A stretch of DNA of 42,269 nucleotides from Patescibacteria group bacterium (GTDB lineage: Bacteria > Patescibacteriota > Minisyncoccia > 2-02-FULL-40-12 > GWA2-44-9). This document shows, piece by piece, positions 1 to 42,269 of this stretch (positions are counted from its first letter, which is position 1; every line of letters begins with the position of its first letter). The notes beneath the pieces are model-generated. The model searched no databases. It was not told the DNA's origin and worked only from the letters and a program-made list of their open reading frames with translations. The DNA lies in contig JBBTRD010000013.1 of assembly GCA_038065335.1 (NCBI GenBank), forward strand, positions 1 to 42,269, given 5' to 3'. The translations under genes and the position numbers were made by a program.

Positions 1-1
1 G

Positions 2-100
2 CATGGCCCGACAGGAGTGGCTTCGGGCGGTCAGAGAAATGAGAGATAATTTCTAGAAATGCTCCAAGAGGAAGCCGTGAGAAAAGTGTCAAGGCCGAGC
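2..100 (+). repeat. Copy 1 of a ~97-nt dispersed repeat (partner at 17908..18003, ~80% identical by eye); may continue left of the window
   Basis: Shared blocks CATGGCCCGACAGGAG, TCGGGCGGTCAGAGAAA, CTAGAAAT and CTCCAAGAGGAAGC. Both copies keep a GCCCGA/TCGGGC stem with a loop of variable length. Confidence 0.7.
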
Positions 101-102
101 GA

Positions 103-1332
103 TTATTCATAGCCTTTCAATTTTCCGAGTTTGTGATGGCCGCGGATTTTGTCGAGGGCTTTGGCTTCGATTTGACGAATGCGTTCTCGAGTCACGATGA
201 AAACCTTGCCGACTTCTTCGAGAGTATGGGTGACGCCGTCAGTCAGACCGAAACGCATATCCAGAATTTTCTGTTCTCGTGGCGTCAGGTCGCCGATAAT
301 TTCATTGATGTAGCCTTTTAATATTTTGCGGGCGGCGGAGGTGGACGGTGAAATTGTGTCGTCATCGGGAATGAAATTCTCGAGCGAACTGTCGCTATCG
401 CCGTCATTGCCGTCGCCGACCGGCGCTTCGAGCGAAATAGTCTCTTGCGAGATTTTCATGATGTGTCGAATTTTATCAATTTCCACACCCATTTCCGACG
501 CCACCTCTTCGGGCATCGGTTCCCGGCCTAAATCCTGAACCAATCGCCGGACGACTTGCTGGTATTTGTTAATGGTTTCCACCATATGCACCGGAATCCG
601 AATCGTCCGACCTTGGTCAGCCAAAGCCCGTGTAATGGCCTGACGAATCCACCATGTCGCATAAGTCGAAAATTTAAATCCGCGCGTGAAATCAAATTTT
701 TCAACCGCTTTAAATAAACCGATATTCCCCTCTTGAATTAAGTCGAGCAACGAAAGATTGGCCGAGCGACCGACATATTTCTTGGCAATCGAAACCACGA
801 GACGCAAATTCGAAAGCGCCAATTTCTGGCGAGCGGATTCGTCGCCCTTTAAAATTCGTTTGGCCAACTCGACTTCTTCTTCGCCGTTCAGTAACGGATA
901 CTGGCCAATCTCTTTGAGATACATCTGGACCGAATCGGAGGTCGATTCGCCAAACTCATCTTGAATCTTTTTCTTCTCGTCGTATTCTTTATTCTTGCCG
1001 TCCTCGAAAACGCGGCCCGATTCGATGATATTAATATTTGAAGCTTCTAAACGTTCGTAGAGCGCTTCGAGGCCGCCAATATCTTGCTCGATATTGGGAA
1101 AAGCGTTCAACACTTCAACTTGGGTGATAAAACCCCGATGCCGGCCTTTTTCGATAATAGCCGCGATGGCGCTTTCGCTAATTGTATTTTTATTCTTCTT
1201 GGGAGTGCTCCGAGAAATTGATTTTTTGGGTCGAATGGATTTAGATGCCGGTTTCTTTGATCGGACTGGATTGGTTTTCGGTTTCTTTTTTAATTTCTTG
1301 AATGATTTCTTTATTTTTTTCTTTTGGGCCAT
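103..1332 (-). CDS. rpoD: RNA polymerase primary sigma factor (sigma-70 family)
   Basis: 409-aa ORF with sigma-70 motifs [45 protein letters not shown] and [12 protein letters not shown], and a lysine-rich N-terminus. The first 92 nt overlap the dnaG 3' end, so the true start is uncertain. Confidence 0.9.
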
Positions 1333-3253
1333 ATGAATGGTGGGTAAGGATTAATTGTCGAGCAAGTTCGTTAAACTCGCCGGCGAGCTGGGTTAACCGA
1401 TTTTGATCTTTGTTGGCTTCGGCTTCTTTCACGTCAAACTGCAGATTTGTAAGCCGAGCGTTGATTGAGCGACGTCGAGCGGTATTGATGACATTATGAA
1501 ACTCTATTTTTAACGTCTCGTCATCAAATCCCTGCCATAATTCTTGGGAACGAAGATGGGCGAATTCGAGTTGAAGGGCTTCCTCGCCCGTGAAACGGGT
1601 CACAAACGTTTTAAACTCGAACGGCTCAAACTCCATAACCCGACGAATAATATTCATAATCCGATCGTCAACCAGATGATCCTCGATGGTCATGATCTCA
1701 TCGCGCAAAAGCGTTGGCGCTTTCAAAACGAGAGAAAGGATCATTTCGTTAATAACATCGGGCGCCTCGCGCGGTGCTATTACCGACTGTGTTACGGATG
1801 TTTCCGAAGTTGTGTCTTCCCGCGTATAAACATCAAGGTCGTCTTTGAATGTCGCGATATCAGCGCTGATGGCTGATTCGGGCACACGCAACAATGAAGA
1901 CAACTGGCTGACCCAATGAGCTCGTTCAACATTCCCCGCTAAACGTTTTATAAACGGCGCGACGGCGGAAATTATCTGCTTCTTGCTTTCGGCTGACGTC
2001 GGATTGTAAGAAGAACGGGCGCGATCGAAATAATAATCGATGACGGGCTTAGCCTTCTCAACAACTTGGAACCAGCTTGTCCCGAGCGAAGTCGAGGGAT
2101 ATTTTTTTATGTAATCGGCCGGATCTTTGCACTCGAGGTCTTTAATCTCGAGAATACTGATATTAAATTGTTGCGCTAACGCTAAACCGATACCACGTCG
2201 AGTGGCTATGGCTCCGGCTTGGTCCGTATCAAAACAAAACCCCAAGTTTTTTGTATAACGCTGCAAAAGCCGTAAATGGGTAGGCGTAAGAGCGGTGCCG
2301 GATGAGGCGACGACATTGCGTACGCCAGCCTGGAATGACATGAGAGCGTCCATATTGCCCTCAACCAGGATACATCGGTCCGATTTCTTAATATCTAGTT
2401 TGGCCTTGGAAAGGCCGTATAGAACCCGACTTTTGTCATAGATCAGCGTCTGGGGAGTGTTTATGTATTTTGCCACCCCTGTGCCGACATTGTCAATAGC
2501 CTTTTGGGCATATCTTTTTGAGATTTGTCCCTGCGACTCAATGTTCAAGTCAACATCGGCAGCGGGACGGTCAAAGACTCTGGCCGTGAATCCAACAACC
2601 TGCCCCGAGACTTCAAAAATAGGGAACATAATCCGACTTCGGAAACGATCATAAATCCCTCCCCGGTTGTAAGTTGTAGGTTGTTGGTTGTCAGTTTGCC
2701 GTTTAATAGCCAGCCCCGCGTCAACAATCTCTTTTTCTTGATAGCCCCGCGTTTGAAGATAGTTCGAAAGCGACTCCCAATCATTCGGCGCCCAACCCAA
2801 TCTAAATTCAGTAATGGTGACATCGGTCAATCCACGGTCACGCAAATACGCCAGCGCTTCTTTGCCTGACGATGATTGAAATTGTTTTTCAAAAAACTTT
2901 GTCGCTAGCTCGCAGATTTCAAACAGTTTTTGTTTGGCATCAACACTCTCTCCGGGTTGAACTTGAAATTGAGCTAACTCTATCCCCGCTTTTGCCGCCA
3001 GAATTTTTAAAGCTTCCCGAAATTCCACCCCTTCAATTTCTTTCACAAATTCAAACATATCGCCCCCTTTTTGGCAGCCAAAACAATGCCAAATCTGACG
3101 CTCCGGCGAAACAAAAAACGAGGGCGTCTTTTCGTTATGAAACGGGCACCGACCCTTGTAATTAATACCGGCTTTCTGGAGTTTCATATACCCGCTCAAC
3201 ACTTCCACCACGTCAAGCCGGTCTTTAATTTTAGCCACATTATCCTCGGCCAT
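1241..3253 (-). CDS. dnaG: DNA primase
   Basis: 670-aa ORF with the CHC2 zinc finger [30 protein letters not shown] and the TOPRIM segment [16 protein letters not shown]...FDTDQAG. Shows the classic dnaG-rpoD gene order. Confidence 0.9.
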
Positions 3254-3306
3254 ATTTCTTGTACTTTAACTCTCTAAAGATACACCGTTTTGATAATTTT
3301 AAAAAA

Positions 3307-3335
3307 TTGACTTAAATTAAGCATTGCTGTATAGT
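3307..3335 (+). promoter_or_regulatory. Sigma-70-type promoter for the 3378..3986 gene
   Basis: TTGACT, a 17-nt spacer, then TATAGT, about 40 nt upstream of the SD/ATG. Confidence 0.6.
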
Positions 3336-3377
3336 AAAGACCGTACTTTGGAAAAAACTAGAAAATGGGAGGCCGGC

Positions 3378-3986
3378 ATGGCCATAGACCGAAGGAGCAA
3401 GAGAAGTAACACCGCCAGAAAGCTCTCGCGCGCGAAAATCCAGGAGTACCTTGACGCTGCCATTATTAGGAGAGGACGTGAGGCTAACGCTATCGCCGTC
3501 CAAAGAGGACTCGAGGCCGAGGAACTCGTCGAGGAAGCGATTCTGCTTCTAAAGTCTCAAGGTCGCGTACAGTGGTACCACCGTTGTGAACGCTGGGGCG
3601 AATTGGATTTGGCCGGTATGGATTACCTGATTATGTTCACCGGCTCCATCGCGATTTTTTCTTTGCAAGCCAAGGCTTCCGAAGTAGGAAAGAGAGTCCA
3701 CATCGCTCAATACGGTGATCGCACTCCCTGTGTAGTCATGTATCCAGACGATACCGTCGAAATCATGGCCGACAAGATTCTGATGACCGTGTTCCCACGG
3801 TTTTACGACGAGGGGGGAAGTTACGACGAAGAAGAATATCAGCGTTTCGACCCGCTTGATGTCCCTCCTCCAGAAGGGACGGCGCCTGAAATAATCGAAG
3901 ACGATGGACAAACGAAACGGTTTAGGTCACCAAGCCTAGACATTATAGGCGAAGCAATAAGAAAGGGGCTTGCCGTCAACGAGTGA
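3378..3986 (+). CDS. Hypothetical protein, possible PD-(D/E)xK (YraN/Hjc-like) nuclease fold
   Basis: The ORF track gives 3324..3986. I prefer ATG 3378 because GGGAGG lies 5 nt upstream. The pattern GLEAEELVEEAILLLKSQG...RCERWGELDLAGMDYLIMF...SLQAKAS fits a G..E...GE.DL...QxK nuclease core. Acidic C-terminal tail; GC-richer than the flanks. Confidence 0.55.
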   Translation: MAIDRRSKRSNTARKLSRAKIQEYLDAAIIRRGREANAIAVQRGLEAEELVEEAILLLKSQGRVQWYHRCERWGELDLAGMDYLIMFTGSIAIFSLQAKASEVGKRVHIAQYGDRTPCVVMYPDDTVEIMADKILMTVFPRFYDEGGSYDEEEYQRFDPLDVPPPEGTAPEIIEDDGQTKRFRSPSLDIIGEAIRKGLAVNE

Positions 3987-4008
3987 CCCATCAAGCCAGA
4001 ACCACACA

Positions 4009-4040
4009 AGGCCCCGCCATGGCGGGGCCTCTTTAAATTT
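4009..4040 (+). terminator. Rho-independent terminator of the 3378..3986 cassette
   Basis: Perfect palindrome AGGCCCCGC-CATG-GCGGGGCCT followed by CTTTAAATTT. Confidence 0.7.
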
Positions 4041-4061
4041 AAAAAAAACGATTCCAAATTT

Positions 4062-4149
4062 TGGCGGAGGCGGCTGGATTCGAACCAGCGGTACCTTGCG
4101 ATACACTTGCTTTCCAAGCAAGCGCACTAGACCACTATGCGACGCCTCC
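4062..4149 (-). tRNA. tRNA-Ser (anticodon GGA), class II with long variable arm, CCA encoded
   Basis: Minus strand reads GGAGGCG...CTTGC-TTGGAAA-GCAAG...GGTTCGAATCC...CGCCTCCGCCA. It has a 7-bp acceptor stem, the anticodon loop TTGGAAA, a long extra arm and a T-loop. Confidence 0.9.
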
Positions 4150-4494
4150 TTATTTAATTTTTATTTCACTACTACCATTTTCTTTATTTTTTGATTCCCA
4201 GTATTTATTTTCGAGCCACTCATAAACATCCATACTCGGGTCACGAACGCCGATTTCGGGGAACAGTTCTACTCCTTTTTCTTCGGCTTCACCAACAATA
4301 AGATGAGTCGTTGCTTCGGAGGGATATTTAATATGATTGACAATCGCAAAGATACACTCTTTGGCCAAGTCTTCCCCTATTTTTGGGACACTCCATTTAT
4401 GAAGAATTCGAGTGGCAACTTCCCAATCCTTAAGCTCGGCCAACGGTTCTTGGCCGAAAATAATTTTATAAGCCTTAATTAGGGTTTGATTCAA
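4150..4494 (-). CDS. Hypothetical protein (114 aa)
   Basis: ORF only. Its start overlaps the murD stop by 20 nt, and its stop codon directly abuts the tRNA-Ser 5' end. No motif recognised. Confidence 0.5.
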   Translation of the reverse strand: MNQTLIKAYKIIFGQEPLAELKDWEVATRILHKWSVPKIGEDLAKECIFAIVNHIKYPSEATTHLIVGEAEEKGVELFPEIGVRDPSMDVYEWLENKYWESKNKENGSSEIKIK

Positions 4495-5932
4495 AATATT
4501 TTTTGATTAAATTATTGAATTGCTCTCCCCGATCGTATTCGTTTTTAAATTTTTCAAAACTCTTGGAAGCCGGGGAAAATAGTATCACGGATTGAGGATA
4601 CTGACCAGCTTGCCCTGAACTCTGTTGAAGGGCTTTTTTGAAAGCCACTTCAACGCATTCTTGAAGCGAATCATAGATCGGGCAACTGGCCGCAAAATCA
4701 CCGAGGGCTAGTCGTATTTTTTCAGTCGCACTACCGGCCAGAAAAACAAGATTACTTGACTGAATAAATTGGGGAATAATTTTTCCTAATTCTACAAAAT
4801 CTAAATCCCGGTCTGTTCCGCCAGTGATGAGCACTGTCTCTAAACCGCCAAATCGCTTGAGGGCTTGAATAGCGCCTTCGGGCGAAGTGGCCGCAGTGTC
4901 GTTCACGACCGTAAGCGTATCGGTTTTTAGAATTATCTCTTGACGGAAAGGGATTTCGGGCAAACTATTAATCCGAAACTGAATGTCGGCCCAGGAACAT
5001 CCGGCCAGATGAGCTGAAAGAGCCGCCGCCAAAAGATTAGAGATATTGTGTTCACCGCGCATCAAAACAGAATCACTTAACATCAACGCTTTTTCTTTTA
5101 GACCCGCCTTTCGAAAATATACAGTTTTATCGCTTGACCAGACTCCATTAAGACCGACGGGCAAAATCTGACCAGAGAAATACCAAACCTTGGCCAATGG
5201 TTTTTGGGTTAATAAAAATTGGGTCCATTTGTTGTCATAATTCAGAATAAGATTATTGTCCGATGTCTGATATTTAAAAATATTTGCTTTTATTCGAGCG
5301 TATTCCTCTATAGTTTGATGACGATTAAGATGGTCTTGAAAAATATTAGTGATTACGGCTATTGCTGGGCCAGATATCGGCGTGCGGTCGAACAACTCTA
5401 AATGAAATGAGGAAATTTCGGCTACGGCCATTTCTAACCCGCCGGCCCGATCGAGAACTTTTAAAAATGGGTGAGTCAGCGAATTTCCGGCAATTGATGA
5501 TTTAAATTTCGGTTTAAGAAAATGTTCCACCCAAGTTGTTATGGTCGTCTTGCCTCGCGTTCCCGTGACCGCAATAATCGGCTTGTCCCGAGTTCCACCG
5601 AGAGACTTTTTAAACTCCTGAAAAAATATCGTCGCCTCATTGGCCACTTCTTTGCCCAGTTTAAACGCGTATTGAATAAATTCATTCCGAATTGAAACAT
5701 CGGGATTGATGACGATAATATCGTTTTCTTCGATATCTCGCATGGAATGACCGCCCAGACGCAATTCAACGTGGCCCTCGATTTTCCCCAACGAATCAGA
5801 GAGCTGTTCTTGAGTTTTTAAATCAGTTACCGTCACCCGCGCGCCCTGACGCAAAAGCCAATTCGTCGTCGCTAAACCGCCGCCCAGAATACCAAAACCG
5901 AACACGAGCACTTTTTTATCTTCAAAAATCAT
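4475..5932 (-). CDS. murD: UDP-N-acetylmuramoylalanine--D-glutamate ligase
   Basis: 485 aa with an N-terminal Rossmann GFGILGGG, the Mur ligase P-loop TGTRGKTT, and the motifs NDTAATSPEG and HNISNLLAA. Confidence 0.9.
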   Translation of the reverse strand: MIFEDKKVLVFGFGILGGGLATTNWLLRQGARVTVTDLKTQEQLSDSLGKIEGHVELRLGGHSMRDIEENDIIVINPDVSIRNEFIQYAFKLGKEVANEATIFFQEFKKSLGGTRDKPIIAVTGTRGKTTITTWVEHFLKPKFKSSIAGNSLTHPFLKVLDRAGGLEMAVAEISSFHLELFDRTPISGPAIAVITNIFQDHLNRHQTIEEYARIKANIFKYQTSDNNLILNYDNKWTQFLLTQKPLAKVWYFSGQILPVGLNGVWSSDKTVYFRKAGLKEKALMLSDSVLMRGEHNISNLLAAALSAHLAGCSWADIQFRINSLPEIPFRQEIILKTDTLTVVNDTAATSPEGAIQALKRFGGLETVLITGGTDRDLDFVELGKIIPQFIQSSNLVFLAGSATEKIRLALGDFAASCPIYDSLQECVEVAFKKALQQSSGQAGQYPQSVILFSPASKSFEKFKNEYDRGEQFNNLIKKYFESNPN

Positions 5933-5975
5933 TTTTTAGAAATATTATGATATATCAAAGAATCATAATAAAACC

Positions 5976-6875
5976 TTAGACCGACATATTGCGAAGGATT
6001 TTGATTCTTTCTTCCAGAGGCGGATGGGTCATAAATAAACGAGTAAACCAACTGGCCCCTTCTTTGCCCTTAAACGGGTTGGAGATAAAGAGATGAGCGG
6101 TTGAGTTTGAGGCCATCTTCATAGGTTGTTGGTCTTCGGCGATACGTTCAAGGGCGTTAGCCAGACCTTCGGGATAACGCGTCAAAAGAGCGCCGGAAGC
6201 ATCGGCCAAAAATTCGCGTTTACGCGAAACGGCCAGCTGGATCATGGTCGCGGCAATTGGCGCCAGAATTGCGGCCACGAGAGCCACGGCCATGACCAGT
6301 GCCCCGCCGTTGCCTTCTCTGTCCCGATCCCGGCCGCCGAAAAAACTAATCCGAATAAAAAAATTAGCGAGAATGGAAATCAGTCCCGCCAACACCACCG
6401 TTACTGAAGAAACAAGAATGTCGTTATTGCCAACGTGTGAAAGTTCGTGCGCCAAAACGCCTTCCAGTTCGATTTTATCTAATCGATCAAGAGCGCCTTG
6501 AGTAACAGCAATGGCCGAATGTTCTTTATTGCGTCCCGTCGCAAACGCATTGATTTGCCTATCTGGAATTAAGTAAATCCGAGGCATCGGCAAACCGGCC
6601 GTGATGCAAAGGTTTTCAATAATTCGATATATTTCTTCGTGACCCGTTCGCGCAATCGGTCGAGCGTGAGACATCGCCAGCGCAATTGAGTCCGATTTCC
6701 AATAAGCCATAAAGTTCATCCCTACCGAAAGCGCCACGGCAATATATAAAATATCCGGTGAACCATAGGCCTGACTAAACAAAAACCCTACCGCGATAAT
6801 CAACACGAAAAACACGGTCATCAATAACCACGTCTTCCGAATATTAGTATCATGTTGAGTATAAAGGGTGGCCAT
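5976..6875 (-). CDS. htpX: Zinc metalloprotease HtpX (M48 family)
   Basis: 299 aa with multiple TM segments, the HEXXH motif HELSHVGNNDI and C-terminal THPPLEERI. Confidence 0.9.
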   Translation of the reverse strand: MATLYTQHDTNIRKTWLLMTVFFVLIIAVGFLFSQAYGSPDILYIAVALSVGMNFMAYWKSDSIALAMSHARPIARTGHEEIYRIIENLCITAGLPMPRIYLIPDRQINAFATGRNKEHSAIAVTQGALDRLDKIELEGVLAHELSHVGNNDILVSSVTVVLAGLISILANFFIRISFFGGRDRDREGNGGALVMAVALVAAILAPIAATMIQLAVSRKREFLADASGALLTRYPEGLANALERIAEDQQPMKMASNSTAHLFISNPFKGKEGASWFTRLFMTHPPLEERIKILRNMSV

Positions 6876-6880
6876 ACTTA

Positions 6881-6985
6881 AACTGGGAACCTGCTCTTTT
6901 GCCCAGACCCGGGGAACCAGTTCCGTCGGTTCCCCCGCTACGCGGGTCCCCCTCCGCTACTGGGCCAAAGAGCAGGTTCCCAGTT
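6881..6985 (+). repeat. GC-rich palindromic element, copy A (family also at 11713..11824 and 23826..23923)
   Basis: Conserved core GCCCAGACCCGGGGAACCAGTTCCGTCGGTTCCCC...CCCCTCCGCTACTGGGC, flanked by copy-specific self-complementary arms AACTGGGAACCTGCTCTTT / AAAGAGCAGGTTCCCAGTT. It fills the lemA-htpX spacer. Confidence 0.85.
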
Positions 6986-6989
6986 ACGT

Positions 6990-7541
6990 TTAAAATTTAA
7001 CCTCCGGTAATTTTGCCTCTTCGGCAGAGCCCAGTTGGAAGAGTTCTTCTTTACTAAATCCGAGGGAGGAAGCAATCAGGTTGGTGGGAAAGACTTCCAA
7101 CTTGGTGTTAAAGTCCATCACGTTAGTATTGTAGAAACGACGAGAGGCTTGAATCTTGTCTTCGGTGTCGGTCAGTTCATCCTGTAATTTCATGAAGTTT
7201 TCGTTGGCCTTGAGAGTGGGATAGGCTTCCGAGAGAGCGAAGAGTTTGCCAAGCGCGCCAGAAAGCGTGTTTTCGGCTTGGCCTTTTTGGGCCAGACTGC
7301 CAGCCGCAACGGCTTCGGTGCGCGCTTTGGTCACAGCTTCGAGCACACCGGCTTCGTGCGCGACATAGCCTTTGACGGTCTCCACAAGATTAGGAATCAA
7401 ATCGTGCCGACGCCGAAGTTGGACGTTAATATCCGACCACGCTTCTTTAACCCGATTCCGCGCCCGCACTAAACCGTTAAACGCACCGACAACCCAAAGC
7501 ACCACGACCACCACAATCGCCAAAATGATATATGTAGCCAT
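6990..7541 (-). CDS. lemA: LemA family membrane protein
   Basis: 183 aa with an N-terminal TM segment and the family signature NRVKEAWSDINVQLRRRHDLIPNLVETVKGY. The lemA-htpX pairing is common. Confidence 0.85.
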   Translation of the reverse strand: MATYIILAIVVVVVLWVVGAFNGLVRARNRVKEAWSDINVQLRRRHDLIPNLVETVKGYVAHEAGVLEAVTKARTEAVAAGSLAQKGQAENTLSGALGKLFALSEAYPTLKANENFMKLQDELTDTEDKIQASRRFYNTNVMDFNTKLEVFPTNLIASSLGFSKEELFQLGSAEEAKLPEVKF

Positions 7542-7586
7542 ATATTTAAAAATTATTTAGTTAAGCTAATAATACAATAACCGAGA

Positions 7587-9218
<1,632 letters not shown>

Positions 9219-9226
9219 TTAGTTAT

Positions 9227-9288
9227 TAGCCATTAGTGGGTAGCCATTAGAAAAACACTAATTCCTAATGGCTAAGTTCTAGTGGCTA
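9227..9288 (-). other. Two-helix imperfect hairpin in the groES-groEL spacer
   Basis: TAGCCATTAG-TGGG-TAGCCATTAG pairs with CTAATGGCTA-AGTT-CTAGTGGCTA, giving two 10-bp helices and a 4x4 internal loop. The right arm reaches the groES stop codon. Confidence 0.6.
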
Positions 9289-9567
9289 GTCTTTGATCGC
9301 GATTATGTCCTCACCTTTTACAACGATAAATTCTTTGTCCCCGTCTTTTATTTTATGTTCCGAATATTTGCGATAAAAAACCACGTCGCCCTTTTTGACT
9401 TCCAACGGAACTCGTTTGCCGTTTTCTAACTTTCCGGCGCCAACTGCAACAACCTTGCCAATTTCAGAACGCTCTTTTTCAACCGTATCCGGCAAAATAA
9501 TACCACTTTTCTTTTTTTCTTCCTTCAGTGATTCGAGAACTACATTATCGCTTAATGGTTTTATCAT
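9286..9567 (-). CDS. groES: Co-chaperonin GroES (10 kDa)
   Basis: 93 aa reading MIKPLSDNVVL...GIILPDT...GKVVAVG, immediately upstream of groEL. Confidence 0.95.
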   Translation of the reverse strand: MIKPLSDNVVLESLKEEKKKSGIILPDTVEKERSEIGKVVAVGAGKLENGKRVPLEVKKGDVVFYRKYSEHKIKDGDKEFIVVKGEDIIAIKD

Positions 9568-9620
9568 ATAATTTAGCGGTTATCTTTATTGATTGCTAAT
9601 TTTAGTCGTAACAAAGAATC

Positions 9621-9649
9621 TTGTCAAGATACCGCCATAATGATATAAC
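9621..9649 (+). promoter_or_regulatory. Sigma-70-type promoter for the 9670..10146 gene
   Basis: TTGTCA, a 17-nt spacer, then TATAAC. GAGGAGG lies 7 nt before the ATG. Confidence 0.55.
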
Positions 9650-9669
9650 ATCCCCGAGGAGGTCAGGAC

Positions 9670-10146
9670 ATGAGTCAGCGCAATCACATAGACGGGTACG
9701 TGTCCCTTGAGCAACGTATCCCTACCGCAAATGAGGTACTCGCCAAAATCTGTGGAAATCGAGTGGGCCACACTACAATCGATATTCTAGAACTCAACCA
9801 GAGAACCTGCATCTGGCTCGAAAGAGCGGCATATGCCGCTTGGGCCACTTTGAACCTTCTCTATGAGTACTGCCCCGAAAGGAATCGGACCTTGCTCGCC
9901 GAAACTGCTGATGAACTACACGCGGTTATCAGGGGCGGGAGGGAAAACTATCCGAGACTTGTTGGTCCAGAGGCAAACCTGGCGGAACTCAAGAGTCACA
10001 TTGAAAATCTCCAACAAGCGGTTGCCCACGGCGGAAACATCCTAAACAACTCCGTTCCGCTTTGGCTCCCCGAGGAGATGTTGAAGCCGGCTCTCGATGT
10101 GCGTGATCTCTGCGACGAAGCCATTCGTCAACCCACCACATTTTGA
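9670..10146 (+). CDS. Hypothetical, probably all-helical protein (158 aa)
   Basis: Strong SD (GAGGAGG), its own promoter and terminator, C-ending codon preference and GC-richer than the neighbours. No family recognised. Confidence 0.55.
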   Translation: MSQRNHIDGYVSLEQRIPTANEVLAKICGNRVGHTTIDILELNQRTCIWLERAAYAAWATLNLLYEYCPERNRTLLAETADELHAVIRGGRENYPRLVGPEANLAELKSHIENLQQAVAHGGNILNNSVPLWLPEEMLKPALDVRDLCDEAIRQPTTF

Positions 10147-10161
10147 GCAACCACGACCCCC

Positions 10162-10197
10162 TGGGCCAGCCCTGAACGGCTGGCCCACTATTTTTTT
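10162..10197 (+). terminator. Rho-independent terminator of the 9670..10146 cassette
   Basis: TGGGCCAGCC-CTGAAC-GGCTGGCCCA followed by CTATTTTTTT. The T-tract overlaps the stop of the convergent 10188..11249 ORF. Confidence 0.8.
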
Positions 10198-11249
10198 AGT
10201 CCTGAATCGGATTCAATATTCGTCGAAACGCCAAGATGACGAGTGGTGCTATTGTAGTGGTCAAGAATGATTCGTTCAAATGAATGGGGATGAAATTCGA
10301 GTTCAGTGTTTGTGTAAACGACTCGGCCACCCGAAGCATGAGTGGTGGGGTTATTGGTAATTCTTTTTTGTTGATACTGACGGGCCCAATTTTCAAGTGA
10401 GTCGCCGATTCTTCCTTGACCAATAAATTCAACTACTCGCGCCACACCTTTCAAAAATACGCTTGGCCGAACCGCCCGTCGAATCGTCTGTTGATGAGGC
10501 GTAAAATTATATACATATTTATTTATCCATAAATTTTCGACGAAGAACTTTCCTACTAAAGTCGAGTTAATCGCCATTGGCACCAGACGAGCATAAGTTT
10601 GGGCGTTGTACAGACTCTCGTGTTTTATCCTCAATGCATCAGTTGTGAGATAGTGATTAAAACAAAACTTATCCGGCGCAATGGTTTCATATCGCGTTCG
10701 TCGCGCGCCAATCAACAACGCCATCCCCGATAAAAACAACCGCGCCAGATACAATCGGCTGGGCTTAACCAAAACCAAAATATCAAAATCGCTTTCCGAA
10801 CTAGCCGTACCCAACGCCAACGAACCCGACACAAACATCCCTCGAATCCACGGCGCCATTTGAAGCCAGTAGGCTCGCCGCAAACAAAGTCGCCATTTTT
10901 GGGCCGAAATTTTTTCTCGCGCCAGACGCAAAGCCGACAATCCGCTCCGGCCCCGCAAATAATAAAATCCATTTTCTTCTTGAATTTGGTTCCGCTCGAG
11001 TAATCCTTCAACCGCTTCATATATATCTTTGAGCGTAATGGCTTCAACCACTTCAATATTCGGTTTGAGTCGTTGCGGGTTTACCAGATACCGATACAAC
11101 TCAAAAGCGCTCAAGGGATAATCAAGCCCGTCATAGTACGCCAGTGTCGCCAATATCGCGTCAGAAATTTGCACAACTGTATAGTAATTATTTGATCCAC
11201 AACAAGCAAGTACCCCATAAATTATTATCGTTATTTTATGTTCATACAA
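10188..11249 (-). CDS. Nucleotidyltransferase (Pol-beta superfamily) domain protein
   Basis: GSLALGTASSESDFDILVLV matches the NTase G[SG]-x(9-13)-DxD signature. The track start is a TTG at 11249; a GTG at 11174 (MQISDAILATLAYYD...) is an alternative start. Confidence 0.6.
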   Translation of the reverse strand: MYEHKITIIIYGVLACCGSNNYYTVVQISDAILATLAYYDGLDYPLSAFELYRYLVNPQRLKPNIEVVEAITLKDIYEAVEGLLERNQIQEENGFYYLRGRSGLSALRLAREKISAQKWRLCLRRAYWLQMAPWIRGMFVSGSLALGTASSESDFDILVLVKPSRLYLARLFLSGMALLIGARRTRYETIAPDKFCFNHYLTTDALRIKHESLYNAQTYARLVPMAINSTLVGKFFVENLWINKYVYNFTPHQQTIRRAVRPSVFLKGVARVVEFIGQGRIGDSLENWARQYQQKRITNNPTTHASGGRVVYTNTELEFHPHSFERIILDHYNSTTRHLGVSTNIESDSGLKK

Positions 11250-11264
11250 AACAAAAATAATACA

Positions 11265-11299
11265 TTTATATTTTAATACGATCGTATTATTTCATAAAG
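11265..11299. promoter_or_regulatory. Palindromic site, copy 1 of 3 (core AATACGATCGTATT at 11275..11288)
   Basis: TTTATATTTTAATACGATCGTATTATTTCATAAAG differs at 3 positions from the identical 34-mers at 27609..27642 and 28203..28237. It lies between the divergent NTase gene and uvrC. Confidence 0.7.
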
Positions 11300-11344
11300 A
11301 CCTTGAGTTTGAAATTGAGTAAAAACTAAAGTTAGGGTATAATA

Positions 11345-12841
11345 TTGTCCTACCAAATGCTCGCTAACCAGCTCCGACAACTTATCGCCAAAACACCGGA
11401 TGCGCCGGGGATTTATTGTTTTCAGAACGAACATAAAAAAGATATCTACATTGGTAAAGCGTCTTCGATCAAGAAGCGATTAGTTTCATATACAAAGACG
11501 ACCGACCCACGGATTCAGAAGATGATTGCCGTGGCCGAACGCTTGACCCACATTAAAACCAACTCGGACATTGAAGCCTTGATATTGGAATCTCAACTTA
11601 TTAAACAACATCGTCCCCAGTTCAATATCATGCTCCGCGATGACAAACAGTATTTCTTCGTGGGTTTTACCGATACAGAATTTCCAAGACTCTTTTTAAC
11701 ACATCAACCCGAGTTGGCTGGCGACCTGCTCTTTGGCCCAGTAGCGGAGGGGGACCCGCGAAGCAGGGGAACCGACGGGACTGGTTCCCCGGGTCTGGGC
11801 AAAAGAGCACGGTCGCCAGCCAACTACATTGGGCCATTTACAGATGGGGCTGCATTGAAAACAACTTTGAAATTTTTGCGTAATATTTTTCCTTATTGCA
11901 CTTGTACCCAGAAGCACCACAATTTTTGTTTGAATTATCACTTAAACAAATGTATTGGTTTTTGTTGTATCAAAAACCCGGAATTACGGATTACGGATTA
12001 CGGATTAAAAAAAGTGAAAAAACAATATAACCAAAACACAAATGCTATTAAAGATATTTTGAGTGGTCACCATTCTTCGGTGATTAAAGAACTGAAAAAA
12101 GAAATGACCGCGACCGGTAAAAAACATGACTTCGATAACGCAATCGAATTACGATCCAAGCTCGAGCGTCTGAAGCGAGTTTTCCACAATGCTCAAATTA
12201 TTAAACATTCTGAAATCCTAAAATCATACAATTCTGGCCTGTCCGCGTTATTAAAAACGAAAAAACCAATTATTCATATTGAGGGTTATGACGTTTCCAA
12301 TATTCAAGGCGCCCACGCCACTGGCGCGATGGTCACGTTCGTTAACGGCCTCCCCGACAAAAATTTCTACCGCAAATTTAATACCCAATACAACAAGCCT
12401 AAAAATAATAAAGATGATAAAAACAAACTATTGCTAAATTCTTACGATCGTAAGAATTTAGCAAACAGCGCGAATGACACCGCCATGCTTGCCCAAATCC
12501 TTGAACGTCGCTTTAGGCATCCTGAATGGCCGTTCCCTGATTTGATATTAGTGGATGGCGGCAAGGGCCAAGTCAGTTCCGCGCTCACCGTTCTTAAAGA
12601 AATGAATATCTCTATTCCCGTAATCGGCCTCTCTAAAAACAAAAAACACATGGGTCATCAACTAATAATCCCCGGGCGCAAACAACCCCTCTCGCTCACC
12701 AAACTTAGTATCACCGATAAAAACTTACTGCTAACCATTGGCGCCGAAGCTCACCGTTTCGCCATAAGCTATTATCGAAAGCTTCACCGGTTGAATCTTT
12801 CTACTCAAAATGATATCATTAAAAACACTGGAAATGCTTAG
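11345..12841 (+). CDS. uvrC: Excinuclease ABC subunit C, short form without the C-terminal (HhH)2 domain, carrying an in-frame repeat insertion
   Basis: GIY-YIG motifs (PGIYCF...IYIGKA), a Cys-rich segment and the endonuclease-domain motifs IEGYDVSNIQG and LILVDGGKGQ. The protein ends shortly after AEAHRFAISYYRKLHR. The track start is TTG 11345; the first ATG is at 11357. Confidence 0.85.
   Translation: MSYQMLANQLRQLIAKTPDAPGIYCFQNEHKKDIYIGKASSIKKRLVSYTKTTDPRIQKMIAVAERLTHIKTNSDIEALILESQLIKQHRPQFNIMLRDDKQYFFVGFTDTEFPRLFLTHQPELAGDLLFGPVAEGDPRSRGTDGTGSPGLGKRARSPANYIGPFTDGAALKTTLKFLRNIFPYCTCTQKHHNFCLNYHLNKCIGFCCIKNPELRITDYGLKKVKKQYNQNTNAIKDILSGHHSSVIKELKKEMTATGKKHDFDNAIELRSKLERLKRVFHNAQIIKHSEILKSYNSGLSALLKTKKPIIHIEGYDVSNIQGAHATGAMVTFVNGLPDKNFYRKFNTQYNKPKNNKDDKNKLLLNSYDRKNLANSANDTAMLAQILERRFRHPEWPFPDLILVDGGKGQVSSALTVLKEMNISIPVIGLSKNKKHMGHQLIIPGRKQPLSLTKLSITDKNLLLTIGAEAHRFAISYYRKLHRLNLSTQNDIIKNTGNA
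11713..11824 (-). repeat. GC-rich palindromic element, copy B, inverted relative to A and C and inserted in frame in uvrC
   Basis: Its reverse complement matches the copy A core at most positions by eye. Self-complementary arms GTTGGCTGGCGACCTGCTCTTT / AAAGAGCACGGTCGCCAGCCAAC. It is translated as ...ELAGDLLFGPVAEGDPRSRGTDGTGSPGLGKRARSP... Confidence 0.85.
11983..12007 (+). repeat. Tandem heptamer (ATTACGG) x 3.6 inside uvrC
   Basis: GGAATTACGGATTACGGATTACGGATTAAAA encodes ELRITDYGLKK. Confidence 0.8.
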
Positions 12842-13181
12842 ATTTATCATCAGAATTTTAGGAAATGCGGTGGCGTTATATGTGGCTTTCCTAATAGTCC
12901 CCGGGTTTTTGGTCTCGGGTTCATGGGAGCAGTATTTAATTGCGGGACTAATCTTAGCGCTTCTGAACATGCTTGTCCGACCCGTCCTCAAGGTTATTTC
13001 GTTTCCACTGATTCTTCTGACCCTTGGGCTGTTCACGTTTATCATTAATATATTGATGCTCTGGATACTCGATTACTTAGTATCGTTTGTCGCCATCGAG
13101 AGTCTTATCGCCCTTATCTGGACCACGATTATCGTAAGTATCGTCAATCTATTTTTTTCAATGATCGCTAAAACAGTTTGA
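12810..13181 (+). CDS. Phage holin family IV / DUF360-like small membrane protein
   Basis: 3-4 TM helices with GNAVALYVAFLIVPGF and LLNMLVRPVLKVISFPLILLTLGLFTFIINILML, typical of the family. An alternative ATG at 12834 overlaps the uvrC stop. Confidence 0.6.
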   Translation: MISLKTLEMLRFIIRILGNAVALYVAFLIVPGFLVSGSWEQYLIAGLILALLNMLVRPVLKVISFPLILLTLGLFTFIINILMLWILDYLVSFVAIESLIALIWTTIIVSIVNLFFSMIAKTV

Positions 13182-13183
13182 AT

Positions 13184-13337
13184 TATTAACTGAGTTAACT
13201 TTTGTCCATAGCGAGACGTCTCGCAGGCCCCGAGGCTTGGCGCTCGGCGAGGGGCCGAGAGTCGAGATGACGCCGAGCCGCAGGAGCGAGGCGATTATCG
13301 GTCGAGTCTTGGATGAAAGTTAGCTCAGTTAATACCA
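13184..13337. repeat. ~150-nt foldback element: AT-rich inverted arms around a GC-rich core
   Basis: Arms TTAACTGAGTTAACTTTTGTCCA (13186..13208) and TGGATGAAAGTTAGCTCAGTTAA (13310..13332). The core contains GCGAGACGTCTCGC and several CCGAG/CTCGG stems. No ORF of 60 aa or more. Confidence 0.7.
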
Positions 13338-13340
13338 ACC

Positions 13341-13568
13341 ATGCAAAAACTAATTTACATTTTACCGTATGCGCAGATAGGTCTCGCTCTCTTGTTGGTC
13401 ATCGGGATTTTGCTTCAGCAACGGGGTGCGGGTTTATCATCCACGTTCGGCGGATCTGGCGTCGGCTATAGCACCAAACGGGGCGCGGAAAAGGTTATTT
13501 TCCAAGCCACCATCATTATCGCCGTGCTATTTATAATCGCCTGCGTTCTCGCCGTCCGACTCGGCTAG
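13341..13568 (+). CDS. secG: Preprotein translocase subunit SecG
   Basis: 75 aa with two TM helices joined by the Gly-rich loop LLQQRGAGLSSTFGGSG. Confidence 0.8.
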   Translation: MQKLIYILPYAQIGLALLLVIGILLQQRGAGLSSTFGGSGVGYSTKRGAEKVIFQATIIIAVLFIIACVLAVRLG

Positions 13569-13685
13569 TCACGAAGTAATTTTCAATTTTCAGTTTCCAA
13601 TTTACAATAAATTTTCAATGATTCATTGATTAATTGATTCATTCACTCAAAATTGTAAATTGATAATTGTAAATTTTGCCCGCAA

Positions 13686-15482
13686 ATGCAAAACGATCAA
13701 CATCCTCTCGAAGATTTTTTTGGCCTGAAGCAGAGTTCCCCAACCGAGCTAAAACCCGAATCCCTTAATCACCCTTTGCGCCGACATTATGGCTGGTTGG
13801 ATCAATTGCGCCTTCTACCGAAAGTGCTTTCAAAGCGTGAACGATATTGGATTCTAGTTTTTCTTTTAATTATCGTTGGTAGTATTGTTGTAATTCCATT
13901 CACGGCATATACTCATTTTACAAATCCAGTGGCAAATTATGGCGGTTCATTCAGCGAGGGCATTATTGGCCAGCCAAGACACATCAATCCACTTCTGGCT
14001 CAAACGAACGATCCCGACCGCGATCTGGCGAGTCTGATTTATTCAGGCCTACTTAAGCATAACGAAGCCAGTAAACTTGTCCCCGACCTCGCTAAGTCGT
14101 ATGAGATTTCGAGTGACGGACTGAATTATACAATTTATCTCAAAGAAAATATTCACTGGCATGACGGCCAACCACTTACCGCTGACGATGTTCTTTACAC
14201 TATTCAAACCGCCCAGAACGCTGACTACGGCAGTCCTCAACGAGTGAACTGGCAGGGTGTTACCATCCAGAAAATTAACGACGCCACGGTCATGTTTAAA
14301 CTCAATAACAAGTACGCCCAATTTTTAAACAATCTGACGCTCGGCATTTTACCAAAACATATCTGGAGCACTGTTCAGCCAATTAATTTTGCCTCAACAG
14401 ACTACAATTTAAAACCAATCGGCTCCGGACCGTATGTATTTAACAAGCTTCAAAAAGACGACCTCGGCCAGATACGGTCATATCAACTTATCGCCAATAA
14501 AGATTTTTACGACGACCAGCCCTATATTGACACAATAATTATCAAATTTTATGATTCGGAAGACGATCTGATTACGGCTTACAATAGTAATGAAGTTCAG
14601 AATCTCTCTTCGGTTTCACCGCAAAATCTTAATAAATTAAAATTCAAACAGCGCCTCAATATCACCGAATTAAAAGTACCGCGCTATTTCGCTGTTTTTT
14701 TTAATCAATCTCAAAATCCGATCCTTGCCAGCAAAAACGTCCGCCTCGCTCTCAATTATGCGACCGACAAACAAGCCATTATCGATACCATTGTCGCTGG
14801 CAAAGGTTCAGTTGTTTATTCGCCACTCATCGAAAATGTTTTGGACGTTGACCAAGATTTTGCGAAATACACTTATGACCCAAGCCGAGCTAAAACCATT
14901 TTGGCGGCTGACGGTTGGGTCAGTACTGATAACGCCGGTTTCCTTCTAAAAGGAAGCGGGAAGAATCAAGCCCGCCTAACTATTCATATTACCACTTCAA
15001 CCTTGCCCGAGTTGGTTCGGATTGCTAACATTATCAGAGATCAGTGGAGCAAGGTCGGCGTCGAGATTATTGTCGACACCTTAGCCACGCCCCAACTTCA
15101 ACAGATCATTAAGGATCGAAGCTACCAGTCGCTTTTGTTTGGCGAGATTCTTGACCTTGACCCCGACCCATTCAGTTTCTGGGATTCCTCTCAAACCCAA
15201 AAACTTGGCCTGAATTTAGCCCTTTACAGCAATAAAACAGTCGATAGTCTTCTTGGGGACGCCCGTCAGTCACTCGATCCATCGGAACGAGCCAAGAAGT
15301 ATGATGATTTTCAGAAGATTGTTATCAGTGATGTTCCAGCCGTGTTTCTATATAACCCTTTCTATCTTTATCCCCAGACCACCAATATCCATGGCGCTAA
15401 CACAATTATTATTGCCACGCCGGCTGACCGATTCGCAAATATTGAGAAGTGGTATGTCAACACCAAACGAATTTGGCGCTAA
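13686..15482 (+). CDS. ABC transporter substrate-binding protein, family 5 (peptide/nickel type), membrane anchored
   Basis: 598 aa with an N-terminal TM segment. SYEISSDGLNYTIYLKENIHWHDGQPLTADDVLYT is the typical SBP_bac_5 signature region. Confidence 0.8.
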   Translation: MQNDQHPLEDFFGLKQSSPTELKPESLNHPLRRHYGWLDQLRLLPKVLSKRERYWILVFLLIIVGSIVVIPFTAYTHFTNPVANYGGSFSEGIIGQPRHINPLLAQTNDPDRDLASLIYSGLLKHNEASKLVPDLAKSYEISSDGLNYTIYLKENIHWHDGQPLTADDVLYTIQTAQNADYGSPQRVNWQGVTIQKINDATVMFKLNNKYAQFLNNLTLGILPKHIWSTVQPINFASTDYNLKPIGSGPYVFNKLQKDDLGQIRSYQLIANKDFYDDQPYIDTIIIKFYDSEDDLITAYNSNEVQNLSSVSPQNLNKLKFKQRLNITELKVPRYFAVFFNQSQNPILASKNVRLALNYATDKQAIIDTIVAGKGSVVYSPLIENVLDVDQDFAKYTYDPSRAKTILAADGWVSTDNAGFLLKGSGKNQARLTIHITTSTLPELVRIANIIRDQWSKVGVEIIVDTLATPQLQQIIKDRSYQSLLFGEILDLDPDPFSFWDSSQTQKLGLNLALYSNKTVDSLLGDARQSLDPSERAKKYDDFQKIVISDVPAVFLYNPFYLYPQTTNIHGANTIIIATPADRFANIEKWYVNTKRIWR

Positions 15483-15511
15483 ATATGGCTTTCTGGTGCT
15501 CATATAGCCTA

Positions 15512-15540
15512 TTGCATTTACTACCGGAATAAAGTATAAT
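15512..15540 (+). promoter_or_regulatory. Near-consensus sigma-70 promoter about 145 nt upstream of tRNA-Leu
   Basis: TTGCAT, a 17-nt spacer, then TATAAT. Confidence 0.65.
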
Positions 15541-15690
15541 GGTTGTATTGATGTTTTGTATTATGTGTTGATATAAAACACTTTCTCCTGATAACCTTTC
15601 AGATGTAAATAGACACCCAAGTGCCTTTTCCCTCACATCTACTATTAAGGTATGCTGCGATGGGCAAAATTACGTGGTAAGCAGGTGTGA

Positions 15691-15774
15691 GGGCGAGTGG
15701 CGAAACTGGCAACCGCATACGCTTCAGGTGCGTACGACCGCAAGGTTTTGGGGGTTCAACTCCCCCCTCGCCCA
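15691..15774 (+). tRNA. tRNA-Leu (anticodon CAG), class II, no encoded CCA
   Basis: GGGCGAG acceptor stem, 3-bp D stem, TACGC-TTCAGGT-GCGTA anticodon arm, long variable arm, GGGGG-TTCAACT-CCCCC T arm, then CTCGCCC-A. Confidence 0.9.
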
Positions 15775-15875
15775 CAAAAATAGCTGAATAAATTCTCTAA
15801 CTACTTTATCTTAAAAATTAAATCTAAAAAATAAAATATTTTATATTTTAGATTTGAGATTTTAGATATTCAAGC

Positions 15876-17711
15876 ATGACAGCGGAAGAAACAATAAAAG
15901 ACGATCGTAAATATGCCACCCGCGCGCCTCGTCGTCCGCGTTTTGGCGACCGACACCGTTCAAAGCCGGTCGTTCGCCAGATTAAAGTGCTCCGCCGCGA
16001 CAATGAGGGCAGTGTTGAAGATCACGCCCGCGCCGGTGCCACGGCCGGTCTCAAGATTATTCACTTTGGCGGATTGGGTGAAATCGGAAAAAACAATATG
16101 GTCGCCATTCAGTATAATGATGAAATAATTCTCATCGATGGCGGTCTGGGATTCCCTCGTCAAAATATGCCCGGTATCGATTTTTCAATTCCAAACGTCG
16201 GTTACCTAGCCGGCAAAGAACACATGATTCAGGCTTGGTTCTTTTCCCACGGCCATCTAGACCACATCGGCGCCGTGCCCTTTATTATAAATAAGGTTGG
16301 TGACCCCGATATTTATGCCGCCCCTCTAACCAAAGCGCTTCTCTTGAAACGCATGGAAGAGTTTAAAGACCGCAAACCCCTTGCCATCGAAGAATTCAAA
16401 GCGGGCGATGAGGTTAGCGCCGGCAAATACTTTAAAGTCAAAGCTCACCGCATCAGCCATTCAATTCCCGATGATTTGCTATTTGAAATTAAGACGCCAG
16501 TCGGAACCATTGTTCACACTTATGACTATAAGATGGATCGAGACCCGGTCAATGATCAGCCCGCCAATCTTGAAGAATTAAAAGCCGTCGGCGACAAGGG
16601 CGTGCTCTTGTTTATGGGCGACTCCACCGGCGCCGAGAAAGACGGTCATTCTCTTTCTGAAAGCGCCGTCACTCACGACCTTGAGAAATTAATGTCTGAC
16701 GCCACGGGCTTAACCATCATCGGTTGTTTCGCGTCGGCTCTCAATCGCGTCCAGCAAATCATCACTCTGGCGGAAAAATTGGGCAAGAAAGTCGTCTTCG
16801 ACGGCTATTCCATGAAAAACAATGTTGAAATTGCCAAGCATCTTGGTTATATAAAAATCCAGCGCGGGACCCAAATTTCGCTTGAAGAAGTGGCCAACTG
16901 TCCTCGAGAAAAATTGATCGCGATCGTTACAGGCGCCCAAGGCGAAAGCAATGCCGCCTTAATGCGGATCGCCAATGGCGAACACCGTTTTATTCATCCG
17001 ATTGCCAATGACACTTACATTTTTTCGTCGTCAATCATTCCCGGCAACGAGTCCGAAATTCAATTCGTGAAAGATCAGCTTTATCGCAACGGCTCCAAAG
17101 TCTTCAATTATCAAATGCTCGATGTCCACGCCTCCGGTCACGGCGACAGAGAAGACATCCGGGAACTCCTTAAAATCATCCGTCCTAAATTCTTAATGCC
17201 GGTTCATGGCCAGTACTCGATGATGGTTAATCATGGCCAAATCGCCCAAGAAGAAGGCATCCCCAAAGATAACATCATTATCGCCGATAACGGCAATATC
17301 ACCCACATTGAAGCCGACCGCTGGTGGCTCGACAAAGAACACGCCCCATCCGATCCGGTTTACGTTGACGGTTTGGGTATCGGCGACATTGGCAACGTCG
17401 TTCTGCGTGATCGTCAAATGCTTTCTGAAGACGGGTTCTTGGTTGTTGTCGTCAAAATTGACCGCCAGACGGGCAAAGTCAACGGCAGTCCCGATATTAT
17501 TTCACGCGGTTTTATTTACTTGAAGGACAATAAGGACCTCCTCATGCAAATGCGTAAAAAAGTCCGTTTCATCGTGGACAATAACACTGCCCACGGCAAA
17601 GACATCAACGGCACATACTTAAAAGATGAGCTCCGCAACCAAATCGGTCTCTTTCTCTTCCAAAAAACCGAACGCCGGCCCATGATTCTGCCGGTTTTAA
17701 TCGAGGTGTAA
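15876..17711 (+). CDS. rnj: Ribonuclease J (metallo-beta-lactamase / beta-CASP)
   Basis: 611 aa with GGLGEIGKNNM, HGHLDHIG and the later motif DVHASGHG. It carries a basic N-terminal extension of about 55 aa. Confidence 0.9.
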   Translation: MTAEETIKDDRKYATRAPRRPRFGDRHRSKPVVRQIKVLRRDNEGSVEDHARAGATAGLKIIHFGGLGEIGKNNMVAIQYNDEIILIDGGLGFPRQNMPGIDFSIPNVGYLAGKEHMIQAWFFSHGHLDHIGAVPFIINKVGDPDIYAAPLTKALLLKRMEEFKDRKPLAIEEFKAGDEVSAGKYFKVKAHRISHSIPDDLLFEIKTPVGTIVHTYDYKMDRDPVNDQPANLEELKAVGDKGVLLFMGDSTGAEKDGHSLSESAVTHDLEKLMSDATGLTIIGCFASALNRVQQIITLAEKLGKKVVFDGYSMKNNVEIAKHLGYIKIQRGTQISLEEVANCPREKLIAIVTGAQGESNAALMRIANGEHRFIHPIANDTYIFSSSIIPGNESEIQFVKDQLYRNGSKVFNYQMLDVHASGHGDREDIRELLKIIRPKFLMPVHGQYSMMVNHGQIAQEEGIPKDNIIIADNGNITHIEADRWWLDKEHAPSDPVYVDGLGIGDIGNVVLRDRQMLSEDGFLVVVVKIDRQTGKVNGSPDIISRGFIYLKDNKDLLMQMRKKVRFIVDNNTAHGKDINGTYLKDELRNQIGLFLFQKTERRPMILPVLIEV

Positions 17712-17907
17712 TCGCTCGCCATATCCCCTCCATCACTAACGCTGCGCGGATTACCATCCGGTCGCCTCATTTAACGCAAAAAAGTGAGGCTCGTGTTGTT
17801 TTTCTAACAATCTGCACGATTGGTTAGTATTTCAGGAGTGAATTCGATATTTTCCTGGGCACCGATTCCGAGGATGTCGGGCTTAGGCTTTCCCGAAGGG
17901 AAAACCA

Positions 17908-18003
17908 CATGGCCCGACAGGAGACCTCGGGCGGTCAGAGAAAATGAGAATAAACGACTAGAAATACTCCAAGAGGAAGCTGTTAGAAAAACAGTACGAG
18001 CTG
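17908..18003 (+). repeat. Copy 2 of the ~97-nt dispersed repeat, in the trpS 5' region
   Basis: Aligns to 2..100 with two small indels, one of them inside the loop of the GCCCGA/TCGGGC hairpin. It ends about 40 nt before the trpS ATG. Confidence 0.7.
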
Positions 18004-18041
18004 AACTTGTTAAATATAAAATAAAACGATAAGATAATGTC

Positions 18042-19046
18042 ATGGAAAAGAAAACACTTTTGACCGGGGACAGACCAACGGGGCCACTGCATCTTGGGCA
18101 TTATTTTGGCTCGTTGCAAAATCGGGTGGCAATGCAAAATGATTTTGATTCATACATCATGGTCGCCGATGTCCAGGCGCTGACCGACAATTTTCATCAG
18201 CCAGAAATGGTCCGGGAAAATGTTTTGGAAGTAGCCATGGACAATATCGCCGCCGGCGTTGACCCAAAAAAATCTACTCTTTTTATCCAAAGCCAAATCC
18301 CTCAAATTGCCGAATTGACGGTTTTTTATTCCAATCTCGTTACCATTAACACTCTTAAGCGCAATCCGACCGTCAAAGCCGAAATTGCCGAGAAAAAGGA
18401 ATTATTCGGCCAGGATGGCGAAAGCGTTACCTATGGCTTCTTGGGTTATCCTGTCAGCCAAGCCGCCGATATTACTATCGTCCGCGCCCATATCGTCCCC
18501 GTGGGCGAAGATCAATTACCCATGATTGAACAGGCTCGGGAAATTGTCGAGCGTTTCCACCGGATGTATCAGTGTGATATTTTCCCCCTCCCGCAAGCCA
18601 AACTCTCGGACAGCCCTCGCATCATCGGCCTCGACGGTTCGGGTAAAATGTCTAAGTCGCTTAATAATGCCGTCTACCTCAAGGATAACCCCGAAACAAC
18701 CATTGAAAAAATAAAGGGCGCCAAGACCGATTCTAGCACCACGATTGAATTCAATCCGAAGGAGCGACCCGAAATTTCCAATCTGGTGCTAATTTATGCT
18801 CTGATTCATAATCAAAACCCCAAAGACGCCGCTTCCGAACTGAAGCATAATACTTACAGCGAATTCAAACTTAAACTGGCCCAAGATTTAAACCGCCATC
18901 TCGCGCCGTTTCGGGCTAAACGCTTGGAACTCGAGGCCAAGCCCCATTACGTCAAAGAAATTCTCGACATGGGTCGAGTCAAGGTTCTCGAAAAAGCCGA
19001 AGAAACCATGAAACTTGTTAGAGAAGCCATGAAGATTAATTATTAG
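18042..19046 (+). CDS. trpS: Tryptophan--tRNA ligase
   Basis: 334 aa with GDRPTGPLHLGHY (HIGH-type motif), KMSKS and VPVGEDQ. Confidence 0.95.
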   Translation: MEKKTLLTGDRPTGPLHLGHYFGSLQNRVAMQNDFDSYIMVADVQALTDNFHQPEMVRENVLEVAMDNIAAGVDPKKSTLFIQSQIPQIAELTVFYSNLVTINTLKRNPTVKAEIAEKKELFGQDGESVTYGFLGYPVSQAADITIVRAHIVPVGEDQLPMIEQAREIVERFHRMYQCDIFPLPQAKLSDSPRIIGLDGSGKMSKSLNNAVYLKDNPETTIEKIKGAKTDSSTTIEFNPKERPEISNLVLIYALIHNQNPKDAASELKHNTYSEFKLKLAQDLNRHLAPFRAKRLELEAKPHYVKEILDMGRVKVLEKAEETMKLVREAMKINY

Positions 19047-19140
19047 CGACGAGCTTGTCGAAATACTAGTTCTTTGTAGAAAATCGAGACAATACGCATA
19101 ATTAACATATGTAACTTTAAAATAAGCTCGTACGAAACAA

Positions 19141-19677
19141 TTATAAAGTAAAGTATTTTATTAATTCTAATTTTTTAAACCCGACATCCTCAGCAGTAAT
19201 AATATCAACGTAATCTGAAATATCCAATTGCTCACAAATATCTCCAATTTCTTCGTGACAAGGATAAGGTAAAACGAAAACACTTTTTTGTAACATAAAA
19301 AACCCTAAATTTTTTAATTTTTTTCGAAATTTTATTCTTGCTAAATGTAACTCTTGAGGAATATCAAAAATTACTAATCGCCATTTTTTGTCCCATATTA
19401 GATAACGTCTTGGAAAATACCTACTAATAGCTCCTCGGGCCCATACAGATCCGTTTTGAGTAAGTTTAAATCGGCCCGGACTAACGTCTTTAAGCAGGCC
19501 TCGATATTTCAAGTTATAGACATTCTGATAAATCACATCTGGATCAATTCCGGCCATTCTTAAATCTTTATAATGCCAAGATTCACGAGCAAACATCTTA
19601 AATGGAGTATTTTTAAGATCTAAAGCTTCTAAAAAAGTGATAATAAATTTTTTAGATTTGTTAAGTTTGTTACCCAT
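19141..19677 (-). CDS. PaaX-like regulator: N-terminal wHTH plus a Cas2/VapD-like ferredoxin-fold domain (paralog 1)
   Basis: WDKKWRLVIFDIPQELHLARIKFRKKLKNLGFFMLQKSVFVLPYP matches the PaaX/Cas2-type beta-alpha-beta core. Paralogous to 27643..28194. Confidence 0.7.
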   Translation of the reverse strand: MGNKLNKSKKFIITFLEALDLKNTPFKMFARESWHYKDLRMAGIDPDVIYQNVYNLKYRGLLKDVSPGRFKLTQNGSVWARGAISRYFPRRYLIWDKKWRLVIFDIPQELHLARIKFRKKLKNLGFFMLQKSVFVLPYPCHEEIGDICEQLDISDYVDIITAEDVGFKKLELIKYFTL

Positions 19678-19682
19678 ACATA

Positions 19683-19726
19683 TAATACTTTATTATAGAC
19701 TCGTACGAGTCTATAATAAAGTATTA
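19683..19726. promoter_or_regulatory. 44-nt perfect palindrome immediately upstream of PaaX-like paralog 1 (candidate operator)
   Basis: TAATACTTTATTATAGACTCGTACGAGTCTATAATAAAGTATTA, checked base by base, 6 nt from the start codon. Confidence 0.7.
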
Positions 19727-19782
19727 GTTTTTATTAATCAAGTTGATAAGTTCGGATGATATTATTAATTACAAAAAGAATG

Positions 19783-20556
19783 CTATCCTAAAAGATATTC
19801 AATTGCGTTCTTAGTATTTTGGACTGACTCAACCTTAAAACAAGCTACACCAGACTCAAGGACAGGATAGTCATTTCCTTCCGATTCGAGAGCATCGCCA
19901 AAAAAGATAATGTCTTCTTTTAAAACATCAAGGTGTTTTATAATCTGTTCGATTCCGAATTCTTTATCAATTCCTTTTTTAGTCACATCAATTGAAGTGA
20001 GTCCAGCCACCTTAGCTTCCATGTCGGGCAGATAACTATTGAGTCTTGCAACAAGCTTCAAGCGTTTATCATTTTCTTCTTCCGCCCACTTTTCTTTTTC
20101 TTCTAATGGCGCCTGTTGGCCCAAAGCCGAAAAAGTAATCTGGCTGCCTCGATCTTCAATAAGCTCTCCGTAAATCTTTGCGGGTTGAATATAATCAATG
20201 TCTTTGAAGGTCTTCTCAAAAGCTTTGAATATCTTCCTCTTTTGCTCATCCGTTAATTTTTGAGAATAAACTTGCTCCCAACTATTATTTTTATATTCAT
20301 AAAAAGAACCCCCATCCAGGGGAAGTAAAGATAAGTTACCATTTTTGAAGATACTATCGGGTAGTTGAGAAGCCATCTGTCTAAAGCTGGCCCCACCAAT
20401 AATGGCCACTTTTTTATTGGCCAACAATCGAGCCAGAAGCACGCCCATTTCCGAATCAATTTTAACTTTGCTCTCCGCCAACGTCCCATCCAAATCAAAA
20501 ACAAAAACACTTTTGCCTTTCGGAATTTCCTGAACTGTATTTATAAGATTATTCAT
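19783..20556 (-). CDS. HAD-IIB hydrolase, eukaryotic-type phosphomannomutase-like
   Basis: VFVFDLDGTLAESKVKIDSEMGVLLARLLANKKVAIIGGASFRQM resembles the PMM N-terminus. It also has the late FFGD...GNDYP motif. Confidence 0.65.
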   Translation of the reverse strand: MNNLINTVQEIPKGKSVFVFDLDGTLAESKVKIDSEMGVLLARLLANKKVAIIGGASFRQMASQLPDSIFKNGNLSLLPLDGGSFYEYKNNSWEQVYSQKLTDEQKRKIFKAFEKTFKDIDYIQPAKIYGELIEDRGSQITFSALGQQAPLEEKEKWAEEENDKRLKLVARLNSYLPDMEAKVAGLTSIDVTKKGIDKEFGIEQIIKHLDVLKEDIIFFGDALESEGNDYPVLESGVACFKVESVQNTKNAIEYLLG

Positions 20557-20599
20557 GCATGTTTGTTTTCAGGCCTATTTTATCGTATCATAAATCACT

Positions 20600-21607
20600 A
20601 TGTTATCAATCGGAATTGTCGGTCTGCCAAATGTGGGGAAAAGCACCTTATTCAAGGCGCTGACCAATAAGCAGGTGGATATTCAAAATTATCCTTTTAC
20701 GACCATTGACCCGAATGTGGGCGTGGTGGCCGTGCCCGATGAACGAGTTGACGCGCTTTCGGATTTTTCTCACTCAAAAAAGAAACTCTATACCACTATC
20801 GAATTTATTGATATTGCCGGTCTGATTAAAGGGGCATCGCAAGGCGAAGGATTGGGAAATAAGTTCTTAGCCAACATCCGCGAGGTGGATGCGATCGCCC
20901 ATGTCGTTCGAGTTTTTCCCGCCGGAGGCGGGTCCGCCTCCGGCGGAGATGTTGTACACGTCCACAGTACCATTGATCCCGTTAATGATATTGAAGTTAT
21001 AAAGACCGAACTTGAATTGGCGGATTTACAAACCAAAGAAAAGAGAGAGAAGAAAGACCCCGCAAAATCGTCTGCTGGCGATCGCGGGGCAAGCTTGCCT
21101 GCCTTAGATTTATTAGCCGATAAGAAAATCATCTATGTTTTTAATGCATCAGAAGCTCAATTGGCCGCCAATTGGCAACCTGATGCAAAATTATTAGACA
21201 CAATTAAGGACAGCGACTACGTAGTTCTTTCTACTCCGTTAGAATTATTGCTTTCTGAAACCACCCCCGAAGAGAAAACGGAATACCTAACCGGATTCAA
21301 TATAAAAGAGAGCGGTCTAGATGTTCTAATTAAAAAAGGTTACCACACGCTTGGTTTACTCACTTTTCTGACTACGGGTGAAGACGAAAGTCGGGCCTGG
21401 ACCGCTCATCAAGGTGATCTAATCCCAAAAGCTTCCCGCGCCATTCACACCGATTTTGAAAAACTTTTCATCAAGGCCGAAGTCATTAATTGGAAAACTC
21501 TTCTTGAAGCCGGTAGCCATGCCAACGCCCGCACTCATGGCCTTATCAAAATCGTCGGCCGAGATTACACCATTCAAGAAGGCGATGTCGTTGAAATACG
21601 AATCTAA
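20600..21607 (+). CDS. ychF: Ribosome-binding ATPase YchF (shortened middle domain, in-frame palindrome insert)
   Basis: GIVGLPNVGKSTLFKALT, FTTIDPNVG, DIAGLIKGAS and the C-terminal TGS-like IQEGDVVEIR. Confidence 0.9.
   Translation: MLSIGIVGLPNVGKSTLFKALTNKQVDIQNYPFTTIDPNVGVVAVPDERVDALSDFSHSKKKLYTTIEFIDIAGLIKGASQGEGLGNKFLANIREVDAIAHVVRVFPAGGGSASGGDVVHVHSTIDPVNDIEVIKTELELADLQTKEKREKKDPAKSSAGDRGASLPALDLLADKKIIYVFNASEAQLAANWQPDAKLLDTIKDSDYVVLSTPLELLLSETTPEEKTEYLTGFNIKESGLDVLIKKGYHTLGLLTFLTTGEDESRAWTAHQGDLIPKASRAIHTDFEKLFIKAEVINWKTLLEAGSHANARTHGLIKIVGRDYTIQEGDVVEIRI
20919..20946. repeat. 28-nt perfect GC palindrome inside the ychF coding sequence
   Basis: CCGCCGGAGGCGG-GT-CCGCCTCCGGCGG gives 13 perfect pairs and encodes AGGGSASGG. 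Confidence 0.85.
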
Positions 21608-21609
21608 AA

Positions 21610-21666
21610 CCCCGCCGTTGAAAAGGGTCGCTTCGCGGTTTAAGTTAATCCTTTTCAACGGCGGGG
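21610..21666. repeat. 17-bp perfect-stem hairpin downstream of ychF; its base is the 11-mer CCCCGCCGTTG
   Basis: CCCCGCCGTTGAAAAGG, a 23-nt loop, then CCTTTTCAACGGCGGGG. There is a U-tract only on the minus-strand side. Confidence 0.75.
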
Positions 21667-21704
21667 AAAACAAAAGGGCTCCGCGACAGCGGGACGCGGA
21701 GTCC
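21667..21704 (-). terminator. Rho-independent terminator of the DUF218 gene
   Basis: Minus strand reads GGACTCCGCG-TCCCGCTGT-CGCGGAGCCC followed by TTTTGTTTT. Confidence 0.7.
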
Positions 21705-21718
21705 TTTTGTTGCGGAGC

Positions 21719-22303
21719 CTAAATCTCATATGAGCGACGGATTCTTCGCCGTCGTTCCCTCTCGGCCAGACCAAGCCACGGATACTTGATTGCCAGCCAA
21801 GTCATGATGGTGGTCTTGAGCTCGCGAACTGGATCGGCGCGTTCCCAACTCACTGTCTCGATAGTGATACTGTCAACATTCTCGACAAGATCGCGCATGA
21901 AGTGTCGCGACAACAGGATGACCTTGAGTGCCCGCTGGGCTTCACAAAAAATCGTAATCTTGAAATTCCCGCCGGGAACGTTGTGGAAGAACCCCACGGT
22001 CCGGATTTTCTCCGCGGCCAATCTGATGTTGTCGTATGTGGTGTACGAGTCAATCTGGATCCAATGGCTCTGATGCCACCCCTGAAGCCCCTCTGGTTGG
22101 ACCATCAAGTAATTATACATGACTTGGGCCTCTGATTTTCCGGGAAAAGACTTTTTCTGTGTTTCACCTCCACAGAAAATGACTTGCCCGACACGATTGA
22201 CTCGCAGAAAGTTCCTTACCCGATCGACGTAGACCGCAAGTGGTGAATCGATATTGCACCCATAGCCACAGACTACAACGACGTGTTGTTTCTTTTCTGA
22301 CAC
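21719..22303 (-). CDS. DUF218 (YdcF/SanA-like) domain protein
   Basis: VVVVCGYG...VYVDRV...VIFCGGET...SEAQVMYNYL...DSYTTYDNI follows the DUF218 pattern. GTG start with AGGTGA 4 nt upstream. Confidence 0.7.
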   Translation of the reverse strand: MSEKKQHVVVVCGYGCNIDSPLAVYVDRVRNFLRVNRVGQVIFCGGETQKKSFPGKSEAQVMYNYLMVQPEGLQGWHQSHWIQIDSYTTYDNIRLAAEKIRTVGFFHNVPGGNFKITIFCEAQRALKVILLSRHFMRDLVENVDSITIETVSWERADPVRELKTTIMTWLAIKYPWLGLAERERRRRIRRSYEI

Positions 22304-22381
22304 CTGTCACCTGCCTTGTTTGAAAAGAACCGAAATGGCTAACTGAACGATACCACGTTTTACTTTTTTTGTAAATAGTTG

Positions 22382-22504
22382 ACCCCGCCGTTGGGAAACT
22401 GCGTGATTTTTTAAATTTAAATCAATTTTAATTATTAAGACATACAAAAAATACTGGATACCTCTATGAGTTTTCCAGAAAACTCAGTTTCCCAACGGCG
22501 GGGT
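22382..22504. repeat. 20-bp perfect inverted repeat with an 83-nt AT-rich spacer; same CCCCGCCGTTG base as 21610..21666
   Basis: ACCCCGCCGTTGGGAAACTG (22382..22401) pairs with CAGTTTCCCAACGGCGGGGT (22485..22504). Confidence 0.8.
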
Positions 22505-22532
22505 TGACGAAAAAATCGTTTTTTGATACGAT
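22504..22532 (+). promoter_or_regulatory. Candidate promoter of the rpsF-ssb-rpsR operon
   Basis: TTGACG, a 17-nt spacer, then TACGAT. The -35 box abuts the right arm of the 22382..22504 inverted repeat and leaves a ~200-nt leader. Confidence 0.5.
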
Positions 22533-22733
22533 GCGACCAGTTGATTTAATACGTTTTATTCGCTCTTCAGGATACCCATTAGTGGGAGGTCTCCTTCCCT
22601 ACCTGTCGGCAATCTAACGGAATACACACTTGTCCCGTTAGAAATAGCCCTAGCGTGGACAATTAATACCTAGGCCTTTGCTGGTATGAGCATTACATAA
22701 TTCTCATACGAGTTCAGTCCTATTTCTTTCGGG

Positions 22734-23216
22734 ATGTCTGACGTCCGTAGAAATTATGAGTTGGCGTTTCATATCAATCAGAATCTGGAAGAATCCAGAA
22801 TTATGACGATTGCGAATGAGCTAAAAGACGAGTTGACAAAAGGCGGAGCAACGATTACCTTCACTAAGGAACCGGAGCGCCAGCGTTTGTCATACGAGAT
22901 AAAGCATAATGCCGGCAGTTTTTTTGGTTATATCCAGTTTAATATGCCCGCCGGCGAAGACGATATACAGCACTTGACAGGAGTTGAAGAATATATAAAA
23001 CTCAACAACGACATCCTCCGTTCTTTGATTCTCCGCCTTCCGTCAGATGCCCAAAAGAGTCAGGCTTTGGAACGCCAGATGAAAGCTAGGGAACGCCTCG
23101 AAAAACGCGCCCAGGCCACAACTAAGGCTACCCCGACTGACAAACCATCATCACCATCATCAGCCGATAGAGAGAAGCTAGAAAAGGCGGTTGAAGATAT
23201 TATTGAAAAACTGTAA
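22734..23216 (+). CDS. rpsF: 30S ribosomal protein S6 with a C-terminal extension
   Basis: The N-terminus YELAFHINQNLEE is S6-like, and the S6-SSB-S18 gene order is conserved. Confidence 0.8.
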   Translation: MSDVRRNYELAFHINQNLEESRIMTIANELKDELTKGGATITFTKEPERQRLSYEIKHNAGSFFGYIQFNMPAGEDDIQHLTGVEEYIKLNNDILRSLILRLPSDAQKSQALERQMKARERLEKRAQATTKATPTDKPSSPSSADREKLEKAVEDIIEKL

Positions 23217-23223
23217 ACAAACC

Positions 23224-23292
23224 TTAGCTTCTTAGCTGATTAGCTTATTAGGAAAACCTAAAAAGCTAGAAAGCTGATAAGCTAGGAAGCTA
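23224..23292 (+). other. Imperfect word-built hairpin in the rpsF-ssb spacer
   Basis: TTAGCTTCTTAGCTGATTAGCTTATTAGG-AAAA-CCTAAAAAGCTAGAAAGCTGATAAGCTAGGAAGCTA. The right arm contains the AGGAAG SD of ssb. Confidence 0.55.
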
Positions 23293-23295
23293 TCT

Positions 23296-23826
23296 GTGAA
23301 TTTAAATAAAGTCATTCTTATTGGTCGATTGACCCAAGATCCAGAAGCTCGGACCACCCCGAGCGGTCAGAACGTTACGACGGTCAATATGGCCACTAAC
23401 CGCGTTTGGACCGACGCCACAAGCGGTCGCAAAGAAGCCACGGAGTTTCATCGCGTTGTCGCTTGGGGAAAACTGGGCGATATCGCTTCCAAATATCTCA
23501 CCAAGGGTGGTCTCGTCATGATTGAGGGTCGATTACAGACCCGCTCTTGGGATGACAAAGAAACAGGCAAGAAACGCTACATGACCGAAATCATCGCCGA
23601 GAATCTTCAGATGGGTCCTCGAGCAGCCGGAACAGCCCCAGTTGCCTCATTTGAGCCGGGCTCATATAGACATCCGATTGAAAACACAAATTCTTCTTCA
23701 GTTAAACAATCCCCGGCTGAACATACTGTTGAACCGGAAATCCCCATCATTGATGAAAATGAACCCCTGAATGCTGGCGTCGAAGAGGACGAAATAGCAA
23801 TAAAAGAAAAAGATCTGCCGTTTTAG
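23296..23826 (+). CDS. ssb: Single-stranded DNA-binding protein
   Basis: GTG start, the OB-fold N-terminus NKVILIGRLTQDPE...FHRVVAWGKLGD, and an acidic tail ending DLPF. Confidence 0.9.
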   Translation: MNLNKVILIGRLTQDPEARTTPSGQNVTTVNMATNRVWTDATSGRKEATEFHRVVAWGKLGDIASKYLTKGGLVMIEGRLQTRSWDDKETGKKRYMTEIIAENLQMGPRAAGTAPVASFEPGSYRHPIENTNSSSVKQSPAEHTVEPEIPIIDENEPLNAGVEEDEIAIKEKDLPF

Positions 23827-23923
23827 TTGGAATCGTCCCTTCGCCCCAGACCCGGGGAACCAGTCCCGTCGGTTCCCCCAGAGGGGCCCCCTCCGCTACT
23901 GGGGCTTAAGGGACAATTCCAAC
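23826..23923 (+). repeat. GC-rich palindromic element, copy C (ssb-rpsR spacer)
   Basis: Core GCCCCAGACCCGGGGAACCAGTCCCGTCGGTTCCCCCAGAGGGGCCCCCTCCGCTACTGGGGC with the copy-specific arms GTTGGAATCGTCCC / GGGACAATTCCAAC. Confidence 0.85.
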
Positions 23924-23953
23924 TCTCACTAAATAAATTTTAAAAAAATAAAG

Positions 23954-24163
23954 ATGCATTGCAAATTATGCGAAGAAAATATTAGCCACATTGACTACAA
24001 GAATACTAAGTTTTTGCGCTCTTATGTGACCGCTCAATTTAAAATCAGCACCTCTCGACGCAACGAACTCTGCGCTAAACACCAGCGCATGATTGCCAAC
24101 GCCATCAAACTCGCCCGCTTCATGGTCCTCATACCCTACACAAGAAATCAAACTGTAAGATAG
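23954..24163 (+). CDS. rpsR: 30S ribosomal protein S18
   Basis: 69 aa with IDYKNTKFLRSYVT...KISTSRRNELCAKHQRMIANAIKLARFMVLIPY. Confidence 0.85.
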   Translation: MHCKLCEENISHIDYKNTKFLRSYVTAQFKISTSRRNELCAKHQRMIANAIKLARFMVLIPYTRNQTVR

Positions 24164-24169
24164 AAACTT

Positions 24170-25261
24170 CTATTCTTTTTCTTCCGCCTCCGGCGCCATG
24201 CTCACCGGCGCAATTTCTTCATTGGCGGCCGCTTTGCGAACTTTGGAGACGATTTCGTTCATGATTTTTGGATTGTCTTTCAAAAATTGGCGAGAGCCTT
24301 CGATGCCCTGACCGATTTTCTCGCCATTGTAGCTAAACCAGGAACCGGCCTTGACGACGACACCATAACGGACACCGGCATTCACCACATCGGCATATTT
24401 GGAAATGCCTTCGTTATAAAGAATATCAAATTCGCAGGTTCGGAATGGCGGGGCGACTTTGTTTTTGACGATTTTAACTTTGGTGCGGTTGCCGACGATT
24501 TTCTCGCCCGACTGGATCTGGGCGGACCGACGAATCTCAATACGAACGGACGAATAGAATTTCAAAGCCATCCCGCCGGTGGTCGTTTCGGGATTACCAA
24601 ACATCACCCCAATTTTCATACGCAGTTGGTTTATAAAAATAACTGTTGTTTTAGACTTGGCGACAATAGCCGTCAACTTACGCAAAGCGTGAGACATCAA
24701 ACGCGCCTGCAATCCCATGTGCTGTTGGTCCATCTCGCCTTCAATTTCGGCCCGAGGCGTTAAGGCCGCCACCGAATCAATGACGACAACGTCAACCCCG
24801 CCAGATTTTACCAATGCCTCCACGATGTCTAGAGCCTGTTCGCCTGTATCCGGTTGAGAAATGAGAAGTTGATCTATTTTAACGCCAATCTTTTTGGCGT
24901 ATTCCGGATCCAAAGCGTGCTCGGCATCCACATAGGCGGCGATACCACCGGCTTTCTGCGCTTCGGATACAATATGCAAACAAAGGGTGGTTTTGCCGGA
25001 ACTTTCGGGACCATAAACTTCAATGACTCGTCCCCGAGGCACGCCGCCAACACCTAAGGCAATGTCTAACGACAATGAGCCAGTCGGAATGACATCCACA
25101 TCCACCTTGCTAACTTGACCCAAGCGCATAATCGAACCTTCGCCATATTTTTCCTGTAATTCCTTGACCATCATCTCCACATTCCGACCTCGGCCTTCCT
25201 GCACCTTAGCCGCCACCGACTTCTTACTTTCTTCCTTTTCTGTTTGCTTTTTGGGAATCAT
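24170..25261 (-). CDS. recA: Recombinase RecA
   Basis: 363 aa with [22 protein letters not shown] and [22 protein letters not shown]. Confidence 0.97.
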
Positions 25262-25332
25262 GGAGATAGATTAAATTTAAGCTACCTTATAATACAAGAC
25301 TAGGAGATAAACACAAGTCTGGAGTAAGTCTG

Positions 25333-27549
25333 TTACACTTCATCCTCTTGTTCCGCTTCGGGCGTATCGGCGCTGATTAGTTCTGGATTGGGAGCCATGG
25401 AGGCCGAGGAAATGCCAGCATGTTCCATGCCTTCGGGCTTGAGATAAACCTCACGAGGCTTGGCGCCATCCCCCGGTCCGATAACGCCTCGATCTTCGAG
25501 GATATCGAGTAAGCGGGCGGCCCGGGCGTAACCAACCCGGAGACGACGCTGAAGAAGCGAGGCCGAAGCTTTGCCGGCTTCCATGACCACAAGTTTGGCA
25601 TCAGGATACATATCATCTTCAGTAGCATAATCACCGTCGCGACCGCCATATGAGGCTGGAGCGCTGAAATCAACTTGGAGCGATTGTTCACTGTTAACCT
25701 CAAGCGCGTCGCCCTGTTCTTTAAGGAACTTTACGACGTCATGAACTTCCGTTTCGGTAACAAGGGCGCCTTGGACTCGCCGAGGTTTGGCTGTATCGCC
25801 CGAAAGGAAAAGCATATCGCCCTTACCCAATAATTTTTCCGCGCCGGGCATATCCAGAATCGTTCGTGAATCAATCTGACTTGGCACGGCCAAGGCCATC
25901 CGAGAAGTAATATTGGCTTTAATTAAACCTGTAATAACTTCCACCGACGGACGTTGGGTCGAAAGAATTAAGTGGATACCCACGGCCCGAGACATTTGCG
26001 CAAGACGGACGATGGCCGTTTCCACATCTCGGCCATACGAAGCCATTAAATCGGCCAGTTCGTCAATTACAATGACAATCGCGGGCATAATTGGCTCGCC
26101 CCGGTCGGTCATCTTGGCATTATAAGAAAACATGTCTTTGGAGCCGACTTTTAAAAGTTGTCCGTAGCGCTGTTCCATTTCGCCGATAGCCCATTTTAAG
26201 GCTCCGATGACTTTTTTGTTGTCAGTGATAACCGGCGTAATCAAATGCGGAATACCGTCATAGAGCGTAAGCTCAACACGCTTTGGGTCAATCAGGATCA
26301 ATTTAAGCGCGTTGGGAGAATGTTTATATAACAACGAAAGAAGAATGGCATTAATGGCGACGGACTTACCCGTCCCTGTGGCTCCAGCCACCAACAAGTG
26401 AGGCATCTTCTCCAGACCGGCAAAGATTGGCGCGCCGGCTACGTCGCGACCCAAAGCCAACGGCAAAAAGTATTTGGATTTAATAAACTCGTCACTGTCA
26501 AACATGTTGCGCAAACCAATAATGGCCACTTTTTTGTTGGGCACTTCGATACCGACCAAAGATTTACCGGGAATCGGGGCTTCAATCCGAATCGGATGAG
26601 CGGCCAGAGCCAGAGACAAATCCGGATTCAAGGTACCGATACGCGAAAGCTTCACCCCGACCGCGGGACGCAAAGTGAATTGAGTGACAGTCGGCCCGAT
26701 CGACACCTCTCCCATCTCCACATCAATGCCAAAATTGGCCAAAGTCCGCTTGATAATCGTGGCGCTGGCATTAATATCGCCTGTCACCGCTTCTTCTTGA
26801 TCTTCATTCAACAAATCAATCGACGGCAGAGTCCATTTGCCCAGTTTAAGATTTTTAATCACAAACTCTTTATCGCTCATCGGTTCGGCTTTGGTAGCTC
26901 GAACATTAATTGGTGTAATAGCCGGTTTAAATTCTGGTTTCTTTTGGTCTACAATTTCGTTGCCTTTTTTAACAACCACGTCGGTTGAATCGGTTTCTTG
27001 GGGTGGTTTGGCAAAAAGACCCCCAATGGAAATATTTAAAGAAATAAGAATGGCGATCATGCTCAAAGCGATAAGCACAATTGTTGAAGCCGTGAATCCA
27101 ACGAAAGACAGTAAAGGGTAACCGAAAATGAGACCAAGATATCCGCCTTGAACGACTCGAGCTTGAGTATCGCCGCCACCAAAGATGAAGAAAATGCCCA
27201 GAAAAGTTAGGACGAACAATCCTGTTCCAAACACCGCGCTGAAATACACTCTACGCGAAAGCGATTTTATAAAAGAAATACCCAGAAAAATGAACGCTAT
27301 CGGAATAATGAAAAATCCCCAACCAAACAGGGATCGCGCGGTAATATTAAACAGTTCGCCGGCTCGGCCGGCCTTACCAACAAAACTTAGTAAACTCAGC
27401 AGAGCCAAGCTAAAGCTTATGATGCCCCAGATACTGTTTCTCGTCTCTTGTCCCAAATCAAATCTGGGGGGTTTATCCTCTTTTGGCGGTCGCCCCCGTC
27501 TTTTCGGTTCCCTGTCTTCGATTTCTTTATTCTTCCACGATCTTCCCAT
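25333..27549 (-). CDS. ftsK: DNA translocase FtsK/SpoIIIE
   Basis: 738 aa with N-terminal TM helices, the Walker A motif GATGTGKS, IVIDELADLM and the C-terminal gamma wHTH LLQRRLRVGYARAARLLD. Confidence 0.9.
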   Translation of the reverse strand: MGRSWKNKEIEDREPKRRGRPPKEDKPPRFDLGQETRNSIWGIISFSLALLSLLSFVGKAGRAGELFNITARSLFGWGFFIIPIAFIFLGISFIKSLSRRVYFSAVFGTGLFVLTFLGIFFIFGGGDTQARVVQGGYLGLIFGYPLLSFVGFTASTIVLIALSMIAILISLNISIGGLFAKPPQETDSTDVVVKKGNEIVDQKKPEFKPAITPINVRATKAEPMSDKEFVIKNLKLGKWTLPSIDLLNEDQEEAVTGDINASATIIKRTLANFGIDVEMGEVSIGPTVTQFTLRPAVGVKLSRIGTLNPDLSLALAAHPIRIEAPIPGKSLVGIEVPNKKVAIIGLRNMFDSDEFIKSKYFLPLALGRDVAGAPIFAGLEKMPHLLVAGATGTGKSVAINAILLSLLYKHSPNALKLILIDPKRVELTLYDGIPHLITPVITDNKKVIGALKWAIGEMEQRYGQLLKVGSKDMFSYNAKMTDRGEPIMPAIVIVIDELADLMASYGRDVETAIVRLAQMSRAVGIHLILSTQRPSVEVITGLIKANITSRMALAVPSQIDSRTILDMPGAEKLLGKGDMLFLSGDTAKPRRVQGALVTETEVHDVVKFLKEQGDALEVNSEQSLQVDFSAPASYGGRDGDYATEDDMYPDAKLVVMEAGKASASLLQRRLRVGYARAARLLDILEDRGVIGPGDGAKPREVYLKPEGMEHAGISSASMAPNPELISADTPEAEQEDEV

Positions 27550-27608
27550 AATGCTAATTATTCCTTATTTATAATTCAAAATCAATACCCATATCACCCA
27601 TATCCCTA

Positions 27609-27642
27609 TTTATATATTAATACGATCGTATTGTTTTATAAA
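27609..27642. promoter_or_regulatory. Palindromic site, copy 2 of 3 (core 27619..27632), abutting the stop of PaaX-like paralog 2 and upstream of ftsK
   Basis: TTTATATATTAATACGATCGTATTGTTTTATAAA is identical over 34 nt to 28203..28236. Confidence 0.75.
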
Positions 27643-28194
27643 TCAAACCTTGAACTTTATTTTCAAATCTTTATCGTAATCCATGTGGTCTATTGTTACA
27701 AATCTTGTGTGTTGTTTTATATTTTCTTCAAACAATAAATCTTTTAGAAATACGGGAATTGGGTAGGGATATATCCAGGCACTCTTTTGAAATTCTTTAA
27801 AACCGATAGCCCGTAAAATTAGTCGCAGATAATCTCGATGTTTTCGTTTTTTCTCGGGAATATCAAAAAATACTAACCGCCATTTGCCATCCCATTTTAT
27901 TTTTTCTTTTTTATATATACCAGTTTCAGCGTTTATATAAGCAAAAAATGCTTCTTTTTTACCTTGGTCAGTAAGATAATATAGACTATTTTTTCTTTCA
28001 ATTAACTTATTTTTCCGTAAATTGCATAAGGCAACATCGTAAGTGATTCTTCGTCTTCCGTAACAATATTTACGGGCATATTTGTGAGGAAAGAACACCC
28101 GCGCTGGTCCTTCTTGAATGCTCCATAAAATTGCCAAAATAGTTCTGGGCACAGAAAGAAGTATTTTCGCACTTTTGGCATTGTTTCCGAACAT
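27643..28194 (-). CDS. PaaX-like regulator: wHTH plus Cas2/VapD-like domain (paralog 2)
   Basis: WDGKWRLVFFDIPEKKRKHRDYLRLILRAIGFKEFQKSAWIYPYP. Same architecture as 19141..19677. Confidence 0.7.
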   Translation of the reverse strand: MFGNNAKSAKILLSVPRTILAILWSIQEGPARVFFPHKYARKYCYGRRRITYDVALCNLRKNKLIERKNSLYYLTDQGKKEAFFAYINAETGIYKKEKIKWDGKWRLVFFDIPEKKRKHRDYLRLILRAIGFKEFQKSAWIYPYPIPVFLKDLLFEENIKQHTRFVTIDHMDYDKDLKIKFKV

Positions 28195-28202
28195 ATAGTC
28201 TC

Positions 28203-28237
28203 TTTATATATTAATACGATCGTATTGTTTTATAAAG
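28203..28237. promoter_or_regulatory. Palindromic site, copy 3 of 3 (core 28213..28226), 9 nt upstream of the paralog 2 start
   Basis: TTTATATATTAATACGATCGTATTGTTTTATAAAG is positioned as an autoregulatory operator or promoter. Confidence 0.75.
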
Positions 28238-28271
28238 TGGATAATTATAATAATTGGGATTCTTTGTAGCT

Positions 28272-28303
28272 TATAAAAAGAAAACGGCGTCCGAAGACGC
28301 CGT
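28272..28303 (-). terminator. Rho-independent terminator closing the GC-rich island transcript
   Basis: Minus strand reads ACGGCGTC-TTCG-GACGCCGT followed by TTTTCTTTTT. Confidence 0.8.
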
Positions 28304-28507
28304 GGAAGTGGTTGGGGGTTGGTTTGCGGCTGTATCCCCCGGGGTCGCCAGCCTGTAGCCTACCTGTGCGCCGAGACTTCCCGCTCGGCGATTGATGGTT
28401 CAACTACGCATTTAGTTTCCTTCTGCTTTTCAGGCAAGAAAGAGTTGGTCTCCGTCGCGGATCACCTTTCGGCTTAACCCGCGACATGCCCCTCCGAGGC
28501 CAATCAA

Positions 28508-28744
28508 CTATCGACCGTGAAACGCCGTGACGCGCGGATCGAGCCGCGAGTCGCTGTCGGCCGCCGCCCCGACGATCCAGGCCCGGTAATTCCACCGCGC
28601 CGCCGTAACGGGTTTGATGCCCCGACGGGCCAACTGAGCTTTGGCCTGCCTCAGCGTCTCGACCTGGGTCTGTTCCCAGGTAGTCGCCGGTTTGATCCCG
28701 GCAACCATGAGCGCCGGCTTTGCGAAATCGAAGATGGTGGGCAT
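28508..28744 (-). CDS. Hypothetical 78-aa protein encoded in a high-GC island
   Basis: ATG at 28744 preceded by AGGAGA 6 nt upstream. By hand count 62 of 78 codons end in G/C against about 55% G/C at position 2, a coding-like gradient. The track ORF 28508..28807 includes a 5' extension that I do not believe. Confidence 0.5.
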   Translation of the reverse strand: MPTIFDFAKPALMVAGIKPATTWEQTQVETLRQAKAQLARRGIKPVTAARWNYRAWIVGAAADSDSRLDPRVTAFHGR

Positions 28745-28823
28745 AGTTGTCTCCTGCAGATTGTGAAGTTCCTGACCGGCCTGTCTGTCGCCTGACAGAC
28801 TAAGCAAAGCTGATTGTATTTAC

Positions 28824-28852
28824 GGTATAGCATGTATTCAGCACAAAGTCAA
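28824..28852 (-). promoter_or_regulatory. Sigma-70-type promoter of the island transcript
   Basis: Minus strand reads TTGACT, a 17-nt spacer, then TATACC. The 5' UTR contains the hairpin GTCTGTC-AGGC-GACAGAC. Confidence 0.55.
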
Positions 28853-28880
28853 TAGCTAAAAATGACCTCTTTTGCCACCT

Positions 28881-28908
28881 TAAAACCGCCCTTTTAGGGG
28901 CGGTTTTA
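28881..28908 (-). terminator. Terminator downstream of rpoC (bidirectional hairpin)
   Basis: AAAACCGCCC-loop-GGGCGGTTTT with U-tracts on both strands, about 140 nt after the rpoC stop. Confidence 0.7.
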
Positions 28909-29047
28909 AGTTATGATAGATTCAGGGGTCTGTATAAATATGGTTGAGTTTAAGGCGGTTTCGAGGAACGGAGTAAGCGATACTACAAGGTATCGCGGCG
29001 AGTACCGCAGAAACCAACGCCGAAATCGACCAGATTTATAAGACCTT

Positions 29048-32000
29048 CTATTCGAGGGTTTGGAATCCTGTTCCGGCCGGAATGAGGCGACCGATAATAA
29101 CATTTTCTTTGAGACCACGAAGATTGTCTTCTTTGCCCATTAGGGCGGATTCGATGAGAACTGAAGCGGTTTGTTGGAAGGAAGCGGCGGACAAGAAACT
29201 ATCGGTGGAGAGCGAGACTTTCGAGATACCCATCAAAAGCTGTTCATAGGTCGCCTCTCGTTTTCCGCCAGAGGCGGATCCGTCTTTGACGGATTTCTCC
29301 GATCTGATTTTTTCGTTTTCGTTTAAAGCCTTGCGTTTTTCGACAACCGATTCCGCCAAAAGTTCGGTGTCGCCCGGGTCAAGAATCTTCACGCGCGAAA
29401 ACATTTGTTTGGTAATCAGCTCGATATGTTTATCATTGACGCTATCGCCCGTTGGAGAATAGATACCGTGAACTTCTCGAACAATGTAGCGAGTGACCAA
29501 ATCAATATCATTGGTGGTCTCAAAGAGTTCGCGAAGATCGACGTTGCCTTCACTCAATTGTTGGCCAACGCCGACTAAATCACCCACTCCAACCATAACC
29601 GGAATATTTGGAATGAGAGCATACTCGCGTTTTTCACCGGTCATCGCCACTTCAATAATCATTACTCGCATTTTAGCTCGTTCTTCAATCGCAATAACTT
29701 TGCCATCGACATCAGAGATAACCGCTTTGAAAGATGGCGACCGCGCTTCAAAAATTTCCACGATTCTCGGCAGACCCATCGTGATGTCGGCTCCACCCGC
29801 GCCGGCCACGCCACCGGTATGGAAAGTGCGCATCGTGAGCTGGGTACCAGGTTCTCCAATCGCTTGGGCCGTTACAATACCAACCGCTTCACCAACATTC
29901 ACGAGTTCATTCTTAGACAAATCGTAACCATAACACAGACGACAAATACCATTGGCTGATTTGCACTTAACCACGGAACGAATTCGGATGGTGGAAAGTT
30001 TTAATTCTTCAATTTTTTTGGAAGTTTCTTTGTCAACGATTTTGCCTTTCTTGGCGATAATCACGCCGTCGGCGGAGACAACGTCATCCATAACGACACG
30101 ACCTTTAATGCGTCGAGCTAAAGATTCACCACTGAATTTAGAGTCTTCGGCGTAAAGAGTCAGCCCTTCTTTATCTTTGCAATCTTCATCAAGAATAACT
30201 ACGTCTTGAGCGACATCAACGAGCCGACGAGTGAGATAGCCGGCTTCGGCTGTCTTTAAGGCCGTATCAACGAGACCTTTACGAGCGCCGTGAGTGGAAA
30301 TGAAGTATTCTAACGGTTGCATGCCCTCTTTGAGAGAATTTTTAACCGGTAGCTCCATCAATTCGCCCGACGGATTAACCACGATACCGCGCATACCCAT
30401 AAGCTGGTCCAGAACGGACCACGAACCGCGAGAATTAGAATCAACAAGCATGAAAGCTGAATCGCTTGGCTTGAGTTGTTTTTTAACGAGCACCGACAAT
30501 TTTGCTTTGGCCTCGGTCCAAATCTCAATCGCTTTTGTTTTACGCTCGTGTTCAGTCAACAAGCCATTATCATAGGACGCGCGATTATCCTCAATGAGCT
30601 TATCAGCAATGGCAATAATTTCCGGTTTTTCAGACGGCAAGTGTAAATCAGCAAGAGTCCATGAAACACCGGACAATGTCGCGTAATGAAAACCAAGCTG
30701 AGTGATATTGTTTAAAAATCTAACCGTCACCGCTTCTCCACGTTCATCCCAAATATCCAATTCAATGTGTTTAAGTTCTCCTTTAGTCATTTTCTTATTT
30801 ACGTATGGATGACCGGCCGGCAGAGCTTGATTGAAGATAATTCGACCAATACTTGTTTCAAATAGTTCTAATTTCTCTTTAGCGTCGGGATTAGGAACTT
30901 TAATCTTGGCCTGAATATTAATAACGTCATTTTCATAGGCCAGCAGCGCGTCTTCAAAAGAATAAAATATTTTCCCCTCACCTTTGGCCCCGTCGGCCGT
31001 AGCCGTGAGATAGTAACAACCCAAAACAATATCGTTCTTGGCCGCCGCGACCGGTTCCCCGGTCGCTGGTTTCAAAATCGCGTGACTAGCAAGCATTAAT
31101 TCTCGAGCTTCGCGTTGCGCTTCATCAGTCAGAGGTAAATGAACGGCCATCTGATCACCATCGAAATCAGCATTAAAAGCGACGGTGGGTAAAGCTGGGA
31201 CCTTGATCGCTTTACCTTCAATTAGACTCGGCTTAAAGGCTTGGATGCCAAGACGATGCAGGGTTGGGGCCCGATTAAGCAAAACTAATTTATTAGTCAT
31301 CGCTTCTTCAAGAGCTGTCCAAACATCCGGTGTTTCTTGTTCAATTAAACGGCTGGCGGATTTAATATTGTGGGCTAATTCTTTACGAATCAAAATACCG
31401 ATCACAAACGGTTTAAACAATTCTAGAGCCATGCGCTTCGGCAAACCGCATTGATCAATTTCTAATTCTGAACCGACAACAATAACGGAACGGGCGGAAT
31501 AATCGACGCGCTTGCCCAGCAAGTTCTGCCGGAAACGGCCCTGCTTGCCTTTGAGCATGTCGGCGAGAGATTTTAAGGCGCGCTTTTGGCCGGTCGAAGC
31601 GGCGGTAGCGGACTGATTGCGTTTCATTGAGTTATCAATGAGCGAATCAACGGCTTCCTGCAACATTCGTTTTTCATTTTTAGTGATGACTTCCGGGGCT
31701 TTTAATTCTAGAAGGTGCTTCAAGCGATTATTGCGATTGATTACTCGACGATAGAGATCGTTTAGGTCGGAAGTGGCAAAGCGACCACCATCCAATGGCA
31801 CCATGGGACGCAAAGCCGGAGGGATGACCGGTAAAATACTGATAATCATCCACTCCGGACGAATCCCGGAATTTTGCATCCCCCGAATGAATCGCAATCG
31901 GCGCGACATTTTGCGAAATTCCAACGGATTCTTTTCGTTCTTGATTTCCCCTTCTAACGCGGGGATAATATCGTCAAAGTTTAATTCTTCCAGTAATTTT

Positions 32001-32638
32001 TTGACCGCGTCCGCCCCGATACCGGCCTCGAAAACTTCACCGTATTTCAATGACAAATCCCGAAAATCAAGTTCGGAAATAACCTGATATTTGAGCAAAT
32101 TGCGAAGATTATTTTTTTCGCGATCTTTGAGTTCTTTGAGTGATTCTTCCTCCTCGACGTTTTTAACATTTTTAATTTTTGACTTAAACTCGCCTTCGAT
32201 GCGCTTCATCGCTTCGGCTTTTAGCTCTTCGTCCACTTTCATAATAATGTAGCTCGCGAAATAAACGACTTTTTCCAGTTCCGGCAAGGAAACACCGAGA
32301 ATCGCCGCCACTTTCGATGGAACGCCCCGCAAAAACCAAATATGAGCGACTGACGCCGCCAATTTAATATGACCCATGCGCTCGCGACGAACAATGGCTC
32401 GAGTCACTTCCACGCCACACCGATCGCAAATGATACCCTTATAACGAATACGCTTATACTTACCGCAATAACATTCCCAGTCCTTGGTTGGCCCAAAAAT
32501 AGCTTCAGAAAACAAACCTTCCCGCTCCGGTTTTTGAGTGCGATAGTTAATGGTTTCCGGCTTGGTCACTTCGCCATATGACCACGACAAAATATCCTCC
32601 GGCGACGCAATTTTGAGTTTTATTGAAGCTAAATCCAT
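29048..32638 (-). CDS. rpoC: DNA-directed RNA polymerase subunit beta'
   Basis: 1196 aa with the zinc motif [23 protein letters not shown], the catalytic [12 protein letters not shown] and the C-terminal [16 protein letters not shown]. Confidence 0.97.
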
Positions 32639-32663
32639 AGAAGCGACACTAATTACGAATTAC

Positions 32664-32724
32664 ACGCGAATCCACGAATAGAATCCATTCTGATTTTATT
32701 TGTGTCATTCGTGTCCATTCGCGT
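32664..32724 (-). other. Word-built hairpin in the rpoB-rpoC spacer
   Basis: On the plus strand, ACGCGAAT-CC-ACGAAT pairs with ATTCGT-GTCC-ATTCGCGT across a ~27-nt loop. Confidence 0.55.
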
Positions 32725-32737
32725 ATTGGCGTCGGGG

Positions 32738-35700
32738 TTACTTTTCCATTAATTCCACATTCAATGCTAAGCCCTTGATTTCGGACAACAATACCTTAAA
32801 TGATTCCGGTAAATGGGGGGCTTTGATTTCTTCACCATTGACAATCGATTCATAAGTCTTGGCTCGGCCCAAAACATCATCCGACTTGATGGTCAACATT
32901 TCTTGCAAAGTATGAGCCGCGCCATAACCTTCCAAAGCCCAAACTTCCATTTCCCCAAAACGCTGGCCGCCAAATTGGGCTTTACCGCCCAACGGTTGTT
33001 GGGTAATAAGCGAGTACGGCCCGATCGAACGCATGTGAAGTTTGTCCTCCACCATATGAATCAGTTTAAGAAAATAAGTGATACCGACGTGAACGGGCTT
33101 CGCGAAAGGCAGGCCGGTCTTGCCGTCATAAAGCTGTTGGCGTCCATCGACGGGAAAACCGGCTTTCTTTAATTCCTCCATAATGACGTTCTCGCCCGGA
33201 CCAGCCATCGCTGGCGTCTGGGCCTTATAACCAAGTTTTTTCGCGGCGAGGCCAAGGTGGGATTCCAAAATCTGACCAATATTCATACGGGAAATAACAC
33301 CCAAGGGCGAAAGAACAATGTCCACGGGTGTTCCATCGGCCAAGAAGGGCATATCCTCTTGGGGTAAAATAACGGAAATAACCCCTTTGTTGCCGTGCCG
33401 GCCGGCGAGTTTATCGCCGACTTGAATTTTGCGAAGTTGGGCTACGGAAACTTCGATTCGTTTAATGACGCCCACATCAAGCTTGTCGCCTTCTTCGCGA
33501 GTGAAAGTCTTGATGTCAACAACACGGCCTTGACGGCCGTATTCCAAACGCATTGAAGAATCTTTAACATCGCGAGATTTATCTCCGAAAATGGCGCGCA
33601 ACAAACGTTCTTCAGCCGTTAAATCTGACTCGCCTTTCGGAGAAATTTTACCGACCAAAATATCTTGAGAGTGGACTTCCGCTCCAACTCGAACTACGCC
33701 ATCCGGATCCAAATCATTCAACCGTTCCATGGCCACATTTGGAATATCGTAAGTGGTAAGTTCCGGTCCAAGCTTAGTGTCGCGAACATCCATGGCGTAA
33801 TCTTCTATATGAATAGAAGAAAGAACATCTTCTTTAACTAAACGATCGGAAAGAATAATGGCGTCTTCAAAATTCGCGCCTTTAAACGACATATAGGCCA
33901 CCAAAAGATTTTTGCCCAATGAAAGTTCGCCGCCTTGAGTCGAAGGACCGTCAGCTAGAATTTCCCCTTTTTTGACCCTCTGATCTTTAGTGACGATCGG
34001 GCGTTGATTTAAAGCTGTAAATTTATTTGAACGTTGAAATTTGAGAAGTTTGAATTCGTATTCTTTATCTTTTTCTGTTTTAAGAACAATCTTTCCTGAA
34101 TCAACTTTGGTAATCGTGCCAGCTTCCGGAGCGATCACAAGCATCCCCGAATCACGGGCAACTTTAGCTTCCATGCCCGTGCCAACATACGGAGCTTCCG
34201 GAGCAATCAATGGCACGGCCTGCTTCTGCATGTTCGTACCCATCAAAGCGCGGTTGGCGTCGTCGTTTTCCAAAAACGGAATCAAGGTCGTCGCGACCGA
34301 GAACTGCTGTTTGGGCGAGACGTCTATAAAATCAATGTCCTCGGCATCAGCCGTGTTCGCTTCGCCTTTAATACGGACCGGGATTTTATCGCCGACGAGC
34401 TTGCCGGCTTTGTCCATCTTGGCGCCAGCCTGAGCAATCACGTAACGTTCTTCCTCTGTCGCATCCATATAGATGACCTCATCGGTAATCTTGCAATCTT
34501 TTACCTTAATATATGGAGTCAAAATAAATCCGAGTGGAGAAATTTTGGAGTACATCGCCAAATGACCAACCAGACCGATATTAGCGCCTTCCGGTGTGGC
34601 AATGGGACAAATACGGCCATAATGCGACGGATGAACATCGCGAACTTCAAAACTGGCTCGTTCTCGAGTCAAGCCACCCGGCCCGAGAGCAGTTAAACGT
34701 CGTTTATGCTCAAGTTCTGAAAGTGGATTTTCTTGATCCATAAATTGAGACAACTGACCGGAAGCAAAGAATTCTTTCAAAGCGGCTACGAATGGGCGAG
34801 CGTTAATGAGTTGAGACGGCAAAACCGTGGCAATGTCTGACGTCGACATGCGATCTTTGATATTACGTTCCATACGTGAAAACGCAACCCGAAGACGATC
34901 TTGAAGCAATTCACCCAATGTTTTGACGCGACGGTTGCCAAGGTGATCAATATTATCGACTTTAGAAGTCGAATCATTGTTGAGACGAATAATTTCTTTG
35001 AGGATAAGAACAACATCTTCGACGCGAAGAACACGATTTTTGGCTTCATCATAACCAACATCCTGGTTAAAACGCTGGTTTAATCGGAAACGACCAACTT
35101 TGGACAAGTCATAGCGCGATGTATTCGTGAACAAGTTCATAATCATCTGCTTGGCATTGTCGGGCGTGGCTGGATCGCCGGGACGAACCCGTTTATAGAG
35201 TTCAATAAAACCCTCGTCTTGAGTTGAAGAAGGATCGTTTGAAATCGTGGCTTCAATATATCTTATATCCGGATTTTCCGCGTTGCCCGTGTCAACGTCT
35301 TGAAACATTTTCTTTATATCTTCATTTTTAGAGAGACCTAGCGCGCGTAAAAGAGCTGTCGCCGCTACTTTTCGTTTGCGGTCGATACGAACAGAAATAA
35401 CACCGTTGTATTCAGTCTCAAATTCGAGCCAAGCTCCGCGAGCCGGGATTAATTTTGCACCGAAAAACCGCTGGTGGCGGCTTGAACGAGATAATGAAAA
35501 AAGGGCTCCCGGGCTTCGAATAAGTTGTGAAATAACAACTCGTTCAACGCCATTAATAATAAACGTGCCACGGGGAGTCATCAGTGGAAAATCAGCGAGA
35601 AAGAGTTCCTGCGGACGTTCTATACCGGTTTTCTTGTTTTTAAGAAGAACCTTAACCTTTAATGGAGCTTCGTAGGAAGTATTTTTTTCGATGGCAACCC

Positions 35701-35944
35701 GTTCGTTGTATTTTGGCTCCTCAAGTTTATAGTCCAAAAAACTTAATTGGAGTTCTTTGGCGGTCCAATCTTCGATCGGCGAAACCTCGGCAAGAAGCTC
35801 TTTGAATCCGACATCCAAAAACCATTTATAAGAATCCAGCTGAACCTGCACAAGATTCGGAGCTTCAAATTGATCGACGCTAAATTTAGAAAATAGTTTC
35901 CGAGACATACGATCAATGGCAACCGGCACCTTTATGCCAGTCAA
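32738..35944 (-). CDS. rpoB: DNA-directed RNA polymerase subunit beta
   Basis: 1068 aa with [33 protein letters not shown] and NMQKQAVPL. The track start is a TTG; an internal ATG (MSRKLF) is possible. Confidence 0.97.
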   Translation of the reverse strand: [1068 protein letters not shown]

Positions 35945-35985
35945 TTATTTTCACCCACGACCTGAAGCTTCCTAATAGACGACGA

Positions 35986-36018
35986 TAAAAACGCACACGA
36001 TTGTCCATGCTGTGCGTA
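35986..36018 (-). terminator. Terminator or attenuator hairpin about 40 nt upstream of rpoB
   Basis: Minus strand reads ACGCACA-GCATGGACAATC-GTGTGCGT followed by TTTTT. A second 10-bp perfect stem, GCTATTGAGC/GCTCAATAGC, lies at 36078..36120. Confidence 0.6.
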
Positions 36019-36127
36019 GTTTTCTATTCGTTTATAATTTTTCGGGATGCGTCCAGGGCAAGGTGGGCGAATTGTTAGCTATTGAGCACCCGTTGGTGAA
36101 ACCTGCGAAGGCTCAATAGCCCGCAAT

Positions 36128-36388
36128 TTACTTGACTTTTAGAGCTTCTGCGACTGTCCTGACAACCATGGAAGACGCACTCGATTCATCCTCAAAATCC
36201 TCCAAAACAATGTCAAGAGATGATACTTTGGTTATTCTATTCCTTTTTAAAAGTTTGTCAATAGAAGTTACCAACACCGTATCAAAGTTAAAATCAAGAG
36301 GCATTATCAACATGTCCACGACCGCCTCTTTTTCGATCAACTGTACTTCCACGCTCTCCTTATTTTTTTTAATAATCTTCAGAATCAT
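36128..36388 (-). CDS. Hypothetical small protein (86 aa)
   Basis: ORF only. It occupies the position upstream of rpoB where rplL often sits, but it does not look like L7/L12. Confidence 0.45.
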   Translation of the reverse strand: MILKIIKKNKESVEVQLIEKEAVVDMLIMPLDFNFDTVLVTSIDKLLKRNRITKVSSLDIVLEDFEDESSASSMVVRTVAEALKVK

Positions 36389-36561
36389 AATTTTTTAATT
36401 TCTAAATTCTAATGCCTAAATCCTAAATAAATCCCAATTACCGAATTCCAAAAAAGTCAGAGATGGACTCTCCTAATGAACTACTAAAATTTTGTTTGAT
36501 AGTCAGGTATAATTATTACCCCCCTTTTAAACCAATTTTGTTTTAGGAAGGTTGTGGATTG

Positions 36562-38346
36562 TTAATTACTAAGAGTAGTAAAAAAGTATCTGATGGTCTG
36601 TAAACCATTCTCTAATGCATCCGGAGAAAAGACGTCATATGAGTAATTAGCACCACTATTAAGACCAGAGAGTAGCACGGAGTGTTCAATAACCAACACT
36701 GGATTTGAAGCCCCCTTTCCATAGGTTGGTGCTGCTAAGTCATAATAATGCACCTCCGATGCCGCAGGCTCGTCGGTTGTCCACGAAATTACAGCAGAAT
36801 TTGTAGTAATCGCAGAGGCGGACACCGAAGAGATAGTCGGCTTGGTGGTGTCATAACTGAAATAATCGCTATAATCATATACTTCAGGGTGATCCCAATC
36901 AAAAACCATAACCCTGTAACCACTGCTCGACGCGGGAAAGAAACATAAATTAGCACATGGAAATTCTATTCTATATGAGTTATTCGAATCAACTATTAAA
37001 TTCGCAGTATACCCAATGGGATATGAGAGTGGGACAGTTAATGAGAAGTAATTGGGATATTCGTATACAATCTGTGTTCCCTTAAAAATCTTAAACCCGA
37101 ACTTGCTAATACCAGATGAGGTATAGTAAAAGCTAATGTTCAGATTACCTAAAACTCTTCCGCTCGTGGGCTGGGTCACGGTGATGGGAGCTGGAATTGG
37201 TGTCGGGGTAGGAACTGAAGTCGGAATCGGAGTAAATGAGCTTACGGTGCTATAACTAGTATTTCCACTTGAGTCGATAGATTTAACTCTAAAGTAATAC
37301 GAAGTGGAGGTGCTCAAATTTCTTAGACCTGTTTTATTACTATAGCCTATACTTCCGCTTGCAACCGTAGTCGCCACTTGGGTTAAGGTTAATACCCCCG
37401 AAGAAGTACCATATTCAACTAGGCTCGTAGCATTCTCGTTTGTAGTCCAAGATATGCTTGCACTCGTCTCTCTGATATTAGATACCAAGACATTAGAAAT
37501 AACCGGTAGAGTTGTATCACCCAGTGTAGGTGTCGGGGTGGGGGTAGCAGAAGGTGTGGGTGTGGAAATTGCTGTTGGAGTTGGCGTTAAGATAGGTGTC
37601 GGAGTTGGGGTGAATGTTGGCGTAGGAGTTGGAGAGACCACTGAACAATGTCCGACGGTATCACCATGAGCCAGATGGGCTTTTACGGCAGACACGCCAA
37701 CAGTAAGAGTTTCTGGTTTTAAAGTATTTCCGGGCGGATAGTGACAGATAACCGCTTGCCCAATTTCTTTGAAGCTCGAGCTTGCAGTTACTTCTTCGTG
37801 GGATACTTTCTTTCCCTCGCTCACACGTTCGTATTTTGGAACATCTTTAACGGTACCCATAGCATTGCCTTTCGGATACCAATCAAATTCCTTTTTATTT
37901 ATACAAAATACCTTTTTGAAGAAATCGGGGTCATCTTTAACCGCCTGCTCTCCGCTCGAGTTTACCCAGCGGAGCTTGCCCGAATCTTCGCCATCTATGT
38001 CAACGCCATAGACTTTTTGGTCATTGTTTTCGCAATTACGGAATAAGCCGGACGTTGGAAACGTATCCTTTACTTCGGTAGTTACTAGTTTTACGTTGAA
38101 AAACCCCCCTAAATGGCCGTAAAATTTAAATATCTCGGGATTTAGAAATAGACGCTTATATCCTGAGTCATTAATAATATATACATCTGGGTCATCGGAA
38201 AAGATGGCACTGATAAGATCGCCTTCTTTAAGACCGTAGTCAGCGGGTTTAGCGGCATTAGAATTTGGTATCGCAATAAATAATGCGGCCACAAATACAG
38301 ATGCAAAAACGACCAAGGAGACGAGTGCTTTAGTGTAATTTTTCAT
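36562..38346 (-). CDS. Secreted or anchored surface protein with a Pro/Thr linker and two Fn3-like domains
   Basis: N-terminal signal/anchor KALVSLVVFASVFVAALFIAIPNSNA, a (PT)n linker, and two repeats of the type TSASISWTTNENATSLVEYG / NSAVISWTTDEPAASEVHYY. Confidence 0.7.
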   Translation of the reverse strand: MKNYTKALVSLVVFASVFVAALFIAIPNSNAAKPADYGLKEGDLISAIFSDDPDVYIINDSGYKRLFLNPEIFKFYGHLGGFFNVKLVTTEVKDTFPTSGLFRNCENNDQKVYGVDIDGEDSGKLRWVNSSGEQAVKDDPDFFKKVFCINKKEFDWYPKGNAMGTVKDVPKYERVSEGKKVSHEEVTASSSFKEIGQAVICHYPPGNTLKPETLTVGVSAVKAHLAHGDTVGHCSVVSPTPTPTFTPTPTPILTPTPTAISTPTPSATPTPTPTLGDTTLPVISNVLVSNIRETSASISWTTNENATSLVEYGTSSGVLTLTQVATTVASGSIGYSNKTGLRNLSTSTSYYFRVKSIDSSGNTSYSTVSSFTPIPTSVPTPTPIPAPITVTQPTSGRVLGNLNISFYYTSSGISKFGFKIFKGTQIVYEYPNYFSLTVPLSYPIGYTANLIVDSNNSYRIEFPCANLCFFPASSSGYRVMVFDWDHPEVYDYSDYFSYDTTKPTISSVSASAITTNSAVISWTTDEPAASEVHYYDLAAPTYGKGASNPVLVIEHSVLLSGLNSGANYSYDVFSPDALENGLQTIRYFFTTLSN

Positions 38347-38516
38347 GTGATTATACTATATTCTTTTTACACACTTTGTCTATTGCCTGTCGTTAAGTCC
38401 TTGAGGCCAGGCCTCAATCAGAAATCCTCCCAACAAGGCTAAGCATTGTTTTTGTTCCATTGTGGACAACTATTGACCCTCGGCCGGTCAGTATGATATA
38501 CTCTTAGTATCACTAC

Positions 38517-38556
38517 GAAAAGGACCCCTATACGGTTTTGCTGTATCGGGGGCCTT
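38517..38556 (-). terminator. Bidirectional terminator hairpin after the NYN gene
   Basis: CCCCTATAC-GGTTTTGCT-GTATCGGGG (one mismatch) with T-tracts on both strands. Confidence 0.6.
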
Positions 38557-38557
38557 T

Positions 38558-39055
38558 TTATTTTCTATTTACTTTTGACCTAACCCAATCTAAATACACT
38601 ATCTTTGAATTTGTTCTTTTTAGAAGTACCGAACAGCGATTGCTTGGTGATAGAATCGCCAAAAGTTTATTCTTTTCTTGAAGAAACTTTATGAGACTCG
38701 CGTAATCGCCATCACTTGAAACAACTACCGCTTTATCAAATTTACTTTCGTAGGTGTCGCGTGCAACTTGCAAGACAAGATCAGCGTCGCAATTACCTTT
38801 CACTTTACCATTTCCATCATAGGTTGTTTCCTTAAAGACCAGAGTAAAACCAACTTCCTGAAGATAGGTATAAAGATCTTTATACCGTGGAACTAATCCA
38901 ATAAAAAGATAAGAGCGTTTAATCTGATATTTATTGTTGAGCCATAATCGAAAACGTTTATAATCCAGCTTCCACCCCAAATCAGCTATGCCCTTGTGTA
39001 AATTAGCTCCGTCAATATATGCAAAATTATTTTTGCTTTTTTGGATTTCGAGCAT
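38558..39055 (-). CDS. NYN (LabA/DUF88-like) domain protein
   Basis: 165 aa with AYIDGANLHKG near the N-terminus and VVVSSDGDYASLIKFL, which are typical NYN/PIN-like acidic motifs. Confidence 0.8.
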   Translation of the reverse strand: MLEIQKSKNNFAYIDGANLHKGIADLGWKLDYKRFRLWLNNKYQIKRSYLFIGLVPRYKDLYTYLQEVGFTLVFKETTYDGNGKVKGNCDADLVLQVARDTYESKFDKAVVVSSDGDYASLIKFLQEKNKLLAILSPSNRCSVLLKRTNSKIVYLDWVRSKVNRK

Positions 39056-39107
39056 TGGAATTTGTTTAGAAATTAGGATTTAGAAATTAGAAATTCCGTT
39101 ATGGATT

Positions 39108-40214
39108 TTATCCATAACGCTTTATGCTTTGTAAAATCCCTAGCCCGACCAGAAGCGACCAGAGACTGCTCCCGCCATAACTGATGAATGGAAAAGGAAT
39201 TCCGGTTACGGGCATCAAGCCCAGGTCTACTCCCGAACCAACAATGGCGTGAGTGGCAATAATAATCGTCAACCCAATTGCAAAGAGTCTTCCAAAATTA
39301 GACGTCATTCGACTCGCAATATTCATAATCCGCGAAATTAAAAAAACAATAGCCGCTAGAATGGCGCCGATACCAAAGAGGCCGAATTGATCGGCTGTGG
39401 AAGCAAACACAAAATCGTTATACGGTTCGGGCAAGAAACCATTGGATGTCTGGGGGCCCTTCCCCCAACCGCTTCCAAACCAGTGTCCCGCTCCAATGGC
39501 TATTTTTGATTGAATAAGATTGTAGCCGCTGCCATACGGATCGCTCCCGGGATTCAAAAAAGAGACAACCCGTACTTTTTGATATGGTTTTAAGACGAAG
39601 TTCCAGCCGATACTGCCGACTATCAACAATAAAACCGCCAAAACAAACAATTGTCGACGATTAAGACCGATCGCGACCAACATTCCAATCCAAACAAAAA
39701 ACATGATAATGGCCGAGCCTAGATCGGGTTGAATAAGAGTAATACCGATTGGAATCATGCAGTAGAGCCCAGAAACGATAATATGGCGATAATCATTAAT
39801 ATGAATATGACGTTGGGAAAAATACTTAGCCATCAAAACAACTAACGCTAGTTTTACGAACTCGGCCGGCTCGAAAGTTAACCCCCCGATAGATATCCAC
39901 GCTCTCACGCCCCGAATTGACTGAAACAAGAATGGCATCATCAGCAATACGACCGAAACAATATACAGGACAAACACTGCCACAGAATTATTTTTCAAAT
40001 ACCGATAATTAAAAAACGAGAAAATAGCCATCATAATCACACCTAAAACCACGAAAATAACCTGTTTCCAAAAATATGGATTTTGGGTCCCGCCAATGCC
40101 GTATAAGTTAAAAAGGCTAAACAAACAAAGCGCCACCACAGTGGCGAAAAGCGGTCTATCAATACCAGAGAAGTACTGCTTAATAATACTGCTGAAACTT
40201 TTCTTGAGTTCCAT
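39108..40214 (-). CDS. SEDS family peptidoglycan polymerase (FtsW/RodA/SpoVE)
   Basis: 368 aa with about 9-10 TM helices, QPDLGSA, FLPEPYNDFVF and a C-terminal PFISYGGSS. Confidence 0.85.
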   Translation of the reverse strand: MELKKSFSSIIKQYFSGIDRPLFATVVALCLFSLFNLYGIGGTQNPYFWKQVIFVVLGVIMMAIFSFFNYRYLKNNSVAVFVLYIVSVVLLMMPFLFQSIRGVRAWISIGGLTFEPAEFVKLALVVLMAKYFSQRHIHINDYRHIIVSGLYCMIPIGITLIQPDLGSAIIMFFVWIGMLVAIGLNRRQLFVLAVLLLIVGSIGWNFVLKPYQKVRVVSFLNPGSDPYGSGYNLIQSKIAIGAGHWFGSGWGKGPQTSNGFLPEPYNDFVFASTADQFGLFGIGAILAAIVFLISRIMNIASRMTSNFGRLFAIGLTIIIATHAIVGSGVDLGLMPVTGIPFPFISYGGSSLWSLLVGLGILQSIKRYG

Positions 40215-40986
40215 TTCGTTTTAAAAAATTAGCGTTATTAAACACATTAGTATTAACTTCGGTCTGAATACGAGCATCAGCCGGTAATACAAATGGCCAC
40301 GTAACTTTAATCGAGCGATTAGTCTGCGAAAGAAACGTCTGAAAGTTGGTCCTATTCGTCGCGATGATTGCCCCCGAACTATCAGTTACGACCATATTGA
40401 CATCAATTGTATCAAAATCAAAATTAGTATTATTTGTAATCACCGCTTGATAAATAGTTTGACCCATATCATGCATGGTTGCTTCTCTGGTAATAATGAA
40501 AGTAATATCTTGCGCCATAGTCACTTTCTGCCAATCAACGCTTTTAATATCCAGTTGGGCCAAAGAGTCATCAGACACACCTTTTAATGAGGTCTGGACG
40601 ATATATTTTGTCTGACCCGGCAAAATATAGAACGAGTTATTTTGACGTGAAATTTCTTTCCTCGTTGAATCAACGAGGACTAGATCGTAATCGGTTGAAT
40701 CGGCGCCATAATCAACGTTGGGATTGTAGACTAGCGCCGCCATATCATAATCTCCAATCGGTGTTTTTATTAGTCGCACATCCTGAACAACTAGTGCTTG
40801 GATCGATGAAGCGCAGGCCCTACCACACGCCACCGTCCCACAATCGACGCCTTCTTCTTGGCCATTCCTGATGTTATCACTGCAAGTTGGTCGATTTTTA
40901 GACCAATAGCTTCCACCCATAATCACAAGAATTATAAGAACATAGATACTACTAATAATAAGTCGTTTCGTCGTTCGATTAAGCAT
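40180..40986 (-). CDS. Hypothetical membrane-anchored protein with a Cys-rich module
   Basis: N-terminal TM segment, CSDNIRNGQEEGVDCGTVACGRAC, then a beta-rich region. It overlaps the SEDS gene start by 35 nt. Confidence 0.6.
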   Translation of the reverse strand: MLNRTTKRLIISSIYVLIILVIMGGSYWSKNRPTCSDNIRNGQEEGVDCGTVACGRACASSIQALVVQDVRLIKTPIGDYDMAALVYNPNVDYGADSTDYDLVLVDSTRKEISRQNNSFYILPGQTKYIVQTSLKGVSDDSLAQLDIKSVDWQKVTMAQDITFIITREATMHDMGQTIYQAVITNNTNFDFDTIDVNMVVTDSSGAIIATNRTNFQTFLSQTNRSIKVTWPFVLPADARIQTEVNTNVFNNANFLKRNGTQEKFQQYY

Positions 40987-40996
40987 AATCTATCTT

Positions 40997-41026
40997 AACA
41001 AAAGAAAAGGGGGCTTGGTAGCCCCC
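40997..41026 (-). terminator. Rho-independent terminator after the small zinc-ribbon ORF
   Basis: Minus strand reads GGGGGCT-ACCA-AGCCCCC followed by TTTTCTTTTGTT. Confidence 0.7.
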
Positions 41027-41044
41027 GGACCACATCGATGGCCG

Positions 41045-41356
41045 TCACCGAAACATTGAGGAGATAGGTACCGATGCGCAAAGATAGGCTTCCAACTTTC
41101 TTCGCACCGCCCGTTGACGCGGACCACCCAGAAATCCGTCAGCACAACACATCCGACAGATAAACATGGCCCGCCCTTGCCTGAACACCTGCTTGCCCTC
41201 ACAATGAGGACACAGAATTGGCAGTCTCTTTAACTGCCTCTCCACGTAAATCTGCCCAAAAACATCCCGTTGCATTTGAAAACGTGCGCGCTCTAACGTG
41301 TACATCAAGATCTTCTTCAGCCTCTTGCTTTGTGAGGGCGTGTTACGGACTACCAT
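41045..41356 (-). CDS. Hypothetical small zinc-ribbon protein (CxxC...CxxC)
   Basis: 103-aa ORF with CPHCEGKQVFRQGRAMFICRMC in a GC-richer patch between the 5S cluster and a terminator. Weak SD; it could be a gene remnant. Confidence 0.4.
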   Translation of the reverse strand: MVVRNTPSQSKRLKKILMYTLERARFQMQRDVFGQIYVERQLKRLPILCPHCEGKQVFRQGRAMFICRMCCADGFLGGPRQRAVRRKLEAYLCASVPISSMFR

Positions 41357-41451
41357 ACCAATTCAACCTTTCTGGCCGTAAGTCGGCCGTTATAAGTGCT
41401 GGAAAGATACTACCATATTAAGATTTTTTGTAAAACACAAAAACCAGTGAT

Positions 41452-41569
41452 CTGGCGGCACCCCGCCTGCTGGCTTGGGCATTTCGTCGCCTTCGCTCCT
41501 CAACTACCAACTTCTAAATACCGCACCTTCAGTGCTAGGGCGCCGAACGGCGAAAGTAGGCATCCGCCA
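41452..41569 (-). ncRNA. 5S-length (~118 nt) unit with 5S-type termini but a non-5S interior
   Basis: Minus strand starts TTGGCGGATGCC and ends GGTGCCGCCAG, followed by the same ATCACTGGTTTTTGTGT tail as the outer 5S. It contains AGCGAAGGCGACGAAATGCCC, which resembles the outer 5S. Confidence 0.3.
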
Positions 41570-41597
41570 ACTGGTTTTTGTGTACACAAAAACCAGT
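41570..41597. terminator. 28-nt perfect palindrome directly after the outer 5S 3' end
   Basis: ACTGGTTTTTGTGTACACAAAAACCAGT, checked base by base. It is the centre of a 73-nt inverted repeat (41549..41621). Confidence 0.6.
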
Positions 41598-41600
41598 GAT

Positions 41601-41995
41601 CTGGCGGCTACCTACTTTCGCCGGATGAGTCCGACTATCATGGGCCTTAAAGGATTTCGTCCCGCACTAAAACAAGCATATGCCACTTCATGCTTCCGCA
41701 TGAGGCATAACAGAGGATGCTTGTTTGGTGTCGGGACTTCGCTTCTGAGCCTACCCCGCACCGAATGAACAACCAGTCATAATCACTGTAGGGCAGCTAC
41801 CTACTTTCGCCGGATGAGTCCGACTATCATGGGCTCCGCGAGATTTCACTTCTGAGTTCGGGATGGGATCAGGTGGAGCACTCGCGACATAGCTACCTTA
41901 CACTAACTACGACACTAACTTTGTTCATTCTGGTGCGGGGTTCGGTCCGCCAACTGGCGGAGGGATCAGGTGGATTATCTAAAGATAGCCACCAA
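41601..41995 (-). rRNA. Outer 5S-like gene interrupted by three hairpin insertions, one of which carries a complete 5S
   Basis: 5' half GGTGGCTATCTTTAGATAATCCACCTGATCCC..CCGAAC and 3' half CTCAGAAGCGAAG..GAAATCCTTTAAGGCCCATGATAGTCGGACTCATCCGGCGAAAGTAGGTAGCCGCCAG. Helices I and II are compensated relative to the inner copy. Confidence 0.5.
41786..41903 (-). rRNA. rrf: 5S ribosomal RNA (canonical, inner copy)
   Basis: Minus strand reads GGTAGCTATGTCGCGAGTGCTCCACCTGATCCCATCCCGAACTCAGAAGTGAAATCTCGCGGAGCCCATGATAGTCGGACTCATCCGGCGAAAGTAGGTAGCTGCC. The termini pair as helix I. Confidence 0.88.
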
Positions 41996-42112
41996 GCTAA
42001 TGCTTTTGTTTTCTTAAATATTTTAGTTAGAGAATAAACATTTACTGTCTCGCTTCGCGAGATCTCCCGAAGGGAGACATTAAGTTACCAAGAAAACGTC
42101 AATCAAACGATT

Positions 42113-42269
42113 ACTCAAAATTATGACTGATTAGTAGTTCTCGGCTAAGCACGTCACCGTGCGTACACCTGAACCCTATCAACCTCGTAATCTACAAGGA
42201 GTCTAAGATATCTCATCTTGGGGCCCGTTTCGCGCTTATATGCTTTCAGCGCTTATCGGCACCGAACAT
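42113..42269 (-). rRNA. rrl: 23S ribosomal RNA, 3'-terminal ~157 nt (continues beyond the window)
   Basis: Minus strand reads ...GCTGAAAGCATATAAGCGCGAAACGGGCCCCAAGATGAGA...GTTGATAGGGTTCAGGTGTACGCACGGTGACGTGCTTAGCCGAGAACTACTAATCAG, which matches the conserved domain VI end. Confidence 0.9.

What the first reader, a model, noticed from the sequence alone, without database searches (positions are those of the whole stretch)
11713..11824. GC-rich palindromic repeat inserted in frame in uvrC (RPE-like selfish DNA in a housekeeping gene)
uvrC stays open across a ~110-nt segment whose reverse complement matches the intergenic elements at 6881..6985 and 23826..23923; the ~65-nt core GCCCAGACCCGGGGAACCAGTCCCGTCGGTTCCCC...GGGTCCCCCTCCGCTACTGGGC is near-identical by eye. 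It is translated as ELAGDLLFGPVAEGDPRSRGTDGTGSPGLGKRARSP. It sits between the end of the GIY-YIG domain (FPRLFLTHQP) and the conserved Y(I/F)GPF motif, where other UvrC proteins have only a few residues. The known analogue is the Rickettsia palindromic element, which inserts in frame into protein genes. I do not know of an equivalent described for CPR-type genomes. GC content and amino-acid composition (G/P/R/S-rich) both differ sharply from the rest of the protein.
Basis: partly seen in the sequence, partly recalled or inferred. Interest (0 to 1): 0.78.

Follow-up and report, generated by a model that had tools for sequence, protein, structure and literature searches.

The report
In-frame palindromic repeat inside uvrC
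A 112-base, GC-rich, hairpin-forming repeat that also lies between genes is read through in frame inside the DNA-repair gene uvrC of a Patescibacteria (CPR) genome; relatives carry the same DNA element at the same spot in either orientation and several reading frames, and its core recurs in repeats of Aminicenantes.

Summary
Window 11712-11825 is a 114-nt imperfect palindrome inside an intact uvrC ORF. It is the reverse complement of the intergenic copies at 6881-6985 (lemA|htpX spacer) and 23826-23923 (ssb|rpsR spacer). Its GC is 0.68 against 0.40 for the rest of the gene.

The RPE-like reading is supported, with three changes:
- The insert is not private to this genome. At least 17 uvrC orthologues of one Yanofskybacteria-related clade carry the same DNA element at the same linker, in both orientations and four frame states. 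So DNA and structure are conserved, not the peptide. All are open except one contig, which is broken by a single extra G.
- The conserved part is the centre, not the ends. It is an asymmetric three-way junction with an invariant 25-mer hairpin, a covarying second hairpin and the motif CCTCCGCTA. The long arms change sequence but stay complementary.
- The same core occurs in at least 119 loci of Aminicenantes and of MAGs labelled Elusimicrobia, Desulfaltia and Clostridiales/Eubacteriales. There it sits inside MITE-like repeats of about 210 bp.

No transposase, target duplication, strand bias, Rfam family, phage copy or plasmid copy was found. The best reading is a non-autonomous, DNA-level palindromic element translated as a disordered loop. 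How it moves is unknown.

The parts
11345..12841 (+). uvrC ORF (GIY-YIG domain, Cys-rich middle region, RNase H-like endonuclease domain). It is intact across the element. The deposited protein P0001 starts at the ATG four codons in.
11712..11825 (-). Whole palindromic element inside uvrC, copy 2. The conserved core reads in its reference ('S') sense on the minus strand, so the uvrC mRNA carries its reverse complement. Translated as (E)LAGDLLFGPVAEGDPRSRGTDGTGSPGLGKRARSPAN(Y).
11712..11741 (.). 5' arm of the long stem (AGTTGGCTGGCGACCTGCTCTTTGGCCCAG). It pairs with 11795-11825.
11742..11754 (-). Junction strand TAGCGGAGGGGGA. This is the reverse complement of the nearly invariant TCCCCCTCCGCTA motif.
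11755..11767 (-). P3, the variable second hairpin (CCYGC-TWC-GCGGG in CPR copies). It covaries between copies.
11766..11790 (-). P2, the invariant 25-mer hairpin GGGGAACC-AGTCCCGTC-GGTTCCCC.
11795..11825 (.). 3' arm of the long stem (CTGGGCAAAAGAGCACGGTCGCCAGCCAACT).
6881..6985 (+). Copy 1. It fills the spacer between the lemA stop (gene 6990-7541, minus strand) and the htpX/M48 start (gene 5976-6875, minus strand). Core 25-mer at 6911-6935. 84% identical overall to the uvrC copy.
23826..23923 (+). Copy 3. It lies between the ssb stop (gene 23296-23826) and rpsR (gene 23954-24163). Core 25-mer at 23854-23878.

Best explanation
The segment is a copy of a small, non-autonomous, hairpin-forming DNA repeat, of the same broad kind as MITEs, REPINs and Rickettsia palindromic elements. 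It sits in the flexible linker between the GIY-YIG nuclease domain and the rest of UvrC.

It is transcribed and translated as part of UvrC and adds about 35 residues rich in G, P, S and R that form a disordered surface loop. It is tolerated for three reasons: the linker is permissive, five of the element's six reading frames have no stop codon, and only copies whose length keeps the frame survive.

The copy probably entered uvrC in an ancestor of a Yanofskybacteria-related clade. Since then:
- its arms have drifted while staying complementary;
- its centre has been kept, or repeatedly overwritten from sister copies in the same genome;
- the centre has been turned around in some lineages by recombination between the inverted arms, which leaves the length and the downstream frame unchanged.

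The invariant asymmetric centre (P2 hairpin plus CCTCCGCTA) is most likely what a trans-acting enzyme recognises on folded DNA in order to copy or move the element. That enzyme has not been identified.

Shown:
- the repeat family and its structure;
- covariation in the stems;
- read-through at the ORF level;
- presence at orthologous sites in several frames and both orientations;
- no strand bias.

Inferred:
- mobility;
- inversion and gene conversion;
- recognition of the centre by an enzyme;
- no benefit to the host.
For: Repeat family:
- 3 copies in 42 kb against 0 expected by chance.
- At least 119 further loci hold the exact 25-mer.

Structure:
- Fold z-scores are -6 to -9.
- The outer stems have a median of 38 bp in 92 copies.
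- P3 forms a simple hairpin in 96 of 101 copies, with 39 different stems.
- P2 shows paired changes: GGGGAACC/GGTTCCCC to GGGGGACC/GGTCCCCC and GGAAACC/GGTTTC in L193.

DNA level rather than an oriented RNA:
- G-T wobble pairs in the arms are equally frequent on both strands (206 against 232).
- Flanking-gene orientation is unbiased: 20, 18, 18 and 12 copies in the four arrangements.
- CPR copies occur in both senses relative to transcription.

Non-autonomous:
- No protein family recurs next to the copies among 1590 ORFs.
- The window holds no transposase.

Translated:
- All 7 distinct element-bearing uvrC loci found at DNA level by tblastn are in frame and free of stops.
- So are L192, L193 and L194.
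- 13 of the 120 best orthologues carry the element in four frame/orientation states.
- P0006 changes frame twice inside the element and so avoids the one stop-containing frame.
- The linker is exactly 195 nt in six loci, whatever the orientation.
- Close relatives show in-frame deletions of 24 nt (P0131) and 90 nt (L123).

Disordered loop: residues 120-159 have pLDDT below 50 and no secondary structure.

Turnover or conversion:
- The uvrC copy is 84% identical to the lemA|htpX copy of its own genome, but 74-78% to orthologous uvrC copies.
- The lemA|htpX copies of two close relatives (LemA 91% identical) are only 72% alike and have opposite orientation.
- The same spacer is empty in the syntenic locus L193.
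Against: - No target-site duplication, no parent element with a transposase and no insertion caught in progress was seen.
- The ends vary and the centre is conserved, the reverse of a classical MITE.
- Copies persist at orthologous sites (the uvrC linker, the lemA|htpX spacer). A host function could explain that equally well.
- Orientation never differs within clusters of at least 90% identity, so inversion is at best rare.
- One contig (L197) has uvrC split by an extra G in a G-run inside the element. Read-through is therefore not universal, unless that G is a sequencing or assembly error.
- No transcript or peptide data exist.
Confidence: 0.6

Rival explanations
1. Re-insertion at a hot spot. 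The uvrC copies of different lineages are independent insertions, or replacements, at one preferred target, for example the tip of a pre-existing palindrome. They do not descend from a single ancestral insertion. This changes the history, not the nature of the element.
For: - Presence is patchy within one clade, and sister lineages differ in orientation.
- The same linker holds unrelated hairpin inserts in other orthologues: L135, L133, the 'TSGAC...' family and AT-rich inserts.
- The lemA|htpX spacer likewise holds this element, other hairpin elements, a 23S_rRNA_IVP gene, or nothing.
- In Aminicenantes copies the P3 loop hosts nested small palindromic inserts.
- The lemA|htpX copies of close relatives have unrelated arms.
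Against: - The linker length of exactly 195 nt is shared by both orientations, whereas free copies differ in length (98, 105 and 114 nt).
- The outermost arm sequences are shared between S- and A-oriented sister copies: GTCAGC...CTGAC in L120 and L192, TTGGC...GCCAA in the window and L139.
- The flanks share no target motif.
Confidence: 0.3
2. Host-selected structured nucleic acid. The hairpin is kept because it does something for the cell at RNA level, for example as an RNase III or RNase J processing site, an mRNA stabiliser, or a brake on translation of the downstream cistron or of uvrC itself.
For: - The secondary structure is strongly conserved, with compensatory changes.
- Copies are retained at orthologous positions.
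- All six intergenic CPR copies lie in tight spacers between co-directional genes: lemA|htpX (twice), ssb|rpsR, mraY|ftsW, pheS|gyrB.
- A perfect stem of at least 25 bp is a plausible RNase III substrate (my own knowledge, not tested).
Against: - Both orientations occur at the same locus.
- There is no orientation bias relative to flanking genes in 68 scorable Aminicenantes copies.
- There is no G-U strand asymmetry.
- No Rfam family matches, even at E up to 10.
- The spacer is empty in a syntenic relative.
Confidence: 0.12
3. Intragenic invertible segment ('inverton'). The inverted arms are recombination sites, and the core flips within populations, so that UvrC is made with two alternative linkers.
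For: - Inverted repeats flank an asymmetric segment inside a CDS.
- Both orientations exist at the same site with identical total length, and both are open.
- Recoding intragenic invertons are documented in Bacteroides (bioRxiv 10.1101/2023.03.11.532203).
Against: - In four clusters of at least 90% identity with 2-6 members each, orientation and frame are fixed.
- No recombinase gene lies nearby.
- The recoded peptide is a disordered linker with no evident functional difference.
- No read-level data are available.
Confidence: 0.07
4. The segment is removed before or during translation (intron-like excision, intein, or ribosomal bypass), or it is an assembly artefact.
For: - The very stable hairpin would bring the two flanks together.
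- Assemblies do break or mis-join at the element: an N-gap in L195, a chimeric contig end in L196, contig ends in L184.
Against: - The frame and the absence of stops are maintained in at least 17 orthologues and four frame states. Selection would not enforce this on a removed segment.
- There are no intein or intron hallmarks and no Rfam hit.
- The same insert is found in independent assemblies from NCBI, ENA and JGI.
Confidence: 0.03

Closest known systems
Rickettsia palindromic elements (RPE; Ogata et al. 2000, as summarised in review PMC10969869)
   Same: - Palindromic repeats of about 100-150 bp, dispersed in a small genome.
- Found both between genes and in frame inside unrelated housekeeping genes.
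- Compatible with the fold of the host protein.
- No transposase of their own.
   Different: - According to the review, each RPE encodes a conserved peptide. Here the same DNA is read in four frame/orientation states at one site, so there is no conserved peptide.
- Only one host gene (uvrC) was seen here; RPEs integrated 44 times in R. conorii, nearly half of them inside genes.
- The conserved part is an asymmetric three-way centre.
- The core is shared across phyla.
- Sequence relatedness to RPE families was not tested.
REPINs / REP sequences mobilised by RAYT transposases (PMC3116915; bioRxiv 10.1101/2021.07.10.451892)
   Same: - Hairpin-forming non-autonomous repeats of about 100 nt.
- Compensatory changes keep the stem.
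- Predicted to fold in ssDNA or mRNA.
- Long vertical persistence.
- No target duplication.
   Different: - REPINs are symmetric doublets of a conserved REP, with a less conserved spacer in the middle. Here the middle is conserved and asymmetric, and the arms vary.
- REPs are almost wholly extragenic: 14 of 1,067 16-mers overlap genes in SBW25.
- No RAYT gene was found or could be looked for genome-wide.
Bacterial MITEs (Correia, ERIC, BOX and others; review PMC10969869)
   Same: - Small and multi-copy, with inverted arms and no coding capacity.
- Occasional in-frame fusions with host ORFs.
- In Aminicenantes the core sits in units of about 210 bp with subfamily-specific terminal inverted repeats.
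   Different: - No target-site duplication was seen.
- No parent IS with matching ends was found.
- The termini differ between subfamilies, while the centre is invariant.
Recoding intragenic invertons (bioRxiv 10.1101/2023.03.11.532203)
   Same: A segment flanked by inverted repeats inside a gene, with both orientations open and coding different peptides.
   Different: The orientations differ between lineages, not (so far) within a population. No invertase is known. The element is a dispersed repeat that is also found outside genes.

Membership tests
Rickettsia palindromic elements (RPE) | Palindromic repeat of about 100-150 bp, present in many copies in the genome | tested here: met
   98-114 nt, 3 copies in 42 kb, fold z-scores -6 to -9
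Rickettsia palindromic elements (RPE) | In-frame insertion into protein-coding genes without disrupting them | tested here: met
   uvrC is open across the element here and in at least 17 orthologues. Only one host gene was seen.
Rickettsia palindromic elements (RPE) | Copies encode a conserved peptide (consistent frame), and sequences belong to the RPE-1..10 families of Rickettsia | tested here: not met
   The same site is read as GTDGTGSP, GDRRDWSP, GKPTGLV or GEPVPSVP. The host is Patescibacteria. Similarity to RPE consensus sequences was not tested, because no RPE library was at hand.
MITE | Small non-coding unit with terminal inverted repeats | tested here: met
   Arms have a median of 38 bp. 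Aminicenantes subfamily b has ends CTAATA...TATTAG.
MITE | Target-site duplication flanking each copy | tested here: not met
   No direct repeat is visible at the ends of the CPR copies or of 9 aligned subfamily-b copies. This is only partly conclusive, since a filled/empty pair was available for one locus only.
MITE | A related autonomous IS with the same ends | tested here: inconclusive
   No recurrent neighbouring ORF. TIR-like hits far from a core were few and mostly at locus edges. Whole genomes could not be scanned.
REPIN / REP-RAYT | Two inverted, highly conserved REP units around a less conserved spacer, forming a hairpin | tested here: not met
   The hairpin is present, but the conserved part is a single asymmetric centre and the arms vary.
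REPIN / REP-RAYT | A cognate single-copy RAYT (Y1/HUH) transposase in the genome | not testable with these tools
   Only 42 kb of the source genome and fragments of 20 kb or less of others were available. None was seen in them.
Intragenic inverton | Both orientations coexist in one population (read-level evidence) and a site-specific invertase is present | tested here: inconclusive
   Orientation is fixed within clusters of at least 90% identity. No recombinase in the window. No reads available.
Any described structured RNA (Rfam 15) | Match to a covariance model | tested here: not met
   No hit at gathering score in the window or in 16 loci. At E up to 10 there were only microRNA-hairpin noise hits.

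The most novel reading that the evidence does not exclude
The invariant asymmetric centre is a three-way junction: the P2 25-mer, a covarying P3 that accepts nested inserts, and the unpaired CCTCCGCTA strand. In this reading it is the functional module of a class of mobile or invertible elements that are defined by their centre rather than their ends. A hairpin-specific enzyme, not yet identified, would recognise it on folded DNA in phyla as far apart as Patescibacteria, Acidobacteriota (Aminicenantes) and Elusimicrobia.

In that case the uvrC copies would be genuine intragenic flip or conversion cassettes. The core shared between CPR bacteria and Aminicenantes would record direct DNA exchange between an episymbiont and a candidate host lineage.
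Probability: 0.15. Interest if true: 0.8.

Novelty: new variant of a known kind. Interest (0 to 1): 0.6.

Why it matters
In-frame 'selfish' palindromes have been documented mainly in Rickettsia. Finding the same behaviour in a CPR/Patescibacteria genome shows that highly reduced genomes of a quite different lineage also absorb repeats into essential genes.

It also helps explain the many short lineage-specific inserts seen in CPR proteins. The same UvrC alignment shows several other insert families and a second palindrome.

The case is unusually informative. One orthologous site holds the same DNA in both orientations and several frames, which separates selection on DNA structure from selection on the peptide.

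The centre-conserved, arm-variable design and the core shared across phyla point to a recognition mechanism that is not yet known. They could also serve as a marker of gene flow between CPR bacteria and Aminicenantes.

In practice, these elements break and mis-join metagenome assemblies and can split gene calls.

Tried and rejected
- Rfam at gathering score on the window and on 16 loci, and at E up to 10 on the element: only tRNA/rRNA hits and microRNA-hairpin noise.
- RNAalifold on a MAFFT alignment of 78 copies recovered only P2, because the variable arms were not aligned in register. I replaced it with per-copy folding and stem tabulation.
A chimeric 149-aa query made of all six frame translations found nothing, with only 42 word candidates. 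So I could not count in-frame copies in other proteins.
- An exact scan of viral contigs and a blastn search of plasmids with the core found no match.
- Clustering of the ORFs neighbouring the copies gave no recurrent family.
- A search for subfamily end sequences away from cores gave nothing convincing.
- Comparing arms in the two orientations, to decide between in-situ inversion and re-insertion, was not decisive, because the arms are too palindromic.
- A full-text search for the core sequence and two keyword searches timed out. A search for 'miniature inverted-repeat' plus 'Candidate Phyla Radiation' found one irrelevant paper. The literature check for CPR is therefore weak.
- Ideas considered and dropped on sequence grounds:
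  - Integron attC site: the copies are dispersed rather than arrayed, and the R'/R'' motifs are absent.
  - Hammerhead, twister or HDV-like ribozymes: no core motifs and no Rfam hit.
  - Intein or intron: the frame is conserved.
Full report
**Observation.** The window encodes an uninterrupted uvrC (11345..12841, +, 498 aa), whose translation contains ELAGDLLFGPVAEGDPRSRGTDGTGSPGLGKRARSPAN.
- Repeats: 11718-11814 is 93% complementary over 97 nt to 6887-6983, and 11766-11799 is 100% complementary to 23845-23878.
- Chance: the 25-mer GGGGAACCAGTCCCGTCGGTTCCCC occurs three times, against 0.00 expected.
- Alignment: aligned, the three copies show a common core and diverging flanks.
- Folding: each copy folds into a long stem capped by a three-way junction with two small hairpins. 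RNA z-scores are -6.3 to -8.7. For the uvrC copy as DNA, the energy is -48 kcal/mol and z is -9.4.
- Extent and composition: by pairing, the uvrC hairpin spans 11712-11825. Its GC is 0.679 against 0.401 for the rest of the gene.
- Position: Pfam finds GIY-YIG at residues 21-91 and the UvrC RNase H-like domain at 302-474. PDB chains cover residues 8-103 and 376-483. The insert lies just after the nuclease domain.

**Genomic setting.** The closest protein in the database is annotated as from a Patescibacteria MAG, and the next relatives are Candidatus Yanofskybacteria.
- Copy 1 fills the spacer between lemA and an M48/htpX peptidase gene.
- Copy 3 lies between ssb and rpsR.
- The window holds no transposase or recombinase.
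- Relative to transcription, copies 1 and 2 are in one sense and copy 3 in the other.

**The insert in orthologues.** Some aligned orthologues have a linker of only 2-10 residues between LTHQP and [YF]IGPFTDG. Many orthologues of 61-72% identity carry an insert of about 37 residues at exactly this place, with different peptides:
- GTDGTGSP (the window, P0003)
- GDRRDWSP (P0004, P0005, P0008, P0011)
- GKPTGLV (P0006)
- GEPVPSVPPLRGSPS (P0002, P0010, P0014, P0015, P0023, P0034)

Six-frame translation of the element shows that these are three frames of one strand and one frame of the other. The DNA confirms this: L120, L122, L125, L129, L139, L160, L192, L193 and L194 all carry the same element at this site, in either orientation. 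So the nucleotide sequence and its structure are conserved, not the peptide.

Thirteen of the 120 best orthologues carry the element. All fall in one clade, interspersed with orthologues that lack it. L139, at only 47% UvrC identity, also has it.

**Is it read through?** A tblastn-based scan does not depend on gene calls, and it found seven distinct element-bearing uvrC loci. All are in frame and free of stops, and so are the three loci fetched later.
- In six loci the distance between the RDDKQY and GPFTDG anchors is exactly 195 nt, whatever the orientation.
- Five of the six frames of the consensus are open. The sixth contains TAG, and P0006 changes frame twice inside the element and so avoids it.
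- Close relatives show in-frame deletions: 24 nt removing exactly the P2 hairpin (P0131), and 90 nt leaving only the 3' arm (L123).
- One exception exists. In contig L197 uvrC is split into two ORFs by one extra G in a G-run inside the element. This is either an error or real slippage.
- AlphaFold2 with the orthologue alignment gives pLDDT below 50 and no secondary structure for residues 120-159, between two confidently modelled strands.

Together these results argue that the segment is translated as a disordered loop and is not removed.

- Most are from Aminicenantes MAGs, including a 4.28-Mb chromosome. Others are labelled Elusimicrobia, Desulfaltia and Clostridiales/Eubacteriales, and two are Yanofskybacteria MAGs.
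- Some 'Eubacteriales' MAGs share repeat subfamilies with Aminicenantes MAGs, so those labels may be unreliable.
- Individual assemblies hold at least 11-19 copies.
- The shared part is GCCCCCG..CCCC, then the 25-mer hairpin (P2), then a second hairpin (P3), then (G/T)CCCCCCTCCGCTA(C/T)GGGGGC.
- P3 is a simple hairpin in 96 of 101 copies, with 39 different stems, and it can hold nested inserts of more than 100 nt.
- P2 shows paired changes in uvrC copies.
- Outside the core, the arms differ between subfamilies and between CPR copies but remain complementary, with a median of 38 bp.
- In Aminicenantes subfamily b the whole unit is about 210 bp, ends CTAATA...TATTAG, and has no visible target duplication.

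**DNA or RNA?**
- G-T wobble pairs in the arms are equally frequent on both strands (206 against 232).
- Flanking-gene arrangements are unbiased (20, 18, 18 and 12 copies).
- CPR copies occur in both senses.
- No Rfam family matches.

This argues against an oriented RNA gene or UTR element. It fits a DNA-level palindrome that can fold on either strand.

**Mobility and turnover.**
- No protein family recurs next to the copies. No copies were found in viral contigs or plasmids.
- Within the window genome, the uvrC and lemA|htpX copies are 84% identical. That is more than the uvrC copy shares with orthologous uvrC copies (74-78%).
- The lemA|htpX copies of two close relatives (LemA 91% identical) are only 72% alike and inverted.
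- The same spacer is empty (21 nt) in the syntenic locus L193. In other relatives it holds other hairpin elements, a 23S_rRNA_IVP gene, or only a short hairpin.
- The uvrC linker also holds unrelated hairpin inserts in other orthologues.

These sites are therefore either permissive or preferred, and the copies turn over or are homogenised within genomes. The constant 195-nt linker and the shared outermost arm motifs favour one old uvrC insertion, followed by inversion or conversion. Repeated insertion cannot be excluded. Orientation is stable within clusters of at least 90% identity.

**Comparison with known systems.**
- Behaviour: in-frame palindromes in housekeeping genes match the Rickettsia palindromic elements and other MITE-ORF fusions reviewed in PMC10969869.
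- Evolution: the hairpin with compensatory changes and long persistence resembles REPINs (PMC3116915; bioRxiv 10.1101/2021.07.10.451892).
- Both orientations open within a gene resembles recoding intragenic invertons (bioRxiv 10.1101/2023.03.11.532203).

The element fails or leaves open defining features of each:
- no conserved peptide (RPE);
- no target duplication and no parent IS (MITE);
- no symmetric REP doublet and no RAYT found (REPIN);
- no within-population heterogeneity and no invertase (inverton).

I therefore file it as a new variant of the small palindromic repeat kind, not as a member of any named family.

**Verdict.** This is a real, in-frame, multi-copy palindromic element. The RPE-like interpretation is supported. 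It is extended by the multi-frame, two-orientation orthologous copies, the centre-conserved architecture and the core shared across phyla. The mechanism of spread is unknown, and so is any host function.

Noticed in passing
window 12431-12464: A perfect 34-nt palindrome, TTGCTAAATTCTTACGATCGTAAGAATTTAGCAA, lies inside uvrC. It is translated LLLNSYDRKNLAN and sits within a second low-confidence insert (residues about 350-375). It is loosely related (70%) to the intergenic TAATACGATCGTATT repeats. uvrC may therefore carry a second in-frame palindromic insert; P0007 has a similar LLNKYDRINLA stretch at the same place.
   Followed up: partly
window 19105-19738 and 27606-28236: Two small genes with a PaaX_M/Cas2-like domain (19141-19677 and 27643-28194, minus strand) are each bracketed by AT-rich repeats of 37-61 nt with a palindromic ACGATCGT or CTCGTACGAG centre. 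These are repeat families D1 and D4. Further D1 copies lie at 11262-11298 and 4530-4550. The arrangement looks like small cassettes.
   Followed up: no
window 13184-13334; 22382-22504; 36397-36456 with 39036-39095: There are other long inverted repeats. One is a 147-nt hairpin with 23-25-bp arms and a GC-rich interior between the holin-like gene and secG (DNA fold z -6.2). Another is a 123-nt hairpin upstream of rpsF (z -8.2). A third is a 60-nt inverted repeat pair bracketing the 36562-38346 gene and a NYN-domain gene.
   Followed up: partly
window 28280-28720: An ORF-poor stretch with GC up to 0.78, in a window that averages 45% GC. It has no Rfam match. It could be an unrecognised structured RNA or more repeat DNA.
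   Followed up: no
window 41435-41900: Short duplicated pieces lie around the 5S rRNA gene (41788-41900): 41435-41459 = 41584-41608 (100% identical), and 41603-41645 is 98% identical to 41792-41834. This suggests a partial 5S duplication downstream of the 23S end.
   Followed up: no
UvrC linker in orthologues L135:905-1035, L133, and proteins P0036/P0043/P0054/P0073/P0102: The same UvrC linker hosts unrelated inserts in other CPR lineages. L135/P0113 has a different long hairpin (DNA fold z -5.3). L133/P0099 has heptamer-repeat DNA. Five proteins share a 'TSGACPSSPRTGSV...TRATPRL' insert. Several others have AT-rich 'SKFKILNS'-type inserts. This linker is a general hot spot for insertions.
   Followed up: partly
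L127:2085-2275, L165:95-275, L143:595-805, L194:4816-5231: In relatives, the lemA|htpX spacer holds other long-hairpin elements. L127 and L165 share a second family. In L194 the spacer holds a 23S_rRNA_IVP gene bracketed by inverted GCGAATAGCCAATAG repeats. It is empty (21 nt) in L193.
   Followed up: partly
L195:1460-1535, L196:1-90, L197:400-700, L184 contig end: Metagenome assemblies break, leave N-gaps or mis-join at the element. In L197 uvrC is split into 143-aa and 313-aa ORFs by one extra G in a G6 run of the element.
   Followed up: yes
L020, L076, L078, L081, L101 (about 110-nt insert) and L023, L061, L114 (about 125-nt insert), inside the P3 loop: Aminicenantes copies carry nested small palindromic inserts exactly in the loop of the second hairpin. 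The two nested families each recur in several copies.
   Followed up: partly
L017:2292-5750: gyrB of the Yanofskybacteria MAG is 1152 aa long, with an intein-like insertion. The element copy lies immediately upstream, between pheS and gyrB.
   Followed up: no

Follow-up and report, generated by a model that had tools for sequence, protein, structure and literature searches.

The X1 gene and its flanking sites

The window (the whole 42,269-nt stretch analysed) comes from an ultra-small groundwater bacterium, and annotation confirmed recA, ftsK, rpoC, uvrC, and an NTP_transf_2 (NTase) gene among the neighbours of the locus described here. At its centre is a 183-aa open reading frame on the reverse strand (27643..28194), which we call X1 and classify as a short PaaX-like protein from ORF, domain, and fold evidence. 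X1 matched PF20803 (PaaX_M, the Cas2-like middle domain of PaaX) with an E-value of 2.2e-19 and 69.8 bits (cut-off 24). Its score against TIGR02277, the PaaX repressor equivalog, was 49 bits, below the cut-off of 264.55. The profile search did not match PaaX_C, and the protein ends at residue 183; nor did it find a LexA-type (self-cleaving S24) peptidase or other sensor domain. Scores against Cas2 profiles were likewise below cut-off (Pfam, 16.2 bits against 23.8; TIGR01573, 20.9 bits against 24.5), as were profile matches to the wHTH at the sequence level.

The AF2 model of X1 (pLDDT 85.8) combines a wHTH (H15-26, H38-43, H49-61, E65-68, E71-74) with a ferredoxin-like fold. From the N terminus, a winged helix is followed by a long helix and the Cas2-like ferredoxin domain, with no PaaX C-terminal effector domain. 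Foldseek ranked E. coli PaaX (8a39) and Rv0674 best, followed by Cas2 proteins, and the top matches 8a39 and 3kfw cover the full length of X1. The PaaX_M match, the AF2 model, and the fold search bear out the preliminary description of this DNA, which had called X1 a wHTH plus Cas2-like protein. PaaX itself, the phenylacetyl-CoA-responsive repressor of the paa operons (8a39, 3l09), likewise has a Cas2-like middle domain after its winged helix, but at ~305–316 aa it is longer and includes the effector domain that X1 lacks. Also unlike PaaX, X1 has no paa genes nearby (annotation found none in the window), it keeps the Cas2 sequence signature much more strongly, and its gene, with a copy of the site on each side, behaves as an indel within the core gene arrays of Patescibacteria.

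Exact copies of the 34-mer TTTATATATTAATACGATCGTATTGTTTTATAAA (0 mismatches) flank X1 on both sides, and none of 100 dinucleotide shuffles contained a match. The upstream copy (U, 28203..28236) ends 8 nt before the X1 ATG, and the downstream copy (D, 27609..27642) is 0 nt from the stop codon; these sites and the palindromes below are listed without strand. The 34-mer is an imperfect palindrome. A perfect 14-bp core, AATACGATCGTATT, is flanked on either side by a 4-nt asymmetric stretch and then by outer 6-bp inverted repeats, TTTATA/TATAAA. Because the asymmetry is common to both copies and has the same orientation, U and D are direct repeats, identical at 34/34 positions and ending exactly at the palindrome edges. 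The core is found at exactly three places in the window (0.23 expected), namely U, D, and a solo third copy at 11265..11298 with three mismatches over its 34 nt, so recA has no site. The preliminary description was therefore correct on the identical flanking 34-mers, the palindromic core, the direct repeats, the abutment of D on the stop codon, and the lack of a site at recA. It was also right to place U upstream of the start and to report a diverged third copy, though U is 8 rather than 9 nt from the ATG and the third copy is 34 nt long, not the 35 nt implied by 11265..11299. As a potential hairpin the X1 34-mer is no better than its shuffles (−1.3 kcal/mol, z +0.3), so any cruciform idea rests on other family members and not on the X1 site.

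The end of D is 59 nt from the ftsK ATG (27549), which places D at about −42..−75 from the predicted leaderless ftsK start. A promoter-like TTGATT-17-AATAAT (27557..27585, reverse strand) lies 7 nt before this ATG. It is a consensus match and a candidate only, since shuffles of this AT-rich DNA give promoter-like matches as often as the regions near ftsK and uvrC do. Upstream of the X1 cassette is an intrinsic-terminator-like hairpin with a T run (28284..28303, reverse strand), also kept in sister loci, which implies that X1 needs its own promoter. In the conserved GC-rich stretch that separates rpoC from the cassette, Rfam gave no credible match. Gene annotation and repeat searches identified no recombinase, transposase, cas gene, or CRISPR array in the 42-kb window. 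Short-read contigs reach no further than rpoD and the rRNA operon; a 108-kb long-read contig, ENA ERZ1286166 contig_2268, also exists, and the part of it around X1 carries frameshift errors.

A second cassette and the empty loci of sister species

The window contains a second cassette at 19114–19726, with a palindrome different from that of X1. Its gene, X2 (19141..19677, reverse strand), encodes a 178-aa paralogue with 35% identity to X1 in the Cas2-like half. GC content is 0.30 for the X2 gene and 0.33 for the X1 gene, and 30–33% for the two cassettes, against 45.5% for core genes (0.455 ± 0.03). Five nucleotides upstream of the X2 ATG is a perfect 44-bp palindrome centred on CTCGTACGAG (19683..19726), predicted to form an ssDNA hairpin of −15.6 kcal/mol (z −9.8). 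A degenerate downstream copy (19114..19157) spans the X2 stop codon and reached a gapped local alignment score of 43, against a shuffle maximum of 32. X2 exceeds the cut-offs of the Cas2 profiles over beta-1/alpha-1 only (Pfam, 27 bits; TIGR01573, 32.7 bits), and it matches the PADLOC Cas2 profile with an E-value of 2.5e-9. A 90% cluster-mate of X2 carries the NCBI name ‘CRISPR-associated endonuclease Cas2’.

Two palindromes lie apart from the cassettes in the 42 kb covered, and each is inside a lineage-specific insertion. The solo copy of the X1 site, 19 nt from the ancestral ATG of the NTase gene and directly upstream of the −35 of a promoter-like match for uvrC, belongs to an insertion of ~85 nt that L159, L161, and L162 lack. 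The other is a perfect 34-bp palindrome, TTGCTAAATTCTTACGATCGTAAGAATTTAGCAA, inside uvrC (12431..12464; hairpin −12.7 kcal/mol, z −7.5), within an in-frame insertion of +69 nt (23 aa). It has the CGATCG centre of the X1 site and different arms, and this common centre is its only link to the cassettes.

Sister species share the gene order of the window (FtsK identity 85–89%, TrpRS 89–96%, RecA 93–95%). The synteny comparison proposed in the preliminary description showed that this order is kept in sisters without X1. X1, X2, and all four palindromes are absent there (0 in 105 kb versus 4 in 42 kb). In the alignment with sister locus L080, the twelve nucleotides directly after D (TAGGGATATGGG, 27597..27608, reverse strand) correspond to the 12-mer that carries the ftsK ATG in L080. 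We read them as what remains of the ancestral start region of ftsK; on this alignment they mark the right edge of the X1 cassette insertion. X2 is missing from L159/L160, where the trpS and PMM stop codons are 2–5 nt apart. No palindrome was found at the empty loci of ftsK (L080, L079/L081), trpS-PMM (L159/L160), or tsaD (L253/255/257/263), the last of which occurs both with and without a cassette. The site-gene-site unit is a discrete low-GC indel, at two loci in the window and at tsaD loci elsewhere.

These comparisons separate two parts of the earlier suggestion that X1 is a mobile cassette with an unoccupied target at 11265. The discrete low-GC unit missing from sisters is real. The idea of an unoccupied target fails, since the empty sites lack a palindrome, the 11265 copy is itself inserted, and the flanks are not attL/attR chimeras, and the window has no recombinase or transposase. 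When tested as such chimeras, U and D were not reciprocal hybrids of two parental sites. L009 and L010 show one chimeric-looking upstream site, without a reciprocal partner. We also considered an in-situ origin of the palindrome, based on the likeness of the right arm of D to the ancestral ftsK/tsaD −10 region, and set it aside because the similarity was judged unreliable in AT-rich DNA.

Palindromes across the family

The X1 unit is one instance of a family-wide pattern. Patescibacteria (CPR) have tiny genomes with very few recognisable regulators, and the X1-type family is large. A search at 50% identity clustering (E <= 1e-10) returned 2,985 clusters, and the best 150 are mostly about 170–230 aa long. 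Public records name family members ‘PaaX’; neither this name nor ‘Cas2’ is supported by membership tests. No relatives were found in IMG/VR contigs, there was no PHROG match, and PADLOC gave Cas2 profiles only. On these results we rejected a viral, phage, or defence origin of the family. Full-text searches of a library of papers found no description of such site-gene-site cassettes.

We surveyed 722 kb around 70 family genes and examined ~3 Mb for dispersed copies. Among 69 family genes in Patescibacteria MAGs, thirty have an upstream palindrome, thirty-two a downstream one, and twenty-one both. The density of long palindromes is 1.25/kb in the 120 nt around family-gene ends and 0.031/kb elsewhere, a difference of ~40-fold (70 loci from many Patescibacteria lineages), and nearly all such palindromes in the 722 kb adjoin the gene. 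Those centred on ACGATCGT number ~0 to 1 per Mb outside X loci and are few inside them. Every palindrome next to a family gene (45/45) has C at −3 and G at +3 (C-NNNN-G), with eleven types of centre. The similarity between U and D ends at the palindrome edges in L032 (45/45) and L049 (38/38) as it does in the window. The outer arms track the phylogeny of the proteins: X2 groups with L049, and the two have an identical TCGTACGA centre.

Upstream palindromes in the family typically cover about −38..−1 of a leaderless promoter, next to the ATG. TAnnnT, a −10-like element, peaks at −12/−13 from the ATG, which indicates that the palindrome covers the core promoter. As the upstream copy usually lies over the gene’s leaderless promoter, autoregulation is suggested. 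Nine of thirty-one downstream palindromes face a convergent gene, a proportion equal to that in loci without a site, and we therefore rejected the downstream site as the operator of the next gene as a general rule.

In many family members the dyad symmetry spans the entire 34–58 bp. Comparing U and D of the same gene, we counted 30 compensated double changes against 71 one-sided ones, and the arms are more complementary within sites (539/632) than across sites (485/632). Full-length symmetry and compensated changes are not what a simple half-site reading predicts.

All 70 members examined keep the signature residues of Cas2 (beta-1 Asp, R, QxS) without variation, which seems more than a dimerisation scaffold needs. 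X1 and X2 share these residues and the ferredoxin-like beta-alpha-beta-beta-alpha-beta fold with Cas2 and VapD. Unlike Cas2, they are fused to a wHTH, and the window has neither cas1, other cas genes, nor a CRISPR array; the X1 repeats are two copies around a gene. Neighbouring genes vary across the family. Members adjoin tsaD, dus, TPR genes, and others, the linkage to tsaD is stable across species, and the ftsK neighbourhood is specific to the source species.

A proposed portable operator module and its alternatives

We consider it about an even bet (roughly 50 per cent) that X1 and its sites are a portable, autoregulated operator-gene-operator module inserted in front of ftsK, and that the sites are the cognate binding sites of X1. 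Site, gene, and site would constitute one discrete, AT-rich accessory module, gained in the source lineage, where it would have separated the ftsK start from the terminator on the rpoC side. X1 would be a minimal dimeric DNA binder of the PaaX type. Its variable winged helices probably read the outer TTTATA...TATAAA repeats, ~28 bp apart between centres; the Cas2-like dimer, which is strongly conserved, probably covers the dyad centre C-GATC-G. The 22-bp separation of the outer 6-bp repeats appears compatible with a PaaX-type operator: E. coli PaaX binds the long inverted repeat TGATTC-N27-GAATCA, which makes long-spaced inverted repeats a family trait, and it autoregulates its own promoter (PMC9493321). 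U is the probable operator over an X1 promoter with a very short leader or none, and from this overlap we infer that X1 represses itself. With D immediately in front of the candidate ftsK promoter, X1 may have come to influence ftsK as a by-product of the insertion, and the solo copy may likewise influence the divergent NTase/uvrC promoters. For the identity of U and D, the best explanation is that the copies arose recently or that gene conversion acts between them. Several observations speak against the operator reading: the full-length dyad symmetry with its compensated changes, the nine downstream palindromes that face convergent genes, the perfect palindrome with the X1 centre inside the uvrC coding sequence, the invariant Cas2 signature, and promoter-like matches no commoner than in shuffled DNA. 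Were the modules indeed portable units of promoter and operator under autoregulation, they would offer a simple way to rewire core genes such as ftsK, tsaD, and uvrC between sister species.

The strongest competitor, which we regard as improbable, though to be taken seriously, is a self-mobile minimal element. In that case the X1-type protein would be a site-specific nuclease or strand-transferase acting on the C-NNNN-G centre, perhaps in hairpins or cruciforms. It would excise, copy, or insert the site-gene-site unit, and the solo palindromes would be footprints or non-autonomous copies. The discrete indel at several independent loci, the low GC of the cassettes, and the solo palindromes (one in frame in uvrC) fit such an element. 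So does the near or complete identity of U and D (up to 100%) although orthologous sites diverge fast. A C/G pair at −3/+3 is a hairpin-favouring closing pair, the catalytic-type Asp of Cas2 is invariant together with the other signature residues, and X2 matches Cas2 profiles. Compensated changes that keep the symmetry fit as well, but the arms could also stay symmetric without any function through a known mutational process, quasipalindrome template-switch correction. Against mobility, no near-identical cassette was seen in two different contexts, the tsaD linkage is stable, and palindromes away from family genes are rare. Empty sites hold neither footprint nor target palindrome, the X1 34-mer has almost no hairpin potential, viral contigs and PHROGs contain no relatives, and Cas2 alone is not known to transpose anything.

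Among known systems, the REP/REPIN-RAYT pairs are similar in having a single-copy gene between cognate palindromic repeats, compensated changes, and some solo copies. X1 differs from RAYT in having no HUH/Y1 transposase (the only Pfam and NCBIfam matches are PaaX_M and Cas2, and the fold search returned PaaX and Cas2), and its sites, unlike those of REPIN-RAYT, overlap the gene’s promoter. REPINs reach tens to hundreds of copies per genome, whereas X1-type copies away from the gene appear rare in the ~3 Mb examined. IS200/IS605 elements resemble the X1 unit in size (about 0.6–0.7 kb), in their one small gene, and in structured palindromes at both ends; the X1 unit has no HUH TnpA or TnpB, its ends are fully symmetric and mutually identical, and there is no strand-specific hairpin signature. 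A more specific and still more doubtful proposal is that the short wHTH-Cas2-like proteins of Patescibacteria and their C-NNNN-G palindromes make up a hitherto unrecognised minimal selfish element. Such a protein, a free-living Cas2 relative with its own repeats, would recognise and process its own termini, perhaps nicking the dyad or forming a hairpin there, and its ~0.6-kb unit with outward-facing promoters would enter the promoters and ends of core genes. Should the protein indeed process the palindromes around its gene, the family would represent a new mobile-element class and offer a living model of the role of the Cas2 fold before CRISPR.

That a host site-specific recombinase moves the cassette between loxP/FRT-type 13-8-13 or dif-like (pdif) sites, with X1 as cargo or an accessory DNA-bending factor, strikes us as very unlikely. 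The pdif, loxP, and FRT sites of tyrosine recombinases do flank single genes as short, partly palindromic sites of 28–34 bp with inverted arms and a 6–8-bp centre. The X1 34-mer can be read as 13-bp inverted arms around the 8-bp centre ACGATCGT, the direct repeats are limited to the site, solo sites exist, and the cassette adjoins ftsK. Yet a symmetric centre cannot confer directionality, the 42-kb window encodes no recombinase, the empty sister loci offer no site to recombine with, and U and D are not reciprocal chimeras. Moreover, only the source species has the ftsK neighbourhood, other members being near tsaD, dus, and TPR genes, and the tight one-to-one link between site and protein argues that the site belongs to this protein and not to some general enzyme of the host.

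The preliminary description had also suggested an autoregulated repressor of repair genes. Autoregulation remains plausible, but a conserved SOS-like regulon for DNA repair and segregation, in which X1 would control ftsK and uvrC through the copies in front of ftsK and between the divergent NTase and uvrC genes, is most improbable and appears largely refuted already: sisters with the same genes have neither protein nor sites, recA has no site, the nearest homologues are found in other contexts (tsaD, dus, a TPR gene), and X1 has no LexA-type peptidase or sensor domain. Equally far-fetched is an RNA-level element, with the palindromes at both ends of the coding sequence acting as 5′/3′ stem-loops of the X1 mRNA in stability, processing, or translational autoregulation by an RRM-like Cas2 domain, for which the RNase activity reported for Cas2 and VapD relatives (titles of PDB entries 3exc, 3ui3) would speak; mismatches at >60 sites show no strand asymmetry (sense versus antisense G:U-compatible pairs, 26:24 at upstream and 29:19 at downstream sites), the −10 position puts most transcription starts beyond the upstream palindrome, and the X1 site folds weakly.

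Whether operator module or self-processing element, the system lends itself to clean tests, having one protein with two domains and one 34-bp site with two parts. Separately, the uvrC palindrome, together with a distinct GC-rich 97-nt repeat, recalls the Rickettsia palindromic elements in its in-frame insertion into a housekeeping gene; unlike those elements, it is the single such case of a CGATCG-centred palindrome that we saw.

The X1 gene, its paralogue and their sites

X1, which encodes a short PaaX-like protein of 183 aa with a winged helix-turn-helix (wHTH) and a Cas2-like fold, occupies 27643..28194 on the minus strand between two exact copies of the 34-mer TTTATATATTAATACGATCGTATTGTTTTATAAA. 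Scanning the window placed these copies at 27609-27642 and 28203-28236 with zero mismatches and recovered a third at 11265-11298 with three, while shuffled windows gave zero matches; the identical flanking sites and the diverged third copy (hereafter the solo site) of the preliminary description are thus confirmed. The downstream copy (D) adjoins the X1 stop codon, as had been described, and ends 59 nt ahead of the ftsK ATG; the upstream copy (U) is 8 nt from the X1 start, not 9. The 14-bp perfect palindrome AATACGATCGTATT was found only at the three 34-mer positions in the window, beside X1 and uvrC/nucleotidyltransferase (NTase) and not at recA, which had been said to lack the site. Annotation also bore out the reported neighbours (recA, ftsK, rpoC, uvrC, NTase), together with rpoB. 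The remaining window genes are core machinery (rpoD, dnaG, murD, groES/EL, RNase J, trpS, ychF, ssb, ftsW, 5S/23S rRNA), and no recombinase, transposase or cas gene was found among the window genes.

The window derives from Hainich groundwater metagenomes, from a Patescibacteria (Yanofskybacteria-like) population of which 8/8 strain contigs have both exact 34-mers. The repeat breaks assemblies: contig L003 (about 9640-9990) has an N run beside a duplicated stretch ending within the palindrome, a scaffolding artefact from the repeated 34-mer, and contigs L006-L008 start 34-47 nt upstream of the U site. Between rpoC and the site-gene-site unit (the cassette) lie a 99-aa ORF (28508..28807), for which Pfam gave no match, and a GC-rich stretch of conserved non-coding DNA (about 28290-28500) with a terminator at its end, all conserved in sister species. 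Rfam gave nothing credible for this interval (28290-29047), and a deletion of ~690 nt in strain contig L005 takes out ORF, stretch and terminator together.

The paralogue X2 (19141..19677, minus strand, 178 aa) is 35% identical to X1 in the Cas2-like half, and a 90% cluster-mate of it is named 'CRISPR-associated endonuclease Cas2' at NCBI. A perfect 44-bp palindrome centred on CTCGTACGAG (19683-19726) lies 5 nt upstream of the X2 ATG, and a degenerate downstream copy (19114-19157) runs across the stop codon (score 43 vs. a shuffle maximum of 32). The fourth CGATCG-centred palindrome (12431-12464), perfect over 34 bp with different arms, is within uvrC, carried by 69 nt (23 aa) inserted in frame and specific to the window. 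The uvrC insertion (12386-12470) is A-rich, encodes QYNKPKNNKDDKNKLLLNSYDRKNLANS and is absent from three sister species. The uvrC and X2 palindromes both fold strongly as hairpins (-12.7 and -15.6 kcal/mol), and folding of X1's own 34-bp site is negligible (-1.3 kcal/mol, z +0.3). GC content is 33% in X1 and 30% in X2, against 45.5 +/- 3.0% for 19 core genes.

X1 matched the PaaX middle, Cas2-like domain (PF20803) with E 2e-19 and scored 49 bits against the PaaX equivalog (cut-off 264.5 bits); profile search did not find the PaaX C-terminal domain. In its AlphaFold2 model (pLDDT 85.8) a long helix connects a winged helix to a ferredoxin domain of beta-alpha-beta-beta-alpha-beta topology. The top PDB fold matches were E. 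coli PaaX (8a39) and Rv0674 (3kfw), with many Cas2 structures and VapD ranking next. An exhaustive profile search returned 2,985 clusters (50% identity) at E <= 1e-10, the best 150 of which are mostly about 170-230 aa long. With a degenerate-pattern scan limited to one genome per species we collected 70 loci of this family from many Patescibacteria lineages, some genomes holding two or three copies. Eight residues are invariant in the 70 members (W101, D102, W105, R106, D111, R120, Q136, S138) and make up the Cas2-type signature (Asp at the end of beta-1, Arg, QxS); conservation is poor in the N-terminal half. One subfamily (L013, L014, L016, L017, L018, L021, L025, L239) always occurs with a divergent 76-aa MerR/excisionase-type HTH gene and has a downstream palindrome only, upstream of the TTGAC-type promoter of a large TPR protein gene.

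Empty sites in relatives and site anatomy across the family

Three sister species (L079, L080, L081; FtsK 85-89% identical) retain rpoC, the small ORF, the GC-rich stretch, the terminator and ftsK, and neither X1 nor the palindrome was found at their ftsK loci. The synteny comparison thus supports an insertion or deletion and speaks against a conserved regulon. The 12-mer TAGGGATATGGG, which holds the ftsK ATG in L080, directly follows the D site in the window, so the right insertion edge is the palindrome edge. Sister loci recovered with TrpRS (89-96% identical) keep the window's gene order from NTase to ftsK; in L159 and L160 2-5 nt separate the stop codons of trpS and PMM, vs. 736 nt with X2 and its palindromes in the window, and the solo site falls within a stretch of ~85 nt missing from L159, L161 and L162. 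No family ORF was found in sister loci. Palindromes centred on ACGATCGT number four in the 42-kb window and 35 in the 722 kb around family genes; the sister loci (105 kb) have none, and other Patescibacteria ftsK loci (785 kb) have one. The tsaD locus runs tRNA, promoter, tsaD in four species, with neither cassette nor palindrome, and four others carry a cassette between the upstream part of the promoter and the tsaD ATG; where present, this linkage is stable across species.

A MITE-like element of ~150 nt, whose terminal inverted repeats are CCAGGTAGTGAAAATYCGAC, sits precisely at the ftsK start codon in L079 (about 4760-5000) and L081 (about 4850-5000), and the ATG is duplicated there; different insertions have thus struck this start in different sister species. 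The tandem GATATGGGT GATATGGGT after the window's D site (27588-27605, minus strand) may be a related scar. At window 11240-11249, an ATG matching the sisters' NTase start runs into a stop after four codons; the open reading frame begins with a TTG in a different frame, and conservation is lacking over the first ~25 residues. The NTase 5' end seems to have been reshaped by the insertion with which the solo site arrived.

Using an ungapped palindrome finder (arm >= 12, within 200 nt), we found a palindrome upstream of the start in 30/69 family genes, downstream of the stop in 32/69 and on both sides in 21/69, which are underestimates because imperfect-centre sites such as ACGGTCGT are missed. 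In the 2.99 Mb of fetched loci, the density of palindromes with arms >= 14 is 1.25 per kb up to 120 nt from family-gene ends vs. 0.031 per kb elsewhere, a 40-fold enrichment (45/137 fall in the 36 kb by gene ends). Similarity between U and D ends exactly at the palindrome edges (34/34 in the window, 45/45 in L032, 38/38 in L049, 24/24 in L039), so the repeated unit is the site itself and not a larger duplication; asymmetric sites have the same asymmetry at both ends, in direct orientation.

The commonest centre is ACGATCGT. C at -3 and G at +3 are shared by all 45 palindromes adjoining family genes (11 centre types), giving C-NNNN-G with NNNN as GATC, GGCC, CATG, ATAT, AATT, TATA or GTAC; GCAGCTGC, a centre from the protein-tree comparison, obeys the same rule. 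The outer arms track the protein tree (L038/L047, L067/L068, the L009/10/11/15 cluster), in which X2 clusters with L049, both having centre TCGTACGA. Symmetry spans the whole 34-58 bp in many members. U and D of the same gene can differ by compensated double changes (over the family, 30 compensated vs. 71 one-sided), ~10x a rough expectation from independent change, and in L030 the two ends have quite different arms, each near-perfectly palindromic. Such compensation and full-length symmetry are not predicted by one protein reading half-sites. Selection for hairpins or cruciforms could account for them, as could a copying mechanism or the known mutational process of quasipalindrome template-switch correction, acting neutrally. 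Two palindromes lie upstream of the family gene in L010 (5850-5955), and the ATG-proximal ones of L010 and L009 (5953-5988) look chimeric, left and right arms resembling different types.

Promoters and competing readings

The terminator-like hairpin and T run ahead of the cassette (28303-28284, minus strand) mean that X1 needs its own promoter, and candidate -10 boxes lie within and just upstream of the U site. Across the family, aligned on the ATG, a -10-like TAnnnT peaks at -12/-13 (22 of 70 genes), which fits leaderless transcripts and a palindrome spanning about -38 to -1 of the promoter of the gene itself. In many members the sequence is CGATCG-TGnTAnnnT, with an extended -10 coming straight after the centre. 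Promoter-like matches for ftsK and uvrC lie 7 nt ahead of the start codons, but these are consensus matches no commoner than in shuffles; the D and solo sites are just upstream of the respective candidate -35 elements. In E. coli, PaaX acts as repressor at its own promoter and its binding site is TGATTC-N27-GAATCA (PMC9493321); long palindromes with half-sites at their outer ends are thus a known target of this fold.

We give the best-supported reading, a portable autoregulatory module, a probability of about 0.5. In this reading X1 would be a minimal PaaX-type dimer binding the palindrome, its variable winged helices presumably reading the variable outer arms and the conserved Cas2-like dimer sitting over the conserved dyad centre; the U copy would overlap X1's promoter and give autorepression. 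This lineage would have gained the module, both sites included, by insertion into the promoter region of ftsK. The D and solo copies may now couple ftsK and NTase/uvrC to X1, and any such coupling would be a lineage-specific side effect rather than an ancient regulon. Of the operator proposal in the preliminary description, self-regulation is plausible from the U sites over family genes' own promoters, and the conserved DNA-repair regulon falls with the site-free sisters.

In the chief rival, which is unlikely, the protein itself would process the palindromes at its ends and the unit would be a minimal mobile element of a new kind. The cassette behaves as an indel, its ends are identical in concert, solo and in-gene palindromes exist, the C-N4-G rule holds and the Cas2 catalytic-type Asp is invariant. 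This support is circumstantial, and the same cassette was not found in two places among the loci examined. Mobility as first proposed survives as a discrete indel absent from sisters; 11265 as an unoccupied target does not, empty sites having no palindrome.

A cassette moved by a host recombinase is less likely: the window has no recombinase gene, empty sites carry no target copy, and the sites are not attL/attR hybrids (within-site complementarity 539/632 vs. 485/632 across sites). Also less likely is an SOS-like or conserved repair regulon, because sisters lack the sites and recA lacks one. RNA stem-loops are less likely too, as G:U-compatible and reverse mismatches (26:24 and 29:19) have no RNA-type strand bias. 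Nor is D simply the operator of the next gene, since the next gene is convergent at 9/31 D copies, a proportion equal to that at loci without D.

In how it would work, the module comes closest to PaaX autoregulation among known systems, but X1 differs from PaaX proper in having no effector domain, falling below the equivalog cut-off and lacking paa genes. Its C-terminal domain is homologous to Cas2, without the cas1 and array of CRISPR Cas2. REPIN-RAYT, pdif modules and IS200 are alike in layout, but the module has neither their enzymes nor their defining site behaviour. A full-text literature search did not find cassettes of this kind described; with these comparisons, we rate the module a variant of the autoregulated winged-helix repressor with palindromic operator, and something categorically new is improbable.

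Other repeats in the window

A GC-rich repeat of ~97 nt occurs at 6887-6983, 11718-11814 and 23829-23903 and is itself an inverted repeat (6881-6906/6960-6985). One copy is inserted in uvrC without breaking the frame and lengthens the protein by about 32-40 aa (ELAGDLLFGPVAEGDPRSRGTDGTGSPGLGKRARSPAN); this copy is shared with sister L159 and missing in L161 and L162. A 60-bp AT-rich imperfect palindrome (15808-15867), also a tandem of 7- and 14-nt units, lies between tRNA-Leu(CAG) and the RNase J gene. Near-exact short duplications by the 5S rRNA gene (41788-41900), at 41435-41459/41584-41608 and 41603-41645/41792-41834, suggest a partial second 5S copy. Past the window, on the 23S-gene side, strain contigs carry a LAGLIDADG homing endonuclease ORF (L268, 234-827).

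Follow-up and report, generated by a model that had tools for sequence, protein, structure and literature searches.

A 5S rRNA gene nested within a second 5S rRNA gene in a Patescibacteria group bacterium: a candidate for 5S gene replacement in progress

Behind the 23S rRNA gene on the minus strand of contig JBBTRD010000013.1 (Patescibacteria group bacterium, GCA_038065335.1) a complete canonical 5S rRNA gene lies inside another, interrupted 5S gene. This raises the question of what the two copies are to each other: whether both serve as 5S RNAs, whether one is displacing the other, whether the inner copy travelled there on a mobile insertion, or whether the nest is an error of assembly. The window analysed here (the whole stretch of 42,269 nt) is the entire contig and terminates within the 23S gene. 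Its relevant elements are collected in the table, in which type O and type I denote the two 5S sequence types defined further below. The element coordinates given in a preliminary description of this DNA all hold by sequence, Rfam matching and folding, and the insertion indeed falls exactly between CCGAAC and TCAGAAG, as had been stated there.

Table. Elements of the nested 5S locus in the window, listed in minus-strand order
Element	Position (strand)	Description
23S rRNA 3' end	42269..42111 (-)	last 159 nt; RF02541, 122 bits, model positions 2751-2925
23S-5S spacer	42110..41997 (-)	114 nt; closes with the type-O leader AAAAGCATTAG
Outer (type-O) 5S, 5' part	41996..41962 (-)	5' strands of helices I, II and III; alignment to 13 canonical clade 5S genes
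Loop-C hairpin TCCGCCAGTTGGCGGA of the outer copy	41961..41946 (-)	16 nt in place of 3 nt of loop C
Outer CCGAAC (helix III bulge)	41945..41940 (-)	final outer bases ahead of the nest
Nest stem, 5' arm CCCCGCACC A GAATGAAC	41940..41923 (-)	pairs with 41770..41754
Inner type-I leader (..GTCGTAGTTAGTG)	41922..41901 (-)	native; pairs with the inner trailer
Inner canonical 5S (type I)	41900..41788 (-)	RF00001, 72.9 bits, E 1e-13, full length
Inner type-I trailer	41787..41771 (-)	native
Nest stem, 3' arm GTTCATTC GGTGCGGGG	41770..41754 (-)	pairs with the 5' arm
5-nt linker TAGGC, then outer helix III 3' strand TCAGAAGCGAA	41753..41738 (-)	sequence
Rod hairpin, outer loop B	41737..41659 (-)	79 nt; -38.7 kcal/mol, z -6.4
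Outer 5S 3' domain	41658..41599 (-)	helix II 3' strand, helix V, loop E, helix IV, helix I 3' strand
Downstream 5S-derived element	41598..41430 (-)	trailer hairpin, antisense copy, more hairpins, direct copy; fold z -4.55

The inner copy is in every respect an ordinary 5S: its RF00001 match covers model positions 1-120 (72.9 bits against a gathering score of 38), every clade consensus pair of helices I-V is present and the RNA folds as 5S. A search of the unedited interval 41200-42269 relaxed to E 10 gave no RF00001 match for the outer copy, not even a partial one, nor an intron or a further Rfam family; the extra matches at that threshold were spurious, of the miRNA type, and lie on the long downstream hairpin. 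The same tool detects group I introns in the 23S genes of relatives. When the 395-nt nest is folded as a whole it reaches -175.6 kcal/mol versus -119.6 +/- 5.8 for shuffled sequences (z -9.6, with 0/100 shuffles as good), and outer helix I, the nest stem, the leader/trailer helix and inner helix I join into a single long rod which carries the correctly folded inner 5S at its tip. The 16-nt loop-C hairpin by itself folds at -10.2 kcal/mol (z -4.4). The ends of the rod hairpin in loop B, (G)TCCCGxCACC...GTGCGGGA, are similar to those of the nest stem.

An assembly chimera of co-occurring type-O and type-I populations has to be considered, as both 5S types are present in Hainich MAGs (L013, L017 and L030 versus L033; related loci are designated here by L-numbers), the nest of the window lies 270-670 nt from the contig end, and scaffold gaps fall just downstream of the nest in L001 and L002. 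Against this, L002, L003 and L004 carry the 398-nt nest at 100% identity, and a single nt separates it from the versions in L001 and L040; all five are separate assemblies from the Hainich groundwater wells H41, H43, H51 and H52. The nest is situated about 1.9 kb inside the contig in L001-L003, and the gap region is uninterrupted in L003, L004 and L040. Homologous, diverged nests occur in unrelated data sets, namely in L024 (a MAG of study SRP193066) and in the middle of the 157.9-kb JGI contig L043. The junctions CCGAAC|CCCGCACC and GGGGTAGGC|TCAGAAG are unique and absent from plain genes, and their arms are mutually complementary. A swap at the shared 39-43-nt repeat would produce a mismatched helix I, whereas the assembled order is self-consistent and the sole one in which both helix I pairs match. 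A chimera is thus extremely improbable, and the nest is no assembly artefact. The RodA neighbour protein is encoded on at least 22 public contigs from the Hainich wells, and the Hainich strains are 100% identical over most genes, differing in a local island composed of an FxLYD-like gene and adjacent intergenic DNA; therefore, the identity of the nest among them is uninformative on constraint.

To place the two copies, 185,579 species genomes were scanned for the shared 3' domain and more contigs were fetched via a conserved neighbour gene, which together yielded about 30 related loci from Yanofskybacteria-like Patescibacteria with 5S genes of two sequence types. Type O, CTTGGTGGC...GCCGCCAG (pattern CTTGG[TC][GA]GCTAT...GC[CT]GCCAGA), follows the leader AAAGCATTAG or CCAGTGA and is the sole 5S in L012, L013, L017, L025, L030, L032, L035, L042, L044, L047, L050, L051, L053, L054 and L055. 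Type I, TAAGGTAGC...GCTGCCCTAC (pattern TAAGG..GCTAT...GCCCTAC), has the leader GTCGTAGTTAGTG and the trailer AGTGATTATGAC and is the sole 5S in L026, L033, L027, L029 and L031. The outer copy of the window is of type O with a type-O leader, the same leader standing ahead of plain type-O genes in L042, L044, L047, L050 and L053, and it is the orthologue of the 5S that about 12 sister lineages have as their only one (L032, L012, L035, L042, L044, L047, L050, L051, L053, L054, L055 and L025). The inner copy is of type I with its own leader and trailer, which also flank the sole type-I 5S genes of L033, L026 and L014. Hence, the outer copy is best taken as the resident gene and the inner one as the incomer, from which we infer that the inner copy is displacing the outer and not the reverse.

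The same type-I-in-type-O nest recurs at the same position in L024 and L043, together with the loop-C hairpin (identical in L024, in a longer nested-palindrome form in L043) and a rod at the same site; the CCGAAC junction is the same in both, and the linker after the nest differs by lineage (TAGG, CTTTG, CAGG, CCATG). L037 presents the reverse nest: loop C of a type-I gene has given way to a canonical type-O 5S (76.3 bits), complete with its own leader/trailer helix plus a GCCCGT/ACGGGC clamp, and the type-I host is broken by seven GC-rich hairpin or long insertions. In L014 a type-I 5S is followed by an orphan nest-stem 3' arm, CTCAGAAGC and the rod apex, with the outer 3' domain missing; in L028 it is followed by scattered type-O pieces, the last of which is GGTGCGGGG-GTAGGTCGTCGCCAGAC. 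L011 and L039 are further mosaics. The nest is sporadic among close relatives, being borne by three of about 16 sampled lineages: with decreasing identity of the neighbour protein it is present at 94-100% (the window population), absent at 80-71% (seven lineages), present again at 70% (L043) and absent at 69-59%. A metagenome scan with the rod pattern returned just two more Hainich contigs, and the nest-junction pattern was unmatched in viral contigs.

The nest stem is made up of 9 bp, one bulged A and 8 bp, all Watson-Crick. Across the three nest-bearing lineages (the window, L024 and L043) it displays three compensated positions, at alignment columns 85/248, 87/246 and 90/243, and 0 broken pairs. 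The pairs between the inner leader and trailer are likewise kept in the three nests, with compensation at columns 100/233 and 105/228, and the 3' arm of the nest stem persists as a relic in L014 and L028. These comparisons support the proposal that the nest stem behaves like a selected processing stem or a stem of the intervening-sequence (IVS) type. The preliminary description had drawn this likeness for the enclosing stem, and it is borne out by the occurrence of the same architecture in L024 and L043 and by the compensated changes scored there. The conservation of the stem together with the leader/trailer helix fits a role in processing the inner 5S, irrespective of what becomes of the outer copy.

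The condition of the outer copy was assessed by threading the outer copies, with their insertions removed, onto the RNAalifold consensus of 13 canonical clade genes, which is a standard 5S fold with 12 covarying pairs. The outer copy of L024 keeps 33/33 pairs, including 6/6 in helix II, and folds as 5S without its insertions. That of the window keeps 7/7 pairs in helix I, 3/6 in helix II, 8/9 in helix III and 11/11 in helices IV/V; that of L043 keeps 2/7 in helix I and has, in addition, a 3-nt deletion in GAAAGTAGG, which falls in the loop E/helix V strand. In L037 the cores are complete, with the helix I 3' strand displaced by 166 nt and intact (GGCGAC/GTCGCC). At 70 columns invariant in the canonical genes there are no substitutions in L024, 2 in the window and 11 in L043, and none in L037 despite its seven insertions. 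The damage in the window is concentrated in a single 12-nt patch of the helix II 5' strand (GCTGAAGGTGTC to CTTTAGATAATC; 6 substitutions and 1 deletion), while the partner strand is unchanged and offers no compensation; the diverged strand reads CTTTAGATAAT as against GCTGAAGGTGT in relatives. Relieved of its insertions, the window outer copy is not 5S-shaped (z -1.55), and its minimum free energy fold lacks helix II. Its loop C (CCCAUCCCGAAC) is also not intact, as the hairpin interrupts it and the nest follows 6 nt later.

The suggestion in the preliminary description that the outer copy does not look like random decay is accordingly not upheld for the window, given the three lost helix II pairs, the uncompensated patch and a spliced RNA that is not 5S-like. 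Nor did its claim survive that helix II has been replaced by another complementary pair, CTTTAGA/TTTAAGG, because the homologous register keeps just 3/6 pairs. The proposed pairing is register-shifted, contains two G-U pairs and borrows the first base of helix V; it is unsupported among the relatives, as a C in strain B (L001, L040) breaks a pair and L024 and L043 are in the canonical register. Its observation of a compensated change in outer helix I is correct: the window has GGTGGC/GCCGCC, and L024 shows another compensated state, GGTGAC/GTCGCC. Helix III is also compensated between the two (CTGA/TCAG in the window versus CCGA/TCGG in L024). Both the helix I and the helix III states are additionally found in plain type-O genes. 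The insertions of the outer copies are located at loops, bulges and helix ends, not inside helices. Between the window and L043 the rod hairpin shows about 90% identity, and its apex is kept in L014; L024 and L011 have a rod with a different apex and a compensated base. Across the relatives, the outer copies appear to form a decay series, which runs from the intact L024 through the window to the eroded L043 and the relics of L014 and L028.

The 3' domains of the two copies require separate consideration. They had been described as identical, and they do have 43 nt in common with one mismatch; this should, however, not be read as independent conservation. Since the helix IV loop is ACTCA in both copies of the window and ATTAA in both copies of L024, thus matching within each genome and differing between them, the likeness reflects within-genome concerted evolution. 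Downstream of the nest, a 22-nt antisense copy of the 5S 3' end is present at 41548-41569 (inverted repeat I2, 91%), and the outer 3' end is complementary to this copy, 30 nt downstream of it, at 20/22 nt. A second direct copy of the 5S 3' end with its U-rich trailer is found at 41430-41459 (repeat D2, 25 nt, 100%), and terminator-like sites and a promoter-like site follow. The downstream element, which finishes with a terminator-like copy of the 5S 3' end, is kept after the plain 5S genes of L042, L044, L047, L049 and L055. Thus, complementarity to a conserved anti-5S element provides a reason for the outer 3' end to persist.

Because the relatives show the same nest, the reverse nest and decayed leftovers, we favor the reading that the locus represents a 5S gene replacement in progress, in which the inner copy supplies the working 5S while the outer one is a co-transcribed, displaced shell, over a reading as two working copies; we would give this a probability of roughly 55%. 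Under this proposal, a resident type-O 5S would have acquired hairpin-type insertions, one of which, at the helix III bulge, came to bear at its tip a complete type-I 5S with its own leader/trailer helix. The whole unit is predicted to be transcribed behind the 23S gene as a single precursor, in which outer helix I, the 9+8 bp GC-clamped nest stem, the leader/trailer helix and inner helix I would stack into a rod. Double-strand-specific processing, of the RNase III or RNase M5 kind, might then free the inner RNA, which would be the ribosomal 5S of the cell. The outer copy would be redundant as an rRNA and, probably lacking a function, would remain as a transcribed shell decaying at lineage-specific rates, at most lengthening the processing stem and contributing to the terminator region. 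The nest stem would be retained as it presents the inner 5S, and the outer 3' domain owing to gene conversion with the inner copy and its complementarity to the downstream anti-5S, terminator-like element. As to the origin of the arrangement, a Campbell-type single crossover between two 5S genes can be set aside, as it would yield tandem chimeras and not a nest.

Several observations sit uneasily with a displaced shell. With no changes at the invariant columns in L024 and L037, and just 2 in the window, the outer cores are cleaner than a long-dead pseudogene should be; the insertions avoid the helices; the differences in outer helices I and III between the window and L024 are compensated; and the rod is conserved between the window and L043 to the extent given above while the neighbour protein is 70% identical, even though the replacement model assigns the rod no role. 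Alternatively, the outer copy might be a second functional 5S-type RNA, either split, with its halves paired via helices I-III once the inner 5S is cut out, or with the hairpins as expansion segments; cells would then contain two kinds of 5S, or else an RNA derived from 5S and still able to bind uL18 and uL5. The fully paired outer copy of L024, which folds as 5S, the absence of substitutions at the invariant columns in L024 and L037, and the placement of insertions at loop C, the helix III bulge, loop B and helix ends are all in line with this, as are the compensated helix I (GGCGAC/GTCGCC) and helix II (GAGAG/CTCTC) of the L037 outer copy, both of which are absent from the inner copy of that genome. 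A precedent is offered by the Halococcus ribosome, which carries a 5S with a 108-nt insertion (PMC7530397). However, the uL18 site, helix II, is disrupted in the window, and the spliced outer RNA there has no 5S fold; loop C is interrupted in all nests; in L043 helix I pairing is lost, along with 3 nt from the strand of loop E/helix V; and if the seven insertions were cleaved out of the L037 outer copy, fragments of 8-26 nt would remain. Further, the outer copy is lost altogether in L014 and L028 and is therefore dispensable, and one plain 5S suffices in most sister lineages. We accordingly regard a functional outer 5S as unlikely.

A different account addresses how the nest came about, and as such is compatible with the replacement model: a mobile, IVS-like hairpin element with a 5S as cargo might insert, or recombine, into loop C/helix III of a resident 5S and spread horizontally among related CPR lineages, thereby driving 5S turnover. 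Its patchy distribution, with absence in 11 sampled lineages (neighbour protein identity 80 to 59%), seven of them closer than L043, would be expected of such an element. So would the occurrence of both polarities (I-in-O and O-in-I), each joined through a GC clamp to the same region of its host 5S, the common termini of nest stem and rod (CCCGCACC...GGTGCGGG), and the 92-98% likeness of the inner 5S, the stem and the rod of L043 to those of the window, as against outer 5' halves that differ at about 10/36 positions. Sporadic occurrence and horizontal spread are known for 23S IVSs as well as for CPR rRNA insertions (PMC11270868). Yet, an ORF, an intron or ribozyme signature and a clear target-site duplication are all lacking at the nest, and three separate insertions travel together, which whole-allele homologous recombination explains equally well. 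Membership of a dispersed repeat family of the MITE/REP-like kind was rejected: CCCGCACC is not enriched in the 42-kb window, with 28 matches at no more than one mismatch versus 23.9 +/- 4.7 expected, and has one exact copy outside the 5S region. On balance a mobile origin of this kind is doubtful. The most far-reaching combination, in which the 5S genes of this CPR clade are self-replacing cassettes that move, each with its processing helix, on an IVS-like hairpin in either direction into loop C/helix III and the invaded copy stays functional as an expanded or split 5S-like RNA, is improbable to a similar degree; if the cassette reading were true, these would be the first bacterial 5S intervening sequences and the first rRNA gene nested in its own paralogue.

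The closest mechanistic analogue of the nest is the RNase III-cleaved IVS of 23S rRNA, which is likewise an ORF-less hairpin insertion with a long basal stem at an rRNA loop or bulge, sporadic in close relatives and with a stem kept by compensated changes. In contrast to these, the host here is a 5S, the tip bears a complete second rRNA gene, and the host copy seems to be decaying rather than working in fragments. To our knowledge no IVS has been described in 5S rRNA. The closest precedent among 5S RNAs is that of Halococcus morrhuae, in which a 108-nt insertion from about base 108 stays in the mature, ribosome-bound RNA, the only 5S type present (PMC7530397). Both are large insertions in a 5S with the canonical elements still recognisable, whereas the sites used here are loop C, the helix III bulge and loop B, one insertion is a 5S gene itself, and there is a canonical copy as well. 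Another parallel is offered by rRNA pseudogenes that arose by disruption or duplication, the outer copy being interrupted, redundant and, in several lineages, eroded or a relic; unlike them, the nest is orderly and stem-bounded across lineages, and the cores in L024 and L037 are nearly unmutated.

Brown et al. are said to have reported in 2015 insertion sequences and introns in CPR 16S and 23S rRNA genes. Insertions and introns in these genes were documented further by Tsurumaki et al. in 2022 and 2024 (PMC9297842, PMC11270868), with insertions in 48% of 16S genes and 82% of 23S genes, and with none of 100 bp or more in 645 CPR 5S genes (PMC11270868). The insertions studied here resemble them in occurring in the same organisms and operon, at the tops or bases of stem-loops, and in a patchy manner. 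The related contigs carry group I introns with LAGLIDADG genes in their 23S genes, whereas the 5S insertions have neither an intron signature nor an ORF. In our literature search we came across no account of one 5S gene nested within another, in agreement with what the preliminary description had stated and with the lack of such insertions in the CPR survey. The 5S-in-5S nest thus appears to be new as a variant of rRNA gene insertions, with an outer copy that, in the window, looks non-functional as 5S.

Insertions are typical of CPR 16S and 23S genes, and 5S had been thought to be insertion-free. The survey of Tsurumaki et al. (2024) used cmsearch (PMC11270868), and, as a standard covariance-model search reports the inner copy alone, loci of this kind are invisible to such surveys. 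Along with its relatives, the locus offers a stage series for the replacement of an essential RNA gene, the build-up of hairpins in a redundant rRNA and the needs of 5S-precursor processing. Should the outer RNA prove stable, it would represent a split or expanded 5S of natural origin, on which one could gauge how much change the ribosomal central protuberance tolerates. In annotation work, wherever 200 to 1600 nt separate 23S and 5S in Paceibacteria-type MAGs, 5S shells should be looked for.

The outer 5S shells of two related loci, L043 (a nest of a type-I 5S inside a type-O 5S, as in the window) and L037 (the reverse nest, with type O inside type I), have homologous GC-rich hairpin insertions in common in their 3' domains, despite their outer 5' halves being of different types (O and I, respectively). 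One shared insertion follows GGCC and reads TCCGCC...GGCGGACAGG, while those following CATGATAG comprise CCCCGACG...GTCGGGG together with AGCCGAC...GTCGGCT. The window's loop-C hairpin has the same UCCGCC/GGCGGA stem, and the 14-mer GGTAGTTGAGGAGC occurs both in the outer shell of L037 and at 41507-41520 of the window. Further 5S-like scraps were found beyond the outer 5S of L043, at 3390-3440 and 3925-3990, suggesting that 5S remnants of an older, third layer surround this nest.

Both 5S types are also encountered in a single MAG, MGJZ01 (Yanofskybacteria RIFCSPHIGHO2_02_FULL_50_12), which has two different 23S-5S ends: one (L032) with a plain type-O 5S and the other (L014) with a type-I 5S accompanied by relics of a type-O shell. 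This bacterium may possess two rRNA operons, an unusual condition in CPR; otherwise the bin mixes two strains.

A conserved element of ~95-170 nt lies 3' of the 5S in the window (41430-41598, minus strand), in the Hainich groundwater assemblies L001 and L040, and in the related loci L042, L044, L047, L049 and L055; it is also found behind plain 5S genes. It has a terminator-like score, is adjoined downstream by a promoter-like site (41434-41407) and is covered by no Rfam family. It could terminate the operon, form a duplex for processing or act as a sensor of whether the 3' strand of the 5S is free.

Features of the window and related loci
Feature	Locus	Coordinates	Strand	Remarks
Downstream element with trailer hairpin	window	41430-41598	minus	coordinates of the whole element
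22-nt antisense copy of 5S 3' end	window	41548-41569		complementary at 20/22 to 41602-41623
Small hairpins	downstream element			two or three, with compensated changes between lineages
Second direct copy of GGTAGCCGCCAGA and U-rich trailer	window	41430-41459		downstream element
Outer shell	L037, CAYTBY010000012	~3470-4126	minus	
Outer-shell insertion region	L043	3790-3900		
Upstream scrap	L043			GGAGGTCCCACCTC..CGAAC
Downstream scrap	L043			GGCCGCCAG, then hairpin, then ATCACTGGTTTTT; matching CCAGCGAT leader
Spacer ORFs	L032	6800-7000		
Spacer ORFs	L043	3090-3420		
Spacer ORFs	L044	3060-3370		
Spacer ORFs	L047, L050, L051, L054			
Spacer ORFs	L053			two copies
23S group I intron	L001-L003	234-827		
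23S group I intron	L043	20-1986		
23S group I intron	L035	331-590		
23S group I intron	L051, L055			

On the other side of the 5S, many relatives contain one or two small ORFs (~70-95 aa) inside the 23S-5S spacer, which could be assigned to no family and vary in sequence from lineage to lineage. Inverted repeats of ~20 bp (GGTAATATCCTGTGAGGAGG / CCTCTTCACAGGATATTATC) flank every one of these ORFs, and the left arm supplies a Shine-Dalgarno-like GAGGAGG. The spacer of the window (41997-42110) is without this unit of small ORF and inverted repeat.

In the window's population and in its relatives, the 23S is interrupted just upstream of the part covered by the window by group I introns that encode LAGLIDADG homing endonucleases, and the contig probably ends inside the 23S because of this variable, intron-bearing region. 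Variability is also seen immediately behind the rRNA operon, where 40180-41429 is a local hypervariable island: between the window and the Hainich strains L001-L004, the RodA, NYN and fn3 genes are 100% identical, the gene for an FxLYD-like membrane protein (40180-40986) shows only 94-97% identity, and the intergenic stretch at 40987-41429, which contains a small Cys-rich ORF, ~77%. The scaffolds of L001 and L002 have gaps at the edge of this island.
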